Below are positions 1-64,000 of a DNA stretch of 64,000 nt, piece after piece. The notes below the pieces were generated by a model, which saw only the letters and a program-made list of their open reading frames with translations, ran no database searches and was not told the origin of the DNA. The DNA is from Podarcis melisellensis (lineage: Eukaryota), in assembly GCA_964234715.1 (NCBI GenBank), contig OZ174288.1. The stretch is one strand, 5' to 3'. The number at the start of each line of letters is the position of its first letter. Position 1 is the first letter of the stretch. Position numbers and translations under genes: made by a program.

Positions 1-406
1 GGCAGTTGGATTTGGGATTTTCTTTTGTTGTTACTATTATATTTCTTACCTGCCCTTCGTCAGCAGGTCCCAAGGCAGGTTACAGCAATTTAGGCACACC
101 AGAGTCGAGATGAGATATCAGAGCATATAAATGGGCTGCAGGTTAGATTAAAAAAATAAAACAGTTGTGTCTTGAAGGCAGACAAACTGATCACTAGAAA
201 AGGTGGCTGTTTAAAGGATCATTTCATGTGTGGCATGATCTGAAAATCATAGCTAAACGCTCTTCTTAGTCAGCCGGTTAAAAATAAATAAATCATGTTT
301 TCAAGGCTTCATTGTTTTTAACAGCCCATTGTGTGAGGATTCACACGGTGAGCTGCTTAAAACCAACACTTTCTAAACTTTCTCTCTCTCCCCCCCCCCC
401 CCCCAG

Positions 407-575
407 TTAGAAGAGGCAATGGATGCATTGGCTCAGGTGCAGCACTTGGAGGGTGCTGTTGGCCTTTATCAACAACATATATCTGAGCTTATGGAATGGG
501 TATCCTCAACTCACGATCGTTGGACCTGCTTCTCTCCAGAATTACTACAGTTTGATGTGATTGCCACTCATTCAG
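407..575 (+). CDS. DNAAF5: DNAAF5 (HEATR2) internal coding exon, first in window
   Basis: Polypyrimidine-CAG acceptor, frame LEEAMDALAQVQHLEG...ELLQFDVIATHS, donor CAG|GTAATG; 169 nt, phase fits next exon. Confidence 0.88.
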
Positions 576-1108
576 GTAATGTGGACTTAGCAGCGTTGGT
601 ATGAATGTGAACGATCATGGGAGAACACAATAATTCCAAAAGGAATGAAGCCTCTAAAGTGATAGGGATAACATAGGCTTAATGCAAATACAGATCCCCC
701 TACCTTTTAATCATGATTAAGCGATCACTAGCAGCTGTGAGCTTCCTTCTCCCTTCGATTGTGCATATTTCCCTCTATCTTTTCTTTTGAAATTTTTCCA
801 TGGGGCAGTATTGCATCAGGACCAACGTTCATGCTAACCTTGGTTTGCTTCAAACTGGTGTTTGCAACCTCAGCTTGAAGTGGGTTCAAATATTCTGGCA
901 CATTGGAGTTTATGTATGTTTCCCAGGCCTTGTCTTTCCAAAATCCCAAAGAAAATGTGTTTTTGGCTTTCTTCCATTTCAAGAGGGAAGAGTTTAATTT
1001 ATTTTACAGCTTTTGTTTGTCTTCAGCGCTAAGCCTTTTGATGCAAGGTATACTATACTACTAATTCCTGCTAGTACAAAACACAGTGTTTCCACTTTTA
1101 TTTTTTAG

Positions 1109-1256
1109 GCCCTATGATTGGCAAAGCTCTTCAGGATTTTATTCTCATTCTTAAAACATGTCTTCAGACATCTAGAGATCCCAGGATGCGTCTGAAACTA
1201 TTCAGTACTTTATCCCAGTTGCTTCAGAAACCAAATGAGACCGTCAATTCTCAAGG
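1109..1256 (+). CDS. DNAAF5: DNAAF5 coding exon
   Basis: TTTTTTAG acceptor; GPMIGKALQDFILILKTCLQTSRDPRMRLKLFSTLSQLLQKPNETVNSQG; donor GG|GTAAGC. Not in the ORF track. Confidence 0.9.
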
Positions 1257-1654
1257 GTAAGCACCATTCAGTGGCACATAATGGCGTAAAGCATTATGTT
1301 CACAATAAGCTATTAACTGATTTCACTCACTTTGTTTAATCTCCTAGCATGGGCAACAAACCATGAACCTTGGCTTAGCGTTATGTCCAAAACGGGATTG
1401 TGGCTTGCTTAACTTAAACCACGATTGGTAGGCCAAAAACAAAGTTAGCTTCAATTCATGATTTGTTCGGAGAGAGACAAACCAAAAGTCCAAAGTTTGT
1501 TGCTCTGGTTTGCATTGGGTGCAAATTCCTTCAGAGTGAAATGGGTGCCATTTGTGCATTCACAACAAACTTTTAACTGTGGTTGACCATGACATGAGAA
1601 CTCTAGCATTGCCTGTTGTGATTTCCAGTTGCTGTTTAAAGAGAAGCTGTGGTT

Positions 1655-1806
1655 TGGTGCTCTGTTTGATGTGGTTAGTGCATGATGCTGATAATGCCAG
1701 AGTTGCAGGTTCGATCCCCATATGGGACAGCTGCACGTTCCTGCATTGCAGGGGGGTTGACTAGATGATCCTTAGGGTCTCTTCCAACTCTGCAATTCTT
1801 TGGTTC
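1655..1806 (+). mobile_element. tRNA-derived SINE with CR1-type 3' tail
   Basis: tRNA-like head with B box GGTTCGATCC (1708-1717), then GGGGGTTGACTAGATGATCC..TTCCAACTCT tail shared with the CR1 ends at 21115 and 25623; boundaries approximate. Confidence 0.7.
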
Positions 1807-4800
1807 CTTCACAATAACACCTGTTCTCAGATGTTTCTATTCTCAATCTGTCTCATATATAGTCCCAGTCAAAGGAAGTTGTTATAGCGCACTGGCACAA
1901 ATTGTATAAAAGCAATATAAAATGTACCAATAGGCCAAGTCCAGAAATGGAAAAACCCAGAGACACAATTCAAAGCTCACTGTAAACACATCTTCAGTTA
2001 TGCCCATAGTAACCCCAGCTTTCATTATGATTTTAGAACTGTACTCATGATCATGCATGCCTAGAAGCTTGTTGTGTAGAAAAGGGACTTCCTAAGTTTA
2101 CAGGTCCTTGGATGGGAATTTTCCAGTAAGAGACCTTCCTTGTGTCTCTAGACATTTGCTTAAATCGTAGAAAGCATATATACTGTAGAGTGGATTTGAC
2201 TGAAGAATGCTGTCCCTCCCCTGATCTATGAATTCCCACAATGTATGGCAATAACATGTTGAAATATTATTGCATAGTGAGATTTGATTTATTTCTGGCA
2301 GCAAATGTAGACATGTGCTGAATGTATGATGGGGAAATGAGGGGGAACCCCTGAGGTAGATAAGGATTAAAGGGGTGGGGTTGGTTTTGGGGAAAAGGCA
2401 GGAGGCATTTTCAGAAGCTGCTTCTGCTACTCCCAACCTTATGCCACGCATTGGACATCCTCTGAATCTTCAAGTGCTTGGACTGGAGCCAGCCTGCAAG
2501 TCCCAACACCTGCCTAATCTCCTGGCAAGCAGCCATTTTTTGCATTGTAACCCTTGACATTCTGCAGCCTCAGGTGGAGTTTTTTTTTGGGGGGGGGGCG
2601 GGAGAAGGGAAGGATGAATTCTGAGACACTCCAGAATAAAATGATGTCAGCGATTGTACATCAATCTTTGTAACCAAGCTGGCCCAAAGACAAAAATAGT
2701 TTAAATTGGACTTTTTCAGGCACACATAGAAAAGTCCCTAGGGCTGTTGTTAATCTGGTAAAGTGGAGGCTAGGAAATCTTAAACAGAAGCTGTATTAAC
2801 TGGATTACAAATGGTCATGGTCTCCCTACCCCTCTCTGAAGTAGAACCTGTACTTTTGGAACATTTAGAAACAAAAACAAAACTGCTTACTTTAGGAAGA
2901 TCCCATAAGCCAAATATAGCAGCATTTTTATGTAGGATTGACAGTGGTTCTGTCCTTTCAACAGCTGTGGGACAGGCAAAAATAAATAGGCATAGCTACA
3001 CTCGCTACTATCTCCATACTGGAAAAAGCTGCACCTGTTGATTTTCCATGTTGACGTTATTGTAACTGCAGTGACTCTATGCAAAAAAGCTATCTTTGCA
3101 ACCTTGTTTTCATGAAACATTTTCTTAAAGTCATTCAGAGGATCTGCATGAAAGGAATAGCTATAGGAGCCAATCTATCGATTTTAGGAGGGCTTAATTT
3201 AAAAATGAAGTATTATTTGAAGGCTGCATTTCAACTTCTTTCTCAGGGGTGGGGGTGGAGTTAAAGAGGCTTCATGTCTCTTATTCTAGTATACTGCTTA
3301 AATCCCCCAAGATTTGCTGTTTTCAAGCACTATCTTGAGGCCTGTCTTCCCCTTTGCTCTTCTGGGGGTTCTCTTCATCCATTAACAAAGACAAATTGAA
3401 ATCATGTGTTTTTGCTTTATGGGTAAGCCATTCTCGGGGGAAGGGACATGATGTCTTCATGTTTTCAATGTTACAATCACAGTAATGGTGCTTTATTGAT
3501 AATTACTAATATTGAGAGCAATTCAGGTCCCCAATAGGAAGAGAAGGGTGCAATTTAAGTCTCATTTTGAGCAAAAGCCAGACACATTCCCATGTTGGAA
3601 CAGCTACCACATCTTTATAAGCAAGTGTGCACTTTCTTTTAACCATGCAATAGACTTTATTTTCTGGCAACTGTGTGTGTGAATGGTTCAAATTGACAGG
3701 TTGCAATGTACCTTGTTAAAGCTCTTGAGCAGATATCTCATTTTTCCGAACAATTTGGCAGTGCTATTCCTCTTTTGCCTCAAAGATATTAAATATAACA
3801 CATTTCTAAATGCATTCGTCTTCGCAGAGAGCATTCCTTTGCCAGTGAGTAAGTGGCTCTGCTAAAACCCATCTTTTGTGTTTTTGACACATTTTATTTA
3901 AGGGATTAAAAGAAGCCATTACCAAAAACGTGAAGGTTCTCAGGGGTCATTTAGCATAGACCACCTCGGAGCCAAACACTGGTTTGAAATGACTTGATGG
4001 AGGAAACGGCTATATAGCTTTTAATAATACAATATAATACAATCAGTAATATTTTTTTAAAAAAATAGAGGTGCATTCAGGCATGGTCACACGACCACCA
4101 TGTTTGTTGGAGTTTATAGAAATTGTAGGGCATCGTGGCTCTGTGCCAATGACAAGCTGGCTAGATGTTACACAGCTGTGTCATGTGTATGTTTTTTTTT
4201 TTTTTTAAATGTGGCCCATAGAAAAATATAATTAAGGTCTTTTTATGTGGCCCTTTGTCACAACAGTCACAGGGCCATTGTACCTAAAAATAAAATACAA
4301 CTAACACAATACAATCAATGCATTGTGGACTCTTGGTAACATGCAAAAAACAATCCTGAATATTGCCATGAGGCACACATTTGGCCATTTCCCTCCAGGC
4401 AGCTGATGTGCACATTAACTTCAAGCAATTTCTGCACACCCATTTGGACCTTGAGTTGATTTTGATTTGAAGATGTAAATGCCCCGATACTGCTTGGGAG
4501 ACCTGTGCAGATATCATTTGCTGGTGGAAATCCAGTATGTGTTAGATTGTGTATCCACGTCAATTGCAATTCATCTGCATTGCATTGTTTTCAGTAGCAT
4601 GCACATTTGAATGTGAATCCTCATTCTGGCTCAACCAGGCACATCTAAATGCCATTTAAAATGTTAGAATGGGATGAAAGCATGTTGAGCTGTTGGTTTT
4701 TATTTGAGCTTAGAGCTGTTTGCTGTCTTCACTACTAATTCTTAAATGCCACCTGCTGTAGGAAAAACAATACATAAGATTGGGAAATCTGTCTTGTGAG

Positions 4801-5999
4801 GGCCAACTAATAACTGTTGGTAGCCAGTAGCTGCTGGAAAATGCTACACATGTAGGCTCCCAACCCTTGGGTAATGCAGCTGGTACCATGTGCATAATCA
4901 GTCATTTTACACATCACTGCAAAAATGCTTTTCCATTATTTGCCAAGGAACATGCAACATTTGATCATGCATAGGGCATCACTTGAGCATGACCACTGAG
5001 TCAGAGGCAAGAAGTCAACACGTAGGCGTATGGTTGCATAAATGAGCATTTAATATTAAAAGCTTTTGCCGTTTTTATACTTTCAAAGTTCCCCAAGTGC
5101 TACACCAAAGGTATTGACCAGTATAGGTTGGCCCTTATCTGCTGCCATAGAAACATGGCAGGTCCTAATTCTGCTGCCATAGAAACATATCTGAATATCT
5201 GAAAAGTTAGTCCTGATTCTGGCCTGTATCACAGAGGAAGGTTGATGCTTGAGATTAAGTTCTGAGACAGGTAAATGCTCCATGGTTAGTTCATTGTTTG
5301 AGATTGACAAGATGAATTTGTAACAGTTGTAACTTCTTGTATACTGGGGCTGTGGTCTTGCTTGCTGCACTCGCCAACCACCCTGCCATTGCCTCTCAGA
5401 GTGCCTCCATCCTTGCTTTCCTTAAACTTCTGTCATTTTTGTAAAAAAAACAAACCTACTTTCCCCTCTCATTGCCGCTCCCAAGACATAGCCACTGCTG
5501 TAGTGCAAGCGATCTTCACTTTTGCTCCCCTTCCGTGCCCTGACTTCATGGAAATCCAGGACTGTGATGCAGCACTGCAAATCCTCCATTGTAGGCTACA
5601 CAACAACATTCTTACATTTTTATTATATAGAGAAACATTAAAGCGTCTTCAAGTCAACTTGGAGTGGTTTGTTTCTGAGACACTAGAGTAAGGGGCCTGT
5701 TGGGATGACAAGGAACATACCTTGCAGAGCCTGAAGCTGAGAAAGATTTCTGCCTCTCCTCCTCCTGAAATGTTTATACAAAGTCCACTTACTTTCCCTC
5801 AAAAGAAATCTGAGTAATGAAGTATTGTTAACATACACTGTCATCATATTAGATTCATTCTTTTTCTTTTTCATGCTTCGTTCTTCCTGTTCTGGCTATC
5901 TTGTTTTCAAGACTGAAAATGTGCTTTTTCACCCTCCCAGTCATTCCATCACGTTCACACAAAGCTTCTTATTTTGCTGCTCTTTGTTCTTGGCTTCAG

Positions 6000-6150
6000 G
6001 CAGTTTTGTAACTACCTTGAGATCCTGATAAAAGACATCCTGGCTCCTAATCTGCAGTGGCAAGCTGGAAGAACAGCAGCTGCCATCCGCACGACTGCTG
6101 TATCATGCCTCTGGGCTCTTATTTACAGTGAACTGCTTTCACCAGAAGAG
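6000..6150 (+). CDS. DNAAF5: DNAAF5 coding exon
   Basis: [40 protein letters not shown], recognisable HEATR2 segment; CAG acceptor, GAG|GTAAAC donor. Confidence 0.93.
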
Positions 6151-8431
6151 GTAAACGTCCCCCTCCTCCCCTGACAGCCATGCTGAATATTGTCATCCAG
6201 AAATGCAAATCATCTCTGTCTTTCTATAAATCAAAGCTCTTGCCAAAATACAGGCTAGGAAGACAAGTTTAGAATATGGGTTTAGCCTGAAAATTAATAC
6301 TTGGGTAGCAAGCATTTTCTCATTGGGTCACTCCAACATACATATTTTTGATGGCGGGGGAGGGATCTGCAATAAAAAAGGCAGAATTCTGAAACTCTTC
6401 ACTTGCAAACAGGGCAGCGGCTATTTGCAGGGGTGGAGAAGTATTATTAGAGAGCTGACCCCTTCTTTGAATGTCGAAGGCTTTATTTTAAAATATGTAA
6501 ATTTCTAGCCTCTTTCCATATGCCTGGAAGTCACATGCAGGCAATATTCTGTGCAATTGCTCAGTAAGAAGTAAATCTGCTTGCACCTTCCAGCATCCTG
6601 TCAAATGAGAGAGCAAAGGCATGGGGCTAAGTGGCAAGTGATTGGCCCTTATATTTAATTTTATTCAAATCCTTTAGCGAGTGACTTTAAATGCATTGCT
6701 ACCTGTATTTAGATCCTTGCTGTGTCCCACTGACTTCCAAAGTCCCCCTCCAGGGTCTTTCCTTTCCCCCTCTCCCACCCTCACAGGTCTGTCTGCTTCA
6801 CAAATAGTATTGATGAAATAATTTTAAAAGGTGGCCTTAGGTTTTATAATAATGAGCTTTGCATTTGTATATTAAGCAACGCTATCTAAATCATAGAAAT
6901 AAAGGGTTGGAGCTGGAATAAGTTAGTCACCCCTAGGTCCCATTGAAATGAATGTGAAAAGTGAGTAATAATTAACAAATGACACTGATTTTAATGGGAA
7001 CTTGGTGCCACTAACATAGTCTGGATCCAGCCCATAGTTTTTAAAGGGAAAAAAATGCCCAATGCTTGGATCAGTTTCTTTTAAAGTGGGCTTTTAAAGA
7101 GGATTAGACAAATTCAAGGGGTAAATTCAGCAGCTATTGCCCAAATAGCTCAATAAAACTACTTGAGAAGCTATGCTGCTGAATATCAGTTGCTGTTAGA
7201 CAACATCAGAAGTCTGTTGCCTTATGGCCCTTCTTGTGGGCTCCCAGGAGACTTCTGCTTGACCACCCAAGAAAGCAGTGTGTTAGACTAGATAGAGAAT
7301 TTTTATCAGCTTTCCTTATATTCTTTTCCCATTTGCGTGATCTGGCACTGACTTGATCCTTGTCCTAAATGGTTTCTGCAAGCTGGTACATATCTTAACT
7401 GCCCTGCAGCAGAATAAAATTGAAACATGATATAGGAGCACAAAAGGGTATGGAGGAGACCCCTGAACTGAACAAAGTGCAAGGAGAGTTATTAATTGGG
7501 AACCACACATGGTAACAGAGGTTTGTGTGGAAGATCTGGAGAATGAGAAGCTGCTACGCAACAAAAAAGGAGGCAGATGAAATAGTAGGCAATGGCTGTT
7601 CAAAGGTTTCCTACAACTTGGGAAAGGAGTAACACTAAGTATTCTCTGCCCCTATCTCTGATGTAGAGTTTGTGCACAAACCCTAACAATCCATATTTTT
7701 CTTTCTTTTGAGATTTGGGTGGTCTGTCACAAATGTAGTTTGACTTTTACTGTTTGTCTATATTTGGATATTGTGGCTGCTTATGGCCAAGACAATAAAA
7801 CTCACTTGACTGAGAGACTAAACAGTTTGGAAGATAGCTCAGAAGATCCCTCTAGGGTGAATGCAAGACATGCACATCCTTGCATTTATTAGAATGCAAA
7901 TGTTCTTCTGCATACTTTACCCCAAAGCAGGCTGTGTAGTGTAGAGCATGGTTTGCACCCTAGTAGAATATATGTCACACCAGTACTATAGCCATGGTCC
8001 TCTTTCTGCTTTTGCCTTAAGATTTTTTATAAATTGAAAAGCTTAAGGGTAGAGGGTATATTGGTTGCAAGATGGGGCTAAGGTGCGTCTTGGGTTGAAG
8101 ACTCTTGGTTTAAGAGCTTAAATTTGAACAAGAGCACCATCTTCTGGAATACTAAAGAAACGCTAACTTTAAATCATTCATCTCTCACTCCAAAAGTGTG
8201 CTGGTGGTGGCAGCCATGTCATATGTTCATTGGAATTGCTTCCCTAGCCTTCAAAACATGTGCCTAATCCCCTGAAATATTTGCATTGTGGTTTTAGAGA
8301 ACTCTACTGTACCCCACGGAGCTGAAAGGGCAGATACACAGAAAATGAAAAGGTCATGAGGACATGGCAGGGATCCAGAGGGTTAGGCACAGCAAACAGG
8401 CATGCATGTGCCCAGGGGGATTTCCCCCACT

Positions 8432-8577
8432 CAGTGGCGTAGCGTGGGGGTGCAGGGGGGGCCGGCTGCACCGGGCGCAACATATGGGGGTTAGGGTTAG
8501 GGGGCGCAAATCCACGGGTTAGGGGGCGCAAATTACTTGCCTTGCCCCGGGTGCTGACAACCCACGCTATGCCACTG
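8432..8577. mobile_element. hAT-type MITE containing TTAGGG units
   Basis: 17-bp TIR CAGTGGCGTAGCGTGGG / CCCACGCTATGCCACTG (1 mismatch); perfect 8-bp TSD CCCCCACT at 8424-8431 and 8578-8585. Confidence 0.9.
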
Positions 8578-9078
8578 CCCCCACTACCTTCCTCTGATGC
8601 CAATGCCATATAACAAACTGCTTTTGATAGTTTCAAAAGCAGTTTGCCACATCATAGTTTGAGGAGTTCTCTGTGTGTTTCTGTATAGGAAACCCAAACT
8701 CATCATAACCCCCTCTTAGGGCCAGGGAGTTCATATTTTCACCTGGCCATTTTTATATCTGCCATTAATTTAATTGAACAAGCCAAAAAGGTAAAGAGAT
8801 AAAGAACTATGTGAATTCATGTTTTCTTTCAGGAGCAAATCCCCAGACATTGAGCTGTTCACTGTAGTTAAAGGAAAAATCTGCTCAGTGAATGAGCCAA
8901 GAAGACAATGCTTCTCTTAAGAGATTTACCGTACTTTATTAGCATCTGTCCCTGTCCTTGGCATTTGCCTGTGTCCTGCAGACGTCAGTGAATATAATAG
9001 CAGACAATAACAGAAACTGAACTGGTTGTAACTGCAGTCCCCTTTTCTTAAGCTGGCGGTTCCTTTCCTTGGTTTCAG

Positions 9079-9226
9079 ATGCTGAAAGCTGAAGATGTGC
9101 TGATGCCCAAAATAGTTGCCACACTGGAAGAAGATTCCAAAATGACACGCTTAATGTCTTGTCGAATAATCAGCATTTTTCTAGATGGCTGCATAAAAGA
9201 ATTTGAACTCAGCAAAATTTATCCAG
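9079..9226 (+). CDS. DNAAF5: DNAAF5 coding exon
   Basis: TTTCAG acceptor; MLKAEDVLMPKIVATLEEDSKMTRLMSCRII...SKIYP; donor CAG|GTATGA. Confidence 0.92.
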
Positions 9227-10413
9227 GTATGATAGCCATTGGTAGTGGCGGCCAATCTTTCTGACTTCTCTTGTTTGAGAATGTGCCCCTCAAGTTCACA
9301 GGTACAGGTGCATTCTCCTGCACCTTCTTATGTTTTAACTTCTAGCCTGCTAAACTGTGGAGCAGGAGAGTGCAAGACAGTCTGAGTGGAGAGTGGACCT
9401 GACTGGTTACCATAACCAGACCCATAGGCATGTACAGGTGTGAAGAGGCCCTCTTAGCCTCTGCTACTTGTGCCACCCATGTCACAGTTTGCCCATTTAG
9501 TTTACATGGTGTGTTTCTTTTAAATGAAGTAAATACCCACAGTGTTAAAACTAATTTCAAATTTACAGAATGACAGCTGACACAAGAACACTGATTTCTT
9601 ACAGCTCATCTTTTGGGGAAGCTGAGAGTAGCACAGGTGGGGTTCCTGTATAGTTTCTCCCATAGGCACTGACCAGGCCTGGGCTGATTAGCTCCAGCAA
9701 GGTTTTTGCATCGTGTGGCTATGCCCCGAGCCGGTTGCAGTTTGATGAGAGTCGGAGCAAGTACTGCTGCATCTGCAAAAGCAGCTGCTGACCCCTGCAG
9801 ATTGAAATGGTGTAAAACGTGATCTCTGTGCAAACTTGTATGGAGAACAGAAACAAGTGGTTCACACATGTGAAGGTGCCCTTTTAAAGCAATGACTCTG
9901 TTGGACTATATTTTTGAACATAACTGAGCCAAGAAAAGGGGGGGGCAAGGTAATCTGCTAACCACAGGCAACAATCGTGGTTTTGCTGGGAAGGACAGAT
10001 CAGTATGAAGAAGAGCAATTGGGAAACCTGTACCCCCTCAAATATTGTTAAGCTCCGTTTCTCATCAGCCACAGGCAGCATGGCCAGCAGTTGAGGGTGC
10101 GAGTCTAACAGAGCCTGGAGGTGCACAACAGGTTCCCATACCTGGCACAGAATCTCCTTACCTTTTCGTTTTTATTCAGGAAGTCAATTGAAGAAAATAA
10201 AGACATTTTCCCGTTGCTTTATTGTGTTAATTTTATTGTATGGAATGTTTTTAATTGGTGTGTGTGAGAGAGACACTACTAGATCCTTGTCAGCAGAGTG
10301 TAAATTTTAGGAACAAAATAAGTCCCCCATCTCATTGCAACATAATTTCCGTTTGTTACTGAATATGGCATAGTTTCCATTTAGTAAACTTTTGGTGCCA
10401 TTGTATTTTTCAG

Positions 10414-10605
10414 AACTCCTAAAGCGTTTGGATGATTCATCGCATGAGGTCCGACTAGCAGCTGCCAATGCCTTGCTCAGCTGGTTCAAATGTATAAACA
10501 ATGACGAAAAGAAAGCCCTATTAAAAACCAACATTGAGTTCCTGTATCAAGAACTGTTGGTTCACCTGGATGACCCTGACCAGAATATCCAGTCTGCTGT
10601 CTTAG
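10414..10605 (+). CDS. DNAAF5: DNAAF5 coding exon (HEAT repeats)
   Basis: ELLKRLDDSSHEVRLAAANAL...LYQELLVHLDDPDQNIQSAVL, classic HEAT-repeat motifs; TAG|GTAAGC donor. Confidence 0.94.
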
Positions 10606-11744
10606 GTAAGCCTTGAATGAGTTGTCGCTTTGATGTTTTTTAAGAAGTTGGATTAAGCACCTATTTTCTGGGGCAGTAGTACCTGTGATACCAAATGAGG
10701 GTCAGAAAAAAGAGAGAGTTGCTTGATCTTTCTGGTTGGAGGAGAGTGCTCTAGCAATGTGAAGTATCTTAAGTGCTTGTGGGAAATCATGTTCTGTGTG
10801 AAGGGTAGTCAGCTTTGAGAAGGTAAGGTGCTTGCTAGGGCAGCAAGTATCAAAGGAAGGGACTTGGAAGGAACTAGAGAGGAAGGGATGAAGGAGGTTG
10901 TCTTTCCAAAGGCACAGATATATGAATCCTGCTTATACTAAATCCCATGAGAAGTAACTTCTGAATAAATGTACACATGTATGCCTTAGTTTGGCTAATG
11001 AGGTAGGTGGGAAGAACTCTGTAAAATAAGAGTTTACACTTTCCTTGTAGATCTAGACTAAACTCTCTAATGTCCCTTTTTATTTGTTTGACTTGTCTGT
11101 GTTAGGAGTAGCTTCACCAATTGTTGTGGAAAGTTTTATTACTGTTGTTGAGAAAATAATTTTTCCAAGCTTGCAATCTTTGTCTTTCATAATCTACCCA
11201 CCAAATGGTTGGTTTATCTTATTAAGACCTATGAAAAATGTCATTTTAACTTGCTTGACACTAGACTATAGGTTTTACCAAGCACTGTGTCTGTGACTGA
11301 AGCATGCAACCTTAGGCTCAAATTGCACTGAGCTCTACTTGCAGGTGTGCCAATGCATTAATACAGCATGACTTTCCTCCATTTCAGTGGAGGAAGCAGC
11401 TCCTTTGCACAAAATATTCAAATTTGCATTGGTGTGTATAGGGGGCTCTTAATTGTGTCGGCTGCATAAAAATAAACAGGAATCCATAGAGGAATCATTT
11501 TTTTTCCTGTAAAAACTCCAGGAGGATGTGGAATTATTTTTGCAACACAGGGAGAAACAATGAAAATACTTAAAGTTCATGTGCTTTTAAAAATTTTGTA
11601 TTTATATTTGGTATGATCAGCTTCATATTGTTTCTGGAAAAATGCATGCTTTCTAAGCTAAGAAGGCTCCTGTGTTTCTGACAAACAGTAGGAAGTGAAG
11701 GACAAGCTGTTTTTGGTAACTGTATATAAACTTGTGTTTTGCAG

Positions 11745-11890
11745 ATATTTTGAAAGAAGGAGGTGTTCTCTATCCAGATAGCTTGGCAAAAGAAATTGAA
11801 GCAGTTGTGCGCAAACATCGCTCTCCAGCCTACTGTGATCAGTTGCTGCTGCACATTGAATCAACGGGCTGGAGATACTCAGAATCATAA
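11745..11890 (+). CDS. DNAAF5: DNAAF5 terminal coding exon
   Basis: TTTTGCAG acceptor; DILKEGGVLYPDSLAKEIEAVVRKHRSPAYCDQLLLHIESTGWRYSES, stop TAA 11888-11890. Confidence 0.92.
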
Positions 11891-11942
11891 ATGCCTTTGT
11901 GGGCTGTGACTTCTCATTTGTACCATACAATGTTGACACTTC

Positions 11943-11998
11943 AATAAATGGAGAAGTTTCCGCTGTCACATACTGACACTCATGCAGATATAAATAAA
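11943..11998 (+). terminator. Candidate DNAAF5 polyadenylation signals
   Basis: AATAAA at 11943-11948 and 11993-11998, the latter followed by T-rich sequence. Confidence 0.55.
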
Positions 11999-13116
11999 AA
12001 CTCTTACAGGCAAAATATTTTTAACTTTTTTAACAGAAAAAACCTTGAGAAGACAAATGTGTGAATAAGAGTTACATTGTTTTCCATATTGTTGCAAATC
12101 CCACATCTAACATCTCTGCAGTGAACTTTAGACCACTAAATGATGTTACAATGTGTTACTCAGCTGTGTATTATACAAGCTACCATGCATATTGTAAGAT
12201 CTGTATGACACAAAATCTCTATGACACAGAATGAAGATCTGGAGACATTTAAAGGTTTACCAAGCAGCAGAATTCAAATCTATTTTTGACCTTAGTAGTT
12301 TTTAAAAAGTATTGCTATTGGACCTCTCAAGTGTGAAGCATTTAGACCCTGACCTAGACACTCATCACTGCAAGGAGGAGTGGCTGTCTTCATTTGAATT
12401 AAGACTGGATGTGTCTGGCCATGACAACATGCATACATTACGGGAAGAGCAAGAAAGTGCAATGTGCTTTCACTTAAATTTATGTTACCGCATTTCCGGT
12501 AATGTAAATACCCAATATCCTGGGCATGTATCATTATACTGCTTTGGATTACTATGTGATGAGTGTGTTATTTGAGGAGTCTTAACTATAGATGGGGTTT
12601 GGTAAGGAATGAATGAATTATAGATAATAATTAAATTATTTGCATTTCTCTCTGGATATTCATTATAGTTGGTTTGTTGCAATTTTTCTTTTGTTCCATG
12701 TCTAAGTGCCTTTATTAAATGAACCACTGTTTTTTCTTTATTGGTTGGGCGGTACGTAACTGAACTCTCATTGCAAATAACTGATCTCTCATGTTAGCTT
12801 ACAGTGCCCAGTTTTGATGACATGTTTAATGTACCTATGTCATTTGGTTTTTTGATACTTTATCATAAAATGCATCACATGTGTCCATATTTGTGTGTGT
12901 GTGTGTGTAAGTCAAGTGACTGGCAAAACAGAAAAGAGGCTTAACATTCTACAGTTAAATATATTAGCTTCTGCCTTTGTCAATGACACAGCTGGATTTC
13001 AAACCAGACACTAGGAGCCAAAGTCTAAAAATAGTGGAGAAAAGAAGGTGGCATCTATTATATAAGTACAAAATTAGTTTTAAACAATTCAAGGCATTGA
13101 TTAATGATTGTGCATT

Positions 13117-13260
13117 ATCCTCTAAGATAAGACAATGCGGTGTTAGGGTGTTGAGTCTGTGTATCCAGAAGCTCTCTCTTTTAGTGTCCAAGGATGGGGT
13201 AGATTTTTTGTTGGATACATTTCTCTCTCTGTGTGTAAGTACTTGAGTACAGTCTGAAAA
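13117..13260 (-). mobile_element. Penelope-like retroelement remnant (GIY-YIG endonuclease C-terminus)
   Basis: Minus-strand peptide KRESFWIHRLNTLTPHCLILED resembles the RExxWIxxLxTLxPxGLN end of PLE GIY-YIG domains. Confidence 0.6.
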
Positions 13261-14305
13261 AATGTTCGGCAAAGTCCTTCACTAAAGGCTCCTGAGCAAA
13301 CAGCATTCATGAGGCAAGGGCATGTGGCCTGTTGTGGATATGAAACTGGTTAAAAAGAGGGAAGACATAATGTTCACTGTTGATGGAAATAAGTAACTCA
13401 GAAGCTGTATTTAACTTCTATATTATCTGAAGCAACGGATAAGCGATGAGGTAGCTAAATACCACATTCACTATCAGAAGGCATGGGCAGGGGAGATATA
13501 TTTGCATGGCCCTGGAGATATGTCCACAATGGGGCTAGGCAGACCTCACCCTATCATTGTGTGCGGGTAAATATTTATTGTTGAGCCCCACTAGCAAAAA
13601 TATTTTCAAAGGGCACAATAGCCATTTAATAATTAAATTGGGTTTAATTTATAAACTCCTTTGTGCCTCACCTTTCGCTCCTAGTTATTTTGTTTCTATT
13701 TTGGGCTGCCTTTTAGGGCATAGTCCTCACAAGCTATATACTGAAACAAACACAGAAGAAAAGAACAAAAACAAGATTCAAAACAATTGTAAAGGAGCGT
13801 CTTAAATAAAGATGCCAGGAGCATTCTATAAAAATTGGAGGGTGCTCCCTGCCTGGGCATATTAGCCAAGTTTACAGTGAATAGTATATACTCTGCCTAA
13901 AGGATGCTAAGGAGTCCTGTACCCTAGGGAGATATGGTACTTGGCTCAACTGAAACACCAGAAACTTCTCGCTCTTCCTAGCCTTCAACTACAGTAGTCC
14001 ATTTTAGCAGGTTGTTGCAGGAACTGTTGCCAACTCAGATCTAGTGCATCCAAGTTTGCCTTCTTCCCCTCCTCCCTCCCAGTCCCTCTTCCATTTTGTG
14101 TCTTCGTCTTTTTTAGAATTGTAAACCGAAGGTCAGGGACTATCCTTGTAAACTGCAAATCTATCTTATTTTTTTTCCAGCTGAAGAACAGGCTTCAAAA
14201 CAAAACAAAAACAAAAAAAAACCCCAACCTTTGGAACAAATGCAATCTAAAGGCTCCCAGATGTTGTTGGACTCCAGCTCCCATCACCCCCAGCCAGTAT
14301 GACAT

Positions 14306-14444
14306 CAGCGGTTCTCAACCTGTGGATCACCAGATGTTGTTGGACTACAACCCCCCATCATCCCTGAGCTCTGGGCTTGCTAGCTAGGGGTGAGGGGAGT
14401 TGTAATTCAACAACATCTGGGGACCCACAGCTTGAGAAAGGCTG
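14306..14444. mobile_element. Palindromic non-autonomous DNA transposon (MITE)
   Basis: Ends CAGCGGTTCTCAACCTGTGG / CCACAGCTTGAGAAAGGCTG and inner arms CAGATGTTGTTGGACTACAAC / GTTGTAATTCAACAACATCTG form a long hairpin. Confidence 0.75.
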
Positions 14445-14621
14445 AGTCTTAAGGGATTAATTAGGTCACTGTAGTGCAATGATACCCAGAGGTTCCCCAC
14501 CCTCATGGCTTCGCTTTATCCTCAAGTATTTTTCAGATTCATTTTTTTGCTGTTTTCACTTTCCATATTTTATTTGGTACTTTGTGTTTTTTCCCTTTGT
14601 GTATTGTACGGCACCGCGGGG

Positions 14622-15213
14622 CAGGGGTGTAGGGCGAACCGTCCCAGCTTCCATCATGGGTGTGTGTGACAAATTATCAAGTAACAATTACTGCCCTACT
14701 AGGGCGGTTCATAAAAACCTTTTTTTTTAAAAAAAAATGCCTGTTCCAAAGGTCTTATTTTACTACACTAGGGATTATATAGCTATATATGAAATTTCAT
14801 GCATATCAGTTAATGTCTTGACCCTCCACGAAAATAGCTATTTACGTGGCTGTTTTCCTATGTCGTGAAGGCTGAAATTTCAATTCAGTGGAGCACTTAC
14901 TGTTCCCAACCCTTACCCTGCGGAAAGCCATCTAATTAGAATTTAACTTGATTTTGACATGTTTTAAGGAGGTAATTTAATTATTGTTTGATTTTTATAC
15001 CCATGTTATGTATCTGATGTTAGCCGCCCTGAGCCCGACTTCCGCCGAGGAGGGGGGTTATAAATAAAAGTTGTTTCTTATTCATTATTATTCCTTTGAA
15101 GGAAAATATGAAATAACATAAAACCATTTTTTCAGGCAAAAAAATAAATGAATGTGTGGGGGGTGACAAGAAATTTTCCGCACCTGGTACCACCTGACCT
15201 TCCTACGCCTCTG
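14622..15213. mobile_element. Non-autonomous hAT element at the upstream edge of the SUN1 CpG island
   Basis: TIR CAGGGGTGTAGG / CCTACGCCTCTG; perfect 8-bp TSD CCGCGGGG at 14614-14621 and 15214-15221. Confidence 0.85.
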
Positions 15214-15940
15214 CCGCGGGGCGATCCCTGCTTCGGAGCTGGAGGTGCAGTTTAGGCACACCTAGAAACGAAGGAAGCGGGAAAAGGCACCGGCTGAGGA
15301 GAAATATCCGTTTTCCCACTGAGCATGTGCAGAGAGCGCTTCTCCTACCCTGACCAACCGCCTCGGTGTGGAAGAGGGGCGGTGGGCGTGCCTTCCCGCA
15401 GCCCAGCCCATTCCTGCGCTTGCCGCCATTTTCGAAAATGAACCGTTGCCCGCGGCCGAAGGGGGCGGGGCGGGGCATGAGGAGCAGAGAGAGGGAGAGA
15501 AATTCTGGAGGCCTCTCAGGGAAGCGGCGAGTCCGCCGACGCCTCCCGCCCCGCTCCCCTCAGGCAAGCGGGGCGGGGGGCGGAACGGACGCGTAGCGGC
15601 GCTGCTCCCGTAAAGCAGCGCGAGATCCGCGTCACCCTCCTCAGGTGCGCCGACGACGGCCGGCAGTCAGCCAGAAGCGGCGTCCTCCCAGGGCGCGTGC
15701 GCGTGCCTCTCGTCAGGTAACTAACGGCCGCGCTTGAGAGACAGAGCGCGCGCCGCGGCCGAGGCGCCTGGTGGACTCCGTTTCCATTGCTCTTGCTTCT
15801 TGCTTCTCTTTTCCTTCTCTTCCTCTCTTTCCCGGGAATACATGAAAGGGATAGAGCAGGCGGCGGTATTATGTTAACGCGGCCCTCTCTCGGTTTCTCA
15901 GAGGGATTCATTCACCACAAACCGCCACCTCAGCCTCCGT
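15214..15940 (+). promoter_or_regulatory. SUN1: CpG island, SUN1 promoter and non-coding first exon
   Basis: Most CpG-dense, GC-rich block in the window; YY1-type GCCGCCATTTT (15422-15432); tandem GC boxes (15462-15476); candidate donors CAG|GTAACT after 15716 and CAG|GTGCGC after 15644. Confidence 0.8.
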
Positions 15941-16569
15941 TTCTATACTGTGGAGGTTGAGGAGGGGAAATCCCCCCCCCTTAGTTTAGCGCGAGGATTG
16001 TTCGTAGGCCCCCACCCAACACCCTCGCTTCTCCCCCCCCCTCAATAATATGATGGGGGCGCTCTTCTCTTTGAACCCCCCCCCCCGTCACACAAGCAAA
16101 TCGAGAGAAAGGCGGGGAGGGAGAAATATCTGGTGGCTTCATTCTCCCTCCCCTCCTTCCTTTCCACTCCCCTTTTATATGAACAAATAGTTGCATGCTG
16201 CTATTCCAAAACGAATTATTGCATTGCAGAGGGTTGGACTAGATGACCCTTGGAACCCCTTCTACTCAATGATTCATTTTTTTGGGGGGGGGTCAGGTTT
16301 AGACCCCATACAATTTACTGGTTGCTTTTTTAAAAACCAAAGTAGCTTACAACAAGCACGTCCATTGAAACAGGCATAAAATAAAGGGAACGAACTAGGA
16401 TACATCCGTTTTCAAAAGGCAGGTTTAAATCATTCTGCCCACTGGAGGCTGCAGATAATTAAGAGCCAAAGGCCTTGTGAAACATATGCATGCACATACA
16501 ATAAAAGATGAGTTTAAAATTTGCAAGGAACAATTCCAGAAAGGTATTTTCTTAACTGCTTGCCCAACC

Positions 16570-16780
16570 CATTGTGGTGTAGTTAAGAGTGTTGGGCCGG
16601 CAGACAAGATTTCAAATCTCCACTCAGCCATGAAGCTCATTGGGTGACCTTGGGCAAATCACTGTCTCTTAGCCTGGCTTACCTCACAGGGCTGTTGTGA
16701 GAATAAAATGGAGGGCGGAAACTGTGTATGCCACCTTGAGCTCCTTTGGATGAAGAATGGAACATAAATCAAATGCATTA
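16570..16780 (+). mobile_element. MIR/CORE-like squamate SINE (related copies about 17130-17300 + and 24790-24950 -)
   Basis: Shared core CAGCCATGAAGCTCAnTGGGTGACCTTGGGC..CACT..CTCTTAGC..ACCTCAC.GGG.TGTTGTG recurs in the window; boundaries approximate. Confidence 0.6.
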
Positions 16781-17909
16781 AAATGCAATAGCTTCCAGCT
16801 AGGGCAGGGGTGGGTAGCCTGTGATCCTCCACATTTTGCTAAAATACCTCTATCCCTAAGGTAGTTTAGCAAGTTAGGGTTTATTAGGGCTGATGGGAGT
16901 TGGTATCCAACATCAGTCTGAAGGACCACAGGTTCCTCTAGGATTAAAATAAAAATAGAAAGTAGCCCCTGCTGCTCCATAAGAAGGCTCCAAAAGCTGC
17001 AGCCAGCTAATACTTTTAATGGGGCAAACCAAGATGTCGACAAAACGTTGCAATACCTACCTTGATGGTTTTGTTGTTGCTATCTTCTTATTACAATTAT
17101 AGTCTGCCTTTCATTCAAGGTAGCATACCAAGACTGGGGAGACCTGGTGTTCAAGTCCCCACCCAGCTGTGAACTTCAATATGTGTGTCCTTGAGCCAGT
17201 TCCTCCCTCTCAGCCTAACCTATCTTAAAGGGTGGCTGTGCAGATAAAATGGGAGGAGAGGACCATGTAAGCTGCCCTGCACCACTTGGAGGACAAACTA
17301 TGAATGTAACCATTTTTTTTGAAGTGAAATTTTCCCCCTCCTTCCTTTCCCCTCTCTTCACTCCGCCTACTTTTGCTTTCACATCCAGTCGGAAGAAAAC
17401 TTATGGAGCATTTGAAAGTTTGTTCCTTGTTTTGGGAGGTTCTGATAAAGGTATGGCCTGCCTGAATTTAGGATTAAAACTTCTTAAATGTTTGTTTTCA
17501 GTCTGTCTAGTGGTCACCAATACTTTCAGACTTTGGCATTATATTATCTTTCTTTTAAAAATTAATACATAGCTGAATTCTGTTTCCTGTGCCGTATTCT
17601 ATTTCTTCCTGTTTTTAGATGGGTGATGGAAATATTTTTATTCTGTCAGGCATTTTATATTTGGTTTCTACATTTTCATGCTACCTCTTTGAGTTTCATT
17701 GTGATTTCCCCCCCTTTTATGTAGCTTCCAATCTGTGCTTGGAACCCTCTGCGCTGGGACTTGTACTCATGTGTCATGTGACTATCAATCAGTGAATAAC
17801 TAATAGTTTTCCTACTCACACTTACATACTGTGAGCTGCTGGGTATGGTGGAATATGAGCTCACATAAGTTAGTACTTAGTTCAAGGTGCCATGCATGTC
17901 TAATAGAAA

Positions 17910-18148
17910 GGCTGCACAGCTCAGTGGTAGAGCACAAGTTTTGCATGCAAAAGGTTACAGGAAGGACTGTAGTTCAGTGGAATAATACCAGCTTTGCATG
18001 CAGAAGGTCCCAAGTTCAATCCCAGGCATCTCCATGTAGCACTGGAAAAAGACTTCTACCTGAAATCCTGGAGAACGGGTACTAACTAGTCTGAATACTT
18101 AGCTAGATGAACCAATGATCCAACCTGGTATAAGGCAGCTTCCTATGA
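17910..18148 (+). mobile_element. tRNA-derived SINE with partially duplicated head (related copies about 34425-34600 - and 40185-40340 +)
   Basis: A box AGCTCAGTGG, B box AGTTCAATCC, tail GGTATAAGGCAGCTTCCTATG; head repeated at about 17910 and 17965. Confidence 0.65.
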
Positions 18149-20548
18149 CTGCCACTACAACTTTTAAGACCACCAGGGAGTGCTGTCAATATAGACATCA
18201 AATCAAAATCTGTAAGGATACACATTAAGGGTATTCTTGGCTACCCCTCAATGTCTAAGGGCCCAATTATTCCTCCTCCCATTCAAACCTGCGTGAATTT
18301 TAAGATCTATAGGAAAAGCTCTGCTGGTGGCTCCCAGGCCTAATGATGTGTATGTGGTAGGGGCACGGGCCCATGGGTGGGCTTTCTTTTCAGTGGCCTC
18401 TTGCCTTTGAAATGACTTCCCCTCTGAGGTATGTCTCACTACAACACTGATGTCATTTCATCAGCAGCTGATGACACCTCTTTGTCTAGCCTTTTGGGAT
18501 TCAGGTGTATTAGCCATTTGAGTTTCTGTTGCTGCTGGTGGTTTTATTTGTAACTGAATTCTGTGTTTTGTTTTCCATTGTTTTTGTTTTATTTTAATTT
18601 TTGTTTTTAACAGCATATATTTCTGACATGGGATGTTTGGTAAATGTTGGGTTATAAATATTTTTATACAGTAATATAAATAAATAACCTTCAGTGAGTT
18701 TCTATGGAAAATAATGCTTTAGTGTATTCTGAAAAGTGTATTTATTCTGAAAAACCATATGAGGATTTAATTTGGTTTTTAGTAGCCAGTGATGGATTCA
18801 AGCATATTATTACCCACCTCAAGACTTTGGAATAGGAAGAACTGTGTCCAATAAATACATATGAAAGTTACTTAAAATGGTGGGCGTTTGGCCCAGTTCT
18901 GTTAAGTAGCACCCTGATTTTAGTAACTTGCGGTAAAATTGTTTCCTTGTGATTGTTGCTGAGGACAATGTAAGTAAGAAGAAAGTAAAACGAGTGATAT
19001 AAAAATTCAGAGTGAGAGAGGTGGTTTTGAACAGGCATGAAGTTTTGGTAGTCATATTTTGTAGTAAAAATAGTTGGATAGCACTTTCCAGGCAGGTAGT
19101 TATGTTTTCTTTCTCCAGGAAATTATTAAGTGTATTATATTCAGATACACCCCCTCATATAGGAATGTGGCACAGTTAGTCCTATAAGGATAATCCAGGC
19201 TCACAAGGCTTTAATAGAGTTCTGATTAGAACAGTAGCAGCTGTGCCTTCTGTCTCTTTGGCAGATAAATGACCTGTCCACAAAAGAGCAACAAACGGCT
19301 CTCTGTGCTTTCACTATTTGTGGTACTTTGCTCCAGAGTGGTCTGGGGGTTTGTAACAGACAGCTGGGAAACAAAAAACGGCATGCTTTATTCAAATGAA
19401 AAGATGTCCTTCTGCTAGCATTGCAACTGGGTTGGCATCTTGCTGGGCGTTGGTGGTATATTTTTGTCAATAAAGAATTTGATGACAGGTTGCATAAATG
19501 CCAGGAAACATATGGTGATGTCTCCAGTACTATTAGTTATTATTGCCATTGCTGCTGTTAACAGTAGTGGATTAATTCTGCAAGGAAGACTTGAATACAA
19601 CATATTTTGGGGCTTTGCCCCATTGAATGAATGAATGAAACTTTATTTGCGTCAGCCGTCGGCCATAGCAACAAAAAAACATTGTGATATACACAGAACA
19701 AAATAAAAAGTCAATTATAGTAGACCATTGGTATTGGTCTACTATGATTTTTTGTAATGCCCATCTTTTGCATTGTCTCTCTGGTTTTAGCATGCTTATG
19801 TGGCTCTGAAGTAGAGTTATAGATTTAGTGATATTGTGATCCAGGCTAAAATGGTAAAGCTCTTGGCAGTACAGCATGGAACAGGATGGTGCCAGCATGG
19901 AATTAAGAAATGGAAAATGAAGTGCGTGCATCAGGTTTTGAATGTTGAAACAAGGAAAATTTACCTAGACAGGCAGGTTTTGAGTGTGCAATTATGGTGC
20001 TAAAGACTAAATATTCCATTACTAAGTGAGGCTAGACTGATTTATTTACTGCAAACTTTCTCATATTTATATGTGTTTCTTAGTTATCTCTGAAGAAGAT
20101 GAACATCAGCTCTCTCTGGTGTACATATAGAAAAATGTGTGTTTATTTAAAAGTGTGACTGTTTATATTGTGGTAACATGCTAATTCCCATCAGAACAAA
20201 TGTATGTGTTTCACTCGTGAGAAACTGTGATTGGTCATGGATTCTAGGGCTTGTACACAGCATGTTCATCCAGCAAAATGTATTTGTGTGCAATTATATG
20301 GTATGTAGATTGTATATTAAGGCATTTGGAAACAAGTGCTTTGCACTTAAGAATTACATACTGTTGGAAGTATCCTTGCTATAAAAATGGAATCCTAGCA
20401 CGTTCCGCCTATGAATAATTCTGCAGGGGTTTTTTTGGGAGGGGGCAATACATGTGAGAGAGCTGCTAATTCTTATTACAGTGTAAGCTAATTTGAAAAT
20501 TGAAGGAGCAAGATGTATTTTTCAACTCCAATTTCAATAGTCCATATA

Positions 20549-20722
20549 CAGTGGTACCTTGGGTTACATATGGTTCAGATTACAGACGCTTCAGTTTACA
20601 GACTCCACTAACCCAGAAATAATACCTCGGGTTAAGAACTTTGCTTCAGAACAGAAATTTCACGGTAGCGGGAGGCCCCACTAGCTAAAGTGGTACCTCG
20701 GGTTAAGAACAGTTTCAGGTTA
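20549..20722 (+). mobile_element. Truncated copy of the Tc1/Tigger-type MITE at 49721
   Basis: TA + CAGTGGTACCTTGGGTTACA start; internal sequence matches 49721-49962; right TIR missing. Confidence 0.75.
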
Positions 20723-21114
20723 GGCATGATTGTGTACTCTAACCAGTGCTCAACTGCCTTTGTAACAAAGACCTGGGTTCTAGTTGTTGTCTAGCCTGTT
20801 TTATCATCCATAATTACTTGAAGTACCACGTTGCTGAACAGACTACATAGCACTGGAGAGAAAACTAGATTGCTAAACTTTCAATTGCCCATCTTATCTT
20901 GCCATTCTATAGCAAGACTAGGACCTTTCACATGAATGCCTGCCCCATCCACTGGGAAATTCCCAAGAACATTAAGCAGTTCATCATATTCCATTGGTCT
21001 GTGGGCTGGGATCAGGGAGCAGACCATCTAAATGGGTCCTCCACCCCTGTAGGGTGATGTAGGCACTAGAATTCCAAACTATACCTGGAAATGTTCTAAC
21101 TATGGCAATGATGT

Positions 21115-21210
21115 TATAGAATCGTAGAATTGTAGAGTTGAAAGGGATCCTGAGGGTCATCTAATCTAACCCACTGCTATGCACGAATCTCAACTGAAGC
21201 ATCTATGACC
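21115..21210 (-). mobile_element. CR1 LINE 3' end fragment
   Basis: (ATAGAATC)n-type terminal repeat followed by GTAGAGTTG.AAGGGATCC.GAGGGTCATCTA. Confidence 0.65.
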
Positions 21211-24200
21211 AAAATTGAAGGTGGAAAGGGGAGAGAAAGAAAAAGGTGATTTTTACACTGTATGGCATTTTATTAAATTTATAAATGAAACATCACATGG
21301 ATGAGAAATACAACATATATTGCTATATGATATAGATATGCAGGCACTGCTCATAAACTCACTCCTATTATTCTGTTTTCCAAGTTGATTTATTTAAGAA
21401 TTCATTGAACTGGTTTACTATATCACCTCATTATCATGTACTACAAAATAATAGATTTAGCAGCTTACGTGAAATATTTTGCTTGGTGCTGCCAATCTTT
21501 CCCAGAAATCTGCAGCTGTAGGGGAGTATTACCGGTAGATGTCTACTTTTAATACATATGTGTTAATGGTGATTTGTTGAGGTGGCACCCTCTCTGAAAT
21601 GACTGTGTGGCTAGTACTTGGGTCTTTTGGTGGGCTAGTTGATGCTAAACAGATTCCTTGAAGCTAGAAAACTTTAAAACAACTGCTCCTGGCATTTTTG
21701 ATATGTGTAATGTGTAATGCTGAGGAGGCATGTGCTATAATCAGGGGAGGGCCAAGCCTCTCTTTGGCCCCTCCTTGGGTGTGTATTGGCTTCACCATCC
21801 TGCCAGTTTAATGCACCAAACCTTGTGCCCTATTTGAGTATTGATTAGTCCTTGGGGGTTCACTATAGTGCATCCTGCATATTCAAAGAATGTCATGGTC
21901 TCATGCAGCCCCAGACAACTGCTTCTATATGTCAGGGTTAAGAATGAGCATGGATGAGCTGCCAGTTTTGTTTTATCTGTTGAAGTGAGGGAGGGAGGCT
22001 TACAGAGAGGCTTCCTTTGACAAGGTTATGGGAACCTTGAGGGAAGGAAGGAAGAGCAAGGGATCACTGTAGCAATAGTGGGGGGGGGGAGTACTGCCAC
22101 CCTTTTGATTAGGTATGGCATGCATGTGGGTGAGCAACAGGTGGCAGCAATGAGAGGCAGAGAGGGGAGTGGGGAGCTGCATACCTAAGCACTGTGAAAG
22201 CTGATGATCTCTAAGATGGAGATGGAGGCTCTGGACAGTGCTAGGTGGGATGAATAAACTCGTGTTGCCAGATTTCAAAAGCTCTAGCCTTGCACGATGT
22301 GGGACATTTTAATATTTCCTCTAAGGCCAGCTCTTGTTGAGGTAGGAAAAGGTTTTTAAGTTAAATTGTTCCAAAGAATAAGGAAAATGCTCCTGACATT
22401 CAAATTTTGCTTTGCATATGATGAAAGTGCTAGAGCTGTGCAGATAATTTACATAGGTAAAGGTCCCCCCCCCCATAAGAACGTTGTTTAGCATTTGAAT
22501 AACTGCACTTGCCTCCTTGCTATTAAAGTATCAATTTTGCTAGCACAGGTTTAATGGAGTTCTTGCTCATAGGTCTCCAGAGCTGATATTTAAAAAGCAG
22601 GGAAGAGCCGGATCCCGCCCCCTCCCTGCCTTCCTTTTGCTAAATAGAAGCATGTTGTGGAAACAGAACATTGCAGGTTGCCTAGGAAAACAACAAAAGC
22701 ATGTTGGGGGGATCTTCTGTGCAGTATTGTAGCTTCTCCTTGCTAAAGAGCTAATTAAAGGTGAGAATGAAAGTGCCATGGAAACCTGTAACTATAAATA
22801 AAACACTGGGGAAAGGTTTTCAGTATGTACATCCTTGAAGGAAATTAAGTGGTTAAATATTGTGGGCTGGCTGAAGTAGCTTTGTCCAATAAATTCAAAG
22901 TCTGCCTCTGAGTGACAATGGAAGCTTTAAGAGGCTGGATTAGATTCGTCTGATCCTTCAGGCTTTGTTGACGCTGGGAAGCCATTTTGGGATTCTGCAG
23001 TGTGGAACAGAAAGAATGCGCTGTCAACTCTCAAACTTCTTTTGAGTTATTGGGCAGGAGATCGCCCTGTCCTGGAACACAATGCTGAATTAAAGTATTC
23101 TTCCTTCCTTCTCTGTGGGATGAATGATGCTGCATTTTGAAAAGATCCAGGTTTGAAGGTGTACCTTTGCTGCTGTTTTCTGATCAGTTGTGTAGGTCTG
23201 ATAGATCTGGAGCGTAACTTGGCAACTTGAGTTTGTTTTTAGCTGTGCCAAAGCATCGAGTTGCTTGCTTGTTCTGCTTTAGTGAGCCTTGTTTTGCAAT
23301 TTGTTTCTTAGTAATTTGAGATCTGACTGAGTTATTGTACAGAACAAGTTGAGTTGGATTTTTCAATCATTCCTGGTTTTCAGGGTTACTAGCTTGTAAA
23401 GTGAAAACACTCAACTCATGTTGTCTGAAGCATGTAGAAAATGCTCAGTATTTTTATAAATTCCATGTCCTGTTAACTGCCATTTAGCTATGTATGTTCC
23501 TCTTAAGTTCAGAATAATTCTTTTTAAAAATATTTACAGTGTTGTAATGTGTGCTCTCCTTTGACAGCCACAGTCTAAGTACAGTAATAATACAGTCAAA
23601 GCTTGCACCAAGTGCAATATATTATAGATGATCAGATTTGTATGTCAGAATACCTGGGGGTTTTTAAACATGTGATTGATACATATTTCTGAAACACTGT
23701 CTTTTGTCTTAAATCGTGTACTGTATTTACTTTTGATTGAAGCTCTTTGCTTTTCAGCCTGTTCTTTTTAAATTTTAATGTGGGGAGGTACGTGAAAGAG
23801 GCTGCAAAATGTTAGATATTCCCTGTAAGATAATTCAGATTTTTGGGAATGAGTTTTCAGTGACTAAAATGAAATACTATAGTTAGATTAGCTTGTAAAC
23901 TGCTGAAGCAGCAGCAGCAAAGTTCTTAAAATCTGAAGGTGCAAGCTATTTGTTATTGGCTGCATTAACCATAATTTAATGTACTGCGCTGAAAAGAGAG
24001 TTCATAGCTCAGTTTGTTTTGAGGAGGCATTTAGAATATACATAGTTAGCATATTATAGCTCATAAGTAACCATATTGTTTTTAAAATGCTTAGGAATAG
24101 CAGGTCTTGATTTTTAAACCAGCACTATGGATGTTTTGTTTATTGTTTGATCAGTAATACTATCCTTTTAATTCTAAAATGAAGGCCCATTTTATAGACA

Positions 24201-25621
24201 GTTATTGCCTGATGTATTATTGCTGCTAGTGTATTCTTATAAGAGATATGTTCCAGTAGTTCTAAAAGATGCCTGTTTTCTGTGAACATCTAATACTGTA
24301 CCCTACTCCTTCAATCCCTTTTCCTTATCAAAAGTGAAACTAGAGTGGAATGTATTCATATTCTTTATCACAACTTGTGAATTGAGCAGCAAAGGGAAAC
24401 TGATGTCCATGGTTCTGAATTTGTTAAAAAGAATAGCAGCTTTGAAATGTAGCACGTGAGTTGCATCAACAACTTACTTAAACAGAATATCAGGTACCAC
24501 TTTTTGTACTTCTGATTACTACCATCCCACCATCCAGACCTGTTAAGAAAAATAAGTGGAGATCCCCGCCCCCCAAAAAGTCTTATTTTTGAACCTGATT
24601 CAAAAACAAAAGTGAAAGTTTGAAGCCTTTTGCAATTTGCATAGTTTTCTCCTGAGCCGTGGACTTCTGTCAATAAGATTGCTGAGTACAGAGAGACACA
24701 TTGGAATCATTGTGAGGAGCAGAAAATCCCCCTCCCTTTTAAAATGTGGCTATTTTTACTTGAGTGATGAAGCTATTGCACTATAGCCATGTTCTCACCC
24801 ATTTCATCACAACAACCCAGTGAGGTAGGTTAAGCTAAGAGATAGTGACTGGCCCAAGGTCACCACCCAGTGAACTTCATGGCTGAGTGGGGATTCGAAC
24901 CATGGTCTCCCAGGTCAGAGGCCAACACTCTAACCATTATGCCACACTAGCTTTCATTGTTTTGTCTCCTCTCTATGCATTGAATAAATGTGGTACTGGA
25001 GGTACGAACAGGACTACTGTCTCCTATGCAATAATTTAGGAGTTGGCCACAATTTTTTGAGATGTTACTTGGATCATTTGAATTTATAATATTCTCTGTG
25101 CACTCTGGCCAGATAATTATTGATCACAGGACAGCAGAGCAGGTTGGGCTGGCTTAAGCCCTTCTCTGGTCCAAGGCAGGGACAGCAACTTTGATATCGC
25201 TTCTGTGTAGGAGGTTCTTGTGCTTATTCAGTTTTTCTAGAGAGATGCGGGTTTGGAGGCCACCTTGCTCATTTCTTCAGACATTTCAGCCTATCTTCCC
25301 TCTGACAGAAAGAGAGGGAAGAGTGCACCACCTCACACATCACTCTTAAGGCTTCTATAACTTCATAGCCTTGTACCCCACACCTGTTTGACCACAGGCT
25401 CAGGAAAGGGAGGACAAGTTGCTGCGGCTTCCAAAGCTATCACAAAACATTTTATCCTCTTCCATAGAAGTGATGGATAGCTGCACTGTCCTCTCAGTGG
25501 ATGGCCTCATGGCTGCATTAATACCCATGCCAGCTATTCCCCAGGAAAAGGAGAATTCAAGATGAATCCTTGATAGGAAGAATGGTGCTGGCCTATGGTA
25601 GATTTGATCCGGATACTTCTT

Positions 25622-25770
25622 TCATAGAATCATAGAATTGTAGAGTTGGAAGGGATCTCTAGGGTCATCTAGTCCAACCCCTGCAATACAAGAATCTCAA
25701 CTAAAGCAACCAGGACAGATGACCATCCAACCTCTGCTTTAAAACTTCCAAGGAAGGAGAGTTCCACTTC
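25622..25770 (-). mobile_element. CR1 LINE 3' end fragment
   Basis: TCATAGAATCATAGAAT (reverse of the CR1 ATTCTRTG repeat), GGTCATCTAGTCCAACCCC and AACCTCTGCTTTAAAACTTCC. Confidence 0.75.
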
Positions 25771-28700
25771 CATCAAAGCCACCACTGCCAATTATTTTGG
25801 TGTGAGCTCCCATTCTTTTACCCAAGCTCTACACTTAGAAGTTAATTTGAGTGGATCAGCTATTTTGGGCTGGGCAGCTGAAATTTATGGTGGACTCATC
25901 TATGAATTTCTTTTGGTTTCAGCAAGGACTTTATCATCTAGAACTCATTAAATAACTTTAAATCTGGGCTTCTTAATTGTCAATATATTCTTTATGTCCA
26001 AAGGAACCCCAAAATGGCACATTTCTTCTCCAAATTCCAATAATAGGGATATTAAGTGATAGATTCACTTTTTCTACAGTGGCTACTAGGCCTCCTATAT
26101 ACCTTTCTGTCTCTCTACTTTTAGGGAAAGTCCTATGCAAGACACAGTCCTTCTACATGGAAATCTGAAATATTCTACATGGCTGACCAAGATTCCCAGA
26201 CTTAATGGACTATGAGATTCTGGGCCCTTGACCCTTCCTCATCTCACTGAGTCTTTTCTCTCAGAGCCCAATCTACCTTCCCTTTGAGATCAGTCCTGCT
26301 TTTATGCTTCAAAACTGAAAAGCAATGCTGTCAAGACTGGGATTGTGAGGAAAACAATTAACACCATTCTGACCTCCTGCAGATTCTCTGCTTCTCAGAC
26401 TTATGAAATAAAATGGAAAGCCATCCACAGATCCCAAGAGAGAAACACTCCATTCCATTTCTGCCTCTGGTCAGGACATCTTAGCCTTCTCCAACAGGCT
26501 GACCAAGAGCTCAGCAATCATTACTCTTAAGAGACAGATGGCAATGCTTAATAACATTCTTGGGTAGCTTCTTAACAAAATGTATATACTATTAAAATTT
26601 AAAATTTAAATTAATTACAGTTAACAGTATAAGAGATTAAAATAGTCAACATCTACATTTCATTCTTATCCCATCATCTCACATAAAAAAATAAAAAATT
26701 AAGGAGTAAGTTTGTTATCTACTCTCGCTTTGTTCACAGGTGCCACACTTGCAACCATTCCTTAGTCCTGAAAGCTCTTACTGGCCCTCCTTCTGAACCT
26801 ATTTGAATGCTTACCTGGAAAATTGGGTTTTGAGTTATGTTTATTTCCCCCATGAATTGGGGGCCACAAGAGCATTGTTGGTCATAGAAAGTGAGTGTAT
26901 TTATTTTCAAGAAGACAGGGTTGTGCTCCACACCAACTCATCCTTCATAGCTAACATTTATTTGACTTTCCATATGAATTTGTTGGGCTTTCCATGTAAA
27001 AAAACAAACAAACAAACAGTTGTCCCACTAAATTTTGCCCCAATCTACTTCTCCCAAAGAGAAACTTTGGCAATAACCAAGTTCTTTGTGTTTACATATT
27101 TGTAGATCTTCAAATGTCCTTTCCCTTGTTTATGAGTCTGAGGGTCATTCTGCTCCTCCAAGGATCAGTGCCTGCTTTTTCTAGAAACCTGACCTTTACA
27201 CAGAAGTATTAATGCTACACTAGATTGCATTTTCAGGGTATGCACTTGCGTTTTTTTGCAACAGAAGGCTGAAGACAATACTAGCTGTAAGTGGGAGTTT
27301 CCAATAACCTTGCCGTTAGTTCTCGCTGTGATTGTAGCTATACAGAATAGTCTGAAGAAGGAGCAAAATATATTTAGTTTTAGTTCTTGGAAACTTGCCA
27401 AATGCCTTGTGTGGGAAAGGAATCTTAATGATTAAACAGCTCATCTCCAACTTGAGTAAAGGGGGATGTATGCAAATAATAGCTATGTGTCCAGTTCCTG
27501 TAGAACACAAGTCACAGCTCACTACGTAGCTTGTGTTTGTGCCTGTTAAAGATCTTTCCCTGGCAATCTAAGGTTTCATATGTGGGGTTTCAGGAGGGTG
27601 ACGACAGCTGTTGAGCAGCCAGGTCAAAATTAGATTTGTTGATGCAATGCTGCTTGGTAAGTAACAGTGTCTCTTAGTCTGTGTTTGGGCCCAGAGGGAA
27701 CTGTAGACAGCCAGGTTTCTCAATTGTTTCCAGTATCTCTAGCTGTTGGGTACACTGCTTTGCAGTTTTATACGAGTAATTACACTGGTCCAGTTCAGAC
27801 AGTGCATTGCCCAGTTGCCAACCCAGTCAGGCAATTGGGAGCATCCCATTCTCTCACGCACCCCTCCCTTATTATTCCCTCTTCTTTTCCCTGAAACTGT
27901 TGTTTCACATTGCATCTGAACCAGCATTGCAATAGGTACCTCTAACCTTAGACTCCCCTCAAACCTATGGCTGAAACCAGAAATATAACTTGATTTCAAC
28001 TCCTGGTTATCTTGCAAATTAAACTTGATAGTAACTGTGCCAATTTGGTGATTATTAGACTTTATTCATTCATTCATTCATTTATTTATGAACAGTTTCC
28101 TATGAGCCATCTCAAAACGATTTCACATTACAGAAAAAACATTTATAAAACAATTGGATGTATATATAGAGCACACATGGTTTTAGAAATTGCATGTATA
28201 AATGCAGTGCACTTATGGACTGGGATAAAACTCTTTTCTGAGACTGTGTACACATTCCCATTTGCTCCGGCTCCAGTGCCCTCCCGCTGCTGATATTTGA
28301 AACTGTGTACAAACGATGTTAGCTGCAGTCCGTATGCATCTTGTAGTTTCCTGGGAGATACTGCTGTTTGATGCATTATCTCTCAAACCAGCTTCCATCT
28401 GATTTGTAAATGTAAGCTGCAGTTAAACAGAGATGTGTAGATCTGAGACCTCTGTTGTGCATGTGCAGATGACAACTTCATTGAATAGGAGTTTTGCGGG
28501 GTTGTGGGTGCCAGTAAATAAACCAGGTAATGCACATAGGGTGAAGACATCACTGTGCCAAATTGCACAAATGTTAAAATTAGCTGCAAGGTCATTAACT
28601 TTCTGTACTTTGTCATAGACCTTTTATAAACGAGTTCCCCAACCTACGTACAGTACTCTGTGTTCTCTGTTGGTCAGGTGTTTGGGGTGTTTCTGAGCAT

Positions 28701-29041
28701 CAACATCCTCTTCTGGGTTTTGAAGCAAATTACAGCTTATTAATTTTTGTCGTCAAGGCATTGCAATCCGGACACATTCACGTGTGCTGCCTGTGTTCTG
28801 TATGTGCTTGTCTGGTAGAACCGCCTTACCATTCCAGCACCACACTACTGAGCTGTGGTTGTGTGAATGCTAATTCTGGACTGAGGCCTTTTACCTTACT
28901 GTATGTGTTTGGCTGTAGCCTGTTCTGTCACCGTCGGAACAGTAAGCACAGAGCACTTCATTTCATCTATGAGGTGCTCATTTCACAAATGGAGTGAACA
29001 TTTCCTAATAAACCTCTTTGTCTTCAAGGCCAAATTATAGC

Positions 29042-29079
<38 letters not shown>
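29042..29079. repeat. (TAT)n microsatellite at a retroposon tail
   Basis: About 12 TAT units adjoining CCCCACCCATCTGGCTGG, a motif also seen near 30435 and 39403. Confidence 0.85.
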
Positions 29080-29081
<2 letters not shown>

Positions 29082-30139
29082 CCACCCATCTGGCTGGATT
29101 TCCCCAGCCACTCTATGTGAAATAATGTTCTTTTTAAAAAATATAGGCAACTCCCTCTTTGCACGGGGGTTGTGTTTTGGGTCATTGCACTTGTGTGAAA
29201 TCAGAAAGTCCATTGAAAAAGCCTTCAAACACCCTGCCCCCCCCCAATTCAGTGATGTTTCGGTGACATCCTTATGACGTTTTCACATTGCTTCCAGATT
29301 TGGCACTGTGCACGTATGTGTGACCATGCACATAACGGTAGTTGCCTGTTTTAGCACATTGGTACGGGACAGATCAAAATTGTTCTGAGAACCTGGCCCT
29401 GCATGAGTAACTTGCCTTACTATTATATTAAAAGCAAGCACTGGATTTCATCTAGTTTTAATAACCAGAATCTTGTGTCAACTAGTGTCCTCCTTTTGTC
29501 CAAAGCAGCATTTTGTCATTCTTAAGTCTTAGTCACTATACGTTTTAGCTGAATACTTCATACTCAGCATTGACCTTTTTAAGTGAATGGGACTATGTTA
29601 GTCATGCTCATGAATTTCTGAGGGTCTGTGCTTGGTAGGACTAGCATTGGATACAACCTTTTGAGGGCAGCACATCACTTCTTCTGAAAGCTCACCATGG
29701 GAGAGGTGGGTTGGCTTTGGTTCTTGCATGTTCGTCCTCTCCCTCCTCCTAGTCCTGTACTGATGATGATTGCTGACATTTAGCATGATGTAAGCAGTCA
29801 GAATAGAATCCCTGGTTTGTGTCTAGCATGCACATAAGAGCACAGATGAACAGTGTTTGTGCGCCTGATGTGATCTTAAAACAGGGTGAATTAGTTTATA
29901 TCAGCCTTGAAGGCACCCTTTTGCCCAGTAAGTCTAAAAATACCAGCCTTTACAGCTAATATTGCTCAATCTTTTGTGTTGTGTTCTTATGAAAGAACAT
30001 TTCTTCATGCTTCTGTTACTTGAACTGCTCCGTAAATCTAGGCATTTTGCAACCTTAAATTGTGATTTTGTTTAAAATTTTAGAGTTTCCTTCAGTTTCA
30101 GTCTAGTAGCCCTTAAGCTAATATCCATTCAGTTTTTCT

Positions 30140-30238
30140 TGTTGTTGTTGTTTAGTTGTGTCCGACTCTTCGTGACCCCATGGACCAGAGAACGCCAGGC
30201 ACCTCTGTCCTCCACTGCCTCCCGCAGTTTGGTCAAAC
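30140..30238 (-). mobile_element. 5'-truncated BovB/RTE LINE (or BovB-tailed Sauria-type SINE) insertion
   Basis: (TTG)n tail then GTGTCCGACTCTTCGTGACCCCATGGAC, the BovB 3' end; flanking direct repeat TCAGTTTTTCT at 30129-30139 and 30239-30249. Confidence 0.8.
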
Positions 30239-31699
30239 TCAGTTTTTCTACTTATTGTAAAAGACTGAAAACTCAAAAATCCTGCTTTCAGGCTGCAGCA
30301 GAATTAGAGAAGGAAAGCAGGGCTGTTCCATCAGCTCTGCTGAGAGACTGGTTGCTTTTGGCTCTTCATCATCATCACCTGTCACTTAGCAAGGGTTGTT
30401 ATAATAATTTTAATAATAATTTATTATTTATAGCCTGCCCATCTGGCTGGGTTTCCCCATTTCATCATTCCTCATTCCATTATTCCATCAGGCCACCTGA
30501 ACTGTTTCCACCCCAGCTGGTCTCTATAAGAATTTTAACTTTAAGAAATTGTCCCTGAGTTAGGTTTGCCCCTCCTCCCTACCCATTTCTTTTTCCTTTA
30601 GTCTTTAACACACACTATAAGCCTGAAGGCAAGGCTGGAGTTTTTCTTTCTTTTTTTAGTTGATCTGGAAACTACTCTGAAACGTTTTCTGCTGAAGCGT
30701 GGGATAAGAATGCTTTGAATAAGACTGGAATCCAAAGAGCTACTGCAGGCCCATCCAAGACCTTCAGGGTGCTGTGTGGGATTTTTTTTCTGCACTCCAA
30801 ACCATACAAAAATACTTTACAAATACTTAGTTTTAAAAGTAGCTTGCATTCAGGACTGCTTCTTGAAAAGCACATACCCAAAGGCCCTTTGGATGAGCAA
30901 AACTAGCTGTGTGGCTCTTTAGATCACAGTCTAAACATTTCAATGTGACTCCCTTAAAATGCTTGAGCTAAAACAAGTTCCAGGAATACAGATCTAGCAC
31001 TAGCTTTGTGATTGCATTTTGAATCAGCCTTTAGGGTGTGTACATAAGCGCCTTTGCTCTCTTCGAGGTGATTAGTTGAATCAATCCCAGCTAAACAGGG
31101 CTGTCTCTTTCAAAGCACAAGCCAAGCCAGACTCCCTCTTTCCATTCCAGTGGCACAAATGAAATGTTAAAAGAAAAATGTGTTGTTACATGAAACACAT
31201 CACTTTTCGTTTACTTAGCTATTTTGATTGGTGCAGTTCTCAATACCTAGAAAACCTTTAGTTTAGTATCAATGGAAAAAAATACTATTGTGGGTGTTGT
31301 AAACTCTTGGCTTTTTTCAGCAAAGTGCAGTTTAATAGTATCTGTCAAGTATACTATAAGCAGCACTGTAGGTATGGACAGGGTTTAGCTTTTTGCTATG
31401 CCATTTAAGAGAACTTTGTAAACAGAACACAGCATGCCTAAGACTTTTGAAGAAGCTGTCCAGAAGAGGAAGTGCTTAGCGTTCATGTGACTTTTGATAA
31501 GGGATATCTAACATTAGCAGCCACATTAAAAATGCACACTACTTCTGATACCAGTGGCTTTTTTCCTCCTCTGCCAAAGCATTATTTGCAGTATTCTAAA
31601 GTACCGGCTGAACCAAGCAAGAGCTCTTTTTTCTGTCTTTTAAACTGTTATATAGCACTGTGTTTTCAACTTTTTGCAGTATGATTTGAAACAGTGACC

Positions 31700-31776
31700 A
31701 TGGATTTTTCACGTCTTCACACGTATACCCCTCCCCAATGCGTGCCAGAGAACACTGGCTATACTTATGCACTCAG
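31700..31776 (+). CDS. SUN1: SUN1 coding exon 1 (exon starts 31680; ATG 31700)
   Basis: MDFSRLHTYTPPQCVPENTGYTYALS, the SUN1 N-terminus; Kozak ACCATGG; donor CAG|GTGAGA. Confidence 0.96.
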
Positions 31777-34700
31777 GTGAGAATCTTTTTCCTTATGGAG
31801 AAGCTGCCTTCTATAGAACCTGGTTTCTTTGTATGTTGTGGTTTCGTGGCAAGATTTAAATCAAGGAAAGAAACCTGGCATTTGATCATAAATCTCACTG
31901 ACTTTCCTGTTTATAGATACATGTAGCAGTTTGGTTTTAGGTTTTTACAGTAGATTCTAATCCAGCACCGCTGGTGACTAAGACAGTGACTCAGGATTTG
32001 GCAGTAGCTGTAAATAAAGTATTTGGGAACCACACCCAAATACCATTGTTTTAGCTTGCAAATGCAGGGTGGGGGGTATTACATGGCAGGGTGTGTGTGT
32101 AGATAACTTAATATAGTTCCATCCTGCAATGAGGAATCCTTATCAGTTTTGCAGAGTAAGTACAAAGGTATAAATTTACTATTACTCATAATTGTGCTTG
32201 TATTGCTAAGTTTTGCAATAAACTTTTAATGTTACATGTTACTGATCCTGCAGTATTAATATGGGCAGGGTTAACTGTTAGGAAGATAGTATTGTCTGAG
32301 ATTTATCAGGTTGCCTCGACCTAGATGAAAAAGGAAAATAGTAGATCAAGCTTGAGTATTACTGAATAATGGTTATGCCCCAAGTAAGTCACCATGAAAA
32401 ATATGTGGAGCTTATAAACTGGTGTATTCTGTAGCTCTTTTTCTCATACTAGCCTTGTAAATAGGTACTTGTTTGGTTGCTGGTGGTCAGTTACCTCCAG
32501 GCTACTAGGTAAGAAATTTACTTTACCTGGAAAGGGGTTGTATCCTTCCCCTTTTCCAGCCTCCACTGTGCCACCAACATAGCATGTGTGAGAAGTAGAT
32601 GGGGCTGGCTACTTTTGTGGATTTATTTCCATCTCTGAAATTTACAACTGACAGTTTTTCTTGCACTGTTAATGTTTGAGCAATTTTCTTGTTTGTAGGA
32701 CACCATTTATGCTGTTACTAGCTAGAGTAATAAGACCTGAAAAACAATCTGCATTTGTGAGCAGCCCTCACAAATATGCTATTAAACAAATAGGTGTGTT
32801 TGCCAAGTGAAAACAAATTGGGGCTAGTGGCAGCTGTCTGTAGCGCCTGGTACTTCATTTGAATAGTGTGCCTGTAGTACATCACTTGCAGAAGTAGAAT
32901 AAAAACAGCCGTATAATAACAAGTGCCAATAGTAGCTTGTGGGGAGTGTTTAAATAGATTATTGCCATCACTCCCTTAAAAAGCAAAATTGTGAGCTGCC
33001 AGGTACTAAATGAAGTTACAACAGGAACAAGCAATCTTTTTCAGCCCAAGAGCCACATTCCATTTTGGGCAACCTTCTGAGGGCCACATGCCTGTGAGGC
33101 CAGAGGCAAAAGTGGGTGGAAGAAGGAATATAAATGTTATTGGTTCAAGAAAAATAGATATAAAAGGAAGAGAATTCCAGAATGCCAAGATTCAAATTTG
33201 GGGCAAGTACTCTTTGGTGAGAGAAAACCAGCAGATATAAATTCATAAAATATGAGGCAAATAAAGTGTGAAAATGTAGGATGTAAAACCTTAAAAATAT
33301 GTTATTCTGGGTGAGTTCCAAAACTGTCCCATTTAAAAGTTCCTTCTGAAGTTTCCCAGCATAGAACACACATTTGGTAACTTAAATTGGTTTACTCACA
33401 AACTCACCAAAGGTTTCAGGAACCTGCCCTGAGATTTATGGGTAATAATAAATAATGTGTTCTTCCATACGTCAGTTAGAAAAGTTGCAGAGGCAGTAAA
33501 AAGTAGCTTAGTTACAAAGCGGTAAAACATTACTAAACTATTTGTATAGGAACACGAGAGGTTGGTGAGAGTAGTTCAGCCTAGCTGGAGGAATCAGCTC
33601 AGACCTCCTCACATGCTGAGTCCTCAAGTAGACTGGGAAGCAGGAAACAAAGGGTTGTTTACCTATTTCCGCCCAAGGTAAGGGGAAGTGACATAGCTAA
33701 GCTTGGCAGGACAGCTTACTCTATGGTATTAAACCCTTCATGCATTAATTAGACTAAATCATGCTGGTTATATGAGGCTGGTTATCCTGAAAATTTTACA
33801 TGCATCCATCTCTGTCCTTTATTCAGACAAGCAAGAGGTATGATCAGAGTTCAAGGATGCATTCAAAGAATACTCAGGCTTGGAAGTAGGGCCTGTGCAG
33901 GGTGCAACCTGGGGAGAGTTTCAAGGGCCAGCTAGAGACCTGGAGGCCTGCTTTCGGCCCCTGGGCTTGAACTTCCCCATCTGTTAGTTATCATAGAACA
34001 TGCTTTTAATGCATCTTAAGCAACCCTGGTCCAGCTTATCTGAGGCCCAATACAATTTGGGCTGCTGTGCATGGCCTAGTTCTCTCTCAGACAGAAAACC
34101 TGTGTCTGGGCTGTCCCACTTCAGACAGTGGGTGGGGGTAGGGACTCGACACACATGATTGAATGTGGCACTCCACACTCAATCCCTGCAGACCTCTGAT
34201 TATTTCTAGACAAGCTGGAGATAATTCTCCTTTGTGGTGGTTAATCTTAAAATGATTAGCAAATAATTTAGACTCTCCTCTTCCCATGTGCTGGAATGTT
34301 CCCTTCCATGCCAGTGGAAGGGAAGATTATATGCAGTTTTTTCCTATGTAAACTGCAGAATTAATGGAGAAATATGTTTATATATGCAATTAAAAGTCTA
34401 GGGTATAAATCTTGGATCCTGGGAAGCTGCTTTATACCAAGCTAGGTGAACCAATGGTCTGACGCAGTATTACACATTGATTGGCAGCAGCTCTCTAGGG
34501 TTTCAGACAAGGGTCTTTCTCAGCCCTACCTGGACATACTTATTAGGATTGAAACATTTTGTTTGCAAAGCACATGTTCTGCCGCTGAGCTACCCCATTC
34601 TTCCCCATAAATGATTGAACCCAATCTTCTGTTATGATTGCAGTCTCCTGGCATTCCTGCTTTTAAAACTGATGCTGTGCACATTTTTATCTCTGGGTTT

Positions 34701-36855
34701 TATTGGTGTAACTCAGAAGATAAGCCATTTTTGGCTTGCAACAGTTTCAGTTTAATAACTTTTAGCAGTGAGATTTTCAAGCCAGAATTCTGTTTTTTTC
34801 CTCCCTCTAACACTAACCACACAACGCTCAAGGCTGCTTTCTCTTCAGCATTAGTTCCACTTCACTGACATTTGGTTTAATGTGGCATTACATTTTTTTC
34901 TCCATGAAAAGGGAGTCTCTTCAGAGCATTGTTTTGCTTTTAAAAATTTAATCCTAAATTAGTTTCCCCTAAAATAACTTATATTTTCATGGGTGCATTT
35001 AACAACTTTGTTTTTGCTACAACAGACTAACATGGCACCCTGGATATAAGGACAGACCACTTGTTACTGCAGGCATTGTGCTGGCCCTTGAAAAATGTAT
35101 CACCATTTTTAAATTGTTATTATTTTTAGTTCACCACATTGCTTGATTGTAATAGTAAAACCTCTAAGTTGTTTACAAAAAAAGCATTAGAATTAACAAA
35201 TGAAAACAGGTATTTTAAAACAATCATAATATATCAAACAAAAAATGGGTGCTGAGTACTGCAAAGATGCCTGTCTGATATCAATAGATGGTGCTGCCAC
35301 ACTAAAAGATCAGATTCTTACAAGTGTGGAACAAGTGTTGTATGGCACCTGTAACAGTGCCAGTTCTGTAGATTGGAGTGGATGGATACTTATGGGGTAA
35401 GGCAATCCACAATTAAACTGGTCCCAAGCTGTTATGGACTTGATATACTAACAGTGATACCTTGAACTTGGTCATTTGACAAATTGGGTTCCCATGCAGA
35501 TATCTGAGCAGATGCATTATATGCTGAAGAGGTCTCACTCCTGTCAGTAACTGTGCTGCAGCATTCTGCACTAATTGCAGTTTCCAGAGCAAGAACAGTA
35601 GAGTGTATTACTACTTGATAGTAGTAATAGTGGTGCTGGGCAGGGAAACACATGGGATGATGTTTTACGTGCAAAAGTGAAGCTGTGTGCTGCAGGAAGA
35701 AAGTAGCAACAGGACCAATAGGTGATCCTTTGTGGAGAGCACCTGCCTCGTCTACTCCAAAGTTTGTGTCACAGTTCTGCTTGTAAACTTAGTTTCTGGC
35801 CATGTTTGCCAAGGTGCTACGCCTTTTAGGCTTCAAGATAGGACATATTTGAAAGCAAGTGAAACTACCCAAACTGAGTCCTCAGACAAATTCAAACTTT
35901 AACAGTGATGATAAAAACACAAAACCTTTTTGGAACCAGAGGGCCACACTTTCTTCTCGGCAGCATTCCAGGGAGTGCATACCAGTGGTGGGCAGCGCCA
36001 GAAACAAAAGTGGCAGAACAGGAGATGTGACCCTTTCCTTTGTGTAAGAGGTTACAGTCCACCCATGCAAAAACTAGAGGTTTATATAAACATACATACC
36101 TCTGTTCTCCCAGGCAAGCAAGAAGCATCATCACAGTTTCAAGGACACATTCCAGCAAAGCAAAAGCACTCAATGAAGTTATGGTCTGTGGGAGAAGTTA
36201 CAACCCTGGGGAGAGTGACGAGGGCCAAATAGAGAGGCCTGAGATTCCCTACCTTTACTTTAGGCTTCAAAACTAACTTTCCTGAAGCACTGGAATATTT
36301 ATTCATTCATTTAAAATATTTAAAACCTTTTGAGGCTACTCTGAGAAATTAAAGTGATAAAAAGATACATGCCCACTCCATAGCAATAAGTAAATAATTG
36401 GACATTATTTTGTTTAATGTCCAATCCTGTAGAACAGCAGATGATTAAAATGGGTTATTTTATTGCAACAGCTCACATCCTGAATGTCTTCATAAGCAAG
36501 TGGGCCTCACATTTCCCCCTTGAGATTAAGAAAGAGGTAGATTTCAAAGCCTTGAAAAGGATGGTGTTCCTTTCCAATGTTCTGATCTCTCTGCATGATG
36601 GGAAGTAGCGTTGAACCCAATGATCTTCAATAAAATGGTGGGTTTGCACAAGGAGAAACGGGGACTCTCAGATGAGCAAGACCCAAAGAGATTCAAAGAT
36701 TTAAGTGCCTTCATTTTTACTTGGAAGCATTAACAGCAATCAGTATGGATTGCTCAACAGCAGTTAATTATACTCCTGTCTCCTCATCTCTGTTGAGAAG
36801 CTGCCTGCTGCCTTCAATATATATACCAAAATCTTTTTCTGTCTTTCCTTTATAG

Positions 36856-37059
36856 TTCAAGCTACTCATCAACTGCTCTAGATTTTGAGACTGAACACAA
36901 ACTGGACCCTGTGTTTGACTCCCCAAGAATGTCAAGGCGCAGCTTACGTTTGTCTGCTGTAACATATAACACACCTGAGGATACACACAATGAAGGCATC
37001 TTTGGTGGTGGCACCGGCTCCTATGGCGGGAAAAAGGCATTTGCAGACCAGTCAACTAA
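36856..37059 (+). CDS. SUN1: SUN1 coding exon 2
   Basis: SSYSSTALDFETEHKLDPVFDSPRMSRRSLRL...; TATAG acceptor, AA|GTAAGC donor. Confidence 0.95.
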
Positions 37060-39711
37060 GTAAGCATTTCTTTTAATAGGTACTTCATGTAAGTTACCTT
37101 CTTACTGCTTCCATTCTATTAAATTTTAAGGGGTTCAACTGCATGCTGTGTTTTTTGTTTTGTATTTGTATATTGCATTGGAAATCATGATAGTTACTAG
37201 TTTTTCTTTAAAAGGTGTGCATGAAACTTTGACTCTCCCTTGGGTTTTCAGTGGGCAAAAAGAGGAGTCCTGCTCCTCCCAAAGTTAGGCATCTTCTCCT
37301 GGAGAACTGAAGGTGATGCTTCAGTTTTGCAAGTACCTTTGTTGTACTGTAGAATTTCTTTAAAAGAATATTTGTTTAAAAATGGTACTAGTTACTATTG
37401 TAGCCTCCAGTTGAGTTAGGTTTTCTTCCCTAACCCTTTAGCACATGCTTTTGTGACTTTTGAGTCCAAGAAAAGTAGCAGCAGCAAATGGAGAGTGTGG
37501 TTTGTACCAGAAACTCAAAGTACTGGTTAGTTGAGGATGGAGCTTCTATACTTTTAATAGTTGCATAATCTTAAGAGTGGGGCAGCTTTTCTCACATCTT
37601 TAACAAGCTGCTCTTGCCAAACTTCCCCCCTCTGTGCAAGATCCTCCTTTGTACCTGGTCATTCTGTGAAGCATTAATTTAAGCTCAGTGTTCTGCGTCC
37701 CCAGCTAAAATAAAAGAGGCAAGTAGATCTTCAAGACAGCTATATATGTAGTCCACATGGCTGCATTATTTTCACACCTGTCAACCACAGGAGATGCTTC
37801 TCTGGTGATCAGTGACTGGTTACATTTCTGGACTGTTCAAATGGATTGATTGTAACTGGAAATTCTAGTAATCATTTTGTCTTGTTTTGCATTGTACACT
37901 CAGTGTGGTTAACATTGCATTTTTTGGGGGTGGGAGGAGTTTACTAGATACTAGATGGAAGGAGGTAATATTCACAAGAAAAACATTTTAGGGTTATGGA
38001 TTATCTTGGCTTCTTGTGAGAACTCAAAAGCTGCCAAATGGCATGTAATACAGTTCCTTCTGACCTCAATGGGACTTAAGTAAGAACCATTTCACATGTA
38101 CACATTGCCTGCACACCCACCCTGTCCCCTGTAGAGAATGTATGAACTGTTCATTGGGTTAATCCCAAAGAAATGGTTTGTGAGTAGCACACTTTAAACC
38201 CTGTTACTGAATCTTTATTTTAAAGTAGTCCCTTCTGAGTTGCTTCCAAGTAGGACAACATAAGTCACATGTTACTCAGTGGGGCTTCCTACAAGAAACC
38301 CCACTATTAATCTGCATTCCAAAGGATGCTTATTTAATCACCAAAGTTCATGGACTTTGTTTCTTGGAAATACCATTACAGTAAGAGAGGATTCAGAATG
38401 TATATGTGCATATTGTTTTGTTTACGATGTGACCATTTCTAGTGCTAAAAATAAAATAAAATTGGCATAGTCAGTCAAAAAATTAAAGTACAATTGATTT
38501 AAAATGGGAGAAATGCAGACTTTTACTTACTTCATGCATTAAAAATGGGACTTTAAAGGGTTAACTTTGCCTAGATTATACTCCTTTATTTAGAAGCTAC
38601 AGCTATTTAATTTTAATTGGACTTGTTTCCAAGTTTAGGATCAGTGTTTTAAAAAAGGACTTTTGCATATTTTTTGGCGTAGTCTATAGAACAGGACTGG
38701 CTTAAATAGAGATCCGCAAATTTGGAACAGCTTTGGTATGCAACCATTATGTATAATTGTGACCCTTCTCTCTTCCCATGAGTCCTTTGGAAAAAAGAAT
38801 GTGATGTTACACCAGGTACCAGAGTTGTCCAGAAGCAGAAGCAGTGTTTGTCACTGCTTGTGATTATTGTGCAAAGTCACAGACTGGCCTCCTCTCATGA
38901 GTCATCTAGAACTCTGGGAGGGGCTGGCTTGATATTTTCACAATGCATATGCTTTCAAAGATGCTTGGAAGTGGAATGAAAGCGTTTTTCTGTGTATGCT
39001 ACAAAATTTGTGACAGGAGGGATCTTCTTTCCTCATGGGCACCTATAGGTTAGCAGTTCTCAGGAAGAGATTTATTGTTATCATAAACTACCTTGGAAGT
39101 TCAGTTTTCACACATTGACACAGTTCAGACACCTTGTGAAGCCATGACTGTGGTGTCCTAGTTTCTCTGTCATTTTGACTAAGCTAGGAATTCTTAACAG
39201 AAAGAAAACAAAGAACCAGCATGCAACTCTGAAATAAACTGTACTTTGCCTCATTGTGTAGATTACAATCTGTGTTCCCACATTGTATAGACCCTGTGGT
39301 TAGCATAGACCATAGATTGGTGTGTTTGAATTGCACCACTATCTGCTCTATGATGGTTTTAACATTGGAGTAATGTTTCCCAACAACAAAATTATTATTT
39401 ATACCCCACCCATCCGGCTGGGTTGCCCCAGCCATTCTGGGTAGCTTCTAACGCATATAAAAACATAATAAAACATCAAACATTAAAAACTTCCTGATAC
39501 AGAGCTGCCTTCAGATGTCTTCCTATCTTAAGAGGAAAGGAAAACTGCTTCCTTTTTTTGTTGCTATAGCCAGAGTAACACTGACATGGCTTCAGAAGAC
39601 CTGCTGGATTATTATATCCCTTTTCTTTTGCCTTGTGTTACAGATTCTTAATATGCCTGAACTCTTGGTGAATGTTGCACATTTATGCTTTGACATTTAT
39701 TTTTCTTTAAG

Positions 39712-39902
39712 GTTTGTAAAGCAGCGTAAAAGTGTGGCGAAACAGTCTGGCTCTGTAAGACATACCCCAAGAAAAAGTGTGCCCAGCTCTTCCAGTTTTA
39801 GCCACAGTAGTTTCAGTAGCCATGCAAGTGATGGATCTTTAATGTCAACTATATTGGATGAGTCTTCAATACAGGAGCAGACAGCTGTTGACCATTTTTG
39901 GG
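39712..39902 (+). CDS. SUN1: SUN1 coding exon 3
   Basis: FVKQRKSVAKQ...ILDESSIQEQTAVDHFW; phases fit neighbours. Confidence 0.92.
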
Positions 39903-41997
39903 GTAGGTAATAATGTTCTACAATACACATACTGTATATTTAGCATGTATACTGTTATCTGTGGTGTCAGTTCTAGTTCAAAGGGCAAGCTGCATTATAC
40001 GCAATAAGGCAGAGTAAGAAATAAATGGTTACACATTTAGGCTATGTTCTGTTTGGTGGCACAACTAGGATCCTTCATGCCCAAGGAGGATTTGGATTTT
40101 GTCTTTTAAATAGCAGCAACTGTACTACATTTCAAAATTATATATATAAAATTCCAGAAGCAGTTTTGTGATTAAAACAGAGAGAGAAGCCATAGCTCAA
40201 CAACACACATGCTTTGTTGTTTGCAAAAAGTTGAGGTTCAGTCCCTGGTGCCTCCAGGCAAGGCCTACTATAAATCAGTGTAGAGACAATACTGAGCTAG
40301 ATGGACCACTATTTCAACTTAATATGGCAGATTCCTATGTGAATCTATGGCTCTAAATTCTGCTGACCAAATGCAAGTGAATTTGTACTTAAAGGATCTC
40401 TCTGGGTCCAACTTAGTATTTTGAGAATGAGCTTTCACAGAGTGTGGAGCATGAAGGCTTACTATCACCTTTAGAGTTGTGAATATGTCTACAACAAAAC
40501 CCACACTTTGATTCTTTCAGCAGAACTACATGATGGCTGAAGATTCTGAGAGTTATTAAACAAGGAATTGTGGATTCTGTATTGAAAAGTAAACTTGGTC
40601 CTGTAAAGTGTGTGTATTTCAAATATAAACCCTGTCATTGACTTCCCCTGTGAAAAGTTGCAATCAGGTGGCACTCCTTTTGATGGGAGGATGGAGGAGG
40701 CAGTGCCTGTTAATCTATACTTATTCCTGCAGTCCCCCAGTGCCAATGCCCCATCTTACGATTTGAATTTTGGACATATATGAAACTAGTTTAGTTACTG
40801 ATATGATTTCATTCAAGATGACTTCGTCTTTCTTACAGTGTTGGATTTGCATCCATCTGTAAATTGTTCAGGGATTTTGTAAATTAAAAAACACCATTTG
40901 AGATGGAAGTATTTTTATAGCAGTACATTTCAAAATACATAGAATATGCGTGGCAGTCTGGCTGCTTTCTACTTGAAATAGCAAGGTAAACAGAGGTTCT
41001 GAATGTAAAACACTAGGAGAATTGTGGAAGATTCACTAATGTCTTTTTTAATGACCAGGTGCCTGAGAAACTAGAGAAAGGGGAAACAGAGGGACAGATG
41101 ACTCTTTTAAAGCAGCTTATATCCTGTTTCCTCTCAAGGAGGCATGCTGTGTGGGGATTGCTAGAATTGTAGAGCAAGTGCATTCATTTCCAAGTGGAGT
41201 AAGGTGCTGCTATGTCACTGTAAATTAACTTCAAGGACAGATTTGAGACAAAGCCTTAATCCACCTTGATAAATTATCTTTTATTTGGAAAGTCTGTGTA
41301 AAAGAGCATCTGTGGGGCTACTGTACCTGGGGAGACAGATGAGGAACATAATGTGTATAAAGCTTTCCGCCCTCCTTCCTTATAATCCTTTCTGACTTGA
41401 GGTCTGACCTTGTTCAGGCCAATTTCCCACTTACTCTGGTGTAAGGTGTGCAGGACTGGGCGCCAAATGAGCAGCGCTACTGTCAGAAGATCTTGATCCT
41501 GTGTGAGCAGAGAAAGGTGCTGTCGTAGTTGTAGGCCATATGCTACTTAACTAGCCTAGTTGTAGGCCTCCGCTTACCTCAGGTTGAAGAAACCTGTGTT
41601 AACTACTAGTAGCGCATTTTTAAGTGTAAATTTTGGCATTAACCGCCTTGTTTTACTACTATGTAGTGAGCTACAGCTAGAGCAAGTGGTAACCAAGCAA
41701 CAGAAACATTGTGTGCTTCCAATTATCTAGCTTCCCCAGTAGCAACACGGGTAATAAAAGACAGTTTTTTGTTGCTTTACATTTCTGCCTGGAAATGTAA
41801 CCCTGTTTGGTAGATAACATAAATGGTTGTTCTTAATAAAAAAAAAGATATTCCCTTGTACATAGTAAAGTTTCCACTATGCTTTTTGTTTATTGTTCTA
41901 GAATTAGCAGGAGAATTTCTTTTGGTATAGCAGTTAACATTGACTTAGAAATAGTGCACCTCCTTGAATTTAAACAAAGCATCCCTTTACTTTTCAG

Positions 41998-42024
41998 GTC
42001 TTGATGATGATGGTGATCTCAAAG
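41998..42024 (+). CDS. SUN1: SUN1 coding exon 4 (27-nt microexon)
   Basis: GLDDDGDLK; TTTTCAG acceptor, AAG|GTAACC donor. Confidence 0.92.
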
Positions 42025-42111
42025 GTAACCAGGCAGTCTTTTTCATTATAATTTCTTCTCTCCCAAATTCACTGGATTTGGATTGTTAGATCATTTATTG
42101 CCATTCAACAG

Positions 42112-42306
42112 GTGGAGACACTACAGTGATTCAGGGCAATGGTGACTTAGCAACAGCTGAGAACCAGACAACACTGAGCAATGGGTATACCTGCAGTGAC
42201 TGCAGCATGCTTTCTGAGCGGAAGGAGGTCCTCACAGCATACTCGGCTGCTCGCATGCCATCCTCAAGAATTTACTCCAGGGATCGAAGCCAAAAACACA
42301 AGTCTA
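42112..42306 (+). CDS. SUN1: SUN1 coding exon 5
   Basis: GGDTTVIQGNGDL...NGYTCSDCSMLSERKEVLTA...SRIYSRDRSQKHKS; 195 nt. Confidence 0.93.
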
Positions 42307-43484
42307 GTAAGTAATGTTGGTGTTCATTCTGTTGGTTTACCACTGTTGAGAAATGGTGCATGAATGAAATCTTACTGTGTGAAAAATGTGTTGAGTTATA
42401 TTGGTTTAGGATTCTAGTCCTAAAGGTTGGGGAATTTTTGATTTAATAGAACGTTCCCATGGCGATCTGTCTGCGACTGCTTCTGGTACAAAGGAAGTTC
42501 TTGTGTGCTGCTGATCCTTTTTTGAAGATCATGACATTCTTTCTAATCGAAAACAGAGAAACCCAAGCCGTTTCTAGCATAGAAACACCAGCATGGTAGG
42601 AATTGGTTGCTTCATCTGAACTTGGTAGGCTCTCTTGATGAACAGGTTTATCCAACCCTCATGCGTATGGTAATCTCACATTGCATATCTTCATTGTGAG
42701 GAAGGCATCTGATCACATTTTTGTTCAGAAAAACTCCATAGAACTGGTGTTCTTTCCATAAGCTGTGCCAATAGGCATCTGAAGTAGGAGGCAGAGTTAC
42801 TAGAGCGTGGTTACATTCTTAAATGAGGAAGAATTAAAAGGAGAAAACTTTGTGCACTTGAAAGTGAGAAACCCATCTCCAGAACTACTTTCCCAGACCT
42901 ACTGTATCTAACACATCATTCTTTACTTCTGTCTTATTTTCCAGAATGATCCATCATCTCATTGGGGTTTCTTTACTTAGTGGCAGCCTCTATGAAACTA
43001 TAGGATTATATCTCTCAGTAGTATTGATTGTCTTTGCTTCTAGGAGTTCTGCATTTTGCTTGTCTGAATGTATCCCATGGAAATTAGTGTTGAGAGCGGC
43101 TCATTCTTTCCATGCCATTATTTGAATGCTGAAGAAAAACACATTTTGCGCTAACCAGTTTTGCTCATCTGCCAACTTTTGGCTAGTAAATTTGCAAAGC
43201 AAGGAATGCAGGAAACATTGTGCTACATATTTTTCTGAAGTTGTTAGTTACTTAACAGTGTTTTTCGGTAACTTGGTTGTTGTCTTTTAACCCCACTTAT
43301 TCTCCATGTGCTTCAATGAATGAAAGATAAAAATGACTGTTGCCATGGGGTGACTTCTCATATTTTGGAAAGTAAGAAATAACCTACATGGGTTAGCACC
43401 TACATGGGTTAGCTTTGTATTTTCACTGTGTCAGTCAGTAGAGAAGTGGAAGCAACTAACATGCTACTGATGCTCTTTTAATAG

Positions 43485-43607
43485 GGGGCCTCCCTTTCTA
43501 CACAAATCAGATTCTGCGAGCAGCCAAGTATACCACAACATCTTTTTCATCACTCATAGTGCAGTTATTTCAAATGATCTTGCTGAAGCTGGGCTATGAC
43601 TGTAAAG
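43485..43607 (+). CDS. SUN1: SUN1 coding exon 6 (probable cassette; hydrophobic segment)
   Basis: GLPFYTNQILRAAKYTTTSFSSLIVQLFQMILLKLGYDCK; 123 nt, phase 1-1; ACTAAC upstream. Confidence 0.85.
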
Positions 43608-45228
43608 GTATTTCGTTTTTTAGCTTATCTTTTTCTTTGTCCATCCGTGCCACACACTTAAAAAACAAATTCTGAACCCCTCTGCTGCCTTAGTGTGTGT
43701 ATGCTTCTTCATGTCTTTCACTCTGCAGCTTTATTATGTCCTCTTTGGTGACCTGGCTTCTTTCTTGCTTTCAGTTGCCTGCCTTATATATATATATTCT
43801 CTTAGAAGCATCGGTATGCAGGCACAAGGCACTGGTGCAGGTTCTCCTTTTTTCTTCCTTTCTTGAAAAGGCATGAATAGTGGGTTTTGAATGAAAGCTT
43901 AACATTGATTATGAAAGTAGATTATTTAAATTGCATTACATTATAGATAAAAATCACACTGTCCCAGTCTTTAAGTGCTGGGGTGTTTTTTCCTTTTTTT
44001 AGTGTTTAAATACAGTGTACAGTATTTAACAACAAACATGCTTGCTTTGGTCAGGTGCATTACATATTCCACGATAAAAGTGTAACTCCTGGCTGTCAGT
44101 GGCCAACTACTGCTTCTCATTTGCGTTTTTAAGATAGTCCCATTAAACATTTTTACATGAATGCCCAGAAATGTAATGTGTGGATGTGACAAGTGTGTTT
44201 TCATCTACATATATCATACCAGTCTGTGCCCAAGGGAGCTGGGATGGTCTGCAGCTTCTGTAGCAAACCCACACTTCCATTGCATAATACTGTGCTTGCA
44301 ATATTGGCCCTGGATACAAAGAACCATGCATCTAATGCCCAAGAGCACTTTGAAATTATGTTTCTCAAGCACCATGGCAAACCTGTTTTTGGTACTGTGT
44401 GACATGACATTCTGATCTGCAAATTCCACCATATGGGGCTGAGCCCTTGGTGACCTCTTTGGATCTTGGTGTCGTCTTGTAATGGCCTCTCTCATCAAGA
44501 TGTACTTGGTTTCTCTTTCATGATTTGTTTCCTGCAGGAAATCAAAGCATATTAAAGTATTTTAAAATATTTTTCTGGCGTCCCTTGGTCTCCAGAAGTG
44601 AAAAGAGAGTGTGTTTAAAATGTCAGAAACAGCAGGCCTGGTCTTCTTTCGAAGGCTTCTAAGCAGGACAAATATTAGCAAGCAACAATCACCCAGGAAT
44701 ATAAATAGCCTTAGAAATGCAGACCAGCAGAATTCATGAGCAACCTGCCCCCCCCCCCGCAAAAAACTAAGATGGAGCATAGCTCATCCTAGTTAGTTCA
44801 ACTTAAACATCATTTTCTAGGTTGAGTTTTTTAGGACCTCAACTAGCTTTTAACAAAAGAGAATCATTTATTTGCTGTCAGCTATGTGCAAACTGGGGTA
44901 CTGTATATATGGGTACAATCCAAAGAACAGCTGGCCTTAAAATAGGCACACCCTGAGGGTCTTTATGTTTGTATTTCTTCACCACACTACTCCAAAGATA
45001 CCTGTGCTGTCCCCTTTTTCTCCTTTCTGGGTGTGGGGTTGTGAGCTGCTTTTGTAAATAAGGTGACTTTCCATGTCATGTTGCAGTTTATCTGTGAAAG
45101 ATGCTGTGCAAAGAGATTGCAGTGGACACATCGTGCCTGCTGTTGGACCTTTCTGGATTGCATTTTCTGTTTTTGTAGCCTGTGAAAATCTTTGTTCTTC
45201 TTAATTATTTGTTTTTCTTGTGCTGCAG

Positions 45229-45312
45229 CTCACTCTAGCTACTGTGGAAGCATGAATGTAAAAGAATTTCTCAGGGAAGATGGCCACCTGGGTATGAATG
45301 GAGAATCAATGT
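45229..45312 (+). CDS. SUN1: SUN1 coding exon 7 (probable cassette)
   Basis: AHSSYCGSMNVKEFLREDGHLGMNGESM; 84 nt, phase 1-1; T|GTAAGT donor. Confidence 0.88.
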
Positions 45313-45879
45313 GTAAGTTTGACAGATTTTTAAAAAGTGCTATTTTATTTATTGTTGCATTTAAATCCCACCTTTCCTCTAAGGAGATGAAGGTGGCATA
45401 CATGGTGGCATTCCCATTTTGTCATAACAACCCTGTTAATAATTCTGACTTTTGCAGGGATATTCCGTAATTTTGTGGAAGCTGGAAAAGCAATGTATCT
45501 TGGCCATGATTCATCCTGCACTTGCAGGATGTTCCAGTTGTTCGCTCCGTTACCTCTCTAAGTCCTTTATTATCAATTGCTTTTTAACAGTTGTCTTTAT
45601 AGATGCAACTGTCTATGGGATTTAATTTTATTTGTCACTAAAAGTTGGGTGGCAAATCTGCAGCATGAATGTGTCAAGTGATACAGACCACAGAGGTTTG
45701 TGGCATGCCTGCCTCTCCCCTACTGCATTGCTGCCTGCTCCCATTTCTATAGACAAGAGGCAGAAACACACCAAGATTCTGGGGGAGGAATCTGGGGAAA
45801 ATAAATTTCTGTGACATATCTGGCACACCACTGTCTTCTTGAATGTGTTATATTAATTGATTGTTACCACAACCAACAG

Positions 45880-45990
45880 GTGATGACTGTAAGGGGAAGA
45901 AACACCTTGAAACACACACAACAGCCCACATGCAATCCTCAAGGTCTAAAAGAGTAGCAAGGACCATTTGGCACATCTTTTCTTACACAG
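45880..45990 (+). CDS. SUN1: SUN1 coding exon 8
   Basis: CDDCKGKKHLETHTTAHMQSSRSKRVARTIWHIFSYT; 111 nt, phase 1-1. Confidence 0.92.
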
Positions 45991-46687
45991 GTTGACTTGC
46001 ACCATTTTGTTTTCGTATTTTGATTTCTTTTGCTCTCATCATCACAATCTCTTCATTGTTAATTGCTCTCTCTGTTGTTGTTTTTAGAGCTTTCTTGCAA
46101 AGTAGATTAGAGTGACTTGCTTGTGTCAGCCAACACCTCTTATCAGCTCTTGCTATGAGTTTAGGTTGACCCCTGTCGTGAAGGAAGGTTGGAGCAGATA
46201 ATCCTCATTCTACATATGTTGCAGAACTGTTAGGAAGGCAGAATACAATAGCTTGTGCTATTGTGCTAAAATGGAATGTTACAGATGAGGAACAATAATC
46301 TTAAAGAAGAGAGTTTTTGGTCGTCGTCCCCCCCCCAAATCTTCTAGCTAAAATAGATCTGCACCTAATAAATACAGTCTTTTTATTTTAATAACAAATG
46401 CTTAGCAGTATGACTCTTTCAGTGAAGTATGTAGTATTCTCTCTCAAAACCATTCTTGTTTATTAAAAATAACATGGTAGTAAACCCATGGAAAACAGAG
46501 CCTGTTGAATTATCAAATCCAATGTTTCTTTATAATGTTAGTTCCAGTTTTTCTCTGCTGTAATGCTAATAAAATATTTTGTATGTGGATGAAAAACAAA
46601 ACAATCCCAGAGTGTTTTAAAATGGTAGTGTTTTTAATTGAAGATGCTCCCCATTTTCTGTGTTCATATTCATCTGTGTTATATTAG

Positions 46688-46786
46688 GTTACTTCTTGCT
46701 ACATATGTTACAAAGAATGGGAACAGCAGGATGGTTTGTGTCCAGGAAGATTATGTCACTCCTTTGGCTAGCTGTTGTGTCTCCAG
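46688..46786 (+). CDS. SUN1: SUN1 coding exon 9
   Basis: GYFLLHMLQRMGTAGWFVSRKIMSLLWLAVVSP; 99 nt, phase 1-1. Confidence 0.92.
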
Positions 46787-47241
46787 GTTACTATTGATTT
46801 TGTGTGTGTATGTTTATGCTTTTGCATGAGTATTCTGCCTTTTAAAGCATACTGGCATCTTATGGTAGATGTGATCAGCTGATTTAACCTGGATTTGTGA
46901 TCCTTATGGCAGCTTCAAATGCTACACAGAAACATTTCCTACACAAAAAGCACTTCCTGTAAGTGTCATGGGGCTTGTTTGCACCATCAGTATACCTGAT
47001 GAGGCATGGGCTTTGGAAAGAAGTCTTTCAAATCAATAGGCAGAAATCTCTGTATAGAACTACCTACCTAACCGTCCGGAGATCAGGAGGAACCAACCAC
47101 TTTCTATTTCCTGCAGGCACTAGCCCTGCTATGAACAAAAGGTCACAAGTGTTCTCCATCGTCCTATACAGCTTCGCCTTCTTAGTTCCTGAATGTCCAG
47201 CATTTTTATTTGGAAAAGAGGATGAAACTTGTGTGTAGACT

Positions 47242-47697
47242 CAGTGGCATAGCTAGCCGCTTGGGTGCTGGGGGCGGCCCACACGTCCTGCAGCCGGGGG
47301 CAGGGCGAGCCACTTATAGGAGCTGGGCATGCTGCATGGAGCCTCTCTGCTGCCTTCCCCTCAGCTGTAGGGCGGCTGAGGGAGAGGCAGTGGGCACATG
47401 CAAGCCCCATGCTGTCGTTTCAGGCAACGCGGAACCTGCAGGCACCCAAGCCACCACCTCACTCCCAGGAGAGACATGTGGCTGGCACACGCTGCAGGCC
47501 CCTCAGTAACTGCTAGCCCCTGCGGTGTGGCACCTAGTGCCAATCGCGTTTCGTTATGTTTGTTGACCAAACTAATACGTTTCGTGAGCCCAGTGTTGTT
47601 GGTTTTTTTTAAAAAAACAACCACCCTCATATTTTTGTCTGTCACACCCCTCAGTGATGAGACCCGGGCGGCCCACACACCCCTTCCTCTGCCACGG
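47242..47697. mobile_element. GC-rich non-autonomous hAT element in SUN1 intron
   Basis: Ends CAGTGGCA / TGCCACGG; perfect 8-bp TSD TGTAGACT at 47234-47241 and 47698-47705. Confidence 0.85.
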
Positions 47698-48681
47698 TGT
47701 AGACTGGCTTAGTTTTCACATTGTTGCCTATGTTGAAGCGCTTTTCATGTAGGAAATGAACTTGTTTCAAGCATCCTTTTGGTTTTTCCATCGTTGTTTG
47801 CTTAATGCTAACATCTGTAGCATGGTTGTGTTCACAGCTTATTAATAACCCGGCATACCTTATACAGTGTGCCTGCTTCCAGTATTTCGAGGCAGAATTA
47901 GCTAGTTGTGAAAACAGAGGGCTGCTCTCAGAAATAGAGAAACTGACTCCTTGCAATTCCATGTAACCTTGGGCATCTTACTTCATCTCATTCCCCAAGG
48001 GGTTTCATTGACACACTAAGTACATATTAAGAATGCAGCTTCAGCATGCACTTTTCTTTTGTAAATTGTCAGACTTAAGTTGCTACTGCATTACTCTCTG
48101 CTGCATGACTTTGTGCATGTGTGTGTGACATTTCAGGTTATGAATATAGATTGTAATATGATGTGTTATGCACTGATTTCAATGTTGCATGTGTGTGGTC
48201 ATTTGCCAATACTCATTTATTCCCAAAATCTGCATGTCCTATAATATTCTTCTACAGCACTAACTTGTTGCTTCCACTTGGTCTCCTCCTAAGCCAGTGG
48301 TTTTCAAACTGTGTTCCAGGGAAGCTTAGATCTCCTCAATGAAAAGATGTGTAATGGTGGACAAACTTTCCCTAGAGGCTACTCGCCCAACGTTACAGAA
48401 CATCCCCTGCAGTGTGAAGCTACAGGGCCATGTTGGCTGTCTCCTTGGGTGCATCTTGGTTCATGGATGATAGTGGCCAAGCTCTGCAGGCCTAGCCAGT
48501 GTCTGTGTGAACAGAGGATGTGACTTAGTATATGTCCCAGGATCTTCATCCACTTACAGGGATTCCCAGCAGACATGTTGATTTGGAAAAGTTTCCCTGA
48601 AGACCCAAATGTTTGAAAACTATTGTCTTTGGTGGTTATCTTACATTCCCAATTCAGCCAGCGTTGTCTGTTCTCATCTAG

Positions 48682-48775
48682 GGAAGGCAGCTGCAGGAGT
48701 GTTCTGGTGGCTTGGGACTGGATGGTATCAACTTGTTACTCTGATTTCTTTGCTGAATGTGTTCCTTCTTACAAG
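48682..48775 (+). CDS. SUN1: SUN1 coding exon 10 (hydrophobic segment)
   Basis: GKAAAGVFWWLGTGWYQLVTLISLLNVFLLTR, highly recognisable SUN1 segment. Confidence 0.95.
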
Positions 48776-49720
48776 GTTTGTAAGCATTTCTTCACAGAAT
48801 TTGATCACCATGTGTTTAGAAGAGCCATGACTGTAGATCAGTTTTCTTCATCACAGTTTTATCACTGGAAACAATTGGATTAAAGATGATACAGTCTCAT
48901 TTTTCAGCTGGTTCATACATTATGACAAACCACTGGATTATTACAAAGCGCAGGGAGTCTTGGACACAAATGTTCTCCCCCAACTCCATGATGTGGTTGC
49001 AAACAGATTGGAAACTTTCATTTTCGTTTTAAAACAACCACTGTTTGTCAAGGACAAACAGTGATTAATTTTAATATTTGATCCTATTGCTGTTGGTTGA
49101 AATAAGCCAGCATCAAACCATTGATTATAAAAATGACATGTTTCAACAAGCCATAGTTAAAGTTAACCACCGATTAGGTTACAGATGTATTGCTATACTG
49201 ATGTTTGCTGAAAATGGAAATGAAAGTGTCCAGTCTTCACAGCTATGCTGTGGGTGCCAGGGTGTCCACAGGCTGAAGCTTGCTGCTACTTGCTCTTGTT
49301 ATGATGAACCATGTGCATTGGAAAGCACTCAGTTTACTGAGCTTGTTTGGTGGTTATTAAATTCTGCAAGCTAGGCTAAGAAGTTGCCTCCTGGTTTCAA
49401 TACTGGGGTTCTCAAGACAAAGTGGTAGATTTTCTCTGAAAGAATAACGCTACCCTGAGCAGATTGGGATCCAATTTAGGATAGAGAGAGAGAGATTTAT
49501 TATTTTATTTTAGTAACCAAAACTAAAAAAAGTATGCCATGTTAATTTCCCTTGCTGTATAAATATCTCAGAAGTCCCCCCCAAAAAAGTATTTGAATTA
49601 AAATATCTTCCTTTTAAATGAATAAAATAAAATAAAGCATAGTTAATGTACATAAAAACAAATTCAAATCAAACAAATACTTTGTTTGGAAACTTCAGTT
49701 TGTTGGAATACTTGTAAGTA

Positions 49721-49962
49721 CAGTGGTACCTCGGGTTACATACGCTTCAGGTTACATACGCTTCAGGTTACAGACTCTGCTAACCCAGAAATAGTACCTC
49801 GGGTTAAGAACTTTGCTTCAGGATGAGAACAGAAATCGTGCTCCGGTGGCTTGGCGGCAGCAGGAGGCCCCGTTAGCTAAAGTGGTGCTTCAGGTTAAGA
49901 ACAGTTTCAGGTTAAGAACAGACCTCTGGGACGAATTAAGTACTTAACCCAAGGTACCACTG
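49721..49962. mobile_element. Tc1/mariner-superfamily (Tigger/pogo-like) MITE, complete
   Basis: TIR CAGTGGTACCTCGGGTTA / TAACCCAAGGTACCACTG with TA on both sides. Confidence 0.9.
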
Positions 49963-50619
49963 TATTTTAAGCATGGCAAATCTTTTTAAAGAAAGAAAAT
50001 GTTAGCACTGAAACTGGTTAAATTAACTTGGCCATGCTCTAAGAACTTCCTGTCCCCATTCCAGTTGCTCAGTTTGACTTGTATTAATTCATTATATTAT
50101 TTTTAAAAAATGTATATAGTAATGTATTCCACAAATGGAAACTTTTCAATGGATGAATATAGCAGTGGAAAAAATTCCATCCCACATCACTCCTCTAAAT
50201 TTATTTTTAAAATTGACTTTATAACACAGAGGAGAGATAATGGCCACAATCCTAAAATCCATGCAATTTATTTTCTGTGACCATCAGGACTGGAACACAA
50301 GCTTTTATTGAGAACATCAGTGCATTCCAGATGCAGTTGGCAGTACATCACACCAAGTCACTGTTCAAGAGAGAAAAGTCGTCCTAGGCACCTTTTAAGC
50401 CTATGGGCAAGTCTAAACTGTTCTAGATTGTGGTTTGTAGTCTAATATGTGCTGCTGTTTTCTCTCTGAATGGGTTACAAAACTATTGTTGGCATTGTTA
50501 CAGATCACGGTCATACAGAGCTTAAGTAATGGAATTGAAATTTCCAGTTATATGTTACATGTTCAGGCAACCAATGGCAGTGAGCTAATTACAGTGAAAT
50601 TCCTTTATCTATTTTCCAG

Positions 50620-50678
50620 ATGCCTTCCAAAGATATTCAGACTGCTGTTGTTTCTCCTCCCGCTATTGCTGTTGCTAG
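50620..50678 (+). CDS. SUN1: SUN1 coding exon 11 (transmembrane helix)
   Basis: RCLPKIFRLLLFLLPLLLLL; TTTTCCAG acceptor, TAG|GTAGGC donor. Confidence 0.93.
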
Positions 50679-50824
50679 GTAGGCGGAAATGTATCAGTAG
50701 AATGAGCCTGAAATCTTACTAATCTAGGTTACCTATTTATAGGGTTGTGTGTATTCAGCCTACATGTGTGGCCCACTCAGACTGAATGCAGCCAACCAGC
50801 CACATAACAGTGGTTCATCTAGAA

Positions 50825-51005
50825 CAGGGATGTCCAACTTGCAAGAGACTGCGATCTACTCCCACTATAAAAACACTGGCAGTGATCTACCCATTGGATT
50901 GACCAAAGTTGTTGAGCTTTTTGGGGGGAGCCTTCACCAAAGTTGTTGACCAGGAATGCCCCACGATCAACCGGGTGATCGCGATCAACTGGTTGGACAT
51001 CCCAG
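50825..51005. mobile_element. hAT MITE
   Basis: TIR CAGGGATGTCCAAC / GTTGGACATCCCAG; TSD ATCTAGAA at 50817-50824 and 51006-51013. Confidence 0.85.
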
Positions 51006-51013
51006 ATCTAGAA

Positions 51014-51145
51014 TAATTTCCCAAACTTGGATCTCAAGCTGTTTTTGGACTACAACCATCATCCCTAGCTAGTAGGACCAGTGGTCAGAGGTGATGGGAA
51101 TTGAAGTCCAAAAAAAAACTGGAAGCCCAAGTTTGGGAAACACTT
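51014..51145. mobile_element. Palindromic hAT-type MITE related to the 14306 element
   Basis: Arms TTTCCCAAACTTGG / CCAAGTTTGGGAAA; ATCTAGAA on both sides (51006-51013, 51146-51153). Confidence 0.8.
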
Positions 51146-51184
51146 ATCTAGAAGCTTGAGCAGTCTTTTTCTCTGCTTGCCTAG

Positions 51185-51187
<3 letters not shown>

Positions 51188-51222
<35 letters not shown>
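51188..51222. repeat. (TG)n microsatellite
   Basis: About 17 perfect TG units. Confidence 0.95.
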
Positions 51223-51224
<2 letters not shown>

Positions 51225-51366
51225 ACATGCCTGATACCTGGTGAGCCACAATTATGATGAATAATTCATTGCAGAGCCCAACATCCAATCCATGTAGGTG
51301 TGGTCCGCTCCCACCACAACTGGAAGGTTAAGAGTGTGCCCAGCTACACAGATGTAGGATGTAGAC

Positions 51367-51615
51367 CATGGGTATGCAAACTAAGGCCCAGGGGCCGGAT
51401 TGGCCCAATCGCCTTCTAAATCCAGCCTGCAGACTGTCCGGGAATCAGCGTGCTTTTACATGAGTAGAATGTGTCCTTTTATTTAAAATACATCTCTGGG
51501 TTATTTGTGGGGCATAGGAATTTGGTCATCCCCCCCCCAAAAAAATAGTCTGCCCCCCCACAAGGTCTGAGGGATAGTGGACCAGCCCCCTGCTGAAAAT
51601 GTTTGCTGACTCCTG
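51367..51615. mobile_element. hAT-Charlie-like non-autonomous element
   Basis: Ends CATGGGTATGCAAAC / GTTTGCTGACTCCTG; near-perfect TSD ATGTAGAC / ATATAGAC. Confidence 0.75.
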
Positions 51616-51762
51616 ATATAGACTGTGGTCAAAGTTATTAATTTAATGATTAATGCCGAATTAAAGTTGGTTTATTTTGTCGAACTTACTTTAGAAAAAA
51701 ATCTGAGGATTTCCTGTTAGCAAGATATTTATCTTTACCCCTTTTTGCCTTCTTTCTTTTAG

Positions 51763-51908
51763 GATTATGGCACTGGGGTACCGAAGGTTTCCTTTCGTTA
51801 TTGCCAGCTTTGAATTGGACGGGCATACACCGAATACACAGCTGGGAAGATTCTGCAAATATCATTGAGCCTCAGCCCGATGACTCTTATGCTCTTCCAT
51901 ACCCTGAT
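51763..51908 (+). CDS. SUN1: SUN1 coding exon 12
   Basis: GLWHWGTEGFLSLLPALNWTGIHRIHSWEDSANIIEPQPDDSYALPYPD; GAT|GTAAGT donor. Confidence 0.9.
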
Positions 51909-52748
51909 GTAAGTGCTCTTTAAAAATATGTGTCTTAAGGCTTTTTGTTTCGCATGTGAAGGCTAAGGGGCTCTGCATGTTACTCACTTTCCTATTAGAT
52001 GATGGCCTTTGGTCTATCCATCTGCAAATGAATACCTGCCAATATTGTGAAGGGTTGGGAGTGATACAACCAAGAGCTGGCCAAATTATTTTGTTCCTGT
52101 TGTGCAGGCCTTAGTCCGCTATGCCAAACATGACATATGCCACCCATGTACAGCAGCCTACCAGCAACTATTGTTGCTGCCTGTCTTGAATTTCCAAGCG
52201 TCTGACAGGCTCTCTCTTTTTGAAACTCCAGAGCATGAGGCTGGCTTGATGCTTCACAAGTTGTGTTGGCTTGATAGATAGCTTATCAATATGCATAGTG
52301 CATAGTTTTGTTTTGTTTTGTTTTGGGGGGTTTTTAAAGCCCCTTCCCCAATGGATGACTCCTCCCCATCTCCTTTCCATGTGCAGTTATCCTTTAAATC
52401 CGTCTCTTAAATTTTATTTTATCATTCTTTGCTTTGGGGATAATGAGAATTAATCCCAAAATCTGGAATAAACTCCCAAGAGAGGTATACCATTCTTATC
52501 ACTGCATGCTTTTAGGCAAAACAGTGGAGACAATTTTATTTCATTGGATCTTTTCTGAATGGTGTTATTATTCAGGATTAACTGCAGCTGCTACTTTCGT
52601 CTGCTGCTCTAACTTGTTTTAAGGGTTTTTGTTTTGTTTTACAACTGTAATTTGTTGCAGTTGTGAGCTATTTTGTTATTGTAAACCACTATGAATGTTT
52701 TAGAACAGAGCTGGAGTATAAATGAATAAATACCCTTGAAAATTATAG

Positions 52749-52985
52749 GAATCTATGAAGGTATTTGATGCAGATCGTGTGATAGAGCTGGAAAAGAAAA
52801 TGGCCTTTATGTCTACGAGATGGCATCATCGGGATGCAGAATATAGTAAAGTGCTACTTCTTCTGCAAAGCCTTCAAGATCAAGTTACCCAGATGAATGA
52901 CAAAAGTGAAATGCTGACACTCATTAAAAACGTTGTGGGCCAGCATATTAAAGAAATGAAACCTGATGAAACACTACACCCAGCG
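52749..52985 (+). CDS. SUN1: SUN1 coding exon 13 (luminal coiled coil)
   Basis: ESMKVFDADRVIELEKKMAFMS...LLQSLQDQVTQM...LHPA; 237 nt, phase 0-0. Confidence 0.88.
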
Positions 52986-53575
52986 GTAATTTGTTTGGAA
53001 CTGTTTCTTAAAACTTGGAGTTTTAATGTGATCATTACAGACTTGTCATTCAAATACACAATAATACTTCTGTTGTAGGAGGCTGTTTAGAACTGACATG
53101 GGAAATGAGAGCTTGTGTGGGTGGGATACAAGTGTTTTCAGCTTACACATGATAATAGTTTAGCAAATTGCATTATAGTCATTCTCACTGGAAGCATTTC
53201 ATTATAATTCCATTCAGCCAAATTCATATGCTTAACCTGAAGATGGTAACATTAAAAATTCATTATTTGATATAAAGCCCAACATGCAGTACATTTAACA
53301 CACGTTCCTATGATTAGCTTAAGAGTTGAATAACTGTGTCTTAAAGGACGAAAATATGCTTTTCATGAATGGATTTTAAAATGATACCATTTTACTTCTT
53401 TACCTTTTCAAACTGCATTAAATAGCTCTCATATGGTCATTGTACTTAAATATGGCTTCAGGATAAACAGATATTATTTTGGGTTGTGTGGTTAAAATCC
53501 ATACAATATTTAAATATGGGAGGGATCTTGTGAGCAATAAGCTTCAAAAGTTACTATTCTCTTTTATCTTTAAAG

Positions 53576-53662
53576 CGTGACTTTCTGACCTTGCACCAAG
53601 AACATGAATGGCGCATTGTAGCTTTAGAAGATCTCCTTGCAAAACTCTCAGAAAAATCGGAG
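53576..53662 (+). CDS. SUN1: SUN1 coding exon 14
   Basis: RDFLTLHQEHEWRIVALEDLLAKLSEKSE; GAG|GTAATG donor. Confidence 0.92.
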
Positions 53663-54900
53663 GTAATGAAAAGAATGATAGACTTGCTTTAAGAGTTTCT
53701 TTCAGTAGCAAAGACTGTAATTTTAAGAATACTTGATTGGAAGTAAGTCCCAGTGAAATCCACAGGTTGCTTAGGGAAGAGGAAGAAGAAAAAAAGAAAT
53801 CTGTCACCTCAATGAGTGTGGAACCTCAGGTCAGGGAGCCAAATGTGACTGTCCAGGCCTCTCTATTTTTGGATATTATCTCCCAGAACTAATGCTGTTG
53901 CAAACCCTCCTCCAATTCGTCATCTGGCCAGAATGTATCCTTGAACTTTGGTAATGCCTCTTGCTTGCCTAGATGGGAAGAGATGTTTTTGGGCACAAAG
54001 TGGTAGTTTAATGACTATTATGCTGGGCTTGGATGTGGGAAGTCTAGGTTCCAATTGTTTAAAAATCTCACTGGGGGTACCCCTTGGCACTTTATAATCT
54101 GTCAATCAAACTAGCTTCTCAGGATGGTTGTGAGGATAAATGCCACAAGTTGCTCATAAGGCCAAAAGTGTGCCAAATGTATAATTTGTTGTGAGAACCA
54201 GAATTTTCAAAGTTGGAAGGCAGATCTGTTTTTCCAGCATTAAGAAACATTTTTTTTAAAAAAATGCAGTTAGCACTCATACCATTTCTCAAAAGCATTA
54301 AAAAATAAGATATGTGCTGGGATAATGAAAGACGGTTGGTTTGACCAAACAAGATTTATTCTGGATAAACATCAGACAGAAAGAGGAAAGGATTTTTCAC
54401 TTGCAAAGAGGCCCTAGTGAAAATACGATTAGTAACCTCAAGTTGCAGTCTTGGGATCCAGAGTGTTATGTGGATCTCCATATGTCAGGTAATGTTTCTG
54501 CTTCTTCTCTGGAAGAAGGATTGTGCCTTCCTTTCTTGTGATGCACTCCCTTCCCCCATAGCCATATGTTGAGTTAATGGATAAGAGCTGGATTACAATA
54601 ACTACCACCACCGAGTAGTTTAAGAGCAATTTTCTTCCCCAAGTCACATGCAGTCCCAATTGGAGTCCAGTGCCTCTTCCACTTTCTCTCACCCACCCGC
54701 ATTCCACCATGGCATGAATATGTCAAAATTGCTATCAGAAATTTTGATTGAAGTTTAGAAAGTATGCAAATTGGTTCCTCATCCTCTACTTTTTCCAAGT
54801 CCAAGTTTCTGTTGTCTGGGAATCTTTTCTTCACAGCATCTCTTCTGTAGTTCAGAATAAGGAGGTTCCATGTGAATTTAATCATTTTGTTATTTTTCAG

Positions 54901-54944
54901 GGCCTTCAAAAGGAACTTGAGCTAACCAAAGCACAAAGAATGAG
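54901..54944 (+). CDS. SUN1: SUN1 coding exon 15
   Basis: GLQKELELTKAQRM; TTTTTCAG acceptor, GAG|GTATGG donor. Confidence 0.9.
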
Positions 54945-55739
54945 GTATGGCTGCAGCTAGCTCCTTGCCACCAAGCAGTTAAAACTAGCCTGTAATCAAA
55001 TGATAACTGTTCTTCTTTTAACACCTCTGAATTAAAAATGGGTGGGTGGCTCTATAAGGGGGGTGGTTTTAGCTACTGAATGTTTGGCCTTTGTGGTCAC
55101 TATATGCATCTTGAAATTACATTCTAAAACTTGCTATAAGTCTGGAATATCATTCTGTCATTCCACCAACTCAGAATTTATTTTCTTTCTGGTGACTTAT
55201 TTTAATTCTATACTTGTTTTACACTGGCTTAAACCATATGCCCAGAAAATTGATTTTAAAGTTTCAAAATTCAGTTTGTTTGCTGATTAGCTTACTGCTG
55301 CTTTGTGCTGAAATTATAAGGGAATTCAGCATTTTCACCCCACCATGCTACTTTAAAACAACAATTGGAATTTAATGTCTGTTTAATGTCTACGTATAGT
55401 AGCAAATTCAACAAAATGCTGTGAATTGTATAGAAATTTCCAAAGAATCGTATGAACTTTGGGTGGCTTTGAACATTTCCCCAAATGAATAATAAGCAAA
55501 GTGTGAATGGTTCATACCTTCATCTCCATTGCTGCTTTTTTATCTTGTTCATAGTGGAGTAGAGGGAACATGTTTATCACATCAAATATGTTCTTGCATG
55601 CACGGAGAACACATCCCTCTGCCAAAAACTTGCTCATTTTGTTTTACTTCAGCGTAATGTTTTGTTGACTGTTACTAGATCTGTTACTAATAGTTCTGAT
55701 ATTTGAACTTTGTCTTTTATTATCTCTCTGTGCTGTCAG

Positions 55740-55878
55740 TGACACCGATGAACAAAACAAGCATCTGTTATCCAAGATTAAACACCTAGAACTTGAGTTA
55801 GGTCACATGAAATCAGAACTGCTAAGTTCACAGGGTTTGAAAACTTGCTGTGACAGAATGGATACCCTTCATGAAAAG
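55740..55878 (+). CDS. SUN1: SUN1 coding exon 16
   Basis: SDTDEQNKHLLSKIKHLELELGHMKSELLSSQGLKTCCDRMDTLHEK; AAG|GTAAGT donor. Confidence 0.92.
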
Positions 55879-56500
55879 GTAAGTTCAAAAGGAGACTTCC
55901 CTGAATGAAGTTTAATATGTTGTATTTGTGCACCCAGTTCTGACAAAGCGTTTTGTGTCCAAGGCAAGATTCCTGGAGGGATTGATTTGCTGAGAAGCAT
56001 ATGGTTGTGTCTGTTTAGCTTACTCAAAATACAATACCATAAGATGCAATTGGTTTCAGGACTTTACAGGACTGTCTACAAGCAGGAGGCTGGCCTACTC
56101 AATTTCTGTGGGGAGGCACTAGCTTATAGTTCTTTAGAATTTTATTTTGGCTATCCTGTCATTCCATTTGAAGATCATGGTAAATGGATTAAAGGCTGTA
56201 GAGCTGGGATCCAAAGAGCAGATTAGGCCCACAGAAGGGGTTTACAGAAACCCAGTGGAATTTCTGACGTGTTTCCTTTGAATAGTTAACATGAATGGCT
56301 ATGACAGAGGGAATATGGTTTGTTGCCTAACTTAGTGTATTAAAACATAATGTTGAAGCACCTCAACTTTTATGTTACAGCAGTCTGATTGTTGGGAATA
56401 GCAGGAAACTAAAATAAGTATGTGTGTTAAGAGAACCACTATTCTATTTGGAAAGTGATCCAAAGCCAGTGATATAACTTTCCATATGATATGTTTCTAG

Positions 56501-56755
56501 GTAGATGCCCAAGTTAAAGAATCAGTCAAGATCATGCTTTTTGGCAGCCAACAAGGAGACTTGCCAGAATCACTGCTTCAGTGGCTAACGTCCAAATTTG
56601 TGAGCAAGAATGACTTGCAAAATTTGTTACAAGATCTGGAGTTGCAGATCCTCAAGAACATAACCCTCCACATGTCTGTCACAAATACAAAGTCAACTTC
56701 AGAGGTAGTAACGAGCGTTGTGAATGAGGCTGGGATTTCAGGCATCACAGAAGCT
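56501..56755 (+). CDS. SUN1: SUN1 coding exon 17
   Basis: VDAQVKESVKIMLF...FVSKNDLQNLLQDLELQILKNIT...GISGITEA. Confidence 0.94.
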
Positions 56756-58728
56756 GTAAGTAAGACAAAGAATATTATACATTTCCACTAAAACTCTAGA
56801 TTGCACTTTTGTGAAACAGCTTCATTAAACTTATGCTTAAGTTTCTGTGCATTTCATTTTTAAGACTGTAAGTGCAATTCGTCTTTAACTACAAATGCTT
56901 TTCAGGAGAAAGATGTGAGCAAATATTTTAGATAAATGATAAAAAGATGGCGATGGAGACAGTCCATGTTTTTGTCTATTAACATACATTTAATTTAGTG
57001 TGGTATGATTTTGTAATGTTAGCTTTTTTACTTTGGCCTCTAAGGACTCTTATTTTGAATGTCAGCTTTTTAAATAATGCAGCGTCCCATACCTTTGCAT
57101 ATGAATAATCCAGATTAACTCCTGCCGAGTCTGTTCACAATTGCAAAATTCTGAATCATGCTGCAATAAGAAAGTGTCCAGCTAATTGCTCGCTGTACAT
57201 TGTAGTGTCTTTAAGGAGTGCCAGGTGTGGAGGTATATCCTGGCGTTTTATGGTAGTTCCAGTTTCATGGAGTACTGCATCCCCAAAGCATTTAACCTTT
57301 GGGCAATCCCACCATAAATGCAAGCACATCTCAAGGGTTTGGCATCCCCTCCAACATTTTGGCGAGGAACCAGTGCTCGTGTAAAATAGTTATGTGGTGT
57401 GAAGTACAGTTTGTGAATTGACTTTAATGTGAGTTCTTTGTTCCTCACTGAGTCAGAACGAAATGTTAGTCTTGCTCCAGTATTTGAAATTATAATTTCA
57501 TCAGTGTCATTAGATGATGATACTTTGGATCCAGAGTTACTCTTCCATGAATGGAAGGGTGTATGAACTTGTGGAAGCTCACATTGGCAGAAGTGAAGGA
57601 GGCAATTTTTCAGTGATTCCTCTTTCTCTCTGTGCTGCACCTCACTCTGTTCTGAAGGATGCTGCAACATTCATGAGCAGATCTTCAGGGCACTGCAGGA
57701 GAAAGGAAGTTTCAACAAAATAACCTCTCTCCCCCTATGCCATTGCTCCCAACTTTCATCCACTAGAAGCACCCCATGAGCAAAGATCCACTTCCAATAA
57801 CATGGGATCCAAGCCACTGACTGCAATTTCGTGCTGGGAATAACTTTGCAGCTGGCTTGTAGAAACAAATGCTTTGCTACCAATACCAGTCCTAATTTTG
57901 TAGACCTCTGCCCATGTTAATCATGTCTGGCCTTTGCAGAAGTTGGTCTTTCTCTTCTTCTTTCTTCTTCTTTAAAGCTTTCCTTATCTAGTCATTTGCA
58001 GATAATTATTACCCAACACAAATTCCTAGGCTAGTGTCTATGTGCAATTCTGAGAAGGTGATCTCTTGAGGGCTTGCTGGGTTATAAAGCTGGAAATATT
58101 AATAGGCATATAAAATAATTGGACTGCTTAAAAATTAAAAATGCAGCCAGAGAAACATCAATAAAATTCCAGCCATGAAAAGGAAAACCAGCCCCATTCA
58201 TTCTGAATGGCGTTTCATAAAGTGGACAGCACATCCATATTGACTGTATTGGTTACTGCTCAGGAGTACAATTTGTACTACTGAACACTAACTCAATTCA
58301 TAGTTCTGGCATTGACCTTTAAAACTGTTAATCGCCTGAGGCTTTGTCACATCAAAGACCAGATTTGCCCATATGTTGCTTCAAAGACTAGTTTGCCCAA
58401 GCCTTAAAGTTTAGATTGGCCTTGAAGGCCCTCTTTGTCCCACCTCCACTGGGAACACAGTTGGTAGGCATTAGGAACAGGTAGTGTCACTGCTTTAGAA
58501 TACCAACAGGCATCCTCTGTTTACATTCTTATACTGGTTGCATTTACTTTTTCTTAATTCAGAGAGACATTTTTTGGGATACTATGTGTGTGTGTGTGTG
58601 TGTGTATGAATATGAATGCTGTGTAAAACAATTCCATGGCAAAAGCGCAACTTGACATCAGTGTGTCAGAATGCTGAAATACAGAGCTTACTCTCAATTT
58701 CTCATATTCCTCTTATGTATATTTGCAG

Positions 58729-58813
58729 CAAGCACGCATTATTGTCAATAACGCACTGAAGCTCTTTTCACAAGACAAGACTGGCATGGTTGACTTTGCC
58801 TTGGAATCTGGAG
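58729..58813 (+). CDS. SUN1: SUN1 coding exon 18
   Basis: QARIIVNNALKLFSQDKTGMVDFALESG, leading into the SUN domain. Confidence 0.96.
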
Positions 58814-60288
58814 GTAAGTTCTGAGGGGATATTGCCTGTCTTATACCAGAGGTGTTGAGCAACCATTTAAATAGTTTAAACATTTTGAGCTGATCTTCAT
58901 TACAGATAGTAAGTTCTGTAGAAGTTTTGCTGGATCTAGGAGCCTTTCCTGTTGTGGCCCCCAAACCCTTTAATTTTTTTCCTGGGTATATTTGACTACC
59001 ACCTAAAATATCAGGGAGGAACCTTAGGCCTGGGGGCGGGGGGCAAATGCAGTATTCCAGGCTTCTCTTTCTGGCCCCTGGAGCTCTCAGCAGTGCACAA
59101 CCCCTCCTTACCCTCTACCATCTCTCCCCCAGGCCACATTTCTCACTCAGCTTCATACCCTCCTTGAGAGCTACAGCATTATACTAATTATAACTTGCTA
59201 CTTCTTTTGTTTCGTTTTGTAGTTTTCAGTGCCAGTTTTGCTTGATTTTAAATGGATTTGTTTTGTAAGCTGCCTTCAGGACACTTTTCAAAAGGCTGGG
59301 GTATAAATCCCCAAAATAAATAAATATAGAATACTTCATCCCATAACAGGCTTTAGCTCAGAGACTAATAGAGTTTGTGTGTAAGAGGCTTAGACATAAG
59401 AGAAGTGGGTGGAGACAGCTTGGGAAATATGGCCTGGGCACCCCGGGAGATTAACGGCTAGTTGCATTGAGGAAAGAACAATTTACTCTTGACTCTGCAG
59501 TTATGGGAATCTAGAAATGTGCTTTAAATCAATCACTAGGAAAGCTAAAATTCTCCAACCTGAAAACCTCTTTCTACCTGGTTTAGAAAGGAACGCTAGT
59601 CAGCAGAAGTCATGGTTGAGATTAGCACTGCTCTTGTTAAAGTTGAACTTATTTCCTATAAAAATCCATCTTGTGTAGATACCTGTTTGGACATCTGGGT
59701 AGCTTATATCAATATATATGGTTAATTTAAGAAGGATATACAGATGATTATTGTATCCTAAATGTGAGCCAACAGTGGGTTTTGTTTTTCCTTCACTTTT
59801 TCCCTTCATTTTCCTTTTTATTTGTTACATTTGGTTTTAAGAATTATTTTTTAAAAAATAAGATTGGCATAGATATTATTGCCTTAGTGTTCAGGTGGTG
59901 GAATGTAAATAATTCACTGCCAAGTGGGGAAGAGGTGGAAGAAGGGGGAGCACATGTTTGAAAAATTAGCTCCTAATTGCTCAACCACAGCTAAGAGCAG
60001 AAGGGCCAGCTCCATCTGCACCACCAGTCCTCAGACTCTAGTTTATTAGAGCAAGGAAGGTGAGGCTGTGCTTCTTTATAAAGGAGAAAACAAGACTGCT
60101 GTCCAGCAGCTAGAGTTTGTGCTGGCTGCCGTCTTTAGTCTCCCAAAGCATAGTTGGCTGCCAAGGGTTGAAAACGGCTGCATTAAGTAGCACAAGGTTT
60201 TCGTATTTAAAAAGAATGAAGAGGCACACGCAGAGTAAGTCTGCACTGTCATATTAACAAATCTGAATAGTTTCCTTGTTTCTTCCAG

Positions 60289-60404
60289 GTGGCAGTATTT
60301 TGAGTACTCGCTGTTCAGAGACGTACGAAACCAAAACAGCTCTAATTAGTCTCTTTGGAATTCCTTTGTGGTACTTCTCTCAATCTCCTCGCGTAGTGAT
60401 CCAG
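60289..60404 (+). CDS. SUN1: SUN1 coding exon 19 (SUN domain, KASH-lid region)
   Basis: GGSILSTRCSETYETKTALISLFGIPLWYFSQSPRVVIQ. Confidence 0.97.
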
Positions 60405-61785
60405 GTAATTAAAAGGCTAGTGATTTTTAAAACACTTGGGAAACATATTTTCCCTCTTAAAGGCACAAGTTGCTCAGGGCTTTTGTCCAGAAGGGTTTCT
60501 GTGTCAACAGGTAAGGTCATTTCTGCTTAGTACAGCAGTATCTTGGCTTCCTCGCATCTTGTTGGCATCCTGGCATCAGCTTCTTTCTGTGCTCAAGGAA
60601 TAGGAATGAATTTTGTGCCAATATTGGATGAGCTAACCTTGGTGTCACTTAGTTTCCATCTCTCGTTAGCTTTTCTTCCAGAATCTTTGGCAAGAATTCG
60701 ATGAAGGTGCATTTATTTGTTGACTGTTGCTCAGTTCCTTACCACTGAAATGCTTTGCAGCTAAATTTGTGCACTCTTCAGAACCCAAGCCATTTAAATG
60801 TTGACCGGTTTTCTGAAACGATGTTACAGTCATGAATTCTGATGTCTAGTATGTCCCGTGTGTGCACATGCTTGAAGCATAGGGCTGTTCCATAGGGGTG
60901 CATGCCCTTATACAGCCGGGACAGTTATCATTGACCCAACACTGAGCTTCTTTTATTAGCTATTTCATAATTTTTTATGCACTAGATTGTAAAAAAACAC
61001 CAATAGTTTTCAAATTGTGCACACAGGAAGCCTGTGGCTTCTCAGGGTGTTCAGTGAGAAGATCAGTAATAATCTTCCTTGAAAAACTGCTTGCCCACCA
61101 ATAAGCACCTTCTGCAGTGTTCATGTACAGGGGTATTGAGCATGCAACAGGCCTGGATAAAAGGCAGAACATGGCTTGTTGGTTCCTGAGGTGTCCTCCC
61201 CCCCCCCCCCCAAGAATGCTGGACTAGAAAGCCTGATCCAGTCCTTAAAAAAGAGAGCACATTTAGGGTGACAATGCAGATCAGTCATACCTCTTGCTTT
61301 TTAACTATAAAATATACAAGTAGACTGTGAGGATTCTAGCTTAAAAACAAAACTAAGGTCAGCTCGTAATTATTTTAGGAGGCACAGTAAGTTTAGAGAA
61401 GGTGATGGTGAAACCAAACAGGCCTCAAACATGTCACTCAAATCCCCTACAATAGGTTGATTTCCCAAAACAGATAAAACAGTGCAGAAAGTTTTAAAAC
61501 CACTGAATTATGCAACAAAAGTTGCTTAAAGGTTTCTTAAAGGAAGCTATTTCAGATTATAATTGCTTCACATTTTTTATGATGATGCCATACGACATTA
61601 TTATGTTGCTGTACTTTAGTTATTATAATTTTGAGCTGCTGAGCTACATGACTTAAAGGATACGCACCATCTAAGGAAATTATGCAATTTCTCAGTATAT
61701 GCTTTGTCCACATTATAATTTCAGATCTCTTGTTATTTTTAAACTTATTAATGGAACTGTAACTTTTTTTATTTCTTCCCTTAAG

Positions 61786-61953
61786 CCTGACATGTATCCT
61801 GGAAACTGCTGGGCTTTCAAAGGATCACAGGGATATCTGGTTGTCAGGCTTTCCATGATGATCTACCCTACAGCCTTCACCCTGGAACACATACCAAAAA
61901 CACTTTCACCAACAGGCAATATTACCAGTGCTCCAAAGGATTTTTCAGTATAT
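61786..61953 (+). CDS. SUN1: SUN1 coding exon 20 (SUN domain)
   Basis: PDMYPGNCWAFKGSQGYLVVRLSMMIYPTAFTLEHIPKTLSPTGNITSAPKDFSVY. Confidence 0.97.
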
Positions 61954-62603
61954 GTAAGCTTTATCTTTGACAAAATAGATTAGGGTGATTTTCCTCAAAT
62001 TTATTTATTTTGCAATTCTTATAAAAGGGGGATCAAAGGAAAAGGACTTTGAATACCTCAGTGTATTGATTTATCACCTAACCTGCTCCGGATGTGCCTT
62101 CTTCAGAACTCTTCCCTTGGGAAATGTATTTGACATCTGTACAAGCAGCTGTAAGAACAGACTGTTCTAATTAGCTTTTCAGTGTACCCAGATAGATAAT
62201 ATAAAATAATTTTCAGTAAAACAAAGAAATGAAAAGAACAGGAGATCACACTTTCAACTTAATATATTTTGTGTTAAAATTAAAGTAGAAACTCAAGATG
62301 TGACGGTTTATAAAAGTTATTCTTGCATACAGACCACATTTCAGCCATTTCTAGTACCGGTATTTTACATTGCAATTATCCTGAGACTTTGTGGTGATCT
62401 TTGTAGAAATCCAAGTAGTAAATTCATATTTTTCATATCCTAAAAGTATTCAGGGGGTGTGTGGGATATGTTGTGCATCCTACCTACTTTTATTGCGATC
62501 TTGTATTTTAATAGGGACTGAGAGAGGTTGAAATTAAAACTGAATCTTATAGTTACCTTCGCTGGTGAGAATTCAGAATAATATTAAACCTTTGTGTTGG
62601 CAG

Positions 62604-62696
62604 GGTCTTGAAAGTGAGTATGAACAAGAGGGCGAACTTCTTGGGCAGTATATTTATGATCAAGATGGAGAGCCATTACAGATGTTTCAAGTAACG
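62604..62696 (+). CDS. SUN1: SUN1 coding exon 21
   Basis: GLESEYEQEGELLGQYIYDQDGEPLQMFQVT; ACG|GTATGT donor. Confidence 0.94.
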
Positions 62697-63178
62697 GTAT
62701 GTCATCATTAGTACAAAGCCTATCTGCCTTTAGGTTTCTTTCTTTTACACTCTTGGAGGCATTGACATGAATGCAAATAGTATTAGGTTTGGATTTGCTC
62801 CTGTAAAGCAAAGAAGTTAGATCATGCAGGCGACAAATAAAATTTGAAAGTCTGGTTTGCTCCAGTCTTGCATATAAGCCCACAGAGTTTTACTAGCATA
62901 CTTACTGCTCATTCACAGAAATCTTAAAGTAGCACAAGGCTTTCCAAACTGGAGGAAATTTGCATTTCAAATTCCCCTAACTGCAAATCCTCTGATATCA
63001 CATAAATTGATCTGTGAACGGTTGGCCCCGCCTTTTTGCATGGGCTTGATGGATTTTCCCCCCCTATTTTGACTGCAATAGTGCATGTAAAGTTGAATGC
63101 AAAGGAAGCTGTAACAACAGTTATAGATACAACATTGTAATCCCGCTTTCTTTTAAGGACAAAATACCAAAAAACTAA

Positions 63179-63410
63179 GGGTTGTGTCCAATACTGGTCC
63201 TGCTCAAAGTAAACCCATTGAAGTTAATGAACATGACTAAGGGTTGCTAGGTCCTGCTGAGAAGAGACCCACTGAAATTAATAAACCTAAGTTATTCACA
63301 TCCACTCACTTCAGTCGGTCTACTCTGTGTAGGACTAGCCCTGGGTACCACCCTAACTTCTGTCCATTAATTTCAGTGAGTCTGCTGTGAGTAGGTTTTG
63401 GGTACAACCA
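63179..63410. mobile_element. Nested PIF/Harbinger-type palindromic MITEs (inner copy 63241-63353)
   Basis: Outer ends GGGTTGTGTCCAA / TTGGGTACAACCA and inner ends GGGTTG / TACCACCC, each flanked by TAA. Confidence 0.7.
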
Positions 63411-63590
63411 TAAGCACCCTTTTAGTCCAGTTTATTGCAATAAGAAATAACTGGTGTGACTTACGTGGTTAACAAGGGTTGGACTGAATTCATAGCATTT
63501 ATAACAATATAATTTATTCTACAGACAAATTACTTTTAAAATAAGTTATCTGCTAAGCTCTAACTTCTTCCTCGTCCTTTATTTTTTTAG

Positions 63591-63704
63591 GAGACAACTG
63601 AAAAACCATTCCAGATAGTGGAGCTAAGAATTTTTTCTAACTGGGGCCATACAGAGTACACTTGCCTCTATCGGTTTAGAGTGCATGGGAGACCGGCTGA
63701 ATGA
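63591..63704 (+). CDS. SUN1: SUN1 terminal coding exon 22; 3' UTR follows from 63705
   Basis: ETTEKPFQIVELRIFSNWGHTEYTCLYRFRVHGRPAE, stop TGA 63702-63704. Confidence 0.97.
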   Translation, partial: ETTEKPFQIVELRIFSNWGHTEYTCLYRFRVHGRPAE

Positions 63705-64000
63705 ATCCTATGTACCCTTTCCTACTTCTTGATGTATATTTTTTCTGTTTATATGTATATAAAGGGAAAGCCTGGAACACTGGAATTCTTAAAAGATACG
63801 TGATGGGCTGCAGGTTCCAAGTTCTTGGCTAAGTATAGAAGACTGCCAACAGAATTGTATATCAAACCAAATGGTTATTTGCTCGGATGCTCAGCTTGTA
63901 CCTTCCAGACAGCTTTATATTTTTAACGTGTTCATTCTAAGAAAAATATTGCATGCCAACCGCTCTCATTTGCAAAACTCAGTTAACAAGCTAGTAAATA

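Follow-up and report, generated by a model that had tools for sequence, protein, structure and literature searches.

A conserved intronic element of RBFOX type, predicted from sequence, adjoins a known cassette exon of SUN1 in Podarcis, and a truncating exon proposed beside it is probably not real

Introduction

The RNA motif UGCAUG is bound by RBFOX1, RBFOX2 and RBFOX3, and sites located downstream of an exon usually raise its inclusion, even from afar. Distal RBFOX clusters are known splicing regulators (PMC12435732; PMC6027157), and distal clusters of this type are common, with approximately 21,000 in mouse (PMC12435732). The distal (U)GCAUG clusters bound by RBFOX1/2/3, of which Ntrk2 is an example, hold at least four (T)GCATG motifs within 500 nt, are intronic beside an alternative exon and lie more than 500 nt from their likely target (PMC12435732), and the element in SUN1 described here is alike in each of these respects. 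It differs from the Ntrk2-type clusters in being known from sequence alone, with its binding and effect predicted, and in having turned distal through insertions in squamates, given that in turtle, stork and platypus it lies only 0.3-0.6 kb from the exon. The supplementary data searched for PMC12435732 contain no Sun1 entry. Another point of comparison is provided by the RBFOX RNA bridges of ENAH and KIF21A (Lovci 2013, in the account given by PMC6027157), since a duplex between the arms of an inverted repeat in the SUN1 intron (IR1) would likewise draw distal sites to an upstream cassette exon. Set beside that account of ENAH and KIF21A, the SUN1 arms differ in having the look of the ends of MITE-like insertions and in being squamate-specific, and they give modest signs of selection for a pairing that is itself predicted.

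In mouse, exons 7-10 of Sun1 are alternatively spliced (PMC2919408; PMC6853637), and this is the same exon block as the one considered here. All of those mouse isoforms are in frame and keep both the transmembrane and SUN domains (PMC2919408; PMC6853637). The isoforms of heart, brain and muscle omit exons 7-9 (PMC6853637), and the testis isoform Sun1-eta is additionally without exon 10 (PMC2919408). Sun1-eta thereby lacks a hydrophobic sequence proposed as required for nuclear retention, and its presence coincides with a non-nuclear pool of SUN1 (PMC2919408). The literature searched yielded neither a regulator nor a cis-element for these mouse exons, and no report of a link between RBFOX and SUN1. 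NMD-coupled poison exons, such as those of SR-protein genes, have conserved splice sites and conserved flanks. A first-pass annotation of the Podarcis locus had proposed that RBFOX controls a truncating exon, either poison or terminal, in the intron between coding exons 9 and 10, and this candidate resembles the poison exons of SR-protein genes in that its stop would be premature, well ahead of the final exon junction, and differs from them in lacking conserved splice sites and conserved flanks. Here we describe, from comparison of amniote sequences, a conserved intronic element of RBFOX type that adjoins a known SUN1 cassette exon, and we conclude that the truncating-exon switch is probably not real.

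Methods

The window is a stretch of 64,000 nt of Podarcis melisellensis DNA (contig OZ174288.1), to which all coordinates refer. Its SUN1 locus was compared with those of Candoia, Sceloporus, Chelonia (turtle), Mycteria (stork), Zootoca and platypus, and further with those of Heteronotia (gecko), Hemicordylus and Elgaria, for a total of ten amniotes including Podarcis. Splice sites were scored using simple weight matrices derived from 186 real SUN1 splice junctions. Evidence for isoforms is at the level of annotation and consists of RefSeq-type model predictions. The protein check for the tail encoded by the candidate truncating exon included a search sized for truncated forms; NMD transcripts are invisible to such a check.

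Results

The window contains the Podarcis SUN1 gene on the plus strand, with exon peptides that match PF09387, HTH_SUN2 and Sad1_UNC (Pfam) and three exon peptides that match SUN1 of Podarcis raffonei and P. muralis at 100%. Mapping of a Podarcis protein onto the window confirmed the numbering of coding exons 9 and 10 in the first-pass annotation, and coding exon 9 was identified as the equivalent of mouse exon 10 by way of the mouse exon 6-8 junction peptide (PMC6853637). The intron between these two exons measures 552-727 nt in platypus, stork and turtle, as against 1453-2138 nt in squamates. A search of Rfam returned nothing above threshold, and no tandem repeats were found in the region of the exon 9-10 intron. 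The features discussed below are collected in Table 1.

Table 1. Coordinates of exons, motifs and repeat arms around the SUN1 exon 9-10 intron in the Podarcis window
Feature	Position	Strand	Remarks
SUN1 coding exon 9	46688..46786	+	99 nt, phase 1-1, cassette; equals mouse exon 10
Exon-proximal TGCATG	46823..46828	+	+37 after exon 9; overlooked in the first-pass annotation
IR1 left arm	46907..46957	+	Start of squamate-specific insertion 1
IR1 right arm	47734..47782	+	94th percentile of intronic conservation
Candidate truncating exon of the first-pass annotation	47821..47962	+	Acceptors 47821/47838, donor 47962; judged a pseudo-exon
GCATG pentamer	48044..48048	+	Common to Podarcis and Zootoca, variable elsewhere
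Invariant TGCATG, core of the RBFOX-type element	48102..48107	+	Aligned position identical in 10/10 amniotes
TGCATG	48114..48119	+	Podarcis only; TGCGTG in Zootoca
Second conserved TGCATG	48186..48191	+	7/10 species; TGCACG in gecko; absent in Candoia and platypus
TGCATG	48231..48236	+	Lacertid gain: Podarcis and Zootoca only
IR2 left arm	48294..48326	+	hAT/MITE-like end; start of squamate-specific insertion 2
IR2 right arm	48589..48625	+	
SUN1 coding exon 10	48682..48775	+	94 nt; Pfam PF09387

Exon 9 is a cassette exon in annotated isoforms. It is the only exon skipped in models of P. muralis (X11), P. raffonei (X2), Candoia, Vipera, Hemicordylus and Anolis, and models from alligator, axolotl, armadillo and elephant shark skip it along with upstream exons. 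The exon codes for a hydrophobic segment in the nucleoplasmic region of SUN1, and its skipping leaves the reading frame intact. Its donor, CAG/GTTACT (the slash marks the exon end), is weak: it scores at the 21st percentile, and in each of the ten species it departs from consensus at +3 and +5. No skipping of exon 10 was seen among the full-length SUN1 proteins examined.

Two further observations concern the surroundings of exon 9. At 46784-46794, the donor reads CAG/GTTACTA in 8 of the 10 species, followed mostly by T, with a match to U1 at +7/+8. In the intron between exons 8 and 9, which contains no TGCATG, several 35-nt windows at 46000-46560 are well conserved across squamates (0.74-0.79); it is possible that they are further control elements for exon 8 or exon 9.

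All of the motifs that the first-pass annotation had listed downstream of the candidate exon, namely TGCATG at 48102, 48114, 48186 and 48231 and GCATG at 48044, are present, and their density is indeed unusual, with four sense copies of the hexamer in 130 nt (scan P=0.001) and only 3 of 751 hexamers of similar frequency clustering equally tightly. Together with the pentamer, this gives five (T)GCATG motifs within 193 nt of intron on the sense strand, a distal RBFOX motif cluster by definition. The TGCATG close to exon 9 recurs at +31 to +46 in 8 of the 10 species, with GCATG in platypus and no copy in stork. The hexamer at 48102, present in Podarcis, Zootoca, Elgaria, Hemicordylus, gecko, Sceloporus, Candoia, turtle, stork and platypus, stands alone in the alignment of the ten amniote introns, where no other invariant run exceeds 2 nt. 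In addition, TGCATG is the sole hexamer that occurs at least twice in every one of the ten introns, and turtle and stork each have a third site of their own. Observed copies in the exon 9-10 intron compare with expected numbers as 4 vs 0.36 in turtle, 3 vs 0.21 in stork and 2 vs 0.16 in platypus, and the motif is enriched here over the remainder of each locus, with a Fisher p of ~1e-6 for the four distant lineages platypus, turtle, stork and Elgaria taken together; Candoia has two TGCATG sites only and is without enrichment (p=0.36).

A QKI-like ACTAAC at 48259 was considered and set aside, as it is lost in Zootoca. Elsewhere in the gene, TGCATG occurs two or three times in the intron that follows coding exon 7 in Candoia, Sceloporus and gecko, and not at all there in Podarcis or Zootoca.

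The letters on which the first-pass annotation had built its truncating exon are all in place, including a branch-like GCTAAC at 47807-47812, an AG before 47821 and before 47838, and CAT/GTAACC after 47962. Its translations were also reproduced, with the 47838 acceptor, spliced from exon 9, yielding a 125-nt version with an immediate stop, and the 47821 acceptor yielding an open tail of 48 codons with a stop at 47964-47966, which counts only when the candidate donor stays unused. Ranked among real SUN1 splice sites, the two acceptors fall at the 3rd percentile and the donor at the 6th. This donor has neither G-1 nor G+5, a double absence shared by just 2 of 186 real donors, the branch-like A lies just 9 nt before the 47821 AG, and the pyrimidine tract sits 5' of the branch motif, not between that motif and the 47821 AG. 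Within 25 kb of SUN1 there are 235 acceptors that score at least as high as the candidate and have a donor at least as good 50-250 nt downstream, and 9% of the AGs in the same 25 kb are followed by at least 48 open codons in the candidate's phase, so that the exon-like features of 47821-47962 are not beyond chance. Other AGs (47868, 47883 and 48137) and GTs (48019 and 48136) were tried as sites and rejected, all scoring at or below the 9th percentile.

The cross-species alignment went against the candidate, showing its splice sites not to be conserved. In Zootoca, which is ~95% identical to Podarcis in the intron, a 19-nt deletion takes out both the donor and the stop. The donor GT is AT in Elgaria and Sceloporus, is missing in Hemicordylus, Candoia, turtle and stork, and survives in 2 of the 10 species (Podarcis and gecko); the 47821 AG is found in lacertids only, and Elgaria, Hemicordylus, Candoia and turtle all lack the 47838 AG. 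The gecko keeps CAT/GTAAGC with an AG 125 nt upstream, in an alignment of 76% over 144 nt, that AG being very weak and scoring below the Podarcis candidate acceptors. Given ~75% local identity, this retention could plausibly be explained by descent alone. The segment 47821-47962 is ancestral intron sequence that can be aligned to a turtle counterpart with neither the AG nor the GT, and its conservation lies at the 68th percentile of intronic sequence, no better than ordinary intron. The element is thus retained in species without the splice sites of the candidate. In a scan for the two canonical hexamers AATAAA and ATTAAA, neither was found between 47966 and exon 10, a Pfam search with the 48-aa tail gave no match, and this tail is absent from all retrieved SUN1 proteins, also as an ending after exon 9. 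The candidate is most likely a pseudo-exon, a piece of neutral intron between exon 9 and the RBFOX-type element. The first-pass proposal thus survives in its suggestion of RBFOX-type regulation in this intron, which conservation supports, and fails in its choice of target exon.

Most of the extra intron DNA of squamates is bounded by the inverted repeats IR1 and IR2, which flank the TGCATG cluster. Both stems are present in 7 of 7 squamates, with IR2 partly eroded in Elgaria, and both are absent from the outgroups. If the IR1 arms paired, ~780 nt of the DNA that separates exon 9 from the cluster would be looped out; IR2 pairing would do likewise for ~260 nt of the DNA that separates the cluster from the exon 10 acceptor. 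Excision of both insertions in silico left 629-852 nt, alignable to the outgroup introns (552-727 nt), and put 351-618 nt between exon 9 and the invariant site, compared with 296-493 nt in outgroups. In intronic conservation the four arms stand at the 89th-100th percentile, with the two highest-ranking windows among them, a ranking that is partly post hoc because the arms were first noticed through their conservation; the left arm of IR2 is the best-conserved interior window among introns 5-10. For pairing bias on the transcribed strand, G-U was counted against A-C, giving an excess of G-U in IR2 (30 vs 10) that IR1 does not show (27 vs 21), with cells that are non-independent and with two-sided compensatory changes excluded. 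IR2 has inverted ends, which we take to resemble those of hAT-type elements, and an 8-bp duplication that has decayed, and turtle has a similar single site; the ends of IR1 are indistinct. No dispersed copies of the repeats were found in the window or the nine other loci, apart from one 20-nt match in Zootoca. Nested within IR1, at 47241-47695, is a GC-rich insertion with 85% identity to Zootoca, as against ~96% for its flanks, that aligns poorly in other squamates and has the look of a CpG-decayed repeat specific to lacertids.

Finally, two observations were made in other introns of SUN1. A 66-nt cassette candidate at 43775-43840, with surroundings alignable across squamates, is probably no exon, since its acceptor AG is lost in Zootoca, Elgaria, Sceloporus, Candoia and gecko. 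Turtle SUN1 models (Chelonia, Caretta, Mauremys and Pelodiscus) include an extra in-frame exon of 20 aa in the exon 6-7 intron, at ~+1075 to +1135 in the Chelonia locus, which is in no squamate protein of the set.

Discussion

The conserved motifs, the weak donor of exon 9 and the cassette status of this exon lead us to favour, as a rather likely explanation, that the intronic RBFOX-type element at 48044-48236, together with the site at 46823, promotes inclusion of the upstream cassette exon 9. It would be an old element, composed of one invariant site, one that is mostly kept and extra sites specific to individual lineages. Where RBFOX is abundant exon 9 would be retained, and where RBFOX is low it would be skipped in frame. 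For this element we infer RBFOX binding, the identity of the responding exon and the tissue pattern.

The element may instead act elsewhere, either on the acceptor of exon 10 or on the sequence in which introns are removed, and through it on the skipping of the whole exon 6-9 block, which we consider unlikely. Exon 10 is a possible target because the sites are ancestrally nearer to it than to exon 9, lying 77-320 nt from the exon 10 acceptor in turtle, stork and platypus, compared with 230-640 nt from the exon 9 donor. With IR2 excised, the invariant site falls 223-258 nt from the acceptor in 5 of the 7 squamates, near the turtle, stork and platypus values, and repression of the acceptor would skip the 94-nt exon, with a frameshift towards NMD. 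Nevertheless, the squamate insertion shifted the sites to 430-1150 nt from exon 10 and they persisted all the same, and the full-length proteins contain no case of exon 10 skipping, with the qualification that a frameshifted product would not surface as protein. The short isoforms of RBFOX1-rich mouse tissues also agree with action of this kind.

Less probable again is that the sequence serves another binder or purpose, such as UG-rich CELF/MBNL sites or a DNA-level element, or that the density in Podarcis is mostly chance around one conserved site. Half of the four hexamers, those at 48114 and 48231, arose recently and the motif flanks are TG-rich, which would suit such an explanation, but the invariant run coincides letter for letter with the six-nucleotide RBFOX motif in sense orientation, and additional copies turn over in other lineages. 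We regard it as very improbable that RBFOX turns on the truncating exon at 47821/47838-47962, possibly in some lizards only. The motifs do begin 82-140 nt downstream of the proposed donor, which is the classic activating position, and the gecko retains both a GT and an AG; set against this are the loss of donor and stop in Zootoca, the loss of GT or AG in Elgaria, Hemicordylus, Sceloporus, Candoia, turtle and stork, all of which keep the RBFOX site, and the low site scores, abundant equivalent pseudo-exons and lack of a poly(A) hexamer or tail protein reported above.

The inverted repeats suggest a further, tentative reading. Two DNA-transposon-like insertions may have joined the intron in the squamate ancestor, one to each side of the RBFOX-type element, with their terminal repeats then selected as RNA bridges that loop out the insertions, restore the ancestral spacing and preserve control of the cassette. 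We hold this to be possible but doubtful.

SUN1 exons 7-10 (mouse numbering) vary by tissue, influencing retention at the nuclear envelope and the binding of partners. The amniote-wide RBFOX-type site next to this block provides an exact element that is open to mutation. If the inverted repeats act as bridges, the squamate intron would in addition offer a clean natural example in which the ends of transposons cancel, in the RNA, the effect of their own insertion.
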